Below, one piece after another: positions 1 through 64,000 of a stretch of 64,000 nucleotides of DNA (within the stretch, counting starts at the first letter, position 1; every line of letters starts with the position of its first letter). A program made the translations under genes and the position numbers. Below the pieces are notes generated by a model, which was not told the DNA's origin, did not search any database, and saw only the letters and a program-made list of their open reading frames with translations. This stretch comes from a virus. The stretch lies in UHGV virus genome UHGV-0197549. The stretch is one strand, 5' to 3'.

Positions 1-70
1 CCCCTTTGAACCACCGGTGGGTATTGTAGTTCCCTTTGCGCAAGAACTCAATATCTGCCATGTGCATCAT
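1..70 (-). CDS. partial hypothetical protein (N-terminal part; continues past window start)
   Basis: minus-strand ATG at complement of 68-70 (MMHMADIEFLRKGNYNTHRWFKG...) stays open to position 1; truncated so absent from ORF track. Confidence 0.2.
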   Translation of the reverse strand, partial: MMHMADIEFLRKGNYNTHRWFKG

Positions 71-204
71 AAAATAAACGGCCTCGTTGCTCATCAAATA
101 AGCAAATTTGGGATAGCCTTTTATAAAACGTATTGTTTTTTCTGTTGTCATTTTCTTATTGTCATTTAATTAAGTTTGAAACCATGTTATTCGTTTTTAG
201 TTAT

Positions 205-426
205 TTAGATTTCCTTCCTTTTGGTTCTGATTAAGTGCGACTGCCTGATTATTGCCCGTCTGGTAGGAATGCAGCTTCCTTCACCCAACCCCGAATGAAG
301 TAATGTACTTTCCTTTATACCGACAATATTCTCATCCAGCGTATCATAAATAGCGGATATGCTGCCGAAATAATAATCCCGCTTCTCAAAAATCAGATGC
401 ACGTGTATGACCTTTATTATCCTCAT
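205..426 (-). CDS. small hypothetical protein
   Basis: 73-aa ORF co-oriented with minus-strand early cluster; no motif recognised. Confidence 0.25.
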   Translation of the reverse strand: MRIIKVIHVHLIFEKRDYYFGSISAIYDTLDENIVGIKESTLLHSGLGEGSCIPTRRAIIRQSHLIRTKRKEI

Positions 427-485
427 CTTTTCTTGATTGAGCAGCTAATTGGAAAAAATATTTTCGCGAAACTTCCAAATAGCAG

Positions 486-833
486 CTATTTGGTGATTTC
501 CCCTCTCATTATCTCCTTAACTCTGGCACCACACCATTCACCCGCTTCGGGAGAGAGCCACGCGGCATACGCCACCGCCACTTCCGAATACATCCACGTA
601 CCGTTAATGACACCGCCCCGGCGTACGATGACAAGCGATTCCATGCGTATCCTCCTTGTTCCGGAAACCTGCCTGACAAGCTCCTTCGCCTTTTGGGTAG
701 CCAGCCAGCGGCACGGTTGCCAGGCTCTGCCGAAGGTTTTGCCTATTTCACTGACGCATACCAGCACGGTTCTTTCACCGACCACCATCGGGACCCGTGT
801 CCCGTTGAAGTCCAATATCCTTAGTTCAGCCAT
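486..833 (-). CDS. KilA-N domain protein
   Basis: 115 aa; RVPMVVGERTVLVCVSEI ... GTWMYSEVAVAYAAWLSPE resembles the KilA-N DNA-binding domain (GTW..P..A...A.WLSPEF). Confidence 0.55.
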   Translation of the reverse strand: MAELRILDFNGTRVPMVVGERTVLVCVSEIGKTFGRAWQPCRWLATQKAKELVRQVSGTRRIRMESLVIVRRGGVINGTWMYSEVAVAYAAWLSPEAGEWCGARVKEIMRGEITK

Positions 834-836
834 GGT

Positions 837-1190
837 CTAATCACATGATATGGTTCCGTCACTGATAAGTTCGTTCAGCTTTTCCGCGAACCAGTTCGCC
901 AATCTTTCGTTTGCCCATCTCAGGTATTCCATCGCCACAAAGGCTTCGAGCCATAGTTCGATTGACCCGTCCACCTTGCGTACCTCATGAATGAGCTTGT
1001 CCGGCCTGCATCCCATCTGTTTGCAGGTAAGGTCAAGAAATTCCTTCACGCTTCTCTTGTTCATCCATACTTTCGGCTGCACATCCTTTCTTAATGATTC
1101 AGCCACCTTTGCCACGTCCAGCATCAGCTTGTTATCTTCGATGTCCATTTCAAAACGGACACCGTTGTCTTCTATCAAATTCAGTTTCAT
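837..1190 (-). CDS. hypothetical protein
   Basis: 117-aa ORF packed head-to-tail with neighbours on minus strand. Confidence 0.4.
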   Translation of the reverse strand: MKLNLIEDNGVRFEMDIEDNKLMLDVAKVAESLRKDVQPKVWMNKRSVKEFLDLTCKQMGCRPDKLIHEVRKVDGSIELWLEAFVAMEYLRWANERLANWFAEKLNELISDGTISCD

Positions 1191-1260
1191 ATTCCTATAT
1201 ATATAATGTGTTGATAATAGGATACCCCGCAGCCCTTAAAAGACCACAGGGTACCCTTGT

Positions 1261-1728
1261 TTATTTCCCGATGATGCCGAACTTATCGAATATCCTTAAA
1301 ATCAAGGGTACATTCTTCCCGTTCAGCCATTCACGGGCTACGTTCCAGGCAAGCGACTTTGAAAAGTCGAAGCTCTCTTCCGTCAGGGTATGATGGGAAA
1401 GCCGCCCTTCCGTCGGCTTGAGTCCCCGGTCATGCAATTCACAAAGCCCGTCCTGAAAGAAGACACAGCCGTCTGAGGTATGTATCACCTGTACCATGGG
1501 AATGGGAAACGGCAACTTTCCCACTGCCATTCCCACGCACCATGCGGTCACTGCCAGCTTGTCCTCATATCCGGCTTCGATCAGCGCCCAGATGTCCTGC
1601 GGCGTACCCAGGCATGGAGCACGCTTGCATTGGTTCCGGCAGGAAGCGCAGCGGCAAGCCACGGGTTCACGTCCGGTTATCCGGATGATTTTCTCCGTCG
1701 TTGTTTCCGATATATCATTCATAGCCAT
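1261..1728 (-). CDS. hypothetical Cys-rich protein
   Basis: 155 aa; CRCASCRNQCKRAPC cysteine cluster suggests metal binding; no family recognised. Confidence 0.4.
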   Translation of the reverse strand: MAMNDISETTTEKIIRITGREPVACRCASCRNQCKRAPCLGTPQDIWALIEAGYEDKLAVTAWCVGMAVGKLPFPIPMVQVIHTSDGCVFFQDGLCELHDRGLKPTEGRLSHHTLTEESFDFSKSLAWNVAREWLNGKNVPLILRIFDKFGIIGK

Positions 1729-2844
1729 TTATTTAAGATGTTTCCTGTTCCAAAGCTCGATGATAAACTCCCGTCCGTCCTGTGTCCAGCGGCGTGCACC
1801 ACCCATCTTGTACGACTTACCCTTGGCATTCGTCCAATAGTACGGTACTTCACACTGGAGTGCGGAGTGGAACCCCGGTACTACCCATTGTCCTTTCTCC
1901 TTGCGGATAATCCCTTCATCCTCAAGGAACCGGTTGAGCATACTGGGTGTCACCTGCAACTCATCGGCAATAGTAGTTGTCTTGAACCAGTCACGGTCTT
2001 CGATGAAACGGTTGTAGAACTCCACCTTGTGCCGGCTCTCCGCCAGTTGTTTCTGCTGGTTGGCAGCGAGCAACAGGGCTTCCTCGAAAGTCTTTGGAAC
2101 CGGGAAGTTCTCCGCAGGCACATCGGTCTGTTCACCATGTGGATGATGAGCGGACGGTGCTTCATGCAGTGAAACGGCTCCATGTGTCATCAGGTCACCG
2201 ATACGCTCGTTGCACCAGATAGAGAACTCCGGGGATAGCTCCCGGGCATATTCGACGGCCAGCTCTTCCTGCATCCATGTCCCGCCGGCTGTTCCCCGGT
2301 TGGTAATCACCTGTTCATCCAGAGAAACTGACTTCCCTTCATTGACAAGGGAGTGGCGGAAGCGTTTCGTGGAAGCCTTATGCAACCATTCAGCCGGCTG
2401 TACGTCGAAGCATCTTGCCATGTTGGTGGCATTTATCATCGCCTTGCCGTTCGCCGTCTTGAAGGTTACCGGGTGATCCCCGTAGTTGAACACCACCGGC
2501 ACCTCTTTCAGAACAGCTTCGATATCACTGTTCAGTCTGCCTGCCCATGTCTCCAGTTCCCCGCAAAGCTTTCTCATCTGCGAGTTTTCCTTCTTCACCA
2601 GATGCACGAGCTTGCGTATGTCACGGGGGACGATAGCCCACAGCGGCTTGACACCCGTCAGGAAGACAATCTTCGTAGCGGACGGGCACAGGCTCATTGC
2701 CTCCTTCGTCTCCATCATAACGGGACGCTTGATAATCTTGCACAGGTCATACAGGCAAAGCCAGACACGCCCGTCTTCTCTCGTTATTCTGACGGGGCGG
2801 TTTTTGAACTCAACCTCGTCGTATTTCAGTTGTTTGTCATTCAT
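1729..2844 (-). CDS. phage antirepressor (Bro-N / KilA-N / KilAC domains)
   Basis: 371 aa; N-term VRITREDGRVWLCLYDLCKII (Bro-N-like), middle GGTWMQEELAVEYARELSPEFSIWCNERI (KilA-N), C-term PVPKTFEEALLLAANQQKQLAESRHKVEFYNRFI...TIADELQVTPSMLNRFL (KilAC). Confidence 0.7.
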   Translation of the reverse strand: MNDKQLKYDEVEFKNRPVRITREDGRVWLCLYDLCKIIKRPVMMETKEAMSLCPSATKIVFLTGVKPLWAIVPRDIRKLVHLVKKENSQMRKLCGELETWAGRLNSDIEAVLKEVPVVFNYGDHPVTFKTANGKAMINATNMARCFDVQPAEWLHKASTKRFRHSLVNEGKSVSLDEQVITNRGTAGGTWMQEELAVEYARELSPEFSIWCNERIGDLMTHGAVSLHEAPSAHHPHGEQTDVPAENFPVPKTFEEALLLAANQQKQLAESRHKVEFYNRFIEDRDWFKTTTIADELQVTPSMLNRFLEDEGIIRKEKGQWVVPGFHSALQCEVPYYWTNAKGKSYKMGGARRWTQDGREFIIELWNRKHLK

Positions 2845-3200
2845 TTCTTTTGTCCTTTCTTCTTTGGTTTGGGGGGATTTAGTTTATCTGCAATGGCCTG
2901 ATATTTTTTCGCCATCACTTTACGGCTGTGATAAGTTCTTTTCTCACCGCACAGTTTGTCATACTCGGTCAGCCTAAGATTATTCCAGTCTTCCTCTTCC
3001 AGCTTGACGTTACTGTTTTCGCGTCTGTAATAAAAACCTCCTGCGGAGATATACTTGCCTGAACAGGCGAACGAAACTGACTGTGGCTTGACGAAACTTA
3101 ATTTGGACGCAGCCTGCATGGAGCCGACTCTGGACACAAATCTTCCGGTCCCGTCGAAAATCAGCACTCTTTGAGCAGACTTAAACGAGTTATTACTCAT
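2841..3200 (-). CDS. hypothetical protein
   Basis: 119 aa, lysine-rich C-terminus (PPKPKKKGQKK); 4-nt overlap with upstream gene. Confidence 0.4.
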   Translation of the reverse strand: MSNNSFKSAQRVLIFDGTGRFVSRVGSMQAASKLSFVKPQSVSFACSGKYISAGGFYYRRENSNVKLEEEDWNNLRLTEYDKLCGEKRTYHSRKVMAKKYQAIADKLNPPKPKKKGQKK

Positions 3201-3216
3201 TTTCTTTTCTATTAAA

Positions 3217-3633
3217 TTATAGTTGTTCCTTCGATAATCGGTCCTTAGCCATCAGGATTAAGAAGGTATCCGATAGGACGATACCCCTGAGTAACATGTC
3301 TGACATACGCTCCATCATATACACCCCGAAGGCGGGGTCGATGTAAGCGACGAACAGCAGGGCTAAGGCATAATCAATTAATTGGTGCCCGTTCGGGGCG
3401 GTGATGAACATATCTTCATCGGAAAGTGAATATGCGTCACGGACGGCATCAATCCAATGTGCGAACGCCATCCTGAAACCTTGTACGGAGTGTACGCCGG
3501 GATCGCCTTTGTTCTTGATGTAAAGAAACGCGTCAAAATACTCGCATCCGTCTCCCCGCACCGTAAACAACAGTTCGGGAAATTCCCGGTAGCGAATTTC
3601 ATACCGGGAAAAGTCTGATTTTACATTACTCAT
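3217..3633 (-). CDS. hypothetical protein
   Basis: 138-aa ORF, first gene of minus-strand cluster next to divergent intergenic region. Confidence 0.4.
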   Translation of the reverse strand: MSNVKSDFSRYEIRYREFPELLFTVRGDGCEYFDAFLYIKNKGDPGVHSVQGFRMAFAHWIDAVRDAYSLSDEDMFITAPNGHQLIDYALALLFVAYIDPAFGVYMMERMSDMLLRGIVLSDTFLILMAKDRLSKEQL

Positions 3634-3897
3634 AATTGTTAAAATTATTATTAAAAAATAACATCCTACAAATATATCTCTTTACCCGCTAAAAAAATCA
3701 CCTTATAAATTGCCGGATTCTGATTACAAAGGTATTTTAAGCGATATTTCCGGACTTTCAAACGCCATTTTCACATCTTATTTACTGTAAATATTATTTT
3801 TCACTTAAAACATTGATTTACCTGTCGTATTTACGAAATCTGCCTATCAATACTCATTTTGTAAAGAAAACTTTCAAAACGGTTCTTCCCCTATACC
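3634..3897. promoter_or_regulatory. AT-rich divergent intergenic region (likely promoters for minus-strand early cluster and plus-strand portal operon)
   Basis: 264 nt non-coding, AT-rich, flanked by divergently oriented genes; no individual promoter hexamers confidently assigned. Confidence 0.4.
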
Positions 3898-5238
3898 TTG
3901 TTAAATAACTCTAAATCTATGCATGTAAACACAGAAGGCTCGTTTAACCGCGAGTTATTGGAAAGCATCTTCCGCACCTCGAAGAAAACCATTCAGGAAT
4001 ATGTGCGCGAAATCGAGCGCAACAACCGGTACAAGTCCGTCCGGGGAAACGTGGTGCAGGGCACGGTGCTGGATGACCGCAGTCGTTTGATTGACCTTTA
4101 CGACGCCTGCCTGCAACAGGACGCCCATATCCGCTCGGTACTGGAAACGCTGGAGTCGCAAATCCTCGGCGACCGCTATATGCTGGCCCGCATGAATGAA
4201 AAAGGAAAGTACGTCAAGGACGTGGAAGAGACACGTAAAATCCAGGGCACCCAGTTCGACAAGATCATCCGGGGCATCGTGGAAGCCAAACTCTACGGCT
4301 ACACCTTGCTTGAAATCATGCCGGAGGTTGATTCCCGCACGGGAAAGCTGGCGGAGGTGAACATCGTCGAGAGACGTAATGTGCTTCCGGAGCAACGTAC
4401 GGTCGTCAAGCGCCAGGGTATCTGGCTCCCGAACTGGAACCTGGACTCCAAGACCTACCGGAGAAACTACATCCTTATCAACTCCGGGGATTTAGGGCTG
4501 TTCTCGGCAACTACGCCCCTGATACTTGCCAAGAAGTTCACCGTGGCGAACTACGTGAATTTCAGCCACACCTACGGGCAGCCTATCATTGTAGGAAAGA
4601 GTGTGTCGGAAAGCAACACCGACCGCAAGAGGCTTGCGAATGAGATAGCCAATGCCGCCCAGAACAAGGTCGTCGTTACAGGGTTGGAAGACGAAATCGA
4701 AATCAAGGCTTTCACCATGTCCAACTCAGAGAAGATTTACACCAGCCTGATTGAGTTTGTCAATAAAGAGGTAGCCAATCTAATTCTGGGTTCTGAATCC
4801 ATGGCGGGCGGGATGCAGAGCTATGTCGGTTCCACCAAGGCGCATCAGGATATTTTCCGGGAGCGCATCGAGGTATACCGCCGCTACATCGAAAACATAT
4901 TCAACGAAGAGGTGTTGCCGCGCCTGGTGGCAATGGGCTATATCAGGGACGGACTGGAGTTCAAGTACTCCAACCGCATCGAGATGAACAATGAGGACCG
5001 TATCAAGCTCTACGGGCTGATTACCGACAAGTACGAGGTGGCTCCGGACGAAATAGAGAAAGAGTTCGGCATCATCGTGGGCAAACAACTGAACCTGCTG
5101 GAAATGGATATGGGAATGGACAAGGAGAAGAAAGGCAATACCCACGACAGGCACATCATGTCCGAGGAAGAGTATTATCGCAGGTACGGTCACGGGCGGA
5201 GCAGCAACGTGGCGTCTTTTCTGATGGGGAGCGACTAA
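3898..5238 (+). CDS. portal protein (Mu gp29-like / DUF935 type)
   Basis: 446 aa, first gene of morphogenesis operon, immediately followed by Mu-F-like protein; size and position typical of DUF935 portals. Confidence 0.65.
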   Translation: MLNNSKSMHVNTEGSFNRELLESIFRTSKKTIQEYVREIERNNRYKSVRGNVVQGTVLDDRSRLIDLYDACLQQDAHIRSVLETLESQILGDRYMLARMNEKGKYVKDVEETRKIQGTQFDKIIRGIVEAKLYGYTLLEIMPEVDSRTGKLAEVNIVERRNVLPEQRTVVKRQGIWLPNWNLDSKTYRRNYILINSGDLGLFSATTPLILAKKFTVANYVNFSHTYGQPIIVGKSVSESNTDRKRLANEIANAAQNKVVVTGLEDEIEIKAFTMSNSEKIYTSLIEFVNKEVANLILGSESMAGGMQSYVGSTKAHQDIFRERIEVYRRYIENIFNEEVLPRLVAMGYIRDGLEFKYSNRIEMNNEDRIKLYGLITDKYEVAPDEIEKEFGIIVGKQLNLLEMDMGMDKEKKGNTHDRHIMSEEEYYRRYGHGRSSNVASFLMGSD

Positions 5239-5258
5239 GCGGGAACCCGCTCCCCGAC

Positions 5259-6086
5259 ATGGAGAACGTATCCGCCGCCCGGACCCGGTTGAAAGAAGAC
5301 GGGGCAAAGGAGGAATACCCGCTTGTCCTTGCCGCCTTCCGCCGCCTGATGGACTCGCTGGAAGACAGCGCCGAATCATGGCATATCATGGAAGAAATCA
5401 TCCTACTGCGTACCGCTTCCCTTTATTCCCGTGTACTGGAAGGTCTGAAAATGGACTTTGACACAGCGCTGGAACTATTGAGGAACCATAACGACTTCAC
5501 CACTTTACGGGAAAAAGAGGAACGGGACATATTGGTAGCCGCCATCGACAACCTCGTGGAGTTTGCCGCCGCAGAAGAATATGCCATGATGGATGATGTC
5601 CGGGAACATTCGGAAGATGAAGGCTTTGAGGATTACGAAGGCATCTGTGAAAAGTATAACCTGACGTATGGGGAAACGGAAAACGAACAGGTGTTGTATG
5701 CCGCCGGGATAACCGGATGGTGGATAAACCGGTCTTCCGATACATTGATTACCTATATGACACAGGGTGACGAGCGTGTAAGGGACTCTCATCAGGCCCT
5801 CGAAGGACTTACCTTCACTAAAAGCAACTTCCCTTCAGACCTTATCCCGCCTATTGACTGGAGATGCCGGTGCTACCTGCTTTCAGACGGTAATGAAGCT
5901 TTCATTTCCGCTTCCCTGAAAACTGATTACCGAAAGAAGGTGAATCCGGTCTTTGCGGAAAGCCTGGCGATGAAAGGCAGAATCTTCTCGGAAGCCCACC
6001 CTTATTTTACTTCCGCCTTCAGAAAGAACCGGAAGGTGCAGACAATCATACGAAAACTAAAAAACAAACTCCTATGTCGGAAATAA
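5259..6086 (+). CDS. head morphogenesis protein (Mu gpF / SPP1 gp7 family)
   Basis: 275 aa; TYMTQGDERVRDSHQALEGLTF ... PPIDWRCRCYL matches Phage_Mu_F conserved core (TQGD.RVR..H; NCRC). Confidence 0.75.
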   Translation: MENVSAARTRLKEDGAKEEYPLVLAAFRRLMDSLEDSAESWHIMEEIILLRTASLYSRVLEGLKMDFDTALELLRNHNDFTTLREKEERDILVAAIDNLVEFAAAEEYAMMDDVREHSEDEGFEDYEGICEKYNLTYGETENEQVLYAAGITGWWINRSSDTLITYMTQGDERVRDSHQALEGLTFTKSNFPSDLIPPIDWRCRCYLLSDGNEAFISASLKTDYRKKVNPVFAESLAMKGRIFSEAHPYFTSAFRKNRKVQTIIRKLKNKLLCRK

Positions 6087-6643
6087 GCCTTGCAGAATTT
6101 TGTGCGCAGTGGGTCCCGGCGCCCGGCAGACAATCCCTGACGAGCCGGTTGGCTTACAACGCTTCGGAGTTCGCCACCACAGCCGGTGCCTTCTCCCGGC
6201 GTTTCTTCCGGATGTCCTTCGCGCAGGGTGGGTTCTATGCCAGCGGCAACTGTTGGCAGACACGTACCTCCAAATGGGGCAAGAAATTCACCCACCCCGT
6301 TATGATTGACACGGGCAAGCTGAAAGGCGGTATCAAGGACGTTTTGATAGACAAAGACCACGGCTCCCTGATGAAGATGCATGAGTTCGGCTTCAAAAGG
6401 CAGTATGTTTATGAGATTAAAACCGATGAAGAAAGCTTCGTGGAGAAAGGAAAGAGAGGGCGCAACAGTAAGGGCAAAGGGTATGCGGCCATTCACAACA
6501 CCGATGAGAAGCTCACCCCTTATACCGTGAACCAATACTCCACCCGCAAGCCCGTCCAGCGGCAGTTCATCGGTTTTTCCGACAGGCTGGATGACTATAT
6601 CCATGAACATTACGTATCTATCATCTTCAAGAAATTCCCATGA
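6074..6643 (+). CDS. hypothetical virion protein
   Basis: 189 aa between head morphogenesis and protease genes; overlaps upstream gene by 13 nt. Confidence 0.4.
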   Translation: MSEISLAEFCAQWVPAPGRQSLTSRLAYNASEFATTAGAFSRRFFRMSFAQGGFYASGNCWQTRTSKWGKKFTHPVMIDTGKLKGGIKDVLIDKDHGSLMKMHEFGFKRQYVYEIKTDEESFVEKGKRGRNSKGKGYAAIHNTDEKLTPYTVNQYSTRKPVQRQFIGFSDRLDDYIHEHYVSIIFKKFP

Positions 6644-7347
6644 TAAAAGACAAAGAAACCAAGAAAGACACCACAGAGGTTATTTCCGTCGGAAAAGAGG
6701 TCATTATACCGGAAGAGGTATCGGAAAACCCTTTTGTGAACATGTACGAGGCGGTACGCCGGACTTTGCTCACTCTGCGTGAGAACCCGGAAAACCCTTT
6801 GACTCCCCCTTACTTCAAGACAATCCGGATGGACAACGGGCAGTTTGAACGGATCATCCGCTCGGACAATATGGAATACGAGACGGCGTTCCCGGCTGTA
6901 TTCATCCATTTTACCAACGTCCGCTATCTGGTGCAACAGCAACGGCTCGGGGAAGGCAGGGCGACGATGCGTATCCGGTTCATCCTGAATAACCTGAACA
7001 ACGGCGATGACGGGATGGAGTGCGAGCCCTTCCGGGTCTTCCAGCGTATCAACGTGGCTATCCAGGACGCTAAAAGTTACGAGCCTGCCCTGAACGAACG
7101 TTGCAACCTCCTGTACTTCGATATGCCTACCACCTCGAATATGCTGCAAGCCTACTGGGTGGATTACGAAGTGTGGTTCAGGGAATCTTCCGCCTGGAAA
7201 TACCGCAAATGGGTGGAGAGGTACGTAGTCATGCCGCCATTCACCAACCACGATGACGCACCGAAGCACGATGAAGAGAACCACGGTAACCACAAGGCAC
7301 CCGGCTACGGCGAGGTTTCCGGCTTTACAGGTGCCGGTGAAGGGTAG
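6640..7347 (+). CDS. hypothetical virion protein
   Basis: 235 aa; ATGA overlap with previous gene. Confidence 0.4.
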   Translation: MIKDKETKKDTTEVISVGKEVIIPEEVSENPFVNMYEAVRRTLLTLRENPENPLTPPYFKTIRMDNGQFERIIRSDNMEYETAFPAVFIHFTNVRYLVQQQRLGEGRATMRIRFILNNLNNGDDGMECEPFRVFQRINVAIQDAKSYEPALNERCNLLYFDMPTTSNMLQAYWVDYEVWFRESSAWKYRKWVERYVVMPPFTNHDDAPKHDEENHGNHKAPGYGEVSGFTGAGEG

Positions 7348-7426
7348 GAAAACAGAAAATAAACTCTTTGTGCCTAATACTCCTATACTTGGAAAAAGCC
7401 TAACTAAACCGACCTTAACCTGAACT

Positions 7427-8665
7427 ATGAATATCAACGACCTTCAACTTGTTACCGGAGAAGCCAGGCCCGGCGAGGCGGCATCCATCCGGTTCTTCGG
7501 CAAGGTGACCGCCCAGTCCACGGCGCGGTTCAATGAAGAGTTCGAGTACCTCGAAACGGTCATCCGCCCGTCGCTTATCAGAGTGCTGATTAACAGCGAG
7601 GGCGGCTCCGTTTTGCACGGCATGACAACTTACGCGACCATCCAGAACTCCACCATAGACACCGAGTGTGTCATCGAGGGCATGGCGGCGAGCATGGGCT
7701 CGGTACTCTGGGCAGCCGGAAAACGCTCCCTGATGCGCGACTACTCCATCCTGATGATACACAATCCCTTCTTGCCGTCAGCGGAAGAAGGGGAAGCCTC
7801 GGAGCTTGTCAAAGCGTTCACCCGGCAGATTGAAACGATTTACCGCAAACGTTTTTCCCTGACTGCCGAACAAGTGCAAAGTATCATGGCGGGGGAAACC
7901 GGGAAGGACGGTACCTACTTTGATGCATCACTGGCAGTCAGTGCCGGTATCATACCGGAAAAGAACATCCTGCACACCAGCCCCCAACTCTGTGAGATGG
8001 TAAAGAACAGCATTTCGGGACTGGAAGATGCAGGCGATATACAGAATGTAATGAGCAAAATAACCGCAGAAGCCGGTAACCATCCTACTCCTGCACAACA
8101 GAACATTAACCTGAATACTATGAACGAAGAAAGAACCATTCCTTTTGAACTGGGTGCGGTGGCGGCAAGCCTGGGCATCAAGGACAAATTCGAGGTAACG
8201 GATGTCATGTCGCGTATCTCCGCGCTGATGAACGTGGAGGCGTCCCTTACCGAAGCCAACCGTAAACTGACGGACGCGCAGACAGTGATTGCCGGCAAGG
8301 ACGCCAGCATCGGCAACCTGCAAAAAGACCTGGCCGAGACGGTAGCCAAACTGAGCGTATTTGAAAAGAAAGAGGCCGATGAAAAGAAAGCGCGTATCGA
8401 CAAGCTTGTCGAAGATGCCGTCACAGCGGGCAAGATTGAAAAAGAGAACAAGGAGCAATGGGTGGAAATGGCGGGCTCCAATTACGAACTGGCCGAAAAG
8501 ACACTGGCATCCATCCCCGCCCGTGAGAAGATCACCCATGAGATTGCCACCGACCCGGACAATGTGCAGGCAGCCAGGACGGCAGCCAGGACGGCAGAAG
8601 AGAAGATGGCGGAAAAAGTGAACGCCGTTGTCGGTGAGAGCTTCGAGTTCAAGAAGATGTCCTGA
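7427..8665 (+). CDS. prohead protease (ClpP/S14 family) fused to coiled-coil scaffolding domain
   Basis: 412 aa; INSEGGSVLHGMTTYATIQN ... EGMAASMGSVLWAAG ... MIHNP = ClpP Ser/His motifs; C-terminal 200 aa charged/coiled-coil (scaffold-like). Confidence 0.8.
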   Translation: MNINDLQLVTGEARPGEAASIRFFGKVTAQSTARFNEEFEYLETVIRPSLIRVLINSEGGSVLHGMTTYATIQNSTIDTECVIEGMAASMGSVLWAAGKRSLMRDYSILMIHNPFLPSAEEGEASELVKAFTRQIETIYRKRFSLTAEQVQSIMAGETGKDGTYFDASLAVSAGIIPEKNILHTSPQLCEMVKNSISGLEDAGDIQNVMSKITAEAGNHPTPAQQNINLNTMNEERTIPFELGAVAASLGIKDKFEVTDVMSRISALMNVEASLTEANRKLTDAQTVIAGKDASIGNLQKDLAETVAKLSVFEKKEADEKKARIDKLVEDAVTAGKIEKENKEQWVEMAGSNYELAEKTLASIPAREKITHEIATDPDNVQAARTAARTAEEKMAEKVNAVVGESFEFKKMS

Positions 8666-8680
8666 CAACCCATTATCCCA

Positions 8681-8699
8681 TTAACCTAAACCTTAAAAC
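8681..8699 (+). promoter_or_regulatory. upstream motif instance TTAACCTAAACCTTAAAAC
   Basis: member of recurrent AACCTWAAACC family 8-27 nt before ATG of late genes (see findings). Confidence 0.3.
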
Positions 8700-8707
8700 T
8701 ATAAAAC

Positions 8708-9772
8708 ATGGCAGAAGCAGCTAATACGGTTTCCTTTCTCCAGAACGGCTATAACGGTGAAGTCCTTGAAGACTTGCTCACTTATACCGCGCAGGGAAAC
8801 GACACCTTTAAAGAAGGACTGATTCATATTAAGTCAGGCATCCAGCACAAATACACCTTGCCGGCCATCCGTCTGGGCGATATCATCCAGGACAACGTTC
8901 CCACCCCCACCAGCAGCCACGGTGCCAAAGGCGAAAACGGAGAAAACGAGTACGAATTTACAGAGCGCTACCTGATTCCGCAGGATTTCATGGTGTACCT
9001 CGAATTTAACCCCCGCGACTACGAGAAGTATTGGAAATTCGCACAACCCGAAGGCAACCTCGTCTTCCGTGAGCTCGACCCGAAGATTCAGGCCACGATG
9101 TTGCGTTTGCTAATGGACAAGAAAAATGAGTATATCGGCAATGCTATCTGGACCAGCGCCAAGGGAGGTTCAGCGGCAGCGGGGATTACATGTCCGGCAG
9201 ATTCCATCATCATCGGCAGGAACAAGGAGAAGTACTTTGACGGAGTGGTCAAGCGCATCATCGACAACATCAACGCCACTGACAGGGAAACCATCGCGGG
9301 TGGTCAGTGTGTGCTTGCAGGCAATACCGAACTTCCGGACGGGGCAGCCGTGGAAAAGGCACTTTACGGTATGTGGAAGAAATGTCCCAAGCAAATCCGC
9401 AAGAAAGCCGGACTTACATTCGTAATGAATTTCGAGCAGTGGGACGCATACGACCAGTATGTCAGTGACAAGATGGTGAAGTACTCCGAAAATACGGAAA
9501 TCAACCGCTACCGCTTCAAAGGAAAACGCATCCTTCCGCTGGTAGGCATCCCCGAGCATACGATTGTCCTAGGTGAATTTACCACCGGCATGGACTCTAA
9601 CCTCTGGATGGGCGTGGATTACGCAAACGACACGGAAGTGCTGAAAGTGGACCGCCTGCAAAGCAACTCGGAGCTGTTCTTCTTCCAGATGCGTATGAAA
9701 ATGGACGTGAATATCGTCCGTCCCGCTGAAATCGTGGTACACACCGCTTACAAGAAGGCACCCACCACCTGA
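8708..9772 (+). CDS. major capsid protein (putative)
   Basis: 354 aa directly after protease-scaffold gene; followed by strong terminator. Confidence 0.6.
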   Translation: MAEAANTVSFLQNGYNGEVLEDLLTYTAQGNDTFKEGLIHIKSGIQHKYTLPAIRLGDIIQDNVPTPTSSHGAKGENGENEYEFTERYLIPQDFMVYLEFNPRDYEKYWKFAQPEGNLVFRELDPKIQATMLRLLMDKKNEYIGNAIWTSAKGGSAAAGITCPADSIIIGRNKEKYFDGVVKRIIDNINATDRETIAGGQCVLAGNTELPDGAAVEKALYGMWKKCPKQIRKKAGLTFVMNFEQWDAYDQYVSDKMVKYSENTEINRYRFKGKRILPLVGIPEHTIVLGEFTTGMDSNLWMGVDYANDTEVLKVDRLQSNSELFFFQMRMKMDVNIVRPAEIVVHTAYKKAPTT

Positions 9773-9795
9773 CAACCTTACTCTTAACTCTATGG

Positions 9796-9829
9796 CAGGG
9801 GAATAGGAATGACCTGTTCCCCTTTTTTA
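9796..9829 (+). terminator. rho-independent terminator after capsid gene
   Basis: AGGGGAA (9797-9803) / TTCCCCT (9817-9823) perfect 7-bp stem, 13-nt loop, then TTTTTT. Confidence 0.6.
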
Positions 9830-9830
9830 A

Positions 9831-9847
9831 AACCTTAAACCTTACCC
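9831..9847 (+). promoter_or_regulatory. upstream motif instance AACCTTAAACCTTACCC
   Basis: recurrent motif immediately upstream of ATG 9848. Confidence 0.3.
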
Positions 9848-10123
9848 TTGACTATGGCAAAACAAATCAAAACGGAAGGAGAACTTACCGCCGTACAGGA
9901 GCCGGAAGTAACCACTGCTGAAACCAAGACGGAAACCGTAACTAAAAACGAACCCAAAACCGAACCCAAACCGGAGGCATACGTACTTTCCGTATTGCAG
10001 GCGTTTCCGAATTATGAGCAACTGTATGTAGACAAACAGGGCGGCGTCTATGCCCCGGACACACCGAAGCACCTGCGCGAAATGGCCACCCTCTACAAGA
10101 ATCCTTATTTCATCCAACCTTAA
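9848..10123 (+). CDS. small hypothetical virion protein
   Basis: 91 aa, Thr/Glu/Pro-rich N-terminus; between capsid and sheath genes. Confidence 0.4.
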   Translation: MTMAKQIKTEGELTAVQEPEVTTAETKTETVTKNEPKTEPKPEAYVLSVLQAFPNYEQLYVDKQGGVYAPDTPKHLREMATLYKNPYFIQP

Positions 10124-10133
10124 CCCTTAAATC
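10115..10133 (+). promoter_or_regulatory. upstream motif instance CAACCTTAACCCTTAAATC
   Basis: recurrent motif upstream of ATG 10143. Confidence 0.3.
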
Positions 10134-10142
10134 TGAACATCC

Positions 10143-11483
10143 ATGTTAGGAAACGTATATATCAAGGACACGGACGGCAATATCTCTTACACGGGGGCAA
10201 CCGGCAACGAGAAAGTTACAGGGTTGCTGTTTGACGTGTCCCTGCAACCGGAACTCTTTACTGCCGGTTACGGGAAAAATAACGAGAACAATGTCAAACT
10301 CAACGACGTGCTTTATGTCACTAACCGTAAATCCGCCATCAAGGACTTCGGTATAATCCAGCGAGTGAAGGCCACCGAAGACGAAGAGAACAACGTGAAC
10401 TTCTTCCACGGCATCCCGTACTACCATATCTCCGAGTTCTTCCGCTTGTCCGGCAACATCGACGGCAACGGCAGGCTGTACGTGATGTTCGCCGACTGTT
10501 CAGCCGGCTGGGATGCGGTGGATATCATGCAGCGTGCGGCAGGCGGTACTATCAACCAGCTTGGCATCTGGACGGAACAGCCGCAATGGAAGCTTAACGG
10601 CGCCGAGGAAAAGTACAACCTGAACCTCGTCAAAGGTATCAATGACAAGGTGGTGGCTTTGGCAGAGCAGAACCAGCCGCTTTCCGTCATCCTGGCAGCC
10701 AACTGTTCCAACACCGGAGCCGATACGGCGGAAGGCCTGAAAGTGGACCTGAATAAAATCCCGACCGCTATCTGTGAATCCAGCCGTACATCGGTCGTTT
10801 TCGGGCAGGCACATTCGGAACTCGTGTCCACCATGCAGAAATACAATAAGAACCATACGCCCGTAGGAGTTCTCGGCGCGGCACTCGGCTGCCTGGCACG
10901 CGCCAACGTACATGAGTCAATCGCCTGGGTGAAGCAGTTCAACCTCTTTAGTGACGACTTCCAGGCCATTGAGCTGGGCTTCGGTGACATCAACCAGACG
11001 GCGCAGGAAGAGTTCATCAGTACGAACCTGTATGAATCACTGTCCCCCACACTGCTGGATGACCTGGACGAGAAAGGATACATCTTCCCGATCAAGTATG
11101 CCGGGCTGGAGAACGGGATTTACCTCTCCAAAGACCAGACCTGTTCCACGGGTGATTACCGGACGATTGCCCGGAACCGTACCATCAACAAGTCCCGCCG
11201 TGCCGTCCGTGCCGCCCTGCTGCCTTATGTGAACGCTCCCCTGATGGTGAATCCCGCTACCGGCTTGCTTGCACCTTCCAAGATTACCGCCTTCAGGACA
11301 TTGATTTCCGACGTGCTTGCCAAGATGCAGACCTCACAGGAGATTTCCGGCTATGCGGTAACGATTGACGCCAACCAGAACGTACTTCTCAATGACACGT
11401 TGCGTATTGGATATGTGCTGGTCCCCGTGGGCGTAGCTACTAAAATCTATGTGGAAGAAGGCTTGTCCCTGACGACGAAATAA
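10143..11483 (+). CDS. putative tail sheath protein
   Basis: 446 aa followed by ~147-aa tube-sized gene, then chaperone with G/GT frameshift and tape measure: contractile-tail gene order; no sequence motif confirmed. Confidence 0.4.
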   Translation: MLGNVYIKDTDGNISYTGATGNEKVTGLLFDVSLQPELFTAGYGKNNENNVKLNDVLYVTNRKSAIKDFGIIQRVKATEDEENNVNFFHGIPYYHISEFFRLSGNIDGNGRLYVMFADCSAGWDAVDIMQRAAGGTINQLGIWTEQPQWKLNGAEEKYNLNLVKGINDKVVALAEQNQPLSVILAANCSNTGADTAEGLKVDLNKIPTAICESSRTSVVFGQAHSELVSTMQKYNKNHTPVGVLGAALGCLARANVHESIAWVKQFNLFSDDFQAIELGFGDINQTAQEEFISTNLYESLSPTLLDDLDEKGYIFPIKYAGLENGIYLSKDQTCSTGDYRTIARNRTINKSRRAVRAALLPYVNAPLMVNPATGLLAPSKITAFRTLISDVLAKMQTSQEISGYAVTIDANQNVLLNDTLRIGYVLVPVGVATKIYVEEGLSLTTK

Positions 11484-11505
11484 CCTAACCTGAAAAACAA
11501 ATACT

Positions 11506-11949
11506 ATGGCAATAATCAATAACGTAGCCTATTCCTGGAGCATGATTACGCTCGCTTCAACCGCCCTTGGGATTGACGAGGGAAGCACGACACTCGAAGG
11601 CGTCTCCGGTATCAAGTGGAACAAGAAACGAAAGATTGAGAGCAACTACGGCATGGGCGGGCGGCCCGTGTCCCGTGGTTTCGGGAACCTTACCTATACG
11701 GCATCCATCACGATGGATTATGCTACCCAACAGATGTTACGCTCGACTTACGGCAGTTTGATGGACATCGGCGAGTTCGACCTTATCATCTCTTTCGCCA
11801 ACCCGATGGCATCGGATGACTGGACGACCACCACCGTGACGCTGAAGGGCTGCATTTTCTCCGAGGACGCGATGGAAAGTCAGCAGGACGATACCAACAT
11901 CACACATGAGTACGATCTGAATCCTTTCGATATCGTTATCGGTTCGTGA
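11506..11949 (+). CDS. putative tail tube protein
   Basis: 147 aa, position after sheath-sized gene. Confidence 0.4.
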   Translation: MAIINNVAYSWSMITLASTALGIDEGSTTLEGVSGIKWNKKRKIESNYGMGGRPVSRGFGNLTYTASITMDYATQQMLRSTYGSLMDIGEFDLIISFANPMASDDWTTTTVTLKGCIFSEDAMESQQDDTNITHEYDLNPFDIVIGS

Positions 11950-11963
11950 AGTCCCTTTAATTC

Positions 11964-12800
11964 CTATTTGGAAATCGCATCCTTTCGGTGCGGTTTCTTT
12001 TTTTTATGATGAAGCACTCTTCCTCTAAATTTATGCAGTTCAGTGCTTTTAACCCAAATACCATTAAACTTAGGATGAACCAAAACAAAAAAAATGAATA
12101 TTAGGACACATAAAAATGATAAGATTATAAAGCCAGGGACATACTTTTCAAACCAAACTTCATCCAATTGAAACTTATTTATATGCATAAAACAATGGAT
12201 TATAAAAGCAACGCACCATATAACAAACGAAATTTGGCCTATTGCAATATTTATTTTGGATGGAGAGTAAGCTCCACCTTGGCACTTAAAAATACAATCA
12301 TTTATATCTGTGGCATTGTATCCTTTTAAAAGCTGATACTGAAATCCTCCTATAGGTAATTTGTTTATTCCGGAATTAAGAACTTCGCCATTTACCAAAC
12401 TTTCATCACATTCAAAAGCATCAATAGCATGTTCATACCTCTCATACCAAGCTTTCGAACCTTTGGCCATCATAATCCAAAGAGAAGAAAATATAATATT
12501 AACTAAACATAGTACGAGAGCTATATTATTTAATATATAGGCTGACGGTGACACTACATATTCTACATTATCAAATAGTTTTATTGTAACAACTCCATAT
12601 CCGGTAAAACATAAAACAAGTATAGTCGTTAGAAATATAGAGCGTTGCCAAAGATGTGACAATTCAAAATCCCGACATCTCCATAAAGAATCTCTTATAT
12701 CCTTAGTTGTTATCTCAGAATTAAGAACAATATTATCAGTATTAATGGTGTATTTCAGTTTGCTTTTACTGCATTTTTCTCTTTTACTTCTTTTCCTCAT
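11964..12800 (-). CDS. AT-rich hypothetical membrane protein (4 predicted TM helices)
   Basis: 278 aa; ~30% GC versus ~53% backbone; hydrophobic segments IFLTTILVLCFTGYGVVTI, ILNNIALVLCLVNIIFSSLWIM, ISFVIWCVAFIIHCFMHI, FIILSFLCVLIFIFFVLV; last gene of umuD-umuC string. Confidence 0.55.
   Translation of the reverse strand: MRKRSKREKCSKSKLKYTINTDNIVLNSEITTKDIRDSLWRCRDFELSHLWQRSIFLTTILVLCFTGYGVVTIKLFDNVEYVVSPSAYILNNIALVLCLVNIIFSSLWIMMAKGSKAWYERYEHAIDAFECDESLVNGEVLNSGINKLPIGGFQYQLLKGYNATDINDCIFKCQGGAYSPSKINIAIGQISFVIWCVAFIIHCFMHINKFQLDEVWFEKYVPGFIILSFLCVLIFIFFVLVHPKFNGIWVKSTELHKFRGRVLHHKKKKPHRKDAISK
11972..12008. terminator. putative bidirectional terminator
   Basis: imperfect hairpin AAATCGCATCC-TTTC-GGTGCGGTTT followed by TTCTTTTTTTT; overlaps the last codons of the minus-strand gene. 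Confidence 0.35.
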
Positions 12801-12857
12801 ATTATTTATGATATATATTTTTACAAATGTAAATATATACCATTTTTATTAGAACAG

Positions 12858-14117
12858 CTAATAAATTTCAATAAAATCATCCGGATTCGTTGTATATTGC
12901 TTTGACAAATACTCACTTTTCAGTGCCCATTTCTTCCCGGTTCCCTGTGCCGCTACCTTCAATATTCTCGTACCATATTTCTTATGCACCATATCCAGTA
13001 CTTCAAGTACCTTCTCATGTTTTAATCTGTCACGTTCATCAAACAGATTCAGTTGGACGCTGTTTTGTGGTTCAATATCCATTACGATCACTCCTGCCTT
13101 TTTATACTGATACCCTTCCTTATATATATTCTTCAGTGCCAATCTTGCATAATGGATCAACTCTGCCACGTCATTAGTCGGTGTCGGCAAGGTTATCATC
13201 AGACTATTATAATACTGGGGTAAATCCTCCCGGAACCGGTTGGTATAAATAAAGACCTGGAGCATTCCGGTGCAGGAACGTTGCGCACGGAGTTTCCTGG
13301 CACAGGACGCCATGAAATTAGCTACGGATTCCATCAGAGTATCAAAGTCTTCTATCATCTCCCCGAAGCTCCGGGAAGTGCAGATGGTTTGTTTGGCAGG
13401 AGCGACAGGTTCCAATTCAAATGCCGGGATGCCTCTTAACTCTTTCCATGTCCTGACACCTACCACAGTCATTTGCTTTCTTACCCATTCTTCACTTTTT
13501 TGTGTCAGGTCATAAGCGGTTTTAACACCGTAATATTCAAGTTTCTTCTGGTAACGGCGTCCAATCCCCCAGACATCGGCGATATCAAATTGTTTGAGAG
13601 CCTTTATCCGCTTTTCTTCGCTGTCAATTACACATACGCCTTTATAACCTCTGTATTTCTTTGCAAATTTCGACGCCACTTTCGCCAATGTTTTTGTTGG
13701 TGCTATGCCCATTGATACGGGTATGCCGGTACCTTTTGTTACAGCCTTAACTATCTTGCTTCCATATTCGCCCAGATCATAGTTTTCAAATCCTTTTAGA
13801 GAAAGGAAACTTTCATCTATCGAATATATTTCCATATCTTCAACGAACTGGCTTAGAATCGTCATAACCCTGTGCGACATGTCCCCATATAACGCATAAT
13901 TACTGGAGAAAACGGCAATTCCATGTTCCTCTATCAGTTTAACCAGTTTGAATACCGGTTCGCCCATAGGTATACCAAGCGCCTTTGCCTCATTGCTTCT
14001 CGCTACGACGCATCCATCGTTATTACTTAATACGATAATTGGTACATCCTTCAAATTCGGTTGGAACACCCTTTCGCAAGATGCAAAAAAGTTATTGCAA
14101 TCGACTAATGAATACAT
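12858..14117 (-). CDS. umuC: translesion DNA polymerase V catalytic subunit UmuC (Y-family)
   Basis: 419 aa; MYSLVDCNNFFASCERVFQPNLKDVPIIVLSNNDGCVVARSNEAKALGIPMGEPVFK closely matches the E. coli UmuC N-terminus (ALCDVNAFYASCETVF...VVVLSNNDGCVIARNAEAKALG). Confidence 0.85.
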   Translation of the reverse strand: MYSLVDCNNFFASCERVFQPNLKDVPIIVLSNNDGCVVARSNEAKALGIPMGEPVFKLVKLIEEHGIAVFSSNYALYGDMSHRVMTILSQFVEDMEIYSIDESFLSLKGFENYDLGEYGSKIVKAVTKGTGIPVSMGIAPTKTLAKVASKFAKKYRGYKGVCVIDSEEKRIKALKQFDIADVWGIGRRYQKKLEYYGVKTAYDLTQKSEEWVRKQMTVVGVRTWKELRGIPAFELEPVAPAKQTICTSRSFGEMIEDFDTLMESVANFMASCARKLRAQRSCTGMLQVFIYTNRFREDLPQYYNSLMITLPTPTNDVAELIHYARLALKNIYKEGYQYKKAGVIVMDIEPQNSVQLNLFDERDRLKHEKVLEVLDMVHKKYGTRILKVAAQGTGKKWALKSEYLSKQYTTNPDDFIEIY

Positions 14118-14120
14118 ATT

Positions 14121-14573
14121 TTATCCCCTTTTCTTTCTTCTGTTTTCCTTGATCGTATGAGTTACGATACCCCAAACAATAAATTGATTATTCTCCGTTA
14201 CCTTTATCGAAGGATAATCGGGATTGGAAGGTACCAGCCATACAGTTTTCTTTCTTCTGTCTATTTTGACCCGTTTGAGTGTAAACTCTCCGTCCAGAAA
14301 GCAAACACATAAATCACCATCCTCCAAATCCAGCGATTTATCTATTATTAATAAATCACCCGGCTCTATCCCTTCGTCTTTCATCGAAAACCCTTTCACT
14401 CTCCCGATAAAGCTGGATGCAGGATTCTTTATAAGTTCCCTGTTCAGATCATAGCTTAGCTCCATGTAATCCTGCGCCGGTGAGGGGAATCCCGCTTGAA
14501 TCCCATCATCAGCGTAAGGTAATAATTGTTTGCTTGAAGCATCAATCCTGAATATTTCGAGCCAATTCTTCAT
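14121..14573 (-). CDS. umuD: UmuD-like S24 self-cleaving peptidase
   Basis: 150 aa; IQAGFPSPAQDYMELSYDLNRELIKNPASSFIGRVKGFSMKDEGIEPGDLLIIDKS...GEFTLKRVKI ~ E. coli UmuD ([39 protein letters not shown]...GEFTVKKL); Ala-Gly cleavage site and Ser/Lys dyad present. Confidence 0.85.
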   Translation of the reverse strand: MKNWLEIFRIDASSKQLLPYADDGIQAGFPSPAQDYMELSYDLNRELIKNPASSFIGRVKGFSMKDEGIEPGDLLIIDKSLDLEDGDLCVCFLDGEFTLKRVKIDRRKKTVWLVPSNPDYPSIKVTENNQFIVWGIVTHTIKENRRKKRG

Positions 14574-14827
14574 CTGAAAGTGTTTTCGAAGATAACAATC
14601 CGGATTGAAATTTGATTCATGCTTAGGTATTATTGTGCTTCATTTACGAAATATTGATAAACGTTTCCTTCCAACTCTTAAAGGATTATCTGCATACACT
14701 AATACATTCGGGTATGAACTTACCAACAACCGCATCGGGAAGGAATCGAAAGTCCGATTCAACCTTTTCTGATTTGTTCCCCTATACTTGGAAAAGAACA
14801 TTAACCAATCTACAACCAACTTTTATT

Positions 14828-15184
14828 ATGGAAGACAAATCACTCACGCTCGAACTGGAAGCGCAGATCAAGGAAACAGCCGGCAAGCTCAAAGCGGAAA
14901 AGAAACTGAGAAAAATCTATCCGCTGGTCGTGTTCGGTGACACCTCCTGCGGTGAAAAAGAGGTATACGTTGCCTATATGTCGGAGCCTACCTTCCCCCA
15001 GTTCTCCAAGTTTATGGTCGCCTCCCGCAAGGACGAGGTGATGGCGATGAAGACGCTTGCCAAGGACTGTTTCGTCGATGGAGACAAGGAACTGGTGGAT
15101 AACGAAAGCCTGTTCCTGTTCGGCCTGATGGGGCAGCTCACGGAAATCATCTCCACCCGCCAGAGCACGCTGGTAAATTTATAA
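14828..15184 (+). CDS. tail assembly chaperone (G-like, zero-frame product)
   Basis: ~118 aa from ATG 14828 (ORF-track ORF extends upstream without support); ends TAA 15182-15184 directly after slippery A_AAT_TTA. Confidence 0.55.
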   Translation: MEDKSLTLELEAQIKETAGKLKAEKKLRKIYPLVVFGDTSCGEKEVYVAYMSEPTFPQFSKFMVASRKDEVMAMKTLAKDCFVDGDKELVDNESLFLFGLMGQLTEIISTRQSTLVNL

Positions 15185-15369
15185 CCCGCTGGGAAGTACG
15201 TGACGACCACCGTATCCGGCAACGGCTGATTTATGTGCGTCACTACTTTCCCGGCGTGAACCTGGAAACCATTGATGACGAAGAGTTCGCCATTTTATCG
15301 GAAGAAGCCCTCTGGCTGCATAACCAGATGATGATAACCAAAGCCGCCAATGCCGCGCTATCCGTTTAA
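15175..15369 (+). CDS. -1 frameshift extension of tail assembly chaperone (GT-like product C-terminus)
   Basis: heptamer A AAT TTA at 15175-15181 (X XXY YYZ); -1 frame stays open 62 codons (ITRWEVRDDHRIRQRLIYVRHYFPGVNLETIDDEEFAILSEEALWLHNQMMITKAANAALSV) to TAA 15367-15369; no ATG of its own. Confidence 0.5.
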   Translation, partial: KFITRWEVRDDHRIRQRLIYVRHYFPGVNLETIDDEEFAILSEEALWLHNQMMITKAANAALSV

Positions 15370-15428
15370 CCGGCTTTTCATTCTTTATTACTTTCATTCA
15401 TTTTTCATTCTTTCATTTCCTTTGTTTT

Positions 15429-15466
15429 CCCCTGCCGCCACACAAGCGGCAGGGTTTTTCTTTTTT
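15429..15466 (+). terminator. rho-independent terminator between chaperone and tape-measure genes
   Basis: CCCTGCCGC / GCGGCAGGG 9-bp perfect stem (15429-15454) followed by TTTTTCTTTTTT. Confidence 0.6.
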
Positions 15467-15523
15467 AATCATACGCTCTCCTTTTCACCTATTCTTACCC
15501 GAACCTAACCTTGCATCCGTATT

Positions 15524-18500
15524 ATGACCCAAATCAAAGATTACCAGGTAAATTACAGCATTAACGTCACCGCTACCGAAGGCGTGCAGGAAGTCGAGAA
15601 ATTCGCCAAGGCGATGAAACAGCTCAGTGACGCCCGCAGCAACTTCATGCCGGCAGTCAATAGCGTCAATGACATGATGCAGCACATCGACAAAGTGTTC
15701 CGCCCCAAGGGCAGGAAGCGGGAATATACCTATAAGTTCGACATCGACACCGGTAAAAGCGAGAAGAAGCTGGAAAGCATCAAGGCGCTACTGACGGATA
15801 TCAAGGAGCTCACAACCGGTATCAACGTGGTCATCAACGCCGGGCAGAAGCTCGACACCAACACCATCCGCTCACAGGCAAAGGCGCTGGTGGGCAAGAA
15901 AGAACTGGAAGCGCAGAAGAGAAGCATCCGCAAGACCGCCTCCCAGTCCCTGAAAACGGTCAATGAGAAACAGCGCGAGGTTACCGGTGTGATCGGCAAA
16001 ATCAACTCCGCCCTTACCAGCCTGGAAGCCGGACGTGAAATCAATATCAGGACCGACGCGGCCAAAAACCGCCTGACGGAAATACTCGGCCTTCTCAGGC
16101 AGATAAAGACGGCATCCGATATCAATATGCCCTTCCGGATGGGTAGCGGCAAAGGAACATCTCCCGCCACTACACCCTTCCAGACCGGCTCCATCCTGAC
16201 GGACAAGGTATGGCAGCGGCAGCAGAAACAGGTTGCCAAAGCCGGTGAAGCCCGCACGATGCGGGAGATAGAAGCCCGGCAGGAAGCGGAATACCAACAG
16301 AACATACAGAAGAAGAAGGATGCCTTCAGGCGTACGAACGAGTGGCTGGAGCGCAGGGCAAAAAATTACGAATACTACGAACGGGCGAAGGTGGAACGTG
16401 TCCTGAAACAGGAACGGGAAGAGGAACGCCGGCAAAAGCGTGAAGCCGCCGGGGCCGCCCGCCGCAAACGGGAACAGGAACGGGAAGAGAAGCGGAACGT
16501 CATGAACTCCGTGCGGAACATGCAGAGGCAGGCCGCCGCAGGTGAAAGCGCCTATGGCGGCAAACGGCGTGCGGCCATCAACCGCCTTCAGTACTCCCGC
16601 CGCCCGTCCATCCGCAGCCTGCCGTTGGTGAACATGTTCAATGCCTACATGGCATACGGGTTCATCAAGTCCGAACTTTCCTCCGCCGTGGATTACAGCA
16701 ATATCATGGAGTCCGCCCGCAGCATCCTCAAGGTGGCTGACAGCGACCTCTCCACATTTGAGACACGCTTCCAACAGATGTCCTATAACGTGCGGAAGAT
16801 CGGTGTGGACACCAAGTTCACCGCCTTGGAGATTGCTTCGGCAGCGAAGTTCCTCGCCATGGCGGGCATGGACATCGCCACCATCAACGCTTCCATGCGC
16901 CCCATCAGCAACCTGGCGCTCATAGGCGACAACGATGTGGGGCTTATCGCCGACTTGACAACGAACATCATGTCCGGCTATAATATCCAAAGCGGCAGCA
17001 TGGGCACCGTGGCCGATATTATCACCTCCACCATCTCCCGTGCGAACGTGAACGTGGTCGAGATGGCGGAAAGCTTCAAGATGGCGTCGGGATACCTGAA
17101 GCTCTCCGGCGTGGACTTTTCCGAAGCAGCGGCGGCTATCGGTATCTTAGGCAATGCGGGCATGAAAGGCACCATGGCGGGAACCGCCCTGCGTGCGATG
17201 TCCACCCGCTTCGCCAAGCCTACCAAACAGGCGGAAGCCACACTGGACAGGCTCGGTGTCAAGTTTACCCGATTCACGGAGATAGCGGGCAAGAAAGTGG
17301 AAAAGCTCCGTCCGCTGGCAGAGATTTTCAAAGACCTTCACGATGCCGGGGCGAGTCTGGAAGATATGATTGCTATTTTCTCAAAGATCGGCGGCAACGC
17401 GGCGATGCAATTCGTGGTGAACTACGACAAGCTCCGGGTACTCACCACGCAGAACCGCGCTTCACACGGCATCTCCGACGAGCTGGCGCTTGTCAAGCAG
17501 AATACGACCAAGGGGCTTTGGGCACAGGTGACATCCACCCTGACGGAAAGCTTCATGCAGGCGTATGAGGTCGTAGAGCCCGTTATCAAAAGCATATTGA
17601 AGGACTTCCTGAGTAAGTTCAAGGCTCCGGAGTTTGCACGGGGCATCGCCTCTATCGGGCGGGCACTGCTGGATGTCTGTTCCGTGCTGGCTAACCTGGG
17701 TACATGGATGGCCCGTAACTTCCACTGGATAGAGCCGCTATTGTTCACCGGCTTTGTCGCTACGAAGATATTCAAACTGGCGGGCGCGGTAACGAACCTG
17801 GGTGTGGCCATCGGCTTTATCGGCAAACAGTCCGTCGCGTCTTCCACGCTCCAGCTTATCGCTTCCCTGACAGGCGGCGGTATCAATGTCAAAGCTTTGT
17901 CCTTCGCCAACAAGCGCAACATTGTCACCGCCCTGCGCGGGGCGGGAATCACGGGTAAAGGGGCCATGATGCAGGCGCTCGCCTCTACCGGCATGGCGGG
18001 GATGGGCGGTCTGACCGCACGCAGCGCCTTTACCTCCCTTTTTGCCAACCAGGTGGTGACCGGAACAGGCATCACAGGAGCCGCCGCCTCGTTGTCCGCC
18101 ATGGGTGCGGGCGCGGTGGCGGCTACCGCAGGCATTGCCGCACTGGTCGGCGCGTTGGGATGGGTCGCTTACAAGACCTGGCAGGTGAAGAAAGCCAAGG
18201 ATGCCGTACTGGAAGAGGTCAATGCCAACGAGAAGTACCGCTATCCTTCCATAGAAGCCCTGCACAACTCGCTACGGGATACATACCTCCAGGCTATCAA
18301 GACCAAGGAGGCGGTGGCGAACGTGACGGAAGGCAAGACGCTGGAAGAGGAATCCGGACAGAAAATCGGCGCGTTCACCGGTGAATGGTGGAGGGCGATG
18401 CTCTCCGGAATGGCAGCCGCCCAGACACATTCGGCACCCGATTATACCTATGATGACGCCTACCAGAAGAATGCGAAGGATGCTATCAACATCATCGCAC

Positions 18501-19351
18501 GCAAGAGCGGGCAGCAGCAGATCATTTCCGCCTATGCGGAGTTAGGCAAGCTCTCCAGCGCTGTGGAAGTAAGCGCATTTATAAAGAACATCGACCATAA
18601 CTACAGGTATAACACCAAGCTGTTGGACAAAAGCCTGTACACGGTAAGAAACGGGCGGGTGTTTTACAATCCCGGCATGGACAGGATTACCGCCCGCCAG
18701 GCCGCGCAGACCCCGCACTTTGCGGGCTACCAGAACACCGAGGTCGTGCGTTCCATCCGTGTCGGTGCGGAAAGCTACCTGGACGCCATACGGTCACAAC
18801 CGGGTGCCATGAAAAGGCTGCGGGAGAGCGGGTTCAGCTTTACCGAGCTGGGCAAGGAGGGGTTCTATATGAAGGACGGGAAATGGCAGCAGAAAGAAGC
18901 CGGAAAAGACGCGACGGAGGAAGAGGTCAGCAACCTGTTAGCCGCCAAAAGGCGTGTACGGGGCAGGCTTATCGAAATGATGAAGACGCTCCGGGAGAAG
19001 TATGGCGGCAGCGAGCAGATGGCGGAGAACATCATCAAAAAAGCGGGGTTCGACACGTCTCTCTATTCCAATGAACCGGGGTATAACGACAATCCCCTGG
19101 ATGCCCTGCGGGTGACTACCGACGGGGCGGATGACGGGATGGCCGGCGGTAACTATTCAGGGACAGGCAAGCTTTCATCCGCCGCACCCAAGCAGGTCAT
19201 CGTACAAATCACCAACCTTCTGAGCGTGGGAACCATCGACCTGATGAAGTCCCCTGAAGGACAGCAGGGGGAGATAAAAGACCTGAAAGAACAACTGGCG
19301 CAGGCACTGATCGACGTGGCGCATGACTTTGACGCATCATGGAATGCATAA
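15524..19351 (+). CDS. tail tape measure protein
   Basis: 1275 aa; Arg/Glu/Lys-rich coiled coil N-half, Gly/Ala-rich hydrophobic stretches (TM-like) in middle; directly downstream of frameshifting chaperone. Confidence 0.8.
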   Translation: MTQIKDYQVNYSINVTATEGVQEVEKFAKAMKQLSDARSNFMPAVNSVNDMMQHIDKVFRPKGRKREYTYKFDIDTGKSEKKLESIKALLTDIKELTTGINVVINAGQKLDTNTIRSQAKALVGKKELEAQKRSIRKTASQSLKTVNEKQREVTGVIGKINSALTSLEAGREINIRTDAAKNRLTEILGLLRQIKTASDINMPFRMGSGKGTSPATTPFQTGSILTDKVWQRQQKQVAKAGEARTMREIEARQEAEYQQNIQKKKDAFRRTNEWLERRAKNYEYYERAKVERVLKQEREEERRQKREAAGAARRKREQEREEKRNVMNSVRNMQRQAAAGESAYGGKRRAAINRLQYSRRPSIRSLPLVNMFNAYMAYGFIKSELSSAVDYSNIMESARSILKVADSDLSTFETRFQQMSYNVRKIGVDTKFTALEIASAAKFLAMAGMDIATINASMRPISNLALIGDNDVGLIADLTTNIMSGYNIQSGSMGTVADIITSTISRANVNVVEMAESFKMASGYLKLSGVDFSEAAAAIGILGNAGMKGTMAGTALRAMSTRFAKPTKQAEATLDRLGVKFTRFTEIAGKKVEKLRPLAEIFKDLHDAGASLEDMIAIFSKIGGNAAMQFVVNYDKLRVLTTQNRASHGISDELALVKQNTTKGLWAQVTSTLTESFMQAYEVVEPVIKSILKDFLSKFKAPEFARGIASIGRALLDVCSVLANLGTWMARNFHWIEPLLFTGFVATKIFKLAGAVTNLGVAIGFIGKQSVASSTLQLIASLTGGGINVKALSFANKRNIVTALRGAGITGKGAMMQALASTGMAGMGGLTARSAFTSLFANQVVTGTGITGAAASLSAMGAGAVAATAGIAALVGALGWVAYKTWQVKKAKDAVLEEVNANEKYRYPSIEALHNSLRDTYLQAIKTKEAVANVTEGKTLEEESGQKIGAFTGEWWRAMLSGMAAAQTHSAPDYTYDDAYQKNAKDAINIIARKSGQQQIISAYAELGKLSSAVEVSAFIKNIDHNYRYNTKLLDKSLYTVRNGRVFYNPGMDRITARQAAQTPHFAGYQNTEVVRSIRVGAESYLDAIRSQPGAMKRLRESGFSFTELGKEGFYMKDGKWQQKEAGKDATEEEVSNLLAAKRRVRGRLIEMMKTLREKYGGSEQMAENIIKKAGFDTSLYSNEPGYNDNPLDALRVTTDGADDGMAGGNYSGTGKLSSAAPKQVIVQITNLLSVGTIDLMKSPEGQQGEIKDLKEQLAQALIDVAHDFDASWNA

Positions 19352-19381
19352 TTATTCATATATCAAAAAAACTAACTAATA

Positions 19382-20359
19382 ATGAGCAGACTTATCAATA
19401 TCGGTGTAAGCACCCTGCTGAGCGGCGGCATCATCGGCAGCGGCAGCGCGGAGAACTATGTCAGTGACGCCGCCTGCCATGCCTTGGGCATGGGCTTGTC
19501 ACAGTTTGCCGACGGGCAGGTGCAATACTTCAGCAAGGACAGGCAGATACTTAAACGGGCGCTGGTCCAGACCACCTCGCAGCTTGCCTACGGGATGCTG
19601 CGCTCTTATCCCAGGTACCTGAAATACTGGGAGCAGAAAGAGAGGGACAAATACCTGCAAACCATGTCGCAGACCAGCATCGCCAACAAGACGGGGCAAT
19701 ATTACCAGCTTATCAGCGAGCAGCAGGCGGTCGCCAAAAAGAAGAACTATTCGGATACCGTTGCCGGCAACATCGTTCCGGACTATCTGGAGCTTTCCAT
19801 CAGTGCCGAGGGAATGTATTTTGATACGGAAACCATGAAGATAGAAACCAATTCCAAATACGGTCTGGTCACGTTTGCCGACCTACAGCCGCAGGTACAG
19901 GTCAGCAGCAAGAACAACATCGTCCTGACGACCGTTCAGGGACGGGATTATACCCGGAAGGAATTTATTTCCGGAGGCGACCTGGAAGTAAATATCAGCG
20001 GCAAGATTACAAGCAAATATCCCGATGTGTACCCGGAAGCCGAAGTCAGCAAGTTCCTCAAGCTGATGCAGTACAAGGGGGTGATAGAGTGTGACAACAC
20101 CATCCTGCGCCAGTTCAGAATCGAAAAGCTGATTGTGCTCAACTACTCCTTCCCGGCAAGCGACTGCCGTAACATCCAGCCTTATACGCTTTCCTGCGTG
20201 GCGGTGGAGCCTTCGGAGGCGGTGGAACTGAAACTGGCATCCCAAGAGAAGGTGGACACTGCCATCAAACATACGAACAAATGGATTAAGCTCGCGCAGT
20301 TCGGGACAAAGGTAGTAGATCCTTCCTCACTCTTAACACTTACCAAACAATGGCTGTAA
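19382..20359 (+). CDS. tail/baseplate protein (hypothetical)
   Basis: 325 aa, first gene after tape measure. Confidence 0.45.
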   Translation: MSRLINIGVSTLLSGGIIGSGSAENYVSDAACHALGMGLSQFADGQVQYFSKDRQILKRALVQTTSQLAYGMLRSYPRYLKYWEQKERDKYLQTMSQTSIANKTGQYYQLISEQQAVAKKKNYSDTVAGNIVPDYLELSISAEGMYFDTETMKIETNSKYGLVTFADLQPQVQVSSKNNIVLTTVQGRDYTRKEFISGGDLEVNISGKITSKYPDVYPEAEVSKFLKLMQYKGVIECDNTILRQFRIEKLIVLNYSFPASDCRNIQPYTLSCVAVEPSEAVELKLASQEKVDTAIKHTNKWIKLAQFGTKVVDPSSLLTLTKQWL

Positions 20360-21669
20360 ATACACTGGACGTACTATGCTGTAAAATAACCATCGGGGAT
20401 GCGGACCCGGCTAACCCGATGGCGATTCAGGACCCGGTTGTCCTGACCGAGGTGCAGGAGATAGAGATCGTGGAAACCTATAAGAAGCTGACAGGAACCG
20501 CCAGGGTAATACTTCCCAAAGGGACGGTTTACCAAAGCACCATCATCGGCAATGCGACGTTGGAAGGCAACGACGCCTCACGCATCACCACGGAAGTGAT
20601 GGAAGACGGGGTAATCATTGAAAAGAGAAGTTCACAGGCGGCTGTGGGGAAGGATACCTTTCATACCGGGCAGAGAATCAACATCAAGCTGGGCTACAAC
20701 GGCATCCTGAAGAATATGTTTGACGGCTATGTCACCGCCTATAATTCCGACAGCCTGTTCGAACTCCGGTGCGAGAACATGGCTTACAAGCTTAAACTCA
20801 AACAGGCTCCCAAGTTCGAGACACCGCTATCCACCAAGGTGAATGATGTATTGGGAGACAAATACAACCTGCTTAAAGATACGGGCTTTGAGATACACAG
20901 CGAAACCAGGCGGTTCGACATCAACATCGGCAAGGTCAAGATTACGGATAACTTCACGGTCGCCGACGTGCTGAACGACTGGAGCAAGTACAGGGTGTAT
21001 TGCTTTTTGAAGTATGATGAGAACTCGCCCGATGCGATGCCCCGGATTGCCGTAGGGCGTCCCTATTCATCTTCAAAGGCGCAACCGTCCTTTCCGGGAA
21101 GCGACAATACGATGCCTTACAGGATATGCTTCAACTACCATGTGGCGGAAAGCAACCTGAAAGTCTTGAAGGTGGACCCGAAGTTCCTGGCCGTTACCGC
21201 CAAGGCATTGGGAACGGACGAGAAGTTCTTCGAAGTGACGGTACGCCTGAATCCCGACTATGACGCGGGCAAAGCCGGAAGCAAGGAGTTCCAGACCATC
21301 AATGCCACGCAGATCAGTAAAAAGACGCATAAGGTAACCGGCAATACGACGGCATCGGGAGCCGCTACCAAAACAAAAGTGGACTTGAGCACCTATACGG
21401 TAGTGCCTTATATGTCACCGAACATGAGGATAGATTCGGATAAACTGGTGGAGGAAGCCATTGAATATTTCAAGAACTACAACCTGAACGGGATAACCGG
21501 AAGCGTGACAATCTTCGGTGACTTCGGGCTGCCTTCCGCCGTTCAGGTGGAACTGATAGACGATCTGAACCCGAGCAAAAACGGGGTGTATATCGTGGAA
21601 GAGGTAAAAACGATCTTCGGAACCAAGGGGTACAGGCAGGTTGTAAAGTTGCCTTACAAAGTAAAATAA
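20350..21669 (+). CDS. tail/baseplate protein (hypothetical, hub-sized)
   Basis: 439 aa; 10-nt overlap with upstream gene. Confidence 0.45.
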   Translation: MAVNTLDVLCCKITIGDADPANPMAIQDPVVLTEVQEIEIVETYKKLTGTARVILPKGTVYQSTIIGNATLEGNDASRITTEVMEDGVIIEKRSSQAAVGKDTFHTGQRINIKLGYNGILKNMFDGYVTAYNSDSLFELRCENMAYKLKLKQAPKFETPLSTKVNDVLGDKYNLLKDTGFEIHSETRRFDINIGKVKITDNFTVADVLNDWSKYRVYCFLKYDENSPDAMPRIAVGRPYSSSKAQPSFPGSDNTMPYRICFNYHVAESNLKVLKVDPKFLAVTAKALGTDEKFFEVTVRLNPDYDAGKAGSKEFQTINATQISKKTHKVTGNTTASGAATKTKVDLSTYTVVPYMSPNMRIDSDKLVEEAIEYFKNYNLNGITGSVTIFGDFGLPSAVQVELIDDLNPSKNGVYIVEEVKTIFGTKGYRQVVKLPYKVK

Positions 21670-21687
21670 ACAGAAAAAGACAAAACA

Positions 21688-22581
21688 ATGGAAAACACAA
21701 GTAACGGCAGCCGGCAAGTGATAACCGAAGCTATCCGTAAGATAGCATTAGGACGGAGCATGGAACGTATCGACATGGCTCCCGGAGGGACAAGCGGTAT
21801 CGGAACCGCACGTATGATTCACGGCTATGTCGCCAAAGTACATGACAATCCGGGTGACAGTGAATACGAAGAGTATGCCGGAACGGTTGATGTGGGCGAG
21901 TTTCCCGACGAGACGGCATCTTCCGAACCGGTCATCCACAAAGGTGTATTGCTTGCCGGGCTTAAAGACAACTCCGGCGGGTTCCTGATAATCCCGACCT
22001 TATTCTCGGACGTAACCATCGTAACGGATGCGGCGACGAAGTATGCTTATGTGCTGAACTATTCCCACGCAAAGGTTATCCAACTTAGTTCCCACGACGA
22101 AACGGTTATCGGCGTGACAGAAACGGAAGAACTGGACACGGGAAGCAATGACTCTCCCGATTATGACGAGCTGGAGAAGACGGGAAATGAAAGCTCCACC
22201 CGGTACACGGCGGAAAAGATAACCACCACCGTAAAGAACAAGAACGGAAAGGAAGCCAGCCGGACGATAGAGCCGGAGCTAATCAGTACAAAGGTAGACA
22301 AATCCGAAGTAACGCAGACAACGGATAAGATACAGCAGAAAGTGGGAAGTACGACTGTTACCCTTGCCGACAAGAAAGTGGCACTCGGAGATGAGAACGC
22401 TACCGAACCGTTGGTATTGGGCAACCAGCTTGCACAGTTGATGCTGGAGTTCCTGACCGAGTGCAGCAAGATAACGACCCCTACACTGATGGGAACCATG
22501 CCCGCCGTCAATGTGCCGAACTTCGCTTCACTCATTTCCAAGATACAGAATTTTCTCTCTAAAACCTCCTATACCCAATGA
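21688..22581 (+). CDS. tail/baseplate protein (hypothetical)
   Basis: 297 aa. Confidence 0.45.
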   Translation: MENTSNGSRQVITEAIRKIALGRSMERIDMAPGGTSGIGTARMIHGYVAKVHDNPGDSEYEEYAGTVDVGEFPDETASSEPVIHKGVLLAGLKDNSGGFLIIPTLFSDVTIVTDAATKYAYVLNYSHAKVIQLSSHDETVIGVTETEELDTGSNDSPDYDELEKTGNESSTRYTAEKITTTVKNKNGKEASRTIEPELISTKVDKSEVTQTTDKIQQKVGSTTVTLADKKVALGDENATEPLVLGNQLAQLMLEFLTECSKITTPTLMGTMPAVNVPNFASLISKIQNFLSKTSYTQ

Positions 22582-24218
22582 CAGAACTCTTACCCGGCAT
22601 CAGGGAACTGGACAAGGACAGCCTTTGTCACGCCATCTATTCCCAGCTTTACCATAACTTTTTCAATGCACAGGATGCCGGAACCGTCACCGAAGGCGAC
22701 CAGACTTCCATTCGCTTGCGCAATACGGCTTATAACTTTGCCAGTGCCATCGCTTCGGGCGTCACCGGTGAAGGCGGTGGTGAGAGTGGCGGTGTCCTTT
22801 TGGCTTTCCTGAAGAAAAGCGGTGGCGATATGAGCGGGTTGTTACGTGCGGGCAACGGTTTTGAAGCTGGCATAGCCAATGAACGCATCCTACATATATA
22901 TAAGGTAGGACAAGAACGGGGCGTTGCCGTTTCCGGCAACCTGAAAATCGGTGGGAATCTGTACCTGAACGGTAAACAGGTGCTCTCTTATGATTCCGGT
23001 ACCCATACCGCAACATTGGAAAGCACACGGGTTGATTTCGGAAGCTCCCTTCTCAGGGGAGCCGGTGAGCTTCTTATCGGAGAGGATAAGGAGACGGGCA
23101 TCTACATGACACCGGCACTGTTGCAGGTAGGTGGCAGGAATGTGTATCATGCGGGCAATGCCAACCGGACGGACATTTCATGGAGTATGCTGGACGCCTC
23201 TGTTTCGGGAAAACTTCAGGTAACGGGTACTGCGGACATACAAGGCGTCCTGACAGCGGAACAGGGGGTCAATCTGGGCGCAGCCGGTAAGACGGTACTT
23301 TCCATCCATTCCGATACGGCTGACCTTAGCGGCTATCTTTCCTTTTCCCAAGGGCATGGCATCAAAATCGGCGGTTCTCCCGTCCTTATCCGGCTGGATG
23401 ACAAGGATATCCAGCTTGCGGCAGCGGGTGGAGACTTACTTTTGGGTAATGAATCCACTAATAAAATCCGTTTGCAATCGGACTTATGGGATATTGACGG
23501 AGATACGATGCTAATCAGCAAGTACGGCTCTGCCTGTTTTCCCGGTTCACTTACCGTCAGGCATAATTACGGGGATAATCTGCTCACATCCTATCACAAG
23601 GATAAACAGGATGAAGGGATTGTCATTCATAAACGGTTGCGCTGGGGAAACTCTTCGGGTGCTTACCTGTATGGCAAAGACGATGCGCTTCATTTCGCTT
23701 CAAGGGTTTACCGCACGGACAGCGCGAACGGCCAGACGAGCCCTTACCCTTATGAGACTGCCTTCTCGTTTGTCCCTTCCACCAGCCTTTACAAACGGCA
23801 GGACCGGCACTCCGACACTTTTTGTCTCCATACGGACGCTGATTTCTTCGGTTTTAATAAACCGCTCGAAGCATCCGGACATATCGGCATTGACGGTTCA
23901 TTCACCCGGCTGGCGGACAAGACGCTATTCTTCAGCGCAGAGAGTTATCTGCTTTCCGTGTCAAACGGCATCCGGCATTATGGGGATGCTTACTTCATGG
24001 GCGGTATCAGCAGTGAGTTTTTCTCTTCGGGCTTTGCGGGCTCCGGCTGGGCCATCCTGAAGAACAAGGCTACGGGCAGCATACAGGCTACCTTTGACGA
24101 GGTGGTCGTCCGCAGGAAAATGCGCGTCTATGAGCTGGAAGTCCAGAAAAACACCGCTACCAACGGCTCCCTATGGGTAACGGACAGTTGCAGCGGTGAT
24201 ATGGTCATACCACTTTAA
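22578..24218 (+). CDS. tail/baseplate protein (hypothetical)
   Basis: 546 aa; ATGA overlap with upstream gene. Confidence 0.45.
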   Translation: MTELLPGIRELDKDSLCHAIYSQLYHNFFNAQDAGTVTEGDQTSIRLRNTAYNFASAIASGVTGEGGGESGGVLLAFLKKSGGDMSGLLRAGNGFEAGIANERILHIYKVGQERGVAVSGNLKIGGNLYLNGKQVLSYDSGTHTATLESTRVDFGSSLLRGAGELLIGEDKETGIYMTPALLQVGGRNVYHAGNANRTDISWSMLDASVSGKLQVTGTADIQGVLTAEQGVNLGAAGKTVLSIHSDTADLSGYLSFSQGHGIKIGGSPVLIRLDDKDIQLAAAGGDLLLGNESTNKIRLQSDLWDIDGDTMLISKYGSACFPGSLTVRHNYGDNLLTSYHKDKQDEGIVIHKRLRWGNSSGAYLYGKDDALHFASRVYRTDSANGQTSPYPYETAFSFVPSTSLYKRQDRHSDTFCLHTDADFFGFNKPLEASGHIGIDGSFTRLADKTLFFSAESYLLSVSNGIRHYGDAYFMGGISSEFFSSGFAGSGWAILKNKATGSIQATFDEVVVRRKMRVYELEVQKNTATNGSLWVTDSCSGDMVIPL

Positions 24219-24231
24219 TTTAACCTTAAAC
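24218..24231 (+). promoter_or_regulatory. upstream motif instance TTTAACCTTAAAC
   Basis: recurrent motif immediately upstream of ATG 24233. Confidence 0.3.
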
Positions 24232-24232
24232 G

Positions 24233-26494
24233 ATGTCTCTACTTAATTACAACCGATATAAGATATGTATCTCCCCCAAGTCCGCCAAAAGGCAGGGACT
24301 CCGTACGGGTGATGTGGTAAGGCGGCAGTATTTCGACGGAAAGAATGTCGTCTACTCCCTGATGGCCGTACTGGAAACAGGCATTGACCGAATAACCACA
24401 TTGGAAGGGGAAGAACAGGAGTCTCCTTACTTTATAGGAGCGTTACTGGATGGGGATGTGCCCCAAAACGGGCAGATACTCGACTTTGTACGGGTAACCA
24501 ATCTTTTCGATGAAGACCGCAGCGGTGCCATGTACCTGACTGCATCGGACAGCCAGTCCCCTTACATGGACGTGATTGACGGCATGGCGCAGGAGAAGTC
24601 CCTGTGTTATCCCCGGGGTGACAACGGCTGCCGGTATACGCTCACGACCGGAGGAAGACTTTCCGGAGAATACCTGCCATACAAGGACGGTTGCAGCCGG
24701 GTGTTCAGCATCCTCTGTAACGGAATCCCGTTACAAGGTAAATGCGGACTGGAGCAAACGATTGGCAAAGGATTGGAGAACCCGGAAAGGATTCTCATTT
24801 CTTATAAGATACGCGCTTCCAGGGATTTTCCGTCACTTCCCTTCTCTTTAGGATATGCTGACGGCACTGAAACAGACGGAAGCGGTATGGTGGCGGTATC
24901 AACCCTCTGGCAGTACAAGCTTGCTATCATCACCATAGACTATCTTCCCGAATACGAACGGAGTTTCAGGTTGGATTTATCCGACCTGGAACCGGGCGAC
25001 CGGTGCGAGATAGCCGAACTGAACATCATCCGGCTTTCGGACATAGCCACCTTCGCAGACTCAACGAAGGCCCGTGTGGGCAAAGTCCAGGGAATTATCG
25101 ACCCGACCTTCGGACGATTGGAAGGTTACGGCGCTTACTTCCAACGGCTCTATGCGACACGGGATGTAAACATAGCCGGCACCTTGACCGCCGGTGACGA
25201 AACGGGCTTTGCCAGCACTTTCTATGTAGGACGCATCCATAAGAATTGCCTGATAAACTCGCTGTACGGCAACTTTCTGCATCCGGTAGAAAGGGCTATC
25301 GGTGAACAACCGCCTGCCGGTATCGGGGATGTCTTTCTGATTCCGGCTGACGGTGTTATGTTGGTCGCCCAAACACAAAGCTGGGCGGAGACGCATCAGG
25401 GAGAAAAGTATTGCTTCTCCTTTTGGGCAAAAGGGATATCCGGTACTTTGACAGTCTCCCGGAACGGGCACCCGCTACAGGAGATAGAAATAGAGAATCA
25501 GTGGAAACGTTATCACATACCGTTTGTTATCGGCTATGAAGAGCCGGAAGATTTGCTGATAGAAATTACGACGGATACCACCGGAGTCCTGTTCTGCTGC
25601 GCCCAACTTGAAAAAGGGGAACGGGCAACGCTCTACCAGGCAACAGACGGCAAGCTGGCGGATACGGACGGGTACGGGGCGTGGTTTGCAAGGGGCGGCA
25701 TCGGCGGCACGATACAGAACCCGCTCCTTAAACTCAATGCGGACGGCTCCATCTCTGCCGGTGACGGTTCATTCGTTATCAACCGCGACGGTACGGGCTA
25801 CTTTGCGGAAGGACGGTTCAAGTGGACAAAGGACACCATCACTTTACAGGATGTTACTATCCGTTGGGAAGACTTTGACGACCAGGCAAAAGAAAACCTG
25901 CTTACCAAATATGTAACAATCACCGGGACGAACCTCTTCCATTACACGGACGCCCTTCAGGAAGATGCCTGCGAACCCAAGGAAATCACCCTCTTTGCCA
26001 CTGAATACAACTTCACGGCGACGGCAAGGAGATGGCAGTACATGGGAAGTGAGGGGAACTGGAAGGACATGCCGGGAACTGATTCGGACTATCTTAAATT
26101 ACTACCTGCTTCACATTTCTGGGAAGACAGGGATGTATTGACCCTTAGATACATCGCTACGCTGGATGAATCCGAATATGTTGAGTCCTTCACCATTTCT
26201 AAACAATATGACGGTGCGGACAGCTATTCCGTCTATATCGCTTCTACTGGTGGGAACGTATTCCGCAACGGTATCATTTCAACCACCTTGTCTGCCCGCG
26301 TACTCAAAGGTGGCGAGGACATTACGGAACGGATACCGGAAAAGAACTTTCTCTGGACACGTACCGGCAATGATGCGGCGGACGACGACCTCTGGAACTC
26401 CGTTACCCATACCGGCAAGACACTGGAGATAACCGGTGAGGACGTCTATCGCAAGGCGGTATTTGACTGTGAAGTAATTATCTCAACCCAATAA
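24233..26494 (+). CDS. large tail/baseplate protein (hypothetical)
   Basis: 753 aa. Confidence 0.45.
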   Translation: MSLLNYNRYKICISPKSAKRQGLRTGDVVRRQYFDGKNVVYSLMAVLETGIDRITTLEGEEQESPYFIGALLDGDVPQNGQILDFVRVTNLFDEDRSGAMYLTASDSQSPYMDVIDGMAQEKSLCYPRGDNGCRYTLTTGGRLSGEYLPYKDGCSRVFSILCNGIPLQGKCGLEQTIGKGLENPERILISYKIRASRDFPSLPFSLGYADGTETDGSGMVAVSTLWQYKLAIITIDYLPEYERSFRLDLSDLEPGDRCEIAELNIIRLSDIATFADSTKARVGKVQGIIDPTFGRLEGYGAYFQRLYATRDVNIAGTLTAGDETGFASTFYVGRIHKNCLINSLYGNFLHPVERAIGEQPPAGIGDVFLIPADGVMLVAQTQSWAETHQGEKYCFSFWAKGISGTLTVSRNGHPLQEIEIENQWKRYHIPFVIGYEEPEDLLIEITTDTTGVLFCCAQLEKGERATLYQATDGKLADTDGYGAWFARGGIGGTIQNPLLKLNADGSISAGDGSFVINRDGTGYFAEGRFKWTKDTITLQDVTIRWEDFDDQAKENLLTKYVTITGTNLFHYTDALQEDACEPKEITLFATEYNFTATARRWQYMGSEGNWKDMPGTDSDYLKLLPASHFWEDRDVLTLRYIATLDESEYVESFTISKQYDGADSYSVYIASTGGNVFRNGIISTTLSARVLKGGEDITERIPEKNFLWTRTGNDAADDDLWNSVTHTGKTLEITGEDVYRKAVFDCEVIISTQ

Positions 26495-26512
26495 CTTAAA
26501 CCTAAATCAACT

Positions 26513-27823
26513 ATGGCCATTAAAGTAGCAAGAGGACAGGTCACCATCATCGACCAGAACGATGCCGTCTCCCTTCAGGCGTTTGTCGGTTCCAACCAAC
26601 CTCTCACACAAGTTTTTAACAAGGACACGGGCGCTTTTGCCCCGAACTGGACGGCATCCCCGTATCTGGTGCTGACCCCTTCCTTATTTGTCAGTGGCAA
26701 GGGCGCCGCTGACCAGATTACCACCGTAGGAAATGCGGCGGTTCTGACTCCCGGTGTAAAATCCGGCTCCGCCAAATGGTACAAGAACGGTACGGCTATA
26801 ACCACGGGCGCGGACGGATGTACAATTGGGGCGGCATCCGCCAAGTATGCGCTGACCGTCAAGACGAACCACATGAGTGTGAGTGTCCCGCAGGTACGCT
26901 ATACCTTTGAGGCCGTTTACATAGACGCCAACGGGCTGGAGATTCCCTTCCGCTCGGATATCCAGTTCACGCAGCACCTGAACGCGGGCGCGACCATCGT
27001 GGCGGTGGCTTATGCACCTAACGGTGTGGTTTTCCGTAACGATGAAGTGACCGCCCTCAAGGCGCACTGTGACCTGTGGCGCGGGGCGACCATCGACAAT
27101 ACGAATATCACCTATGCCTGGGGCATCAAGGATTCCTCCGTGTTCGCGCCGACCACCCTTACCGCAGCAGCGGCATCCGGAGCCACCACGATAACGGTTG
27201 CCAATGTCGCCAATATGGAAGCGGGCGGAAAGATAACGGTCGGCTCGGCGCAATACACCATTTCCGCTATAAATGCCAGCACCAAAGTGGTGACGCTGAC
27301 TTCCGCATTGAGTGCCGCAGCCGCTTCAGGAGCGTCCGTTTCCTGCCCGTATTATAATTCCATGCTGGGGGTGAGCTGGTCCTGCCTGACATCGGCAAAC
27401 CCTAAAGGCGTTACAGCCGGATGGACGACCAATGAGATTACGATCACGGCGGATGCGGTACTGAACTTCGAGACATTCAAGTGCGCCATCAAGGACACGG
27501 ACACTTCCGCAGGCAACGCTTCGGCCAACAAGGTGGTCTGCGACATCATTTCCTTCTCGGACATGTCAGACCCCATCACCGTGCATATCGTCAGCCAGAA
27601 AGGGTTCACCATCAAGAACAACCTGAACGACGTGGACGCCAAAGCCATCCTCTACCGGGGAGGCGACGAGCTGGACAGTGCCGGGACATCTTATACTTAT
27701 ACCTGGAAACTCTGGAACGCGGCGGGCACGACGGTCGTAAGGACCTACACCGGAAAGTCCGTAACAGTGTCCAAGGCGGATGTGACGGGAAGGGGTGTCC
27801 TTATGTGTGAAATTTCCAAATAG
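26513..27823 (+). CDS. tail protein (hypothetical; Ala/Thr/Gly-rich beta-rich, possibly Ig-like)
   Basis: 436 aa. Confidence 0.45.
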   Translation: MAIKVARGQVTIIDQNDAVSLQAFVGSNQPLTQVFNKDTGAFAPNWTASPYLVLTPSLFVSGKGAADQITTVGNAAVLTPGVKSGSAKWYKNGTAITTGADGCTIGAASAKYALTVKTNHMSVSVPQVRYTFEAVYIDANGLEIPFRSDIQFTQHLNAGATIVAVAYAPNGVVFRNDEVTALKAHCDLWRGATIDNTNITYAWGIKDSSVFAPTTLTAAAASGATTITVANVANMEAGGKITVGSAQYTISAINASTKVVTLTSALSAAAASGASVSCPYYNSMLGVSWSCLTSANPKGVTAGWTTNEITITADAVLNFETFKCAIKDTDTSAGNASANKVVCDIISFSDMSDPITVHIVSQKGFTIKNNLNDVDAKAILYRGGDELDSAGTSYTYTWKLWNAAGTTVVRTYTGKSVTVSKADVTGRGVLMCEISK

Positions 27824-27852
27824 GTGCTATATGGAAGTTTGATGTTTTTTTA

Positions 27853-27876
27853 AGGCGGTGTCATACCGCCTTTTCC
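27853..27876. terminator. rho-independent terminator (bidirectional-looking)
   Basis: AAGGCGGT-GTCAT-ACCGCCTT hairpin flanked by TTTTTTT upstream and TTTT downstream. Confidence 0.55.
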
Positions 27877-27900
27877 CGTTTATTCCCTATTCTACCTTAG

Positions 27901-27913
27901 ACTAAACCTTAAC
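27901..27913 (+). promoter_or_regulatory. upstream motif instance CTAAACCTTAACC
   Basis: recurrent motif immediately upstream of ATG 27916. Confidence 0.3.
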
Positions 27914-27915
27914 CA

Positions 27916-30900
27916 ATGGAAAAACAACTGATCGCACGGGGACAGGCGACCATCCTCGTACAAAAAGACTCCTACACGATTCACCAGTCGGTAGGTGAAT
28001 ATATCTTTCCGGCAAATAATAACGGCTCCCTCTCACAGGCGGTCACCTTCAGTTCCACCATCAAGGTGACGCTGGGCGACGACAACCTGACGAACTTCAC
28101 GATTGGCGCCGTTACCAGACCTGCCGGGTTCTCCGCCATCACCGTGAACAACACGAACAAGACGGTTAGCTACTCGGTTGCCGCCGGTACGACTACCATG
28201 GCGGACAGCGGGCTGGTGACGATTCCGGTAACCATTGCCGGACAGACATATACTATTACCTTCTCTTATGCCAAGGCGAAGACCGGTGCGGCAGGCGTCG
28301 ATTCCAATATGCTCGACTGGGTAAGCGACTGGAACAGTGCCAAAACGGTGATCGGTTCCCAGTCGGTCATCACTCCCAAACTGTTTGCCGGGACAAAGAA
28401 CGCGAACGGGACGATAACGGGTATTGCTATCGGCAAGTTCCCGCTAAGTACCGTAAACGCTTCCGGAGCGGTTGCCACCGAGACAATCAACGGCATCTAC
28501 GGGTTCAAGGACGGATACAAGACATTCGCCATTGATACTACGGGAAGTGTGTTGCTGGGCAAGGGCAACCAGTTCATCCGTTATAACCCGGCAAACGGGA
28601 AGATAGAGTTCGGATCGGAAGTGACGCTGAACTGGGTGAACGCCATCAACACCGCCAAGACCGAAGCAATCAATTCCGCGGCGGCAACGGCGCAGGCGAA
28701 AGCGGATGCCGCGAAGAAAGGAGCTGTGGATGCGGTAAGAAACGATATCGCTGATGCCAAGAAAGCCGGAACGGATGCAAAGGCGGTTGCCGATGCCATC
28801 ACTAACAAGGCGAATACGGAAGGTTGGGCGACCAAACTCACCTATATAGGCTCTACGGGCATCTATACGGGAACGCTCTCTGCCAATACGGTGAACGCCG
28901 TCCGTATCAACGCTTCCCAGATTAGCGCCGGAACCATTGACGCGGCACGTATCAACGTAGCCGCCCTGAAAACATCACTGATAACGGCAGGCAATATCGA
29001 AGCATTAACACTGAACGTTACTAAAGGGAAAGTCGGCGGCTGGAGCATTGATGCGGACTCAATTTACCGTAGCACCAAGAACAACACTTCCGGAGCATAT
29101 ACGGGGGCTTCGGGTTCGGTTTGCATCGGCTCGAACGGCATCCGGGGCTTTAAATGGCGGCTGGACGCGACAGGTGCGGGTGCCGTAGCGGGTGGCAATA
29201 TTGCATGGGACGCGGCAGGGAATGTCACGTTCGGTGCTTCGGTAACCCTGAACTGGACAAATGCTGCCAATACAGCCGCCAATAACGGTAAACTATTTAT
29301 ACGTGGTACAGGATTGAACCATTCCGCCACCCGTTATATCTTACTGAACGGCACGAAAATCCACGAATCCTCTTCCCGGGGACTGGTACTGAGTGTAATC
29401 AACCGGAGCGACCTGAAAGCGGTGAGCCATACGCATTACGACGTTTATGCCAGCGATGCCAACTGTAATAGCCTGGCAACGGCAATGAACGCCCTCGACA
29501 GTACCAAAATTGTCATCCTGACCTCCTATGACGCTATCCGTATCAATGCGACGCTATCCGCGGCTATCCAGCGCTGTGGCGGCTCTGATTATATGGTAAC
29601 CGATGCCAGGACCCCTTACGCCCTGATAGGTATTCCGGGGATAGGCAGGAATATGGGGCTGACCTCCATATACGGTCTGGAAGCCACCGCCCCGTTCGCT
29701 GAAATCTCCACCGTCATAGTGAACGGTATTCCCCAGGGAGTCAATGCGGACGGAAAACTGAAAACCTACCTGAGCGGCAACGGCATCTATACCGGCACGC
29801 TGACTGCCGCACAAGTGAATGCGGTCGCTATCAATGCCGGAAGTATCACTGCGGGTACCCTTAGTGCTGACAGAATAGGCGCCAAGGCAATTACTGCCGC
29901 CAAGATTGCCGCCGGTACGATCACTGCCACAGAAATCAATGTATCCAGCATTCAGGCATCCGTCGTTACGGCAACGGCAGTCAACGGTCTGACCTGTACG
30001 TTCAACAAGGGAACGATAGCCGGATGGACGATTAACTCCACACAAATATTCAAGAACAGTGTTTATCTCGGTGCGGACGGTTCCATCACGAACTCTACCA
30101 AATGGAAATTTAATAACGACGGTTCGGGACAAATAGCAAATGGTAATATCAGTTGGAACGCTGCGGGAGCGGTGACGTTTTCTTCCGCGGTTTCATTGAA
30201 TTGGACGGACGCAATCGAAAAAATTCAGATAGGCGGAAATAACTTGTTGAATAATTCCGGAGACTGGAGAACTGCCGGCTGGAATGGCGGATACACAACC
30301 AATGGCGGTGGTTATACAATAGACTCATCCGTGCTTTTCAAAGGAAGACCTACGCTGAAAACCGATGCCGGAAACGGGGTCGTTCACTCGTCATGGATAA
30401 AATTGGAAAATAATGCCGAGTATACTTATTCGGCAATGGTAAGATGTAATAAAACAATTACAGGTAATGGAAATACCCCCTTGCATTATTGGGCGGGAAA
30501 GGATAACAACAGCCAGTCCAAAATTACCGTTTTGAAATATGATACGTCTGTTGTTGCCAACACTTGGAAAAGGATATATGTAGTCTTCAAGCTAAATTCT
30601 GACGGAGATAGTTTCCGTCCGTTCCTTTACAGGGGAAGTAACGAATCAACATTCTATAATGTAGCTTACTTCAAACTGGAAAGAGGGAACAGACCGACTG
30701 ACTGGAGCCAGTCAGACGGTGACGCCAACAAGCTTTCAATTGATGCCCAGAACGCTGCAAATGCAATTATTGCAGCCTTGGGAGGTTCCGGCTATCCAAA
30801 AATGACAAAAATATCTTCCACTGGAATCTATACGGGAACACTGACGGCAGCACAGGTGAATGCGGTGGCCATCAATGCGGGCAGCATCAATGCGGGCACA

Positions 30901-32883
30901 CTGAGTGCCGACAGGATAGCCGCCGGCAGCATCACTTCCACGAAACTGGACGCGGCAAGCATCAAAGCCAATATCATCAATACCGGCTATATAAACGGAT
31001 TAACCTGTACGTTTGTACGGGGAACCATCGGCGGGTGGACGATTAATTCTACACAGATATATAAGAACAGTGTCTATCTGGGTTCGGACGGTTCCATCAC
31101 GAACTCTACGAAATGGAAATTAAATAATGACGGTTCGGGACAGGTGGCAAACGGAAACATCAGTTGGAACGCCGCGGGAGCCGTAACTTTCGCTTCCTCC
31201 GTGTCCCTGAACTGGACCAATGCAGCAACGAATGCCTTGAACTCCGCAAAGAGTTACGCCGATACCAAGAAAACGGAAGCCGTCAATGCAGCGGCTTCTG
31301 ATGCGACAGCCAAAACCAATGCCGCCAAGGAACTGGCTCTGGCCATGGCTTTCGGCAAGATGATGTACCGTGACCCGGAGTTTCGGAATGACAATAACAG
31401 TATCACCGTATATAACACCAATAGCAACGGTACGGTAACGATTGCCCGGACGGGGCTTTCCAGTGCACCCAATGACAGCAAGACGGTACTGGAGATCAAA
31501 ACGGCCGGCAGCGCGACACCGGGTATAGGCGGCTTTTGCTTTGCCACTCCCTGTTCCAACCGAAAAGTGTTTATCGTCAGGATTATAGCCAAAATACCTG
31601 TGGGAAGGAATATCCAGTGGACAAGCAATGCCATCGGCGCTTCGGGCAGCAGCAAATGGCTGACACCGAACGCCGGCACAGGAGACTGGGCGGAGTACAT
31701 ATACAAGGTGACGTGCGGTACTTCGGGCTTCTCTTCGACGAACTTCTTCTATCTGGACGGCGCGCAGGGAACCGCGGCGGCTCCCGTCATCTGGCATGTC
31801 GCCTACGCAACCGTGTTCGACACGACTTCTTCCGAAAGGTATACCACCACCATTGACGCCAACGGCATTTATACCGGCACGGTACGGGCGGGTCAGGTGC
31901 TCGTTGACAGCGCGCTGGTAGTGGGCGGCAGCACGTATAACGGCAGCATCTCGGTAAGGGATGCGGGCAACAATGTGAAGGCGACGCTCGACCGCACGGG
32001 CATAACGGCTGTTGCCGGGAAGATCGGGGGCTGGAATATCATCTCCGGCGCCATCTATGCCTGCGCGCCCGCCGGTGGACACCGGGTATACATCACTTCC
32101 AGCGGATACATTTACAACGATGACGGCACACAGGACTACTGGGGGCTACGGGCGGACGGCTCGGCGACGTTCGGCTATGGGAAGATACTGTTCGACAATG
32201 ACGGCTCGGGATATGTGGCGAACCAAAATATTAAATGGGACGCGAAAGGCAACGTGGAAATCAAGGGCAACATCACCGCCAATTCAGGACTGATCGCCGG
32301 CTTCACCATTAGTGGCAACAAGCTCATCAATACGGCAGCGGATTCTTCCATCGAGTTCTCATCCATGATGGGAAACGCTTCCATGACCATCAACTCATAC
32401 AGTTCCCTGCTCTCCCTACGTGCCGATTCGGCACGAACGGGCATTGCTATCCAGACCTATGCCACGGGAGCCGTCGGGCTCTCTATTATCGCCAACGCCG
32501 GTTCTAATTATGCCATTGAATCATACGGGCCGGTGCAGTTCGGACAGCGTGCCGGCGAACGGTGGTGCGTGCCGGGTGTCCTGTACATCGGCTGCAAGTA
32601 CAATAGCGGTAACAATTCGAATTTCAGCAAAATATGGGGTGAAGGATGCAATGTCACGTCCTGTTACCACATGGGAAATGCCCAATATAAATTCTATCAT
32701 AATCTGGGGCATACGAACTATACCGTATTCGCGCAAGGCTGCCAGAATACAAGATATTACGGTTTCTTCCGGTTGCTGGAAAGGGCATCCTCCTACTTTG
32801 TCATCCAGAATGTGGGAAGTAACGGCGGGCCTGACGGCTCTCCTTTCGACTTCGTTATCTACGGCAGGAACAAATGGTCTTGA
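27916..32883 (+). CDS. giant tail fibre / receptor-binding protein with three internal repeat modules
   Basis: 1655 aa; repeated ~150-aa module (GIYTGTL.A..VNAV.INA..I.AGT ... G.I.GW.I......YL...G....S.KW..N.DGSG...GNI.W.A.G.VTF...V.LNWT.A) three times; Gly/Ala/Thr/Asn-rich. Confidence 0.6.
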   Translation: MEKQLIARGQATILVQKDSYTIHQSVGEYIFPANNNGSLSQAVTFSSTIKVTLGDDNLTNFTIGAVTRPAGFSAITVNNTNKTVSYSVAAGTTTMADSGLVTIPVTIAGQTYTITFSYAKAKTGAAGVDSNMLDWVSDWNSAKTVIGSQSVITPKLFAGTKNANGTITGIAIGKFPLSTVNASGAVATETINGIYGFKDGYKTFAIDTTGSVLLGKGNQFIRYNPANGKIEFGSEVTLNWVNAINTAKTEAINSAAATAQAKADAAKKGAVDAVRNDIADAKKAGTDAKAVADAITNKANTEGWATKLTYIGSTGIYTGTLSANTVNAVRINASQISAGTIDAARINVAALKTSLITAGNIEALTLNVTKGKVGGWSIDADSIYRSTKNNTSGAYTGASGSVCIGSNGIRGFKWRLDATGAGAVAGGNIAWDAAGNVTFGASVTLNWTNAANTAANNGKLFIRGTGLNHSATRYILLNGTKIHESSSRGLVLSVINRSDLKAVSHTHYDVYASDANCNSLATAMNALDSTKIVILTSYDAIRINATLSAAIQRCGGSDYMVTDARTPYALIGIPGIGRNMGLTSIYGLEATAPFAEISTVIVNGIPQGVNADGKLKTYLSGNGIYTGTLTAAQVNAVAINAGSITAGTLSADRIGAKAITAAKIAAGTITATEINVSSIQASVVTATAVNGLTCTFNKGTIAGWTINSTQIFKNSVYLGADGSITNSTKWKFNNDGSGQIANGNISWNAAGAVTFSSAVSLNWTDAIEKIQIGGNNLLNNSGDWRTAGWNGGYTTNGGGYTIDSSVLFKGRPTLKTDAGNGVVHSSWIKLENNAEYTYSAMVRCNKTITGNGNTPLHYWAGKDNNSQSKITVLKYDTSVVANTWKRIYVVFKLNSDGDSFRPFLYRGSNESTFYNVAYFKLERGNRPTDWSQSDGDANKLSIDAQNAANAIIAALGGSGYPKMTKISSTGIYTGTLTAAQVNAVAINAGSINAGTLSADRIAAGSITSTKLDAASIKANIINTGYINGLTCTFVRGTIGGWTINSTQIYKNSVYLGSDGSITNSTKWKLNNDGSGQVANGNISWNAAGAVTFASSVSLNWTNAATNALNSAKSYADTKKTEAVNAAASDATAKTNAAKELALAMAFGKMMYRDPEFRNDNNSITVYNTNSNGTVTIARTGLSSAPNDSKTVLEIKTAGSATPGIGGFCFATPCSNRKVFIVRIIAKIPVGRNIQWTSNAIGASGSSKWLTPNAGTGDWAEYIYKVTCGTSGFSSTNFFYLDGAQGTAAAPVIWHVAYATVFDTTSSERYTTTIDANGIYTGTVRAGQVLVDSALVVGGSTYNGSISVRDAGNNVKATLDRTGITAVAGKIGGWNIISGAIYACAPAGGHRVYITSSGYIYNDDGTQDYWGLRADGSATFGYGKILFDNDGSGYVANQNIKWDAKGNVEIKGNITANSGLIAGFTISGNKLINTAADSSIEFSSMMGNASMTINSYSSLLSLRADSARTGIAIQTYATGAVGLSIIANAGSNYAIESYGPVQFGQRAGERWCVPGVLYIGCKYNSGNNSNFSKIWGEGCNVTSCYHMGNAQYKFYHNLGHTNYTVFAQGCQNTRYYGFFRLLERASSYFVIQNVGSNGGPDGSPFDFVIYGRNKWS
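28835..29280 (+). repeat. intragenic repeat module copy 1 (divergent)
   Basis: encodes KLTYIGSTGIYTGTLSANTVNAVRINASQISAGTIDAARINVAALKTSL...VTLNWTNAANTA. Confidence 0.5.
29755..30215 (+). repeat. intragenic repeat module copy 2
   Basis: encodes LKTYLSGNGIYTGTLTAAQVNAVAINAGSITAGTLSADRIGAKAI...VSLNWTDA; ~85% nt identity to copy 3 in the 3' half. Confidence 0.55.
30800..31240 (+). repeat. intragenic repeat module copy 3
   Basis: encodes KMTKISSTGIYTGTLTAAQVNAVAINAGSINAGTLSADRIAAGSI...VSLNWTNAATNA. Confidence 0.55.
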
Positions 32884-32920
32884 CCTTTACTTACCTTTTT
32901 TGCCTTCAAGAGTCCTATTC

Positions 32921-33232
32921 ATGGAAAATGGCTTATCTATGGAAATAAAAAACATCGTTGTAACCAAAAGCATGACGGCCCTGACAGCCAACGCTTACTA
33001 CCAGTTGGAAACGAGCGCGTCCAACGGAATCCTGAACCGTATCTCCGCCAATGTGCTGACTCCCGCATCCGCCCAGGGACAGGAAGAGTATCTGGGCAAT
33101 ATCAGTTATGAGAACCATAACCTCTCCTGTAGCTTCCTCTCGGTGGAGGACGTATCGGCGTACTTCAAGGACTTTGAAGGGTTCATGGCGGAGATCGGAG
33201 CACAGCAGGAACAGGAAAAGCAAAGCAAGTGA
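32921..33232 (+). CDS. small hypothetical protein
   Basis: ~103 aa from ATG 32921 (MENGLSMEIKNIVVTKSMTALTANAYYQLE...); the longer ORF-track ORF 32420..33232 overlaps the fibre gene and is unsupported upstream. Confidence 0.3.
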   Translation: MENGLSMEIKNIVVTKSMTALTANAYYQLETSASNGILNRISANVLTPASAQGQEEYLGNISYENHNLSCSFLSVEDVSAYFKDFEGFMAEIGAQQEQEKQSK

Positions 33233-33295
33233 CAACATCTCCGGCTTACTTTCCCTATTCCTTGAGAAACAACTTAAAGAACAACAATCAAATTT

Positions 33296-33631
33296 ATGGA
33301 ATTACTAATCAAAGACCGGCTTTACATTCCGGCATTCCTTCCCAAAGAAGGCAGTTTCAAAGACTTCAACACGAAGAAAAGCATCCTCAGCAAGATTGAG
33401 ATCACACAGGATGAACGTGAAGCCGTAGGGCTCAAAGAAAACGCGGAAACCAAACGCATCGAATGGGACGTGGAAAAAGACACCCCGCTGGTAGTGGACT
33501 TCTCAGCCGACGAGATGCAGTACCTGAAAACATCCTGTGAGAAAATCTCCGACCAGAGCCTTCCGGATGATATGTGGCAGACGGTTGAAAAGCTGTATAA
33601 TGCGATTCAGGAACCGGAAAAAGAATCATAG
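33296..33631 (+). CDS. hypothetical protein
   Basis: 111 aa, followed by terminator-like hairpin. Confidence 0.35.
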   Translation: MELLIKDRLYIPAFLPKEGSFKDFNTKKSILSKIEITQDEREAVGLKENAETKRIEWDVEKDTPLVVDFSADEMQYLKTSCEKISDQSLPDDMWQTVEKLYNAIQEPEKES

Positions 33632-33663
33632 GAATCATTTGTAGCATAAGATTTTGATAACCC

Positions 33664-33706
33664 GAAAAGGATGTCCACCACCAAAAGGGCGTCCTTTTCT
33701 TTTTTA
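33664..33706 (+). terminator. putative rho-independent terminator
   Basis: GAAAAGGATGTCC / GGGCGTCCTTTTC 13-bp stem with two G.U pairs, 10-nt loop, then TTTTTT. Confidence 0.45.
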
Positions 33707-33713
33707 ATTAGCT

Positions 33714-34385
33714 ATGGCAAGACAAGACATCAATATGGACGCCTCCTGCGGGGAGGTGAACCTGGCGGATAACCTGACGGACAAGCGCATTTATCCTTTT
33801 GAATATTTAGGAACGGATACGGGCAGATACGCCTACGGAGAAATCCGCGTGCCCGGTAACTTCGAGAGCCGGTACAACGACCAAGACGGCATCCGGGTGC
33901 ATATCCCGTATATCCCACAGTACAAGGAGCTGAAAATCCGTTTCTCCCTGGAAAAAGGGGACGGAAACGAATCCTACCTGAGAAACCGCAACGACAACAG
34001 TATATGGTTTACGGTACTTTCTCCCGATTTGGGAACAGTCTATCTCTCAGCCTTCCGCACAGTCAATGAAACGAATCACTTCAACTTGATCCTGCATGAG
34101 GGAAAACTGTTACTGTACAGCGCCAACGAAACGGATTTTATCATCAAACCCTCGCTGGAACAAACGAAGGTATTCCTTCTCAAAGCCGCTGCCGGGAACC
34201 TCTACCAGCATCCGACCACGGGTGTAGGACTAATCAGATACTTGCACGGGAACTTTGAGAACTCGAACCTGCCGGGCAAGTTGCAACAGGAGTTTGAGGC
34301 GGACGGGATGATTATAAAAAATGCCTATATGGACTCTGAAACAGGGGAACTATTACTGGATGTGGATGAAAAACAAACGGACTAA
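33714..34385 (+). CDS. hypothetical tail-associated protein
   Basis: 223 aa. Confidence 0.4.
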   Translation: MARQDINMDASCGEVNLADNLTDKRIYPFEYLGTDTGRYAYGEIRVPGNFESRYNDQDGIRVHIPYIPQYKELKIRFSLEKGDGNESYLRNRNDNSIWFTVLSPDLGTVYLSAFRTVNETNHFNLILHEGKLLLYSANETDFIIKPSLEQTKVFLLKAAAGNLYQHPTTGVGLIRYLHGNFENSNLPGKLQQEFEADGMIIKNAYMDSETGELLLDVDEKQTD

Positions 34386-34394
34386 AGAAATACG

Positions 34395-35345
34395 ATGGGA
34401 AAATACAAAATAACAGCCGGACAGAATATTTATGACGTTGCCATGCACCTGTACGGAAGCATCGAAGGCATCGTGGACTTATTGATAAACAACCCGGAAC
34501 TTTCTTTGGATGACACCCTGAAAAGCGGTGAAGAACTGGAGTATACCGACGGCTTTACCATCAGTCCCGATATTGTTGCCTATAACAGGATGTACAGCCT
34601 CCTTCCGGCAAACGGGGAAAGAAACGTCTATCCCAAAGAACCTGCCGGCAAGCGTTTCATGGAGCTGTACATAGACAACAAACAGACAGCCGCTTCGCTG
34701 TTACTAAGCGGCAACGGGACACTGGAAATAGACTGGGGAGACAATATGGAACTGGAAGTGGTGGTGCTGAGTGATGAAACAAAAGAGCTCCGGCACTATT
34801 TCAATGACAAGATCACGTCCGTCCGCAGAGTGAGTTTCTATGGAGAGGTAAGGTTCAGGATACTGGAAATAAGCCGTTCGCACGCATCATCCGTTTACCT
34901 GCTCCGTCCGGTCAGTATGGAGAAATTCACCTGTGAAAAGATGGAACTGGACATCTCTTTCCTTTCACTGGCGGAAGATACATACGAGCTTTACTTTGCC
35001 GGATTACAAACGGGCAGCCTTCTATCACTTTTGCCACTGAAAAGGTTAATGAGACTGGATTTAACCGGTTCTAAAGTGAAGCCTTCCGTTCTGGACACCT
35101 ACCTGAAAGCGTTGGTAGCACAACACTACGGCAGACGGAATATGACCGTTCTCCTGTCTACCTCACCGTCGGGCACCTACCGGAAGCCGGAGAAAGACAG
35201 CAATGGCAACTACCTGATTGCATCGGGCATGGAAGCCGTCTGGATGCTTACCCATGAACCCGCCTGGAACGAGGGTGGCGCATGGATATTTATTATTAAC
35301 AACCAAACTTATACCTATGAGCCGGACGATACGGGAAATCTATAA
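34395..35345 (+). CDS. hypothetical tail-associated protein
   Basis: 316 aa. Confidence 0.4.
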   Translation: MGKYKITAGQNIYDVAMHLYGSIEGIVDLLINNPELSLDDTLKSGEELEYTDGFTISPDIVAYNRMYSLLPANGERNVYPKEPAGKRFMELYIDNKQTAASLLLSGNGTLEIDWGDNMELEVVVLSDETKELRHYFNDKITSVRRVSFYGEVRFRILEISRSHASSVYLLRPVSMEKFTCEKMELDISFLSLAEDTYELYFAGLQTGSLLSLLPLKRLMRLDLTGSKVKPSVLDTYLKALVAQHYGRRNMTVLLSTSPSGTYRKPEKDSNGNYLIASGMEAVWMLTHEPAWNEGGAWIFIINNQTYTYEPDDTGNL

Positions 35346-36201
35346 CGAAGCCATTACGGAGAGAAACAAGCGGCTGGAACTAAGCGAGTTCTCCAGTGAT
35401 TCCAAAATGAGCATCATGAACGGAATTACGTGGACGGTGGCCGCTGCTATCCACAGCTTTGAGACACTTTTGGATGTATTCGCCGTGGACATCTCGACAG
35501 CCATCAACCTCCGTGTAAACGGAACGCCCACTTTCTATGCCAACGCATTGCTCCAATACCAGAAGGGAGATGAACTCTCGGTAAGGGAAGACGGGCTGGC
35601 GTTCGGTTATGCCAACGTGGACGAGACGAAACGCATCATCACGCAGGTATCCTACATCGAGAGCACGGACGATACCAACCTGGATAGCAAACTGATACTG
35701 AAAGTGGCTACGGGAGAAAAGGGGCATCTGGAACCGCTGCCCGCCTCGGAGATGGTACCGGTCAATGCCTATATAGGTAAGATGAAGTTCGCCGGGACGC
35801 GTATCGAGGTCATCAGCCGGGAAGGGGACGTGCTTATTCCCCGCATCACCGTCTACTATGACGGTGCCATACCCGAGAGCGAAATCTATGACAAGATTGA
35901 AGAGAAGCTGAACAAGTATATCATGGGGATGCCTTTTGACTCATCCGTCTATGTTTCCTCGGTTATTGAAGCTGTCCGCAGTGCCGAGCATGTGACGGAC
36001 GTATATATCGACGAGCGGGCAACACCCGAACAGGGAATCTTTATCGCCTCTTATGACGCGGACGGAAACCTGTTGCCACCCGGAAAAGTGCATCGCATCA
36101 CCAAAACATCGTCCGGCTTTATGAAACAGTCGTCCGCCACGGGCAAGGAACAGGAACTGCCAACATTCCGGCAGGCAATCAGGCTAATCGTTGAAGGATG
36201 A
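35317..36201 (+). CDS. hypothetical tail/baseplate protein
   Basis: ~294 aa from ATG 35317 (MSRTIREIYNEAITERNK...), 29-nt overlap with upstream gene; ORF-track start 35218 unsupported. Confidence 0.4.
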   Translation: MSRTIREIYNEAITERNKRLELSEFSSDSKMSIMNGITWTVAAAIHSFETLLDVFAVDISTAINLRVNGTPTFYANALLQYQKGDELSVREDGLAFGYANVDETKRIITQVSYIESTDDTNLDSKLILKVATGEKGHLEPLPASEMVPVNAYIGKMKFAGTRIEVISREGDVLIPRITVYYDGAIPESEIYDKIEEKLNKYIMGMPFDSSVYVSSVIEAVRSAEHVTDVYIDERATPEQGIFIASYDADGNLLPPGKVHRITKTSSGFMKQSSATGKEQELPTFRQAIRLIVEG

Positions 36202-36755
36202 AAGAGAACCGTTATAAACTACCGACCGACAAGCTGGTGAACAGGCTGGTGCCTTATTACCTCTCAGGCAGGAAATACATTCTTTTCCTGCAAAGCCTGG
36301 TGTATCCCCTGCACTCCCTGAGTGAGAAATTCCGTGCCTTTGCGGCAGAGAAACACATCGAAGCACGCATGACCTCACAGGTGATGTACTTCGAGTGGCA
36401 CCTGAACCATAAGTTCGCCCGGTATCTGAAAAACAGCGGAGAAAGGCTCGTGATTTCACAGAGCGACTCACTGGGAGTGGACATCTACCGCGAAGATGCC
36501 GCATACGGCAAGCCCTTTACTATTTGGTACAACCTCGAAGAAGTGACGCCGGACGTGAAGCCCGAAGAGAAGCCCCGCGAGTTTCACTTCCTGGCGGAAG
36601 AGAAGGCGATCAACCGGGTCAGCTTCATGGTGCTCGTCCCTGAAATAAACATCCCTGAGAAAGAGTTCGTCTATATGCTCTCCTTTGTTATCAACACCTA
36701 TAAAGTGGCAGGCAAGACCTACCTGATAAAAATAGACCAAACTGAAAACACCTAA
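36198..36755 (+). CDS. hypothetical tail protein
   Basis: 185 aa; ATGA overlap. Confidence 0.4.
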   Translation: MKENRYKLPTDKLVNRLVPYYLSGRKYILFLQSLVYPLHSLSEKFRAFAAEKHIEARMTSQVMYFEWHLNHKFARYLKNSGERLVISQSDSLGVDIYREDAAYGKPFTIWYNLEEVTPDVKPEEKPREFHFLAEEKAINRVSFMVLVPEINIPEKEFVYMLSFVINTYKVAGKTYLIKIDQTENT

Positions 36756-36772
36756 CCAATTAACCTGATACT

Positions 36773-39325
36773 ATGAAAGAATACGTTGCAGACACGGGCG
36801 GAAGATATACCTACGTGGATGACATCCTGAACCTGCAAGAGCTTGCCCTTTCCATGACGGCGATCTTCAACGCCTGCGAGGACTTTATCATCTCGGGCTG
36901 CGAGATAACGGGCAATGCCATCTCGTCCGGCTATGTTTGGATCAACGGTAAAGTCCGTCACTTTGAAGGATGCCCTTCAGCCGCTTTCCCTTATTATATC
37001 TATGAGAAGAACGGCACCGACACGGTGGTGTATGCCGGGGACGTGAACAAGAAAGGACGGGAAAACTACCTGTGCGCAGGCAGTAGCGTCCTTCCTTCCG
37101 TAAAGGACACCCTGACGGGTAAAGTACCCTGCCTTATTGAAATCACCAAAACCTACGCGCCCCGCTTCCTGGATAAGTTCTTCGGGCATTACGCCGTCCT
37201 GCTGGATACACCCTTTTCCAAACAGACCATCAAGAAAGAGCTGGTTGTCACCGGGAAGCTGACGACCGAACAAGGTCTGGAATCCAAGACCGCCGTATCC
37301 GTTGTTTCCCCTTCGGGATATTCCCTCAAAGGGTTGGTCAAACAAAACGGGACGGCTTCCTTCGGCTCTTACCTGAACGGCTTGCTCATCAGTGAGATTT
37401 GCATTTCGACCGACGGCAGCGTTTCATTCCTAAAGGGTAAAAACGAACTGGCACGGATAGATGAAAACGGCATGACCTATACCCATGCCTCTTGTACCAG
37501 TTCACGCACCGGCTCGTTGCTGATTGAAAAGAACTCCATCATTAATGTCGCGGATACTACGGACGAAGGTTCGGTAGACATCAATACCGTCCGCCTGAAC
37601 GAGGAAACGAGTACCTTCCGTGACTTCCGGGTGTTTGACGGCAAACAGGCAGCCATTCCCTTGCTTCATGTCAAAGGAAAGACGAAAGAAGTATGTGTCA
37701 GCGGGACTTTTACCGTGGCGGGCAAATCCATTACCATCGCTTCCGCAGAATCAAAAACATTATCTTATACGGATGACGAAGGCGTGGAAACAGCATCCAT
37801 CGGATTCATTTCAAGCCAAAGCACAGACTTTTCCCTTATCAATGCCATCGGAAACATTGAACTTTCCCCTAAAGAATCCGTAAACATTGCCGGAGACTTA
37901 AAAGTGAACGGCACCAGCCTGAAAGACATCTATGTCAGTCAAAAGAGTTTTACGGATGCATTGGCAGGGAAAGTAAATACTGTGAAGGGCAAACAGCTCT
38001 CCACCGAAGACTTTACCACGAATTACAGGAAGAAACTGGATGCCATTTCCACCGGTGAAATCCAGACCGGGGGCGAAGGATTTGTTACCGCTACTCAGGT
38101 AAAAGAGGCGCTGGCAAAGAAACTGACGGCTTCCTCCAACCTTTCCGATGTACCCGACAAAAAGATAGCACGCACTTCACTGGACATCTATTCCCGGGAG
38201 GAAACAGGCTCCCTGTTCCTGAAAGTATCCGGCAACCTGCAAGAACTCGTGTCCCTAACCGCCGACGAAGTAAACGACCTTACGGCGGAAGAAGCGGCAG
38301 CCCTGAAAGCCCGGAAGCAAGCGGCAGTCCGTGACAACCTGGATGCGGAGAAGAAAGGGACCGGAGCCTTGAAACTGGCAAAAGCAAGCAACCTTTCCGA
38401 CCTGTCCGATAAGGCATCCGCCCGAAAGAACATCAGCGTCTATTCAACGGCAGAGGTAGACAAACTGCTTGCCGGGAAGCTGGATACAGACTATGCCTAC
38501 ACCGGCGTAGTCTTTACCGAAACCATGAAGCAAAAGCTGGAAGGAATCAAGACAGGCAGCTTCGCCTACATAGACAATGACGATGTATCACACGCGGAAG
38601 TGGAAGGCTATGTGCTTCTTTCCCATGTCAGGAAAGAGCTGGCAAAGAAAGCCGACCGCTTGCTTGCCGGATATACGGAGGAAGAGAAGAAAAGCGTTGC
38701 CGCCAATATCAATGTTTACTCCAAGACAGAAACAGATACGAAGTACGCGGGCATCGCCCGTCTCTTTCAGGATTACATTGATTACCTTGTCGCCCAGGGA
38801 AAGAAAGCCGCCGACGCGCAGAAGATGCTCCGGGACAAGCTGGATGTACTCTCGAAAGCCGATGTCAGCGGTACTTACCTGAGAAAGGACGGCAAACTAT
38901 CCGACCTATCACTACCTGATACGGCTGCCAGGAAACAGGCATGTAACGCACTGGGAGCCGCTTACGCCCCGGAATACCAGACAAAGATTGCAGACACGGG
39001 GTGGATGCAAATGGCGAACTCCGGCAACGGAACAGACACCAGCCGGCTGTTCGTACGTCAGATCGGAAATATCGTATCCATACAGGGCGTCATCAATACG
39101 GCCCGGCGGGACGGCAGCAACATGGGAGGAACGGTCGCCGTGCTTCCGAACGGGATTTCCGCACCCCGTTACGGAGTAAGGACAACACTCTGCGACTGGA
39201 ACGACGACGCAAAGTACAATAGGGGTACTACCTTTATCCTGAGTGGCGGAAGCCGGAACATCCGGATATTTGAAAGCGGATGGTACAATGTGAACACCGA
39301 CATGAACTTTACATACATGGTATAA
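36773..39325 (+). CDS. tail fibre protein with repeated NLSD(V/L).DK..AR motifs
   Basis: 850 aa; repeated SNLSDVPDKKIARTSLDIYSREETGSLF / SNLSDLSDKASARKNISVYSTAEVDKLLAGKLD / KLSDLSLPDTAARKQACNALGA segments typical of fibre shafts; preceded by upstream motif CACCTAACCAATTAACCTG. Confidence 0.55.
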   Translation: MKEYVADTGGRYTYVDDILNLQELALSMTAIFNACEDFIISGCEITGNAISSGYVWINGKVRHFEGCPSAAFPYYIYEKNGTDTVVYAGDVNKKGRENYLCAGSSVLPSVKDTLTGKVPCLIEITKTYAPRFLDKFFGHYAVLLDTPFSKQTIKKELVVTGKLTTEQGLESKTAVSVVSPSGYSLKGLVKQNGTASFGSYLNGLLISEICISTDGSVSFLKGKNELARIDENGMTYTHASCTSSRTGSLLIEKNSIINVADTTDEGSVDINTVRLNEETSTFRDFRVFDGKQAAIPLLHVKGKTKEVCVSGTFTVAGKSITIASAESKTLSYTDDEGVETASIGFISSQSTDFSLINAIGNIELSPKESVNIAGDLKVNGTSLKDIYVSQKSFTDALAGKVNTVKGKQLSTEDFTTNYRKKLDAISTGEIQTGGEGFVTATQVKEALAKKLTASSNLSDVPDKKIARTSLDIYSREETGSLFLKVSGNLQELVSLTADEVNDLTAEEAAALKARKQAAVRDNLDAEKKGTGALKLAKASNLSDLSDKASARKNISVYSTAEVDKLLAGKLDTDYAYTGVVFTETMKQKLEGIKTGSFAYIDNDDVSHAEVEGYVLLSHVRKELAKKADRLLAGYTEEEKKSVAANINVYSKTETDTKYAGIARLFQDYIDYLVAQGKKAADAQKMLRDKLDVLSKADVSGTYLRKDGKLSDLSLPDTAARKQACNALGAAYAPEYQTKIADTGWMQMANSGNGTDTSRLFVRQIGNIVSIQGVINTARRDGSNMGGTVAVLPNGISAPRYGVRTTLCDWNDDAKYNRGTTFILSGGSRNIRIFESGWYNVNTDMNFTYMV

Positions 39326-39343
39326 CTAATAGCATAACTAATT

Positions 39344-39938
39344 ATGAAGAAAATCAATATCCAAAAGGATCTGGACAGCCGCCGGGAAATCTCCCGGATG
39401 GCATACCGTCCCCAAAGCGTGAGAGCAACCGAAGTAGAACCAACCACCCAGCAAACCAATGACCAGAGCGAAGAGAAAATACGGCAGCCGGCAGACGAAA
39501 TTCGTACCGGCACGGGAAAAAAGGGCGTTCGCCGACGGGCGCCCCAAGGGAACCCGTAAGAAGTTCCCCTTCGAACAGACGCCGCTGGGGTTCCTGCTTA
39601 AATATGAGATGCCCGTCGTATATGACATCCTGCAAGACAAGTACAAGGACCCCAGGCGTTTCCACCCCGCAGCCGAGGTAGTGGAACTGGTGTGCAGGGC
39701 ATCCGGGGACCCCACCTACAAGAAGCCCAAATTCCGGCGCTGCATGAACGCGTACATCGCCGACGGGCTTTGCTGCAAAAGGGGCAAGGTTCTCACACCC
39801 GGTCGGAAGGTGTATTACGAGTCGGTGCGCAGGAAGAAGATGGAGGCGTTCATTGCGGGAAACCGGAAGAAAATAAAGATTCTGGGAGAACAGGTTTTTA
39901 ATAATGTATTTAAAAAAGATTCGGCAAGTGATACCTAA
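39344..39938 (+). CDS. basic hypothetical protein, reading frame switches at an A6 run (39517-39522): possible pseudogene, sequencing indel or slippage
   Basis: frame 1 (39344..39559, MKKINIQKDL...TGTGKKGVRR) and frame 2 (39459..39938, ...PAREKRAFADGRPKGTRKKFPFEQTPLGFLLKYEMPVVYD...) overlap across GGGAAAAAAGGG. Confidence 0.3.
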
Positions 39939-40023
39939 AAATATATGGTTCAACGGGTTGTATTCCATATTTGAAAATTTATTTAAACATACTTGGAGCG
40001 TAAGGAATAACCTGTTATCTTTG

Positions 40024-40054
40024 CCGGAAATTAATTGATTGCCGGGTAATTCCG
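40024..40054. promoter_or_regulatory. near-palindrome CCGGAAATTA-N11-TAATTCCGG (operator-like) upstream of replication/recombination operon
   Basis: inverted repeat in the 160-nt gap between structural and replication modules. Confidence 0.3.
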
Positions 40055-40181
40055 GGCGGAAGAATTACTTCACTTTCCCCGTTACCCACCATATTGTAAA
40101 TTGAGATGCGGCATGTCTATGAACCGAAGCAGCCAGGCATCATGTTCCGATTCTTCGGTCTTTTTCCAAAAAAATGCTTTT

Positions 40182-41474
40182 ATGCAGGAAGAAAAAAACA
40201 ACGGCACAGCCACAGTTGTGCCCGCCGGTGAGCTGATGAACCTATTCTCAGCCGCACAGGAGAGTTACCAGGAAGCGCAGATACGAACTGCGGAAGAAAA
40301 CAAAGGATTTTCCAGAACAGAATTTTTTAAACTTGACAAGCTCGGCACGTACAGGCTGCGCATACTCCCGGCCATCCCGTCAGCGGACGGAACCATTGAC
40401 CGCAAGAGCTATGAGTGCCCGGTACACCAGATGCTGCTTGAGATCCAGAAGCCCTCTTCGGGAGGCAAAGCACAATCCGTTTATGTCAATGCGGTACGCG
40501 CCACCGATGCGGGACTTCCGGTTGACATCATCGACACCTACCGGAAAGCGGCGGTGGCGGCAGCCAAGGAGGCGGGCGACGAGAAGCTGGCCGAGAAGAT
40601 CGCGGGCGGCAACTATGGCGGTGGACTGAAATACTCCTACGCACACTGCGCCTACATCTTTGACCTGAACGAACGCGCCAAAGGGGTGCAGTTGCTCACG
40701 CTAAGCCATTCGCAGTACAAGGAGCTGGACGACCGCAAGTTCAAGCTGTGGCAGAAGAAGCTGGCCAAGAACCCGGGCTACCCGTGCCCCATCTCTTCGA
40801 TAAAGGATGCCTATCCGGTGGAGATCGAAAAGAAGAAGAACGGCCAGAAGACCGAGTATGTTATCTCCATTGACAACGAATCCGACACTGACGAGCTATC
40901 CATCGAGGAACTGACCGCGCTCATGAACACCCCGCGACTGTCGGAAGCGGTGGTGCGTTACAGCCGTTATCAGTTCGGTGCTACCATCGAGTTCCTGAAA
41001 CAATGCGACGTCAAGTACGGCTTGCAGATAATGGATACGGACGAGATGAAGGAAGCCATTGCCCAACTGGAGAAAGCGATTCCCAAGACGGATACAAGCT
41101 CGTTCTCCTTTGACAAGCGCAGCAAGGACGACAAGGAAACTGAGGAAAGCGGCGCGTTGTCCCTTGACATGCTGTTCGACCGCTTTGACGCGCTACAGGA
41201 GCAGTCGATGGGTGACAAGACCGAAGGCGGACAGGAACTGCGCGGAATGATACGCACCTTTATCGAACAGGAGAAACTGGACATCCGGGTGACCCGCACC
41301 ACTACCAATGCGGCACTGCTGGAGATGATCGAGAAGGAGATGCAGGGACCGGGGGAAGAACCGGAACCTTCCGCACCTTCGACAGATGCCGGCGAGCCCG
41401 AAACTCCGGTAGAAGAATCCGCCGCACCCACGGCGGCAGCGTCTGAAGAACCTACGCCCAGACGCCGGAGATAA
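40182..41474 (+). CDS. single-stranded DNA-binding protein (T4 gp32-like, tentative)
   Basis: ~430 aa from ATG 40182; FFKLDKLGTYRLRILPA resembles gp32 KLDNAGNGQAVIRFLPS; Cys/His cluster (YECPVHQ...HCAY); long acidic C-terminal tail (EEPEPSAPSTDAGEPETPVEES) typical of SSBs; sits before SbcCD. Confidence 0.45.
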   Translation: MQEEKNNGTATVVPAGELMNLFSAAQESYQEAQIRTAEENKGFSRTEFFKLDKLGTYRLRILPAIPSADGTIDRKSYECPVHQMLLEIQKPSSGGKAQSVYVNAVRATDAGLPVDIIDTYRKAAVAAAKEAGDEKLAEKIAGGNYGGGLKYSYAHCAYIFDLNERAKGVQLLTLSHSQYKELDDRKFKLWQKKLAKNPGYPCPISSIKDAYPVEIEKKKNGQKTEYVISIDNESDTDELSIEELTALMNTPRLSEAVVRYSRYQFGATIEFLKQCDVKYGLQIMDTDEMKEAIAQLEKAIPKTDTSSFSFDKRSKDDKETEESGALSLDMLFDRFDALQEQSMGDKTEGGQELRGMIRTFIEQEKLDIRVTRTTTNAALLEMIEKEMQGPGEEPEPSAPSTDAGEPETPVEESAAPTAAASEEPTPRRRR

Positions 41475-41494
41475 GCGATAATTTTTCCATCTGT

Positions 41495-41520
41495 AAGGGA
41501 GAGGCAAATGCCTTTCCCTT
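41495..41520 (+). other. stable hairpin (11-bp stem, no U tract) between SSB-like gene and sbcD
   Basis: AAGGGAGAGGC-AAAT-GCCTTTCCCTT. Confidence 0.3.
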
Positions 41521-41536
41521 CCTAACTTATACCCTT

Positions 41537-42592
41537 ATGAATCAACATCAACCCTGTATGTTGTTGCTCAACGACATACATATATCCAAAGACAACATCC
41601 CCGATTTTTCCCTGAACTGGAACGAAGCGCTATCACACTGCAAGCGTCTGGACATCCATACCATCGTACTGGGCGGAGACTTGTTCTTTTCACGCTCATC
41701 ACAGACGCTGGATGTGCTACTGGCTGTACATGATGCCTTATTAGCTGCCCGGAACATGAACATAGATGTCATTCTTGCCAATGGCAACCATGATTTAGTG
41801 AACCAGGAAGCCATACGCGGTTACTGCCATGTCTACGACCAACACGACAATGTGCTGGTGATTGACGAATACCATACCCTTTCCAACCCGGAGTGGAGTT
41901 TCATGCTCCATGTCATACCGTACTTTCCGGAAGACGGAAGCTTCACAGAGAAGCTGGATGAAGTCATTCAAAATGAGGTAAGCACCGGCAAGCTTAACTA
42001 CCTCTATATCCATGAAGGCGTCAATGGCGCACTTTCCCGTCCCGCTGAAAATGAACTGCCGGCAAATATCTTCGGTGACTTCGACAAGGTATTTGCAGGC
42101 CATTACCACAACCGTTGCACCGTGGCTCCCAATATCGAGTATATCGGCTCGGCGCGCCAGCATAACTTCGGTGAAGACGAGGAAAAAGGCTATACCGTCC
42201 TTTATGCCGACGGTACGACCGAATTTATAAAGAACCGTGCCAACAAGCGCTATATGGTGCTCGATGTCCCGGATGACAAGGTGGACATTCACCTGACCGA
42301 CCATCTGGAGGAACTCAGGGAAGACGGCAGGTACAAGGTAAAGGTACGTGTCCACTCGTCCCTCGCCGGTGCAGCCGCCATTGACAAGGATAAATTACTG
42401 GAAGCCGGAGCGGGCAAGGTGGAAGTCGTTGTCGCGGAACTGCAAGCCGTCCGGTCTGCCGATGCGGGAGTACTGGAGAAGTTTGACGGCGGAAAGATAC
42501 GCGATAACTACCGCCAATTCTGCACGGAGAAAGGAATCAGTGATTGCCTGGGATTGTCTTACCTTAAACCGGACGCGTCATGTGGAAACTAA
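41537..42592 (+). CDS. sbcD: SbcD/Mre11-family nuclease (calcineurin-like phosphoesterase)
   Basis: 351 aa; LLNDIH (DxH), VLGGDLF (GD), LANGNHD (GNHD), FAGHYH (GH.H) metallophosphatase motifs in Mre11 order. Confidence 0.75.
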   Translation: MNQHQPCMLLLNDIHISKDNIPDFSLNWNEALSHCKRLDIHTIVLGGDLFFSRSSQTLDVLLAVHDALLAARNMNIDVILANGNHDLVNQEAIRGYCHVYDQHDNVLVIDEYHTLSNPEWSFMLHVIPYFPEDGSFTEKLDEVIQNEVSTGKLNYLYIHEGVNGALSRPAENELPANIFGDFDKVFAGHYHNRCTVAPNIEYIGSARQHNFGEDEEKGYTVLYADGTTEFIKNRANKRYMVLDVPDDKVDIHLTDHLEELREDGRYKVKVRVHSSLAGAAAIDKDKLLEAGAGKVEVVVAELQAVRSADAGVLEKFDGGKIRDNYRQFCTEKGISDCLGLSYLKPDASCGN

Positions 42593-44913
42593 ATAAGATC
42601 ACCGCAGAGAATATCTGCTCGTTCAGCAACCTGCATTACGTACTGGACCAAGGCGTTACTACATTAGTATTCGGGCACAATCTGGACAATGACAGCCAGG
42701 GCTCCAACGGTTCGGGCAAGTCCGCATTGATAGAGTGCATCGCTACCGGCATCACGGGCAGCCCGTTGCGCAAGGTCAAGAATGAGGAAATTATCAATGA
42801 TGCCGCCGATGAGTGCAGCATTCAACTGGAGTTCTTCAATGACACTTCGGATGAGGTCTTTACCATTTTGCGACGCATCCTGCGTAAATGCGGTTCCACG
42901 GTAGAGTGCCGGATTGAACGTGAAGGCAAGGCTGTGACAACCGATGAAGCGGTATGTCCCGGTATAGATGCCTATAACAAGTATATCCTTGAGAAGTTGG
43001 GCATTACCAAAGACGAACTCTATAATAACTATCTTCTTTCCAGACATAAATACCAGGACTTCCTTTCTTCTTCCGACAAGGACAAGAAGGAAATCATCAA
43101 CCGCTTTTCCAATGCCAGCCTTGTGGATATAGCCATGGAGAAGGTACTGGAAGACAAGAAGCCGGTGGATGAAGCGTTGCGCAAGGCGGAACTGGAAGTT
43201 GCCGGGCTGGACGGGCGCATTGAAATGCTGGCTGAACAGATTCTCAAAGAAGAGGATTCGGCTCAGGAAAAAGCACGCACGAAAGCCCAAAGGCTGGCGG
43301 ATATGGAAAAGAGCATCGCCGGGAAGCGTTCCCTGATACGGGACTGCAACGAAGAGTTGGAAATCCTGAAAGCTTCCTATCAGGGGATTGAAAAAGCGGA
43401 CAAACAGATGCAGGAACTGGAAAACGGCGAATCCTCCATCGGGGAGTGCCTGAAAGAAGTCACCGCCCTGCTCTCTCCCCTGCAATGCGGTTCATTATCG
43501 GACTGGAACGGGATAATAACGGACAAGAAAGGCAGGATTGAAAAACTGAACGGGGAGCTTTCCGTTTGGGACACGGCTTTGGAGGAAGCGGAAAAGAAAC
43601 TGCAAGAGGTAACACGGATGCGCAGCTCCCTGCTGGAAGAATACCGTGTCTTCTTTGAAAACTTTAAAGTAAAATCGGACGGATACGATGCAGAACTGGA
43701 GCGCATGGATAAGGATATAACAGCTCTTACCGGCCGTATCACTGAACTGGGCAAGCAAAGGGCTACTCTTACATCCGCTATTGAGAACCTGAAGAACAAG
43801 CTGGCGGGGACAATCGTTTGCCCGGCCTGCCGCCACCCATTCATTTTATCAGATGAAAACTTCGATGTACAGGCTGCCCGTAAACAGGTGGAAGACAACG
43901 AGACGGAAAAGGGAAAACTGGACAACCTGCTGACGGATTGCCGCAAACAATCGGAAAGCATTGAAGAATCGGAGAAGGATATACGTACAAGCAAGCGTGC
44001 CCTTGCCGGACAGAATACCGCCTGGGAGGAAAAGCTCCGGCAATCGGAAAAGTCCGGACGGGAAGCCTTGGGGATGCAGGAAGACGCCAGCCAGGGCAAG
44101 GAACGGATTCTCCGTTCGATAAACGCCATGCAAACCGAACTGGACGGCATCCGCCGCAAGCTTTTTGACGAGGCGTTCTCATTCCTGGACGACGCTTACA
44201 GAAACGTCAAGCGGGAGAGCGACAACCGGAAGGAAGACATCAAAGCGGCGGAGAGCGCCATTCTGGTGCTGGAAAATACGATAAAGGAATTGAAGGAGTC
44301 TTCGGACGGCGATATTCTCGTCTCCCTGAAAGCCTCGCTCAAAGAGTACCGGAAGCGGTCATCGGCAGCGGTTGCCGCATTGGACAAGCTGGAGAAACAG
44401 TCCGGAGAACTGATGCGCCAGGCGGAAGTCTTTTCACAGTTCAAGTCCTACCTTGCCAATAGCAAGATCGCGGCGCTGGCACAAGTTACGAACGAGTTCT
44501 TAGAGAGCATCGGCAGCGACATCCGCCTGCAACTCTCCGGCTTTACCACCCTGAAATCGGGAAAGGTACGCGAGAAAATATCGGTCAGCCTGTTGCGCTC
44601 CGGCATGGACTGCGGCTCTTTCGACAAGTTCTCCGAGGGGGAAAAGTGCCGGGTGAACCTCGCCACGATCCTTGCCATGCAGAAACTGGTGAACGGGAAC
44701 TGCGAGGGGGACAAAGGGCTGGGCCTGATCGTACTGGATGAAATATTATCTCCGGTGGATGAGGACGGGCTGGCAAGCATGTTCGGAGCCCTGAACAAGT
44801 CCGGCATCACCGCACTGGTCGTATCGCACGGGAACATCAGCGAAAGCTACCCTTACAAGCTCATTATCAACAAACAGGATGGCAAATCCTATATCAATCA
44901 CCCAAACCAATAA
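42580..44913 (+). CDS. sbcC: SbcC/Rad50-family ATPase
   Basis: 777 aa; Walker A GSNGSGKSALIE at N-term, long coiled coil with central CPAC zinc-hook, C-terminal LIVLDEILSPVDEDG (Walker B/D-loop). Confidence 0.8.
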   Translation: MWKLNKITAENICSFSNLHYVLDQGVTTLVFGHNLDNDSQGSNGSGKSALIECIATGITGSPLRKVKNEEIINDAADECSIQLEFFNDTSDEVFTILRRILRKCGSTVECRIEREGKAVTTDEAVCPGIDAYNKYILEKLGITKDELYNNYLLSRHKYQDFLSSSDKDKKEIINRFSNASLVDIAMEKVLEDKKPVDEALRKAELEVAGLDGRIEMLAEQILKEEDSAQEKARTKAQRLADMEKSIAGKRSLIRDCNEELEILKASYQGIEKADKQMQELENGESSIGECLKEVTALLSPLQCGSLSDWNGIITDKKGRIEKLNGELSVWDTALEEAEKKLQEVTRMRSSLLEEYRVFFENFKVKSDGYDAELERMDKDITALTGRITELGKQRATLTSAIENLKNKLAGTIVCPACRHPFILSDENFDVQAARKQVEDNETEKGKLDNLLTDCRKQSESIEESEKDIRTSKRALAGQNTAWEEKLRQSEKSGREALGMQEDASQGKERILRSINAMQTELDGIRRKLFDEAFSFLDDAYRNVKRESDNRKEDIKAAESAILVLENTIKELKESSDGDILVSLKASLKEYRKRSSAAVAALDKLEKQSGELMRQAEVFSQFKSYLANSKIAALAQVTNEFLESIGSDIRLQLSGFTTLKSGKVREKISVSLLRSGMDCGSFDKFSEGEKCRVNLATILAMQKLVNGNCEGDKGLGLIVLDEILSPVDEDGLASMFGALNKSGITALVVSHGNISESYPYKLIINKQDGKSYINHPNQ

Positions 44914-44918
44914 CCACT

Positions 44919-45407
44919 ATGAAAAAAGAAAAACCAAAAGCCGAAGAACTCAGGCGGGAGCATATACTGGCTCTCGACGTGGCTACCCTTTGCGGCTATT
45001 ACAGCGTGCATGAATCCGGCACGTGGAACTTCACCGAAGGCAAGCACCGAAACGACAACAAGCAACACCTCGCACTGAAGAACACGCTGACGGACTTTAT
45101 CGTCAAATACGGCATCCGCCGGATTGTGACCGAGAACGTGTCGGTAAACAAGCACTTCTTCGACATGCGCAAGCTATCGGAGTTCCGGGGCGTATTGCTC
45201 TGCGTCTGTGACGAGCTGGATCTGCCCGAACCGGAGTTCATCAACCCGAAGGCGCTCAAGAAGTTCGCCACGGGCAACGGGAATGCCGGGAAACAGGAGA
45301 TGGTGCAGGCTTACGTGCAGCGTTTTGGTCGGCAACCGCTGGATGACAACGAGGCGGACGCCGCCTGGCTATACCACTATTACATCAGCAAATACCGTAT
45401 CAACTAA
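44919..45407 (+). CDS. RuvC-like Holliday junction resolvase
   Basis: 162 aa; ILALDVATLCGYY (RuvC first acidic motif) ... DEADAAWLYHYY C-terminal motif. Confidence 0.6.
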   Translation: MKKEKPKAEELRREHILALDVATLCGYYSVHESGTWNFTEGKHRNDNKQHLALKNTLTDFIVKYGIRRIVTENVSVNKHFFDMRKLSEFRGVLLCVCDELDLPEPEFINPKALKKFATGNGNAGKQEMVQAYVQRFGRQPLDDNEADAAWLYHYYISKYRIN

Positions 45408-45490
45408 ACCTTGGACATCTATGCAGAACAACCTTTATTTCAATGAATTGACAGCTACAGATTATATTCTGAAACTTAGCGGCTGTCACG

Positions 45491-46090
45491 ATGGGGAAGG
45501 CAAATAGCTCGCCTTACCTGACGGATGAAGAGTCCGTACGCACCCGCACGGCCCTGTTCCATAAATACGTTTACCCGTACCGGAACCTGATCTACCACAT
45601 CTGTATCAGGCAGACCCGTGACAAGGAGAATATCGACGACAACTACAACGAAGTGCTGATAAACTTCTTCAAATATGTCAGCTCTTATGACCCCCGGCGG
45701 GAAATAAAGACGTGGCTTTACGCGATTACCGTCAGGATGCTGGCGGACCTGGAACGGAAGAACAACCGGTTCACCCGCGAAGGGGACGTGGGGGCGATGA
45801 GGATGGAACAGCTTCCCGATACACCCTGTACGGAAAGCATAACGCTCGAAAACTACCGGGACATGCTCGGCGATGAAGTGCTGGGAGCCCTGAAAGAAAT
45901 CGGACCCCTGTACAGCGAGGCGCTCCTGTTGCAAGTGGAAGGATACAAGCTGGAAGAGATAACGGACATACTCTACCGGAGGGGATGTCTCAGGACAAGG
46001 AGTGTTGAAACGACCAAAAGCAGGATTTTCCTGGCAAAGAAGAAACTTAGAGAAAGGCTTACAAGAGATGGAAAACGAAAAGAAAACTAA
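45491..46090 (+). CDS. ECF-type sigma-70 family RNA polymerase sigma factor
   Basis: 199 aa; region-2-like EIKTWLYAITVRMLADLERK and region-4 HTH LYSEALLLQVEGYKLEEITDIL...TTKSRIFLAKKKLRERL. Confidence 0.65.
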   Translation: MGKANSSPYLTDEESVRTRTALFHKYVYPYRNLIYHICIRQTRDKENIDDNYNEVLINFFKYVSSYDPRREIKTWLYAITVRMLADLERKNNRFTREGDVGAMRMEQLPDTPCTESITLENYRDMLGDEVLGALKEIGPLYSEALLLQVEGYKLEEITDILYRRGCLRTRSVETTKSRIFLAKKKLRERLTRDGKRKEN

Positions 46091-46673
46091 AGAGATGATG
46101 AAGGTGTTCGCCTTCCTGATGAACCGGGTGTATCCCGGCTTTGCTTTTCCGGGAGGCGCCGCTTCCCGGCGGGCTGTGGCTTCCTGCCTCCGCTCCCTGG
46201 AAAGCTCCGGGCAGCCGGACGCGGAGCGCATGGTGGACTTCTGCGTCTGCCAGGTGTATGCCCTTTCCAACTTCGGGGAGGAATATAAGAACCGCTGGAG
46301 GGTGACCCATTCCTTCGGGAAAAAGGCACTCAGGCGTTACGCCGAATCCAAGCGGGAGGTGCGCTATTACGAGGACAAGTGGTTATACGGGAATGAGTTG
46401 AGCCGGGAGTTGCTGTGCGAGCTCATCCGTGACCGCACCTTCCACCCGCAGGCAAAGTTCATCTATCCACGGTATGAGGACCGGACGAAGAAAAGGCTGG
46501 TGGGGACGGCGTTAGGATATTACATCTGCGGCGCTTCCACGCTTCTGTGGACTCCCTTTTCCCCCGTTTGCACCGACTGTCCGAAAGCCGCCGCCTGTGA
46601 GCAAAGGACCCGTACCGCCTATCCGGAACTCTACCGTATCCGTGTGGAAGAATTTAAAGCGTCCCTGAAATGA
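46068..46673 (+). CDS. hypothetical Cys-rich protein downstream of sigma factor
   Basis: ~202 aa from ATG 46068; C-terminal CGASTLLWTPFSPVCTDCPKAAAC cluster. Confidence 0.4.
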   Translation: MENEKKTKEMMKVFAFLMNRVYPGFAFPGGAASRRAVASCLRSLESSGQPDAERMVDFCVCQVYALSNFGEEYKNRWRVTHSFGKKALRRYAESKREVRYYEDKWLYGNELSRELLCELIRDRTFHPQAKFIYPRYEDRTKKRLVGTALGYYICGASTLLWTPFSPVCTDCPKAAACEQRTRTAYPELYRIRVEEFKASLK

Positions 46674-48028
46674 TGAAGGACGGAATGAACCCGATGTCCG
46701 TGGAGTTCCTTTACGAGCTGTTCGCCACCGCCCTGCACTCAGAGATGATCTGCGGGGTGGTGGCAAGGCACGTGAAGAAGGAATACCTGCCGGACAGGGC
46801 GTTCCAGAAAATACTCCTGGCCATTTCCACCCATTACCGGAATTATAAGGAACCGCCCTCGTATGCGGTGCTCAGCCAATTATTCAACGGCGACTACGAT
46901 ACGATGGAACTGGTGAATACCTTTCAGGAAAGCGAGGGTGAGAAGAACTCGGAAGTATTGCTGGATATGCTGGAAGCCTATATCAAGGGGGTGCGCTTGC
47001 AGATGACCTACTCGGAAGTAGGCAAGCTGTACAACCTGAACAGGCAGCCGGAGGCGGAGGGGAAGCTGAAGGAGTACGCGGAGTGGTTGTCGGGCTTTAC
47101 ACTCAAGGCCACCGCCTTTGTGAACGTGGCGGAGACATTTACACAGCGTTTCTACCAGAACCGGCAGAAGGACATTGACAACCGGAACTCCCCGCTGGCT
47201 CCCGTTACCCGGTTTTATATCCCGGATCTGGATGTAATGAACAGCGGCAGGAACCTGCGGGGGCAACTAACTTGCTTCCTTGCCAGCACCGGCGTGGGCA
47301 AGTCGCATCTTGCCAAGCATATAGGTATCCGTGCCAACATTGACGACGGCCTGCATGTGCTTCATTTCCAACTGGAAGGCAGCGAGGAAGAGGCGCTGGA
47401 CGCATACTCGGGAGGGCTTATCAGCAAGAACGCTTTCTACTATGAACGCGGCAGGATATCGGATACGGAGATGAAACACTTCGAGCAGCAGGTGGCGGCT
47501 TATAAGGGCAGCATCACCGTCCGTTCCTTCCCACGGTTCAATAGTAGAATCTCCACGCTGGATATCAAGAACGGGATAGCCGAATACAGGAAGCTCAATG
47601 CCCGCTCACCGGACATTGTGATTATTGACTCAATGGACTTGCTGACGGATGCCAGCCGGAGAAACTGGGGGGAAGACCACGAACGGAGCAAACGCATCGC
47701 CGTGGCGAACGACCTCAAGGACCTAGCGGCGGACGAAAAGGTCTGGATGGTGGTAACCTACCAGGCGACGATTGAAAACAGGGACTGGCTGAATGACGAG
47801 AAAAACGTGCTCACAGAATACAACTGCTCGGAAAGCAAAGGGCTCGCACGCCCCTGTACGCACCTGATCTCCATGAACCAGTCCTCGGCGGAAAGAAAAG
47901 AGAACGTGATGCGCCTGCATGTCGCCAAAGCCCGGTTCTTCAAGAAGGGGGAAACGGTGAAGATAGCCACCGATTATGACAACGAGGTATTCTATGACGC
48001 GCGGCGGAGTATGAACTTGAAAAGGTAA
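46670..48028 (+). CDS. DnaB-like replicative helicase
   Basis: 452 aa; Walker A FLASTGVGKSHLA, Walker B DIVIIDSMDLL, RecA-fold layout in C-terminal half. Confidence 0.65.
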   Translation: MMKDGMNPMSVEFLYELFATALHSEMICGVVARHVKKEYLPDRAFQKILLAISTHYRNYKEPPSYAVLSQLFNGDYDTMELVNTFQESEGEKNSEVLLDMLEAYIKGVRLQMTYSEVGKLYNLNRQPEAEGKLKEYAEWLSGFTLKATAFVNVAETFTQRFYQNRQKDIDNRNSPLAPVTRFYIPDLDVMNSGRNLRGQLTCFLASTGVGKSHLAKHIGIRANIDDGLHVLHFQLEGSEEEALDAYSGGLISKNAFYYERGRISDTEMKHFEQQVAAYKGSITVRSFPRFNSRISTLDIKNGIAEYRKLNARSPDIVIIDSMDLLTDASRRNWGEDHERSKRIAVANDLKDLAADEKVWMVVTYQATIENRDWLNDEKNVLTEYNCSESKGLARPCTHLISMNQSSAERKENVMRLHVAKARFFKKGETVKIATDYDNEVFYDARRSMNLKR

Positions 48029-48035
48029 AACGAAT

Positions 48036-49076
48036 ATGGCGCTGTCCTTAAACGATACGGAGTTTCTCATCCGGGAGATTACCAAAGAACTGGATGCAAA
48101 GGCGGACGGTGCGGGAAAAAACCTGATTGCCCGGTGCCCCCGTTGCGGGAAAGAAGGAAAGTACGGTGTCTATGTAGGCAAAGAGACACAGCGGAAGAAG
48201 CCGTTCATGTCGCACTGTTTCAGTTGCGGATGTTCGACCTACACGCTGGAAGCATTGCTGGACTTTATAGGCAGGCCGGATTTGATGGTGGCTCCTACGG
48301 CTGACATTGACGCCCGGCTGGATACGAACCTGCTGTTCCCGCTGGAGGAAGGTGAAGAGATAGACGACGCGCTGGGCGTGGTGGAACTGCCGGACTTTTA
48401 CCGGAGATGCTTTACCCACCCTTATCTGAAATCCCGTGGGTTCACCTTCGATGACTACGAGTATTTTCCGGTGGGAACGACAAGGGGGCTCAACTTCCGC
48501 TACGATGATTATGTCGTCTTTCCCATTATTGACGAGGGTGATGTGGTGGGATACGTCTCACGCCACACTTGGAACAAGGACGAGATAGACAGGCATAACA
48601 GCCGGGTAAGGCGCAAGGGCGGATACCGGATACTGCGTTTCAGGAACTCTACGGAGAACGACTTTGTAAAGCTGCTCTATAACTATGATGCGGTAATTGA
48701 AGGCGTTACGGATACGGTAATCATCACGGAGGGGATATTCGACGTGATAGCATTAACAAGAAAACTGGAAATCTATGACAATAAACATGTGGCCGCGGTC
48801 GCCACCTTCGGAAAGAAGATATCCCGCACGCAGATTTACAAGCTGCAATGCAAAGGGGTAAAGACCGTAATACTGGGTTACGATGGAGACGCTGTTGAAG
48901 CCATAAAGAAGACAGCCGGTGAATTGAACGCTTACTTCCGGGTATTTATTGCCGACATACCGGATGCAGGAAAAGATTGGGAGGACCTCGGGGATGAAGA
49001 GATATACGGCATATTCTCTTACCGGTTGAGGACTCCCGCCGAGTACCGACTTTTAAAAGTTCAGGAATTAAAATGA
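48036..49076 (+). CDS. DNA primase (zinc-ribbon + TOPRIM)
   Basis: 346 aa; CPRCG...CFSCGC zinc ribbon; TOPRIM IITEGIFDVIAL and GYDGD. Confidence 0.65.
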   Translation: MALSLNDTEFLIREITKELDAKADGAGKNLIARCPRCGKEGKYGVYVGKETQRKKPFMSHCFSCGCSTYTLEALLDFIGRPDLMVAPTADIDARLDTNLLFPLEEGEEIDDALGVVELPDFYRRCFTHPYLKSRGFTFDDYEYFPVGTTRGLNFRYDDYVVFPIIDEGDVVGYVSRHTWNKDEIDRHNSRVRRKGGYRILRFRNSTENDFVKLLYNYDAVIEGVTDTVIITEGIFDVIALTRKLEIYDNKHVAAVATFGKKISRTQIYKLQCKGVKTVILGYDGDAVEAIKKTAGELNAYFRVFIADIPDAGKDWEDLGDEEIYGIFSYRLRTPAEYRLLKVQELK

Positions 49077-50794
49077 AAGAACTAATCAAATGGCTGGAAG
49101 CCAACAAAATCAAGTATCGACAGATAGACAATGAAGTAGTGGAGATGGAAGGATTGGGAAAGCTCTATGTGGCTGACCTGACGGAGGTGAGATCGGTGTT
49201 CCGGGTGACCGGTGAAGACATCCGGTTCAACCTGATGGAGAGCCCGGAGGTACTGGTTGCCGAGGGGATATTCCATGTGGCGTTCCCGTTCGGGGACAAC
49301 TGGTATTATTATAACCTGACCGAAGGGTTCCGGTTTAATATCCTCAAGTATGCGGGAGTACGGCAGCCTTGTAAAATGCAGGTACCTTTCGCGAATCTGG
49401 GCGTGCATACACCTTTTGAGTTGCTCAACGGTAGCGGAAGCATTGCCGACTGGGTACGGAAAGCGAAGTATCTGGGGCATACGGCACTGGGTATCTGTGA
49501 TAAAAACACAATGGCGGCCACGCTGAATCTACAGAAGGAATGTGCGGCACAGGGAATGAAGCATGTATTCGGATATACGCTGGAAATGGAATACGAAGGG
49601 GAAAAGATAGGGATGAAAGTCTATGCGCAGACACAGCGGGGAATGAGGAACCTGTTGCGCATCCAGAAGGAAATCATGGTGGACTCGGACAACCGGACGC
49701 TATCGCTTCAAGGACTGCTCACCCACGGGGAAGGCAATGTGCTGGTGCTGGGAAAACTCGCTTCCTACTGGATGAAGAAGAACCCGCATATCCTGGGAGC
49801 GATGGGGATTGCATTTGAAAAGGTGTTCTATCAGGTGGATTTGAGCGAATACAAGGCTGAACGTATCGACGTGGAAGTCCTGAAAGCTACCAAGTTCTTT
49901 TTTGATAATTTCTATGACCTACAGACCGGCTCATTTCAGATCGAACCCATTCTGCTTTGTGACACGTATTATCTGGACAAGGACGATGCACGCAACAAGA
50001 TTATCCTCAATAAGATAGCTACCGGGGCGGCCCACCGGCAAAGTGACGACCAGTATTTCAAGGATATAGACGAACACTACGCACTGTTTACTTCTCTCTT
50101 TGACGGGAATAAGTGGGAGCTGGACAGCCTGTTCAGGGGGATGTGCGCCCATACGGTAGAAATTGCCGAGGGGGCGGTTGCCCGTTATGAGACGGACAGG
50201 AACTTCATGCCGCAGTACGATATGACTGACAAGGAAAAACAGAGGTACGGTAACAGGCACCGGATGTTCCTTGAGTTGCTGGAGGAAGGATTCAGAAAGC
50301 TGGTTCCCGCCGGACAGGAAGATGAGTATCGCAAACGGCTGGACTACGAGGTGTATATCCTTGAATCCACCAATAATGTGGACTACATTCTGAATCAGTA
50401 TGATACGGTGAACTGGGCACGGGAGAACGGTATTCTTGTGGGCTGTGGCCGTGGTTCGGCGGGCGGTTCACTGGTACTCTACCTGCTGGGTATCACACTC
50501 ATTGACCCGATTAAATACGATTTGATTTTCGAGCGTTTCCTGCTGCCTGAACGTGCGGGGCTTTATCCGGATGAGGTGACGATCATTGTTGGCGGACTGG
50601 AATCCACAAAGATCGTGCATGTCACCTTAGCCAATGGCAAAGAGTATGTCTTTGACAAGGACGCCAAGTTCCGGGTGATGCGGGAAGGACGCAGCATGAT
50701 AGTCTATGCCGACGAGTTGAAGCTGGGCGATGACATCATCTTTGATAACAGGGATTTGGTATGGACACTTAATGAGACGGTTTATGGTTGTTAA
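49073..50794 (+). CDS. dnaE: DNA polymerase III alpha (DnaE) N-terminal part: PHP + palm start
   Basis: 573 aa; PHP motifs (VHTPFELLNGSGSIADWV...); GCGRGSAGGSLVLYLLGITLIDPIKYDLIFERFLLPER = DnaE signature; then ~77 extra aa and stop. Confidence 0.8.
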   Translation: MKELIKWLEANKIKYRQIDNEVVEMEGLGKLYVADLTEVRSVFRVTGEDIRFNLMESPEVLVAEGIFHVAFPFGDNWYYYNLTEGFRFNILKYAGVRQPCKMQVPFANLGVHTPFELLNGSGSIADWVRKAKYLGHTALGICDKNTMAATLNLQKECAAQGMKHVFGYTLEMEYEGEKIGMKVYAQTQRGMRNLLRIQKEIMVDSDNRTLSLQGLLTHGEGNVLVLGKLASYWMKKNPHILGAMGIAFEKVFYQVDLSEYKAERIDVEVLKATKFFFDNFYDLQTGSFQIEPILLCDTYYLDKDDARNKIILNKIATGAAHRQSDDQYFKDIDEHYALFTSLFDGNKWELDSLFRGMCAHTVEIAEGAVARYETDRNFMPQYDMTDKEKQRYGNRHRMFLELLEEGFRKLVPAGQEDEYRKRLDYEVYILESTNNVDYILNQYDTVNWARENGILVGCGRGSAGGSLVLYLLGITLIDPIKYDLIFERFLLPERAGLYPDEVTIIVGGLESTKIVHVTLANGKEYVFDKDAKFRVMREGRSMIVYADELKLGDDIIFDNRDLVWTLNETVYGC

Positions 50795-53012
50795 GAGTGT
50801 GGAATTTAAACAGACACAGATACCGGTTCAGGCTTTGGATTGCCTGACCGGTAACGGGTTCAGACAAGGAGACGGCGGAAGTCTACCGGATATTGATACC
50901 GACTTCGCTTCGAACAGGCGTCAGGAAGTAAAGGAATACCTGGAGCGTCGTTATAATATGAACGGAAAACAGCGTGTCTTCTCTGCCGGGACTTACTCGA
51001 CAATGAAACTGAAAGCTGCAATAAAAGACGTGTGCAGGGTATATAAAGTCCCTGTCAGTTATGTGAATTATATTACCGCCATTTTCGAGGATGACAACAT
51101 GAGTTGGACAGACCTGTTCATGTTTGCGACAACCAATAAGAAAGTAAACAAGTTCGTACAGGATTACCCGCAGGTGATTGAGGACATACGGGGACTGATG
51201 GGGCAACCGCGTTCGGCTTCCGTACATGCTTCGGCAATCATTGTTACACCGAACTCAAAGGACGGTGAGGATATGGAGTGCTTCGATTTTACTCCCATCA
51301 AGAAGGTGGACGATATTCTGGTATCGGAACTGGACGGGTATTCCATTGATGAAACGGGATTGTTGAAGAATGACTGTTTGGGCATCAAGGAACTTGCCAA
51401 GATACAGTCGGTCATAGATGAAAGTAACCGTGTGTATAATGCAGGCATCTCTTTTGAAGGGCTCGTCCGCAGCGGACTGGATGATGAGAAAACCTACCGG
51501 ATACTCGCCAAAGGGTACACCCAGAACGTTTTCCAGTTCAGCTCCGCAGGAATGACCAAGTTCCTGATGGATATGCAACCGGACTGCATCAATGATTTGA
51601 TTGCCGCCAATGCCTTGTATCGTCCGGCTACACTGGAATCGGGTTCTACTCAAAAGTATTTGGATTGTAAAAGAGGTGAAGTGGCTCCCGTATATCTGTG
51701 GGGAACTTATAATGCGCTAAAAGGTACGTACGGGCAATTAACATATCAGGAAGACCTGGCGCAAATGGCGAGGGAAATAGGTGGCTTTTCATTGGGAGAA
51801 GGTGTAAATCTCGTTAAGTATATATCAAAAAAGAAAGTCGAAAAAATTCATGCAATGAGGGATAAGTTTATGTCGGGAGCTCACGAAAAGGGATGCCCGA
51901 AAGAAGACGCAGACCTCATTTGGGATATGATTGAGGCGGGCGGTTCCTATATTTTTAACAAATCGCACGCAACGGCTTATGCCATCACATCGTATGTAGG
52001 TGCCTGGCTGAAAGCCAATTACCCGACTGCCTTCTACACCATCGCCCTGCAATGGGCGGATGACAAGGAACTCCCGCTTATCATGTCGGAAATGGAAGAA
52101 TGCAGTTCTGCCAAGGTGGTGCCGCCCGATATTAACACCTCAGCCGAAAAGTTCTTCACGGATTACCGGACGAATGAAATCTTCTGGTCGCTGGGTAAGA
52201 TAAAGATACTGGGAACCAAAGCGGTGCAATACATCATTGACGAGCGCACCAAAGGCGGTCCGTTTAAATCAATCGAGAACTTTATACACCGTATATTCAA
52301 ATACAAGCTGAAAAAGTACGAATACTGGGATGATGCGGATAATGAGCAGGAGGCCGTTAGGGTTCCCGTCAATGCACGTCACGTAAAGAACCTGATTCTT
52401 GCCGGTTGCTTCGATAAGGTAAGCAATATCAGTGCCGTTGTGGAAAGGTATTCGATACTGGATAAGGCGGCTACGGAACTGGGATTCAAGATTCCCACCG
52501 GTGACTATCCCGACCACCTGATTAACCAGCATTACTTCTGGAGTATGCAGCAGATCGAGGTCTGTGGCATCGGGCGGATTGACTACAAGCGGATATATGA
52601 TAACTCCTATTGCCGCCACCAGTTCAAAGGGCGGGCATCCTATTCTACCGTACATAACGCGCTCCTGTCCGGAAGCGAAGGAAAGAAGGTCGCCCTTTGC
52701 GCGACTGTTACGGAAATGGAGGAAATCTCCTACAAGGACAAAAAGACGGGAGAAAGGAAGCACCTCTGCAAACTGCATCTCCAACAGAACAACGACCTGA
52801 TAAAGCTCGTATGCTGGAATGACTTCTACATAGAGAATAAAACGGAACTCCAGGATATAAAAGGTAAGATTGTCATCGTATCGGCAATCGTCAAGTACAA
52901 TGACTACAGCGGAGGCAACAGCCTGAATACCTACAAGACTTCCCGGCTATTCACACTTAACCAATCATCAGAAAATCAAATAAACCAAGAAGATGGCAGC
53001 ACCAAAAAATGA
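50730..53012 (+). CDS. dnaE: DNA polymerase III alpha (DnaE) C-terminal part
   Basis: 760 aa in +1 frame; LPDIDTDFASNRRQEVKEYLERRY continues the DnaE motif (..PDIDTDF...); frame closed upstream by TGA 50718-50720. Confidence 0.8.
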   Translation: MTSSLITGIWYGHLMRRFMVVKSVEFKQTQIPVQALDCLTGNGFRQGDGGSLPDIDTDFASNRRQEVKEYLERRYNMNGKQRVFSAGTYSTMKLKAAIKDVCRVYKVPVSYVNYITAIFEDDNMSWTDLFMFATTNKKVNKFVQDYPQVIEDIRGLMGQPRSASVHASAIIVTPNSKDGEDMECFDFTPIKKVDDILVSELDGYSIDETGLLKNDCLGIKELAKIQSVIDESNRVYNAGISFEGLVRSGLDDEKTYRILAKGYTQNVFQFSSAGMTKFLMDMQPDCINDLIAANALYRPATLESGSTQKYLDCKRGEVAPVYLWGTYNALKGTYGQLTYQEDLAQMAREIGGFSLGEGVNLVKYISKKKVEKIHAMRDKFMSGAHEKGCPKEDADLIWDMIEAGGSYIFNKSHATAYAITSYVGAWLKANYPTAFYTIALQWADDKELPLIMSEMEECSSAKVVPPDINTSAEKFFTDYRTNEIFWSLGKIKILGTKAVQYIIDERTKGGPFKSIENFIHRIFKYKLKKYEYWDDADNEQEAVRVPVNARHVKNLILAGCFDKVSNISAVVERYSILDKAATELGFKIPTGDYPDHLINQHYFWSMQQIEVCGIGRIDYKRIYDNSYCRHQFKGRASYSTVHNALLSGSEGKKVALCATVTEMEEISYKDKKTGERKHLCKLHLQQNNDLIKLVCWNDFYIENKTELQDIKGKIVIVSAIVKYNDYSGGNSLNTYKTSRLFTLNQSSENQINQEDGSTKK

Positions 53013-53763
53013 ACCTAAGATATATACAGGCATCGGACTGGACTTCGAGACGTCCGGGCTGGATTGTGTGAAACATGCCTGTACCCAGTTGGCTATGCAG
53101 GCAGTACGTTTCGACACGTGGGAAATATTCGACAGCTATGTGAAATATTTCAAGCCGTATCCGAAGCAGGACATCGGCGGGACACCTAAACGTAAGGTTC
53201 TCCGAACCAAGCAGGAACTGGAACAGGAAGAGCTCAAGCTGATGGAATACCAAACAGAAGCGCTTACTTATTCAGGAATCACCATGGACACCTTATATAA
53301 TCAGGGTGTAGACTTGAAAGAGATTGCCCGTGACGTCATAGACTTCGGAAAGAAGGCGACCCTTACTAATGGCAGACAGACCAAGCCTGTACTTATCGGG
53401 CAGAATATCACCTTCGATATCGGCTTCGTTCAGCAACTCATGTGCTATGCCGGACTGATGAAGGAGTTTGAGAAGGTCTTTGCCGGAAGCTATGATTTCC
53501 ACGGGAACTTTCAGCCTAAATACATTGATACCATTGATTTAGGACGGCTTGCCCTTGCGAATGACCCGACAATGACATCCTACAAGCTTGAACTGATTGC
53601 CGGGCGGTTGGGCATCGAGCTGGATGATGCGCATGATGCGGGCGCGGATGTCACAGCGACCTTGAACGTGGCTATCGTTTGCTCCAACCGGCTAAGGAAT
53701 AACAACGGCACCGGGGCGAATCTTCAGAGAGCGGAAAAAACACGGTTACACTTTAAAATCTAA
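52993..53763 (+). CDS. DnaQ-like 3'-5' proofreading exonuclease
   Basis: 256 aa; ExoI GLDFETSGLD, ExoII LIGQNITFDIGF, ExoIII AHDAGADV (H.A..D). Confidence 0.75.
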   Translation: MAAPKNEPKIYTGIGLDFETSGLDCVKHACTQLAMQAVRFDTWEIFDSYVKYFKPYPKQDIGGTPKRKVLRTKQELEQEELKLMEYQTEALTYSGITMDTLYNQGVDLKEIARDVIDFGKKATLTNGRQTKPVLIGQNITFDIGFVQQLMCYAGLMKEFEKVFAGSYDFHGNFQPKYIDTIDLGRLALANDPTMTSYKLELIAGRLGIELDDAHDAGADVTATLNVAIVCSNRLRNNNGTGANLQRAEKTRLHFKI

Positions 53764-53766
53764 GCG

Positions 53767-54024
53767 ATGGAAGAGGAAGAAAAGACGGTTTCATTCAAGC
53801 CGTCGGAAAAAATGTTGTATGGCGTGCTGAATTATGACGGCAACGAACTGATGGCGACCATATCGGGGTATGACCTCTCTATCTCATTCAATATGAGGGT
53901 TATAAACTCTCTATCGGATGCAGAAAGTTGTGCAGACGCTTTGGCGAATGTCTTTTATGAAGCACTAATGGAACAATTAGCTGAAAAAAAATCTGCAATT
54001 TTTCAACCTAAACAGAACCAATGA
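53767..54024 (+). CDS. hypothetical protein
   Basis: 85 aa. Confidence 0.35.
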   Translation: MEEEEKTVSFKPSEKMLYGVLNYDGNELMATISGYDLSISFNMRVINSLSDAESCADALANVFYEALMEQLAEKKSAIFQPKQNQ

Positions 54025-54088
54025 CCCCTATACCTTGATAAAGCACCGAAGTTCGGACTTATGCGCCGGACTTCTTACTCGAAACATA

Positions 54089-54592
54089 ATGGAAAAAGAA
54101 ACTAAAAAACTACCACTGACTGCACAGGAAGAACAGCTTTGCCAGCTTTTCATAAACGGGGGCATGAAGTTCGCCGGAAAACGCACTCCCTGTTACCGGG
54201 AAGTCTTCAAGGATGAATCGCCCAAAGCGTACGCAGCAGCATACAAGGTGTTTGCCCGCCCGCAGGTAATGGCACGCATCAAGGAGCTGGTGCAGGAAGT
54301 GGACAATGAAACAGAAACGCTTGCCATGAAGCTCCAGATTACCGAGACACTGAAAGCGGTGATGGAAGAAACGGCAGACGCTTCGTATACGGACAAGTTC
54401 GGAATCAAACTCTCACCGGCTCCTTTACGGGCGGTATCCGTCAATGCGGCAAGAACACTGATGGATATTTATCCGGTCAGGCACTCCGCTGATTCAAAAG
54501 GTAAGAATGAGGTGAGCAGCGGAGTGACGTTCAATGTCATCGTTCCGGTGCCGGTACAAATAACAAAGGAGGAAGACGGAGATGAAACTTGA
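54089..54592 (+). CDS. terS: terminase small subunit (tentative)
   Basis: ~167 aa from ATG 54089; LTAQEEQLCQLFINGG...AAAYKVFARPQVMARIKEL fits the LT.KQE.FC.EY ... A..LL....V.A.I.EL pattern of Terminase_2-type small subunits. Confidence 0.45.
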   Translation: MEKETKKLPLTAQEEQLCQLFINGGMKFAGKRTPCYREVFKDESPKAYAAAYKVFARPQVMARIKELVQEVDNETETLAMKLQITETLKAVMEETADASYTDKFGIKLSPAPLRAVSVNAARTLMDIYPVRHSADSKGKNEVSSGVTFNVIVPVPVQITKEEDGDET

Positions 54593-54734
54593 CCGTAGAA
54601 AAGTACAATGGACGGTCTATCTGATTCTGCTGATCGGGCTTGTTATCTATGGCTTGCGGGATTCGGAGGGGGCGGAAAGGCTTATCCGAGCCATCACAGA
54701 CGCATTTGCTATTTTATTCAATAACTCAACCTAA
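54582..54734 (+). CDS. small single-TM protein (holin candidate), not in ORF track
   Basis: 50 aa MKLDRRKVQWTVYLILLIGLVIYGLRDSEGAERLIRAITDAFAILFNNST; ATGA overlap with terS-like gene; immediately upstream of lysis genes. Confidence 0.3.
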   Translation: MKLDRRKVQWTVYLILLIGLVIYGLRDSEGAERLIRAITDAFAILFNNST

Positions 54735-54741
54735 CCTAAAC
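54727..54741 (+). promoter_or_regulatory. upstream motif instance CAACCTAACCTAAAC
   Basis: recurrent motif immediately upstream of ATG 54744. Confidence 0.3.
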
Positions 54742-54743
54742 TG

Positions 54744-55034
54744 ATGACACAACTAAGAGAATTTGTACTTAACAACTTCAAGACGCTGGCTATCGTGCTC
54801 TCATTCGCAGTGACAATGTACGTGCAGCACGTAACCAACATTCAAAGGATTAATGAATTGACACTCAGGTGCTCGTCGCTGGAACTCAAGATTGAAGACC
54901 AGTACGAGAAGATAGATGCCATCAAACTTGACAAGGCTGTCTTTGAGGCCACGATGACACAGTTTACATCCATGCGCTCTGACCTGAGAGAAATGCGCAC
55001 GGATATTAAGGAACTACTAAAAAGCATGAGATGA
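54744..55034 (+). CDS. membrane/coiled-coil protein (holin or spanin-like)
   Basis: 96 aa; one TM (TLAIVLSFAVTMYV) then coiled coil; ATGA overlap with lysozyme gene. Confidence 0.4.
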   Translation: MTQLREFVLNNFKTLAIVLSFAVTMYVQHVTNIQRINELTLRCSSLELKIEDQYEKIDAIKLDKAVFEATMTQFTSMRSDLREMRTDIKELLKSMR

Positions 55035-55489
55035 AAATTTGGATTGCAACAGCCTGTCTCTTTTTCTCCCTTCAGGCAACCCCCGATAATTTATTCGAGG
55101 ATGCTGTACGGCTGATTAAAAAGTACGAAGGTTGGCACCATGCACGCGACCAGCCTTATGTGGGCTACGGACACCGGTTATTGCCGACTGACACCTTTAA
55201 CTCTGATATATCGGAAAGTTTCGCAGATTCGCTTCTGCGCAGTGACCTGAAAAAGAAATGTGCTGTATTCCGGCACTTTGGGGCTGACTCCCTTTTACTT
55301 GGAGTGCTTGCCTTTAATGTCGGGGAGAGTAAGGTTCTTCGCAGTAAACTGGTTCGGAAGCTGGAAGCGGGTGACCGGAATATCAAAGGAGAGTATCTGT
55401 CTTTCAGGATGTACAAGGGCAAGGTCGTCCGGTCTTTGGAACGAAGACGGGAAGAAGAATATGAATTACTAAAATCAAATATCGAATAA
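55031..55489 (+). CDS. endolysin, GH24 (T4-lysozyme-like), with N-terminal signal/SAR-like segment
   Basis: 152 aa; MKIWIATACLFFSLQA hydrophobic N-term; LIKKYEGWHHARDQPYVGYGHRLLPT = Glu-8aa-Asp-5aa-Thr catalytic triad spacing of T4 lysozyme family. Confidence 0.7.
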   Translation: MKIWIATACLFFSLQATPDNLFEDAVRLIKKYEGWHHARDQPYVGYGHRLLPTDTFNSDISESFADSLLRSDLKKKCAVFRHFGADSLLLGVLAFNVGESKVLRSKLVRKLEAGDRNIKGEYLSFRMYKGKVVRSLERRREEEYELLKSNIE

Positions 55490-55490
55490 T

Positions 55491-56198
55491 ATGTCTGAAC
55501 TTATAAAAATTATCGAAAAAGAAGACGGCAGAAGAGCTGTATCAGCAAGAGAACTGCATCTGTTTTTAGAGAGCAAGCGAGACTTCTCACACTGGATGAA
55601 AGATCGTATCGTAAAATATGGTTTAATAGAAAATATTGATTATCAAGCTTTACACTATGACTACCTTGGTAACTTATTGAATATCAGACGTGACAAATTT
55701 GGCGAGTCTGAAAATCAGCATGTTAGTAAAATTGAATATGTGCTTTCAATTGATGCAGCCAAAGAGCTTTCAATGGTAGAGGGTAATGAAAAAGGTAAAG
55801 AAGCCCGCAGATATTTTATCACTTGTGAAAAGATTGCTCTTGAGAAAAAAGCATCTTATTCTCCGGCTGAACTTTTGCTACATTCTGCCCAGATTCTCTT
55901 GGAACAGGAACGAAGAACAAAAGCTATTGAAAATAAGGTGAATCAAATAGAAGAAAGAACAATTACTGATTTGAAACATAGTACAGTGGTAGCTTATGTA
56001 ACACGAAATAAGATATGCCTTGACTTTAAACGTTATTCAGTTATTGGAGCAAAGGCGAGCAGACTATGTAAGAAACGGGGTCTTCAAATTTCAAAAGTGA
56101 ATGATGTACGTTTCGGAACTGTAAATGTCTATTCAGACGAAATACTCGATGAAGTATTTGCTACTGAAAACAACCAGTTTAAATCTAAAGAAAAATGA
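55491..56198 (+). CDS. antirepressor (AntA/ORF6N-type N-terminal domain)
   Basis: 235 aa; RRAVSARELHLFLESKRDFSHWMKDRIVKYGLIENIDY matches AntA/ORF6N N-terminal domain; GC ~37%. Confidence 0.55.
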   Translation: MSELIKIIEKEDGRRAVSARELHLFLESKRDFSHWMKDRIVKYGLIENIDYQALHYDYLGNLLNIRRDKFGESENQHVSKIEYVLSIDAAKELSMVEGNEKGKEARRYFITCEKIALEKKASYSPAELLLHSAQILLEQERRTKAIENKVNQIEERTITDLKHSTVVAYVTRNKICLDFKRYSVIGAKASRLCKKRGLQISKVNDVRFGTVNVYSDEILDEVFATENNQFKSKEK

Positions 56199-56410
56199 TT
56201 AAAGAAAACGACATCGTAGTAATTAAGCCCTCAGACGAGCTTTCATTAATGAGACTGAATGATCTGGCAGGCAGAGAGGCGACAATCAGACAAGACCTCA
56301 CATCTATCGGACGCCTGAATAAAGGCTATATGGTAGAACTGACTGAACCCTACCTGAATGAAGTAGATTGGTTTATTCCACAGGACTCCATTGATGATGA
56401 TGAAGATTAA
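56195..56410 (+). CDS. hypothetical protein
   Basis: 71 aa, ATGA overlap. Confidence 0.35.
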   Translation: MIKENDIVVIKPSDELSLMRLNDLAGREATIRQDLTSIGRLNKGYMVELTEPYLNEVDWFIPQDSIDDDED

Positions 56411-57005
56411 CCTGAATAAAATTCTTCTCCTGATTGCCCTGGGACTTGGGGTAACAACTTACACCTTATATAACTGGGGCAACAGGATGAAAGAAGAGAG
56501 GAATACCTACCGTAGCAATACACATGCGTTACTTGCGGATGTAGAGCATGTCCGGATGGATTCGGCAATGATGGCATCCACTATTCAGGTTCTCAACCTA
56601 TCACTGGATGAATTTGAAAAGTACCGGGCGGAAGATGCAGCAACCATTAAGAAGATGGGGGTACGCATCAAAGACCTGGAAGCTGCCGGAAGGCACGATG
56701 TGGAAGTCAATGCTCCGGTGGATGCTACAGTGAAAGATACGACAGTCGTCAGAGATACTACAACAATTATTGTAAAGGCGGTGAAGATGGATACGCCATA
56801 CCTTAAACTGAACGGTATCATTGAAGACAATTATCTGAAAGGAAACATCCACTTACCGGTGCATCTGCATCAAGCATTTTGGGTAGAATACAAACACCGC
56901 TTTCTCTGGTGGCGATGGAAAGTAAAAGCAATACACCAGACAATCTCAAGCGACAATCCGTATGTCGAAATTAAGTATACGGAGATCATTAATTTAAAGA
57001 ATTAA
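56391..57005 (+). CDS. membrane-anchored coiled-coil protein
   Basis: 204 aa; N-terminal TM ILLLIALGLGVTTYTLY. Confidence 0.4.
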   Translation: MMMMKINLNKILLLIALGLGVTTYTLYNWGNRMKEERNTYRSNTHALLADVEHVRMDSAMMASTIQVLNLSLDEFEKYRAEDAATIKKMGVRIKDLEAAGRHDVEVNAPVDATVKDTTVVRDTTTIIVKAVKMDTPYLKLNGIIEDNYLKGNIHLPVHLHQAFWVEYKHRFLWWRWKVKAIHQTISSDNPYVEIKYTEIINLKN

Positions 57006-57009
57006 TCTT

Positions 57010-57228
57010 ATGTTATTCAGAAAATCATTCCAAACCCAAATCAACGGTGCAAACCGGGTATTCACAGCAACAGTAGAGAAGTTGAAAAACATTCAGGCGG
57101 ACATCACTGCCAGAGTTGAAAAGAATCACGCTAAAGTTCAGAAGCTAACCAGCGAGAACGAAGAGCTGGAAGACATGAAAGCCAAAGCAGGACGACAAAT
57201 CGAAGAAATCAGTAAATTCATTATCTAA
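57010..57228 (+). CDS. small coiled-coil protein
   Basis: 72 aa. Confidence 0.3.
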   Translation: MLFRKSFQTQINGANRVFTATVEKLKNIQADITARVEKNHAKVQKLTSENEELEDMKAKAGRQIEEISKFII

Positions 57229-57416
57229 TGGCAGAAATAGATTGCTACGAGCACCAGCTATTCGATGCAAGGTGGCTCAACGGTTACAGCATTCCGTACT
57301 ACAATACGCATATCAACAAGTATTACGCCAAGTCCATTTATGATGGTAACATCGTAAAGCGGTCTTATAGTGATACATTGTGGGAACTGAGACGGAAGAT
57401 GAGAAATTACCGATAA
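57228..57416 (+). CDS. small hypothetical protein
   Basis: 62 aa. Confidence 0.3.
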   Translation: MAEIDCYEHQLFDARWLNGYSIPYYNTHINKYYAKSIYDGNIVKRSYSDTLWELRRKMRNYR

Positions 57417-57423
57417 AGGTTTA

Positions 57424-57446
57424 AGGGGCTTCTCAAACAGATGCCC
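57424..57446. terminator. weak hairpin between convergent genes
   Basis: GGGGC-N13-GCCCC; poor U tract. Confidence 0.25.
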
Positions 57447-57462
57447 CATTCTCAATATAGGA

Positions 57463-58926
57463 TTAAGATTTCCCATACTTTCTAAAAGCCGAAACCACTT
57501 GAAATATTCCATAAGCTATTGCCACTTTACCTAATAAAAAAAAGACTGTCCCTAATATAAGACTAAGATTTGAACTATTCATTTGATAAAGTTCGGCTAA
57601 CTCATTTAATCCATCTGGCAACCACAAGTATTGTATAGCAGTGTTCCAGTAATTACTGTCAAATAAAAGCCATATACAATTCTCTTGGAATGGAAATGCA
57701 ATTCCTTCCTTAGACATAATAAAAACGGAATAGCATAAATGCCAAACAATAACAGTAAATAAAACACCTGTTATCCAACTTAGTCCAAAATTATTTGAAA
57801 GCCTGTTCAAATTAAGCAAGATCAGATCACTACATGTCTTTTCCCCTAGTTTTAAAGACTTTCTATATGCATTCATCTCATTAGATTTAAAGATTAGTGC
57901 GTGAGGGCGATTCATGTTTTCTTCCATACAACATTTCAATTGCCTAAAAATTTCTTTCTGTTTTCTCCAATAATTAACGTTCTTTGGAGTTTCTTGGATA
58001 TTTAACTTTTTTGCATCAAACCAGTGAACATTGATTATGGTTAGATTTATCAGGACACTAGCCTCTATCTTTATGTTATTAAAAGAATTAAGATCACAGT
58101 TTAGGAAAGACGTGTTCCCGAGATTTGAGTTCCATATTTTTAATTCGCTATTTAATGTTTGATTAGAATGAAGCGACTGAAAAATCACAGTAGCTTCATT
58201 AATAAAAGTGTCAAATGTGAGCTTACAAGTATCAATGTTATTGAATTGAATATTAGCACTATAATTAAATCCTTCTAATGATATCTTATCTGATACCGAC
58301 ATTCCTTCAAAAGAAATATCACCAACAAGGCTTTTAGCCGTTATTATTTTTATTGTATCAAGAAGTTGTTTTTCTTCTTTATCCCCGCCATTAAATCTTA
58401 CCTTATCACAAAATTCTGATTTTTCAATAAATATTTGTTTAGCACCTCCTTTTACCTCAGCTTGTCCGTTATCACATTCGTTAATTGTTACTTTTTGTTT
58501 AAAAATGCCTCCTATAATACTTAAATTTTGACATTTTATAGCAGTTATAATAAACTCGTCATCATATCTACCATTGTTAAAAGTGATGCTTCCAGACAAT
58601 GTACCCCTCCATAAATAAACATCCTTTGCAAATATTGTATTAATGAACGTATAGTTAGCAGCATCCACTGATTCTAATCGAACTTTTCCCAATATGCTAG
58701 AATCAAGAAAATCAAGTCCAATAGACTGTATTTTAGTATTACTTATCAAAAGACTATTATTAATTTGTGATCTATCAATAATAAATCCATTATAGAAGCA
58801 TAATAAATATTCAATATAAATATCATCAACATTGGTTTCTTCTAACATTATTCCTCTTTTAAAAAATGTTGGATATACTTTGGATCCATTAGAAGTGCCT
58901 CTTATATCTATTTTTTTATGAGACAT
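57463..58926 (-). CDS. pentapeptide-repeat-like beta-helix protein with C-terminal 2-TM domain
   Basis: 487 aa; ~30% GC; hydrophobic residue every 5th position over ~300 aa (e.g. SNLGNTSFLNCDLNSFNNIKIEASVLINLTI); C-terminal TM helices WITGVLFTVIVWHLCYSVFIM and LSLILGTVFFLLGKVAIAYGIFQVV. Confidence 0.5.
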   Translation of the reverse strand: MSHKKIDIRGTSNGSKVYPTFFKRGIMLEETNVDDIYIEYLLCFYNGFIIDRSQINNSLLISNTKIQSIGLDFLDSSILGKVRLESVDAANYTFINTIFAKDVYLWRGTLSGSITFNNGRYDDEFIITAIKCQNLSIIGGIFKQKVTINECDNGQAEVKGGAKQIFIEKSEFCDKVRFNGGDKEEKQLLDTIKIITAKSLVGDISFEGMSVSDKISLEGFNYSANIQFNNIDTCKLTFDTFINEATVIFQSLHSNQTLNSELKIWNSNLGNTSFLNCDLNSFNNIKIEASVLINLTIINVHWFDAKKLNIQETPKNVNYWRKQKEIFRQLKCCMEENMNRPHALIFKSNEMNAYRKSLKLGEKTCSDLILLNLNRLSNNFGLSWITGVLFTVIVWHLCYSVFIMSKEGIAFPFQENCIWLLFDSNYWNTAIQYLWLPDGLNELAELYQMNSSNLSLILGTVFFLLGKVAIAYGIFQVVSAFRKYGKS

Positions 58927-59210
58927 TTTTTAAAGACAATTGAATTAGCTGGATTAAACTTAAGGAACTCTTCTGTGTCTTCTTTGATTTTGCAGTTATA
59001 AAAACAAACTTCTTTTTCAAAGGTGCAATTTTCAAAATAAACCCAACTACCAAGGGTCAAATTTGCGAATATTACAGAGCTACAAAAACGACAGCCTTTA
59101 AAAGTGAAACTATGATATTCATTATCCTCAAACTGAACAGTAGTAGTGTATGTCTGATTTTCTTTTTGATATTTATTCATGTTATTCGTATTTTTCTGTG
59201 ATATGTTCAA
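58908..59210 (-). CDS. small pentapeptide-repeat-like protein (possibly N-terminal fragment of downstream gene)
   Basis: 100 aa; FKGCRFCSSVIFANLTLGSWVYFENCTFEKEVCFYNCKI 5-residue periodicity; overlaps downstream ORF start by 19 nt in another frame. Confidence 0.4.
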   Translation of the reverse strand: MNISQKNTNNMNKYQKENQTYTTTVQFEDNEYHSFTFKGCRFCSSVIFANLTLGSWVYFENCTFEKEVCFYNCKIKEDTEEFLKFNPANSIVFKKCLIKK

Positions 59211-59260
59211 AGTTAACTAGTAATATCTGCAAAGATACAGTATTTAAAATGTCTGTCTAA

Positions 59261-60082
59261 TTAATTATACATGATGTTTTCACTTCTACTTTTGTAAAGG
59301 TGGGGTGTTGGGGGAACTTTTCCAATAGTATCAATTAAATTAGTTTTTTGTATATTAGTGTATTCCTGTAGTAAAACTTTAATTTCTTCCAACTCTTTAT
59401 TTTGCTTTTTAATATATTCATCTGATGTGTTGTTATTGGGAAAAACCGTAAAGATGTATATCAATAGCCCACTTAGTCCAACAGTAAGCACCCATTTGAA
59501 TACTTCTTGACTAAAACTGTATAATTTAGATTTTTGATAATCACTGCCAACTGAATAACTCTTAAAATTTCGAAGTTTCCAGCATCTATATTTATCAAAT
59601 AGTGAAGGAGAACCATCAATTGAAGTACATTCCATATATGAATTTAAGTAATTCCATTGTTTTTTGAGAAATGATATATCATTAAGTTTCTTAGGATGAA
59701 TGTAATCTTCTACAAATATGGCAGATTCAATAGATTTAGTATATGGAGTACTGGAAGGATGTAATATTATAGCAACATATCCGTGATCGTTAAGATGGAA
59801 TGCTAAAGTAGCTCCATTTTCAACCAAAAACTCCTTATTTGTTTTTAAATCTTTAGTTATTGTTATTTTTTCATCATAAGAGCTGGCCCCATAGAATACT
59901 TCAGCAATTCTGTTATTAACAGCCCCATTTCTTCCCTTAGGGCAAACGCAAAGCATATATATATCATCTAATTTATTATATTTTTGATCATCTGCCTTAA
60001 ATTTCTTAAATACAGCTTCAATTTTTGACGTTTGAAACTCTTGAAATAACCTCACTCGATCTAACCTAGTGTCTTTTGTCAT
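59261..60082 (-). CDS. hypothetical membrane-anchored protein (one TM + C-terminal coiled coil)
   Basis: 273 aa; ~30% GC; TM WVLTVGLSGLLIYIFTVF; first gene of minus-strand island after AT-rich divergent promoter region. Confidence 0.5.
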   Translation of the reverse strand: MTKDTRLDRVRLFQEFQTSKIEAVFKKFKADDQKYNKLDDIYMLCVCPKGRNGAVNNRIAEVFYGASSYDEKITITKDLKTNKEFLVENGATLAFHLNDHGYVAIILHPSSTPYTKSIESAIFVEDYIHPKKLNDISFLKKQWNYLNSYMECTSIDGSPSLFDKYRCWKLRNFKSYSVGSDYQKSKLYSFSQEVFKWVLTVGLSGLLIYIFTVFPNNNTSDEYIKKQNKELEEIKVLLQEYTNIQKTNLIDTIGKVPPTPHLYKSRSENIMYN

Positions 60083-60251
60083 AATAATATGGATTTATGT
60101 TTTTTGTTGATTAATGCCATAAAGATAATAAACATAAAAATAACTACATATTATTTCATATATTTATTTATAAAGCATTTTATAATTGTTTGTTCCCTCT
60201 TTTATAGTGTATTCCCCTATACTTTCCTATATAACCTAAATCATGTAAATA

Positions 60252-60695
60252 ATGAAACTCACACTAAAACGAAAGTTCGTCGGTGACAAATACACCGTTG
60301 GAGATTTATTCATTGACGGTAAGTTCTTCTGCAACGCAATTGAGGATACAGTAAGAAAACTTCCGGTTATTTGTCCTTATACCTCCAAAGGACAATCCTG
60401 TAAATGCAAAGAGAAAATCTATGCGCAGACTGCCATTTCAGCTGGAACGTATAAAGTAACCATGGAATACAGTCCACGATTCAAACGCAAGTTGCCACTC
60501 CTACATAATGTACCTCACTTCATTGGGATTCTCATTCATAGCGGTACCACGGAAATAGATTCAGCCGGCTGTTTAATTGTTGGGAATAACACCATCAAAG
60601 GCAAGGTAACTGAATCACGTGCCACCTCCGACAAGTTGAACGCCATTCTATCCAAAGAAAAACACATCACAATCGAAATAATCAATGGCAAGTAA
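60252..60695 (+). CDS. hypothetical protein (HSG...SAGC motif reminiscent of L,D-transpeptidase/YkuD-fold active site; tentative)
   Basis: 147 aa; IGILIHSGTTEIDSAGCLIVGNN; overlaps terL exon 1 start by 11 nt. Confidence 0.4.
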   Translation: MKLTLKRKFVGDKYTVGDLFIDGKFFCNAIEDTVRKLPVICPYTSKGQSCKCKEKIYAQTAISAGTYKVTMEYSPRFKRKLPLLHNVPHFIGILIHSGTTEIDSAGCLIVGNNTIKGKVTESRATSDKLNAILSKEKHITIEIINGK

Positions 60696-62539
60696 AAAGT
60701 TGGTCCCACCTAAGAACCTTCACATCGACTTCAAGCCTTCACCTAAACAGTATGAACTCTGGAAACTACTCCAGCCTGAATGCCCGTTATGTGGAGGTGA
60801 AATCGAACAGAAGCTGATAGGCTACGACACCAATCACAACCCCAAGTATAAGCCGCACTGCATCAAGTGTGGCAATTCCAATATACCGCAACTCATTCTG
60901 GGTGGCGGTGCCGCTGGTAAACGATTCCTCTGCCAGCCTATGCAGTAATGCATAGAAAACAATCTCTTTAATTGCTGGAAACTCTGACCGCATAATGGCG
61001 AAGACAATCAGCAGCCAAGCCGGTTCAGCCGGAAGGTTCAACGGCTATCCGAAAGGAGTACGGTCAAGCGACCGGAAATGGGAGACTCCTTAGTCAGCTA
61101 AGGATGAAGATATAGTCTCATCTGCATGGAAACATGCAGCAGCGAAAGCGGTCACACCGTAGCGAAGTGTGGCGAAGAAATACCAAATGGGTGGAAAATC
61201 GTATTTGGCAAGTGTTTGGCTTGTGAGTAGTTGTATTAGATTTCCGGATGTGCGTGCAATAGTGGCGAGAAAGACGTTGAAATCTTTAAAGGAAAGTACC
61301 TGGAATACAATCCGTATGATTATTAAGGGCTGGGGGCTCGTTGAAGATGTGAACTATCATATTAACAGCGTAGCCGGAACTCTTCGGTTTTGGAATGATT
61401 CAGTAATTCTGATGCTTGATTTAGCCGATTTACCCTCGGACCCAAATTTCGAGCGTTTTGGTTCAATGGAAGCAACGATTGCGGCATGTGATGAGGTTTC
61501 GGAAGTTAGTCAGAAAGCAATTGAAGTATTGTTTTCTCGTTTACGATGGAAGACACACGAGACATTCAAAGTTTCTAAAATGCTCCTTACAACCAATCCG
61601 ACAACCAACTGGGTAAGAACCCGATTCGTACAAGACGAAAACGGAGACAAGACAGTTACACGTGAAGGTGAGTTTTATGTTCCCTTCAGTGTATTCGACA
61701 ATCCCGACATCGCCTTCCGCCAAACCTACGAAGCCGCTCTAAACAAGATCAGCGACCAGGCAACGAAAGAGCGACTACTTTACGGTAACTGGGACTTTGT
61801 AGAGGCAAACGACATGGCGCTCTACAATCAGTTCGACGGGACCAGGCATTTGATTACCGGACTGAAAGAAAAGGTATATGACCCAACTAAGCCGCTGATC
61901 GTTGTGTGGGACTTCAACGTTGCACCTTATATGTCTACCCTGTTAGTTCAGATTGACTACGACAAGAAGAAGGTATATATTATCGAAGAGATACTGGGAA
62001 AGGCAGAGGATAAAGAGAATAACACACCATCACTCGCCCGAAAAATCAAAAAGAAGATGTACCGTCAAAAACACATCGGAGGCTTGGATATAACAGGCGA
62101 CCCAGCCGGACTCCAACGTTCAACCACCAACGAAGACGGCGTGAATAACTATACGATAATAAATGAGACGTTGGGCAAAGGGATACTGCGCCCAAAAATC
62201 AAACTCCTGAAGAAGCAACCGCCACAGGCACCACGTTGTGAGTTTGTGAATGAAGTTTTCAAAGGTTACAACGGTTGGGAAATAATGATTGACCTGCGTT
62301 GCCGGAAACTTACACAGGACTTAATCTATCAGCTAAAGAACGAGGACGGAAGCAAAGGAAAGCCTAAAGTAACGGACTCTAAAACCGGAGTGAAGTACGA
62401 AAAGTACGGTCACTTGTCAGATTGCCTTGATTATTTGCTTTGCTATTATCTTAGAGATGCGTGGTATAAGTTCAAGAGCGGTGACGATAGCGGCAGCATC
62501 CTTTCTACAGCTACCATTTCAGAAGGATTTAACTACTAA
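60685..62539 (+). CDS. terL: terminase large subunit, interrupted by group I intron (exon 1 60685..60918, exon 2 61190..62539)
   Basis: exon 1 ends in P-loop LILGGGAAG(K); exon 2 (LLTTNPTTNWVRTRF; VVWDFNVAPYMSTLLVQIDYD...YIIEEI nuclease-like) lacks a P-loop; splice predicted to give GAAGGGKS. Confidence 0.65.
60919..61189 (+). ncRNA. group I self-splicing intron (no internal ORF), boundaries +/- a few nt
   Basis: IGS GCCAGC (60933-60938) pairs with exon end GCUGGU (U.G at splice site); GCAGCCAAGCC (cf. Tetrahymena GCAGCCAAGUCC); P7 halves GGCUAU/AUAGUC within ACGGCUAUCC...GAUGAAGAUAUAGUCUCAUC (AAGAUAUAGUC also in Tetrahymena and T4 td introns); terminal G at 61189. Confidence 0.6.
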
Positions 62540-62549
62540 AACTATTAAT

Positions 62550-63569
62550 ATGTACAGACGATTTCTTAATGATTCCGATTACTTGAGCCTTCTCACACCG
62601 GAAGCTCTTTCCCAGATTACCCGCAACGATACCGGACGCTTTATCCAGGCGGAAGAGGCGGCTGAAATGAGCATCGTGGAATATCTAAGCGAAAATTACG
62701 AAGTAGTACAGGAACTGAACCGGGGAAAGTATATTGCGGAGTATGACAGACGCATCACTTTTCCGGTCGGGGCGCATATCTATCTGGAGAATAGAATATA
62801 TGAAGTAACCCAATCAATCAGCGGTTATAAAGTGCCTTCATTGGTCGAATACTGGGAAGAACATCTGGACACGAACTTGGATATGGAAACGATAAACAAC
62901 TACTCCCAGTTCGGAACCTACTACAAAGGGAATATTGTGAAGTACAACGACATCCTGTATATGTGTCTTCAGGATAACGGGTATAAATTCGATAACATCA
63001 GAATCCCTCTCGTAAATGGCTGGCTGGAAGCGCACTATTTCGATTGGGAGCCGGTAGAATATAACCTTTGGGATGTGGTCCGTTATGAAGGCGGATTCTA
63101 TACCTTGATGAGCCTTGACAGCTTCGACAATAATATCACGCCGTTGAAAAGTGAGAACTGGGGAGCGATAGCCGATTATGATTCCAACTATAATCAGTAT
63201 GAGTTAAACGGGCACGAATATGTGGTTTATGAAGGTAAGGTGTTCTATCCGGAACTCGATGTGAACTCGGATATTCCGGAAGTCGGAAAGAACCTGTCGT
63301 TACATGATCCGCGTAACTACAACCTGAAAAAGCACATGCTCAGGTTAGCGGTGTATGAACTTACAAAACTGATTGCTCCTAATAACGTGAGTGTTGTCCG
63401 GTTGCGTGACTATGAGGATTCTATGAAATGGCTGAATGACGCTTCAAAGCTACGCCTCAATCCACAGTTTCCTCGGAGACTGGCAGAAGATAAGAAGCCG
63501 GTAATGGATTGGCAGCTTGCCACTTTCCAGACAAGTTATGACCCGTATAAGAATCCGTGGCTTACCTGA
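62550..63569 (+). CDS. hypothetical protein
   Basis: ~339 aa from ATG 62550 (MYRRFLNDSDYLSLLTPE...); follows terL. Confidence 0.4.
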   Translation: MYRRFLNDSDYLSLLTPEALSQITRNDTGRFIQAEEAAEMSIVEYLSENYEVVQELNRGKYIAEYDRRITFPVGAHIYLENRIYEVTQSISGYKVPSLVEYWEEHLDTNLDMETINNYSQFGTYYKGNIVKYNDILYMCLQDNGYKFDNIRIPLVNGWLEAHYFDWEPVEYNLWDVVRYEGGFYTLMSLDSFDNNITPLKSENWGAIADYDSNYNQYELNGHEYVVYEGKVFYPELDVNSDIPEVGKNLSLHDPRNYNLKKHMLRLAVYELTKLIAPNNVSVVRLRDYEDSMKWLNDASKLRLNPQFPRRLAEDKKPVMDWQLATFQTSYDPYKNPWLT

Positions 63570-63782
63570 TATAAAACAAAGGCGGCACCTCGATTCACAT
63601 CGCAGCACCGTCACAACACAAACACAAAATAAAACACGACAAAACTACTATTTAATCGTTCTGCAATGTCAGGGAGACATTAGAACTAACTGTTGCGGCT
63701 ATTCACATAGGCACAAAGCCCTAAGAACGATTATTATAGTAAACAAATATTTTTGTTTCTTGTTCACAAAGGTAAACAAAAA

Positions 63783-63814
63783 AGTCGCTCTACCGAAAGA
63801 TAGGGCGACTTTTC
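63783..63814. terminator. bidirectional rho-independent terminator
   Basis: AGTCGCTCTA-CCGAAAG-ATAGGGCGACT 10-bp stem (one G.U) flanked by AAAA upstream and TTTT downstream. Confidence 0.55.
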
Positions 63815-63839
63815 AATTTAATTTTGTTCAGTTCACTGG

Positions 63840-64000
63840 TTATTGCTTGGAAGCTTCCAGAGAGGCTTTACGAAATTCTTTCATCATCTTTTCGATTTCC
63901 AGTGATGCTTTGCGAGCACGGGTACCGGCTGCCTTATTATTTTTTTCTATCTGAAGATTTGCATCTTCAATAAATGCTGTGAATGATTCATTCACTTTTT
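63840..64000 (-). CDS. partial gene (C-terminal end) of a Lys/Ala-rich histone-H1-like nucleoid protein
   Basis: minus-strand translation ...KVNESFTAFIEDANLQIEKNNKAAGTRARKASLEIEKMMKEFRKASLEASKQ*; Lys/Ala-rich C-terminus resembling Bacteroidales histone-H1-like proteins; continues beyond window end. Confidence 0.4.
   Translation of the reverse strand, partial: KVNESFTAFIEDANLQIEKNNKAAGTRARKASLEIEKMMKEFRKASLEASKQ

Follow-up and report, generated by a model that had tools for sequence, protein, structure and literature searches.

A predicted compact group I intron within the Walker A codons of the terminase large-subunit gene in a Bacteroidales phage lineage

Introduction

Phage introns of subgroup IA, including td, nrdB, and nrdD of T4, the SPO1 DNA-polymerase intron with its endonuclease I-HmuI, and the phiNIT1/SPG24-type introns of Bacillus, are placed in essential genes at highly conserved motifs and carry P7.1/P7.2 between P7 and the 3' strand of P3. 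The large-terminase gene of Lactobacillus delbrueckii phage LL-H, whose host belongs to the Firmicutes, also contains a group I intron, and terL of the E. coli Vequintavirus RudolfGeigy (MZ501102) is annotated as a join of three pieces. In Bacteroides and Phocaeicola, the terL genes of the Jug phages are split by group I introns whose splicing is supported by metatranscriptomes, and these introns are short (~206 nt on average) and endonuclease-less (PMC12880540). Moreover, crAss-like phages bear introns and inteins in core genes, and the TerL of their Delta group "typically contains an intein" (PMC7886860).

The locus described here lies in a window of 64 kb, the whole stretch of UHGV-0197549 DNA that was analyzed, and all the coordinates below refer to its + strand. 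With high confidence, positions 60919..61189 can be assigned to a group I intron of a type frequent in phages (subgroup IA), situated in the Walker A codons of terL and predicted to yield a 527-aa TerL upon splicing; that it is spliced in vivo, and how it spread, are inferred from the sequence. The element shares the P7.1/P7.2 architecture and the placement at a conserved motif of an essential gene with the phage IA introns listed above, from which it differs in the Bacteroidota host, the terL Walker A site, and the lack of an endonuclease ORF. Introns of Bacillus, T4-like, Campylobacter, Staphylococcus, and other phages share ~70-72% identity with its core over 200 nt. The Jug introns share host order, gene, and compactness with it, whereas the Jug phages themselves are jumbo phages of 360-402 kb and the window lineage is a phage/prophage group of roughly 60-110 kb with a Terminase_3-type TerL. 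The Vequintavirus intron is 69% identical over the core, but it lies ~1.1 kb into the gene, outside Walker A, in an unrelated TerL family, and it was therefore rejected as a same-site counterpart. TerL P-loop inteins are selfish elements at the same ATP-binding motif; unlike the intron, they are spliced at the protein level, are in frame, and carry a LAGLIDADG endonuclease.

Identity and extent of the intron

The Rfam covariance search matched RF00028 (Intron_gpI) at 60909..61139 with 86 bits (gathering score, 50 bits; E = 2.8e-22) along the entire model (1-253 of 253), and related introns score 71-85 bits against the same family. Across the whole 64-kb window, no second Rfam family exceeded its threshold and no tRNA was found; a snoU30 match at 60941-60975 was dismissed as chance (19 bits vs a cut-off of 45, E = 1.8). 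The 291 nt around the intron fold with an energy of -95 kcal/mol (z = -3.7 vs shuffles). The first-pass annotation had proposed a group I intron at 60919-61189 from core strings that are indeed in place (GCAGCCAAGCC at 61011-61021, ACGGCTATCC at 61041-61050, GATGAAGATATAGTCTCATC at 61102-61121, and the exon end GCTGGT at 60913-60918) and had named the Intron_gpI model as a check; the match, well over threshold, confirms the proposal together with the covariation in 15 copies and the restoration of the reading frame described below.

The 271-nt element separates codons 78 and 79 of terL. All three of its frames hold stops, which excludes its reading as an intein, that is, as an in-frame translated insertion, and no ORF longer than 34 aa is contained entirely within it on its own strand. 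The earlier description of a minimal intron devoid of a homing endonuclease ORF thus holds, and no relative of the HNH protein found in a longer copy (L052; see below) was detected in the window. Relative to the Rfam consensus, a 29-nt insertion falls between the 5' strand of P7 and the 3' strand of P3, where P7.1 and P7.2 are located; the presence of these two helices at this position is a feature that we take to mark subgroup IA introns, and the intron is accordingly termed IA-like from this architecture.

Splice sites and restoration of the terL frame

The terL gene is interrupted so that neither ORF is complete. The upstream ORF (60685..60948) terminates with …IPQLILGGGAAGKRFLCQPMQ before its stop, and the downstream ORF (61169..62539) begins with MAKKYQMGGKSYL…. 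Joining 60685..60918 to 61190..62539 generates a 527-aa TerL with the P-loop GAAGGGKS, in which …LILGGGAAG is followed directly by GGKSYL…, and the product matches Pfam Terminase_3 (E = 1.2e-11). Specifically, exon 1 (60685..60918, codons 1-78) encodes a zinc-ribbon-like CxxC…CxxC N-terminus and the first half of Walker A, and exon 2 (61190..62539, codons 79-527 plus the stop) begins with GGKSYLASVWLV…. In uninterrupted TerL proteins, the counterpart of exon 1 is residues 1-78, with 59% identity in Bacteroides phage BS-TP1 and 97% in P0002. The alignment of the spliced protein to TerL Walker A regions, suggested with the original proposal, is gapless: no gap occurs at the junction against the uninterrupted 527-aa TerL of BS-TP1 (LILGGGAAGGGKSYL vs MILCGGAAGGGKSYL), and intronless homologues 97-99% identical to the spliced TerL also match across it. 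The predicted spliced junction in the window is GGUGCCGCUGGU joined to GGUGGAAAAUCG, also quoted as GCCGCUGGU joined to GGUGGAAAAUCG.

The 5' splice site follows U60918 and is marked by the U60918·G60932 wobble in P1. All U…G combinations compatible with an open frame were enumerated; with the 5' site at 60918, the frame is also open at G61162, 61171, 61174, 61177, 61201, and 61207, and only the 60918/61189 pair yields both GxxxxGKS and a gapless match to the homologues. The end of the Rfam model, G61139, was rejected as 3' site, as splicing there would bring the TAG at 61160 into frame. The 3' splice site is placed after G61189 because of the gapless match to uninterrupted TerL, the invariant terminal G, and the covarying P10: the terminal guanosine (omega-G) directly precedes GGN GGN AAR in all 22 copies printed (16 + 6). 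The earlier reading is therefore right that this site creates GxxxxGKS, and wrong that G61189 is the sole in-frame G, given the six others. Likewise, the ATG at 61187-61189 constitutes the last three intron bases, as had been supposed, but it does not open the downstream ORF, which starts at GTG 61169 and contains this ATG internally.

Secondary structure and covariation

The canonical structure, from P1 to P9 with P9.1 and P9.2, was written by hand and evaluated on 15 distinct intron copies from related phages and prophages. In this alignment, 97.4% of the cells are paired, 31 of the 75 pairs are compensatory, and the covariation score is 0.316, against 31-42% paired, 4-8 compensatory pairs, and scores of 0.05-0.07 when the same structure is slid along the sequence; on four of five measures, none of 500 shuffles matched the observed value. 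Most helices were recovered independently by RNAalifold.

P1 is formed by the exon end plus the first intron base (60913-60919) and the guide at 60931-60937; it is paired in 100% of the 15 copies, shows a U-A to C-G compensatory change between exon and guide in three of them, and keeps the splice-site U·G in 15/15. The internal guide GCCAGC, previously put at 60933-60938, does pair with the exon through this wobble, and its actual position is 60932-60937. The adjacent strand UUCCUCU (60925..60931) forms P10 with the exon 2 bases GGUGGAA (61190-61196) through six of seven pairs with one U·U mismatch, and the third position covaries across copies, as an exon U accompanies a guide A or an exon A a guide U. 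P2 (60938..60955) is a hairpin with a GUAA loop and compensatory changes at 5/7 pairs. P3 (60963-60968/61080-61085) encloses P4 (60973-78/61008-13), P5 (60983-85/61002-04), P5a (60989-91/60998-61000), P6 (61014-16/61035-37), P6a (61020-23/61029-32), the 5' strand of P7, P7.1 (61048-50/61055-57), and P7.2 (61061-65/61070-74); at least one compensatory pair is found in each of P3, P4, P5, P5a, P6, and P6a, one in P7.1, and three in P7.2.

P7, formerly predicted from the halves GGCUAU and AUAGUC, is borne out as GGCUA (61043-61047) paired with UAGUC (61113-61117), in a pseudoknot with P3 that fits the Rfam consensus; the J8/7 plus P7 string reads GAUGAAGAUAUAGUC. It is 100% paired in the 15 copies, in which four of its five pairs are invariant and only one strand of the fifth varies (G·U in the window copy and in L034, A-U elsewhere), so that P7 is in itself little of a covariation test. 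The P8 hairpin (61087..61104) is 90.5% paired with two compensatory pairs, and the P9 hairpin (61122..61139), at which the Rfam model stops, has a GAAA loop and compensatory changes at 4/7 pairs. Downstream of the model end, 61142..61173 folds into a short P9.1 (61142-43/61148-49) and the P9.2 hairpin (61151-57/61167-73), with the conserved loop CGUAGCGAA and compensatory changes at 6/7 pairs. A UAGCGA loop at the P9.2 distance is common among phage introns, and its use as a marker of the terL lineage was abandoned after at least 120 matches to the motif pair across many unrelated phage contigs.

Distribution and mobility

The short intron form occupies the identical site at 16 of 80 viral loci and 6 of 25 genome loci, and the introns at least 78% identical to that of the window all lie at the same site in the same TerL family. 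Its distribution among close relatives is patchy: L006 and L087, with TerL proteins 99% identical, are devoid of the intron, and L013, L034, and L177 contain it, the introns of L034 and L177 being 97-98.5% identical to that of the window on other contigs. Over most of terL, the intron-bearing L034 and the intronless L006/L087 are equally close to the window, but from 60 nt before the site to 30 nt after it the identity is 100% for L034 and 73% for L006/L087, a pattern that suggests a co-conversion-like exon patch accompanying the intron. Furthermore, intron and exon similarities are incongruent between relatives, as L005 and L080 are 86% identical in the introns and 62% in the exons, while L005 and the window are 67% identical in the introns and 75% in the exons. 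An intron identity above the exon identity can partly come from structural constraint rather than from transfer. The terL intron thus appears to be mobile now or to have been so recently. The gene upstream of terL encodes a DUF5675 protein and adjoins the intronless alleles too.

L052 harbors an 822-nt intron with the same ends and with an HNH_3 ORF in P6 (Pfam E = 7.7e-10), whose best match among solved structures is I-HmuI of SPO1 (PDB 1U3E). No homing endonuclease ORF was detected in the window copy, either among the intron-internal ORFs or by tblastn of the window, in which the L052 HNH query gave nothing better than E = 0.3; a source of the enzyme elsewhere in the window was accordingly rejected. 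By these comparisons, the window copy is a reduced form within a mobile lineage specific to this site, of which L052 is the full form with an I-HmuI-like HNH in P6. Since no endonuclease gene is present in the intron or in the window, current mobility of this copy would require an endonuclease in trans or ordinary recombination. Searches for an empty-site or spliced-junction allele with the exact flanks of the window returned 0 matches (37-mer in IMG/VR; 27-mer in JGI metagenome contigs).

Other occupants of the Walker A codons

The intronless target site reads …GGTGCCGCTGGTGGTGGAAAATCG…, and in other relatives it is occupied differently. In P0020, P0025, L043-45, and L097, an intein absent from the window separates K81 from S82, at a point 9 nt past the intron site, as an in-frame element of about 1.0-1.1 kb with a LAGLIDADG endonuclease. 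Some relatives, among them L053, L069, L078, and L028, bear a 5-6-nt insert with a stop in the same codons, where UGA, UAG, or UAA comes after a Gly codon; a hairpin of -25 to -29 kcal/mol lies directly upstream of the stop insert in 8/8 insert alleles vs 0/103 others. The intron (with or without HNH), the intein, and the stop insert were never found together.

A stop insert after a strong hairpin is possibly a case of ribosomal bypass, and a -1 frameshift far upstream was rejected for these alleles, as it would turn the strand QLILGGG into PADPRRRR. For the terminase of Streptomyces phage Hau3, bypassing has been proposed for 10-nt inserts (PMC10732093), which the +5/+6 hop that would be required here resembles. 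These observations could be tentatively explained by considering codons G78-S82 as a contested landing pad, in which each occupant would disrupt the homing-endonuclease target of the others, the window intron would persist partly by protecting the site, and the stop-insert alleles would need the +5/+6 ribosomal hop to produce terminase; taken as a whole, this scenario is speculative and rather doubtful.

Predicted splicing and alternative explanations

In the standard group I pathway, which the window intron would follow, the pre-mRNA would fold into P1-P9.2, and an external guanosine bound at P7 would attack after U60918, at the U·G wobble with G60932 in P1. The freed 3'-OH of exon 1 would then attack after omega-G61189, with P10 aligning exon 2, and the spliced mRNA would encode the 527-aa TerL, its P-loop GAAGGGKS intact. 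From unspliced RNA, only the 87-aa fragment or an ATPase missing half its P-loop would arise; therefore, DNA packaging would need splicing. Two pairings deviate in the window copy: one P7 pair is G·U instead of the A-U seen in most copies, and P10 contains the U·U mismatch; both deviations are mild and could lower the efficiency of splicing.

The same two weakened pairs, together with the loss of the endonuclease gene from this copy and the many relatives that are prophages in bacterial genomes, would also suit a splicing-dead remnant in a terL pseudogene of a defective prophage or degenerate phage. This is very unlikely, since all the core helices are intact in the window copy and their pairs are kept by compensatory change in the family, introns 97-98.5% identical persist in L034 and L177 on other contigs, and both exons are open, with an identity to close relatives of 99% at the protein level but no more than about 92-95% at the DNA level, which implies purifying selection. 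Even harder to credit is a two-piece terminase, in which the two ORFs would be translated separately around an RNA that merely resembles an intron: gene callers do report ORFs of 87 aa and 450 aa in relatives, and exon 2 is closely preceded by an ATG and a GTG, but the break inside the P-loop (between GAAG and GGKS) leaves no Walker A in either piece, uninterrupted homologues run continuously through it, and the 271-nt spacer with its full group I fold and covariation would have no role.

A different possibility accepts the intron and questions its autonomy. Some group I introns require protein cofactors; a true intron that is not self-splicing could depend on a host or phage protein, or be spliced at a specific stage and thereby act as a timing gate on the terminase, in keeping with the late function of this enzyme and the slightly weakened P7 and P10. 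No sequence feature calls for a cofactor, no maturase-like ORF resides in the intron, and all the peripheral elements that stabilize phage IA introns (P2, P7.1, P7.2, P9.1, and P9.2) occur here and covary, so that this dependence is improbable, if less so than the two readings above. A subgroup-IA-type intron that is presumably spliced remains the preferred reading.

Significance

The window intron belongs to a well-known kind of element, of which it is an ordinary representative, and the current understanding of group I introns is unchanged by it. The view that terL introns are unusual for a Bacteroidales phage is weakly founded, as such introns in Bacteroides-infecting phages are already published for the Jug phages (PMC12880540) and a Vequintavirus terL was already annotated as a three-piece join. 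Gene callers break this terL into ORFs of 87 aa and ~450 aa in numerous gut metagenome assemblies: a cluster of proteins that comprise exon 2 only counts 107 members, and a further protein of this exon-2-only type appears in 115 indexed blocks of the collection. Once the intron is recognized, a hallmark phage gene for classification and phylogeny is restored. The intron also extends the set of phages with group I introns in terL to a temperate Bacteroidales phage/prophage lineage found in Bacteroides, Alistipes, Parabacteroides, Butyricimonas, and Rikenellaceae. Intron-bearing alleles are carried by cultured strains (Bacteroides graminisolvens DSM 19988, Bacteroides neonati MS4, and Alistipes sp. 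i18-0019-D1), which makes splicing directly testable. Lastly, the motif occurs uninterrupted, with the intein, and with the intron in both its HNH-bearing and its HNH-less form, and the lineage therefore offers a compact natural system for the competition of selfish elements at one conserved motif.

The interrupted gene and the restored terminase

The intron-bearing terL gene is read as two ORFs, as the first-pass annotation had correctly described from the sequence: ORF 60685..60948 codes for a zinc-ribbon-like N-terminus that closes on ...NIPQLILGGGAAGKRFLCQPMQ before its stop, ORF 61169..62539 codes for MAKKYQMGGKSYLASVWLV... and the remainder of the terminase large subunit, and the Walker A motif is absent from either alone. 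The group I intron that it proposed, to be checked against Rfam, is recovered as RF00028 (the Rfam group I intron), which matches 60909..61139 (+) over the full model length at 86 bits (E = 2.8e-22; gathering score, 50) and is the sole above-threshold family in an Rfam scan of the 64-kb window; a tRNA search of the same 64 kb found no tRNAs. The intron region folds at -95 kcal/mol, more stably than shuffles (z = -3.7).

Joining 60685..60918 to 61190..62539 yields a 527-aa protein that matches Pfam Terminase_3 and aligns without gaps over the junction to the uninterrupted 527-aa TerL of Bacteroides phage BS-TP1 (LILGGGAAGGGKSYL against MILCGGAAGGGKSYL); the junction DNA reads GCC GCT GGT/GGT GGA AAA once spliced versus GCC GCT GGT GGT GGA AAG in BS-TP1. 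Many other uninterrupted homologues of 527-530 aa match the spliced TerL, the best being 97-99% identical. Moreover, three database proteins of 444-450 aa (P0016, P0096, P0103) are gene calls of exon 2 alone, and their contigs carry an Rfam-positive intron (71-85 bits) at the same position.

Intron structure and splice sites

Relatives of the window TerL were classified at 80 IMG/VR and 25 genome loci, and covariation was analysed on the 15 distinct introns without an endonuclease that had been identified by then. RNAalifold, unaided, recovered P1, P2, P3, P4, P5, P7.1, P7.2, P8, P9, and a 3' hairpin from these 15 introns, with compensatory pairs at 30 of 71. When the canonical architecture, P6 and the P3/P7 pseudoknot included, was written by hand and its pairs counted over the same introns, 97.4% of cells were paired (31-42% in slid controls), 31 of 75 pairs had compensatory changes (4-8 in slid controls), and the covariation score was 0.316 (0.05-0.07 in slid controls). 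None of 500 shuffles reached the observed value on four of five structure measures; the count of additional pair types was unremarkable, being matched by 410 of the 500. The placement of P7.1 and P7.2 between P7 and P3' suggests subgroup IA, the group I type typical of phages, and the core is ~70% identical to introns of Bacillus, T4-like, Campylobacter, Staphylococcus, Xanthomonas, and Vibrio phages. The 50 nt beyond the 3' end of the Rfam model also belong to the intron, with a short P9.1 followed by the P9.2 hairpin (61151-57 / 61167-73), in which 6 of 7 pairs have compensatory changes.

The two splice sites are supported individually by comparison among copies. At the 5' site, P1 joins exon GCUGGU to guide GCCAGC in the window; three other copies have exon GCCGGU opposite guide GCCGGC, and the U·G pair is present in 15/15 copies. 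At the 3' site, a G stands just before GGN GGN AAR in all 22 copies printed, despite the variable tail that precedes it; in the P10 of the window, guide UUCCUCU and exon 2 GGUGGAA form 6 of 7 possible pairs, and position 3 of P10 covaries among copies (exon U/guide A or exon A/guide U). Some details of the first-pass annotation need adjustment: the guide is present, at 60932-60937, one base earlier than placed; G61189, taken as the only in-frame acceptor ending in G, has other such acceptors beside it; and the ATG at 61187-61189 exists but is internal to the downstream ORF that it was thought to open, whose start is GTG 61169.

Mobility of the intron lineage

An ORF search detected no endonuclease ORF in the window intron, and no relative of an endonuclease is encoded anywhere in the window. 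Despite this endonuclease-less copy, the lineage behaves as a mobile element. The 260-286-nt form occupies the identical terL site at 16 of the 80 viral and 6 of the 25 genome loci; L006 and L087 (TerL 99% identical) are intronless, and L013, L034, and L177 bear the intron. Over most of the gene, intron-bearing L034 and intronless L006/L087 are equally close to the window, at 97% and 94%, whereas within the -60 to +30 flanks of the site L034 matches it at 100% and L006/L087 at only 73%, a co-conversion-like patch of flanking exon. Across window 60708-61207, divergence from L006/L087 is dense between about -211 and +17; identity is only 73% over the final 60 nt of exon 1 and ~97% immediately downstream of the divergent tract, so a recombination boundary adjoins the insertion site. 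Intron and exon similarities are also incongruent, since L005 and L080 share 86% of the intron and 62% of the exons, while L005 and the window share 67% and 75%, respectively.

An 822-nt intron at the same terL site and with the same ends (L052:1742-2563, from IMGVR_UViG_3300000839_000760) contains in P6 an ORF of ~167 aa that matches Pfam HNH_3 (E = 7.7e-10). Its best solved-structure match, with equivalent residues but weak (E = 0.003), is I-HmuI (1U3E), the HNH endonuclease of the SPO1 intron. Two N bases fall within this ORF in the contig sequence. The 822-nt intron presumably represents the autonomous version of the endonuclease-less intron of the window. Introns at least 78% identical to the latter are all in the same TerL family at the same terL site, and more distant relatives reside in other genes and other phages.

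Other interruptions of the Walker A codons

The relatives show three types of interruption inside a stretch of four TerL codons: the group I intron between G78 and G79, a short insert of 5 nt (TGAGC or TAGGC) or 6 nt (TAAGGT) between G80 and K81 at 8 loci of 4 lineages, and a LAGLIDADG/Hom_end intein between K81 and S82 (L043, L044, L045, L097). The intein, ~1.0-1.1 kb long and in frame, contains the domains LAGLIDADG_3 and Hom_end and lies 9 nt 3' of the intron site; it starts with Met or Ala, not Cys or Ser, ends in ...THN/S, and is found in proteins of ~896 aa, namely P0020 (B. fragilis), P0025, and some 25 more. Within a single Alistipes MAG, allele L097 has the intein and allele L098, on another contig, has the intron; no classified locus combines the two in one terL gene.

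The short inserts, all outside the window (L028:2735-2746; L053:673-683, also L054, L055, and L102; L069:2735-2745, also L106; L078:2735-2745), always place a stop directly after a Gly codon, with UGA, UAG, and UAA all represented, and skipping the insert restores GGGAAGGGKS. In these lineages, both ORFs are open and under purifying selection, with 169 synonymous versus 55 non-synonymous codon differences in one pair and 97 versus 19 in another, and no further stop occurs in 447 codons. A hairpin of -25 to -29 kcal/mol (arms CCCCCAGC and GCUGGGGG), made wholly of synonymous codon choices, ends 4 nt 5' of the stop in 8/8 short-insert alleles and 0/103 others. Insert and hairpin together look like a candidate programmed recoding signal (hop or frameshift), to be taken as a lead only; a +5/+6 ribosomal hop is our best guess. 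These alleles resemble the terminase of Streptomyces phage Hau3, for which bypassing of inserts of 10 nt, rather than 5-6 nt, has been proposed with mass spectrometry support in E. coli (PMC10732093).

Hosts and genome setting

Relatives of the TerL are found in Bacteroides, Alistipes, Parabacteroides, Butyricimonas, Rikenellaceae, and Muribaculaceae, in genomes as well as MAGs; the contigs are often large and chromosomal, so these relatives are prophages. Phage BS-TP1 is also a member of the family. Intron-bearing alleles are present in the cultured strains Bacteroides graminisolvens DSM 19988, Bacteroides neonati MS4, and Alistipes sp. i18-0019-D1. Among the TerL homologues, P0001 (674 aa) and P0004 (616 aa) contain internal tandem duplications of ~90-150 residues, and P0111 (779 aa) is fused in-frame with the downstream gene product (...EGFNYQLMYRRFLNN...); these forms are probably assembly artefacts or stop-codon losses.

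The window looks like a tailed phage genome, with genes for a tape-measure-like protein, for an ATPase of SbcC/Rad50-like type, and for a DnaE-type polymerase. The latter, a DNA polymerase III alpha (49073-53012, +), is divided between ORFs 49073..50794 and 50730..53012, which overlap in different frames (the second with a possible start at ATG 50772), and Pfam DNA_pol3_alpha continues over the break (profile 4-100, then 97-260); as 49073-53012 contains no Rfam intron at the break, it is read as a split gene, a frameshift, or a sequencing error. Directly 5' of terL, and overlapping its start by 11 nt, a DUF5675 protein (60252-60695, +; Pfam E = 3.5e-27) occupies a position in which one might expect the small terminase subunit, and adjoins intron-bearing and intronless terL alleles alike (L002, L003, L005).

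Published cases and proposed splicing

Group I introns in essential phage genes are classical, and the terL of an E. coli Vequintavirus is deposited as a three-piece join. Group I introns split terL in the Jug phages of Bacteroides/Phocaeicola, with splicing visible in metatranscriptomes (PMC12880540); in crAss-like phages, core genes contain group I introns and TerL typically contains an intein (PMC7886860), and a gut phage survey mentions mobile intron insertion fragmenting terminase genes (10.1101/2021.08.26.457843). No description of this intron lineage, or of the terL Walker A insertion site, was found in the limited searchable literature. The finding of the intron is correct and thoroughly supported, and ordinary in kind: a routine Rfam scan suffices to detect it.

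With the break cutting the P-loop in two, it is very unlikely that the terminase is made as two pieces from the two ORFs. Intact helices and constrained exons make a splicing-dead remnant, or a terL pseudogene, unlikely; the exons look functional, since the protein is 99% identical to its nearest relatives while the DNA is only about 92-95% identical. The group I intron (60919..61189, +) would instead leave by the standard pathway, in which an external guanosine would attack after U60918 and the 3'-OH of exon 1 would then attack after G61189, and in a variant of this explanation splicing may be cofactor-dependent or stage-regulated. The ligated mRNA would encode the whole P-loop, GAAGGGKS, and, since terminase is essential for DNA packaging and the unspliced ORFs each lack Walker A, the phage would need splicing.
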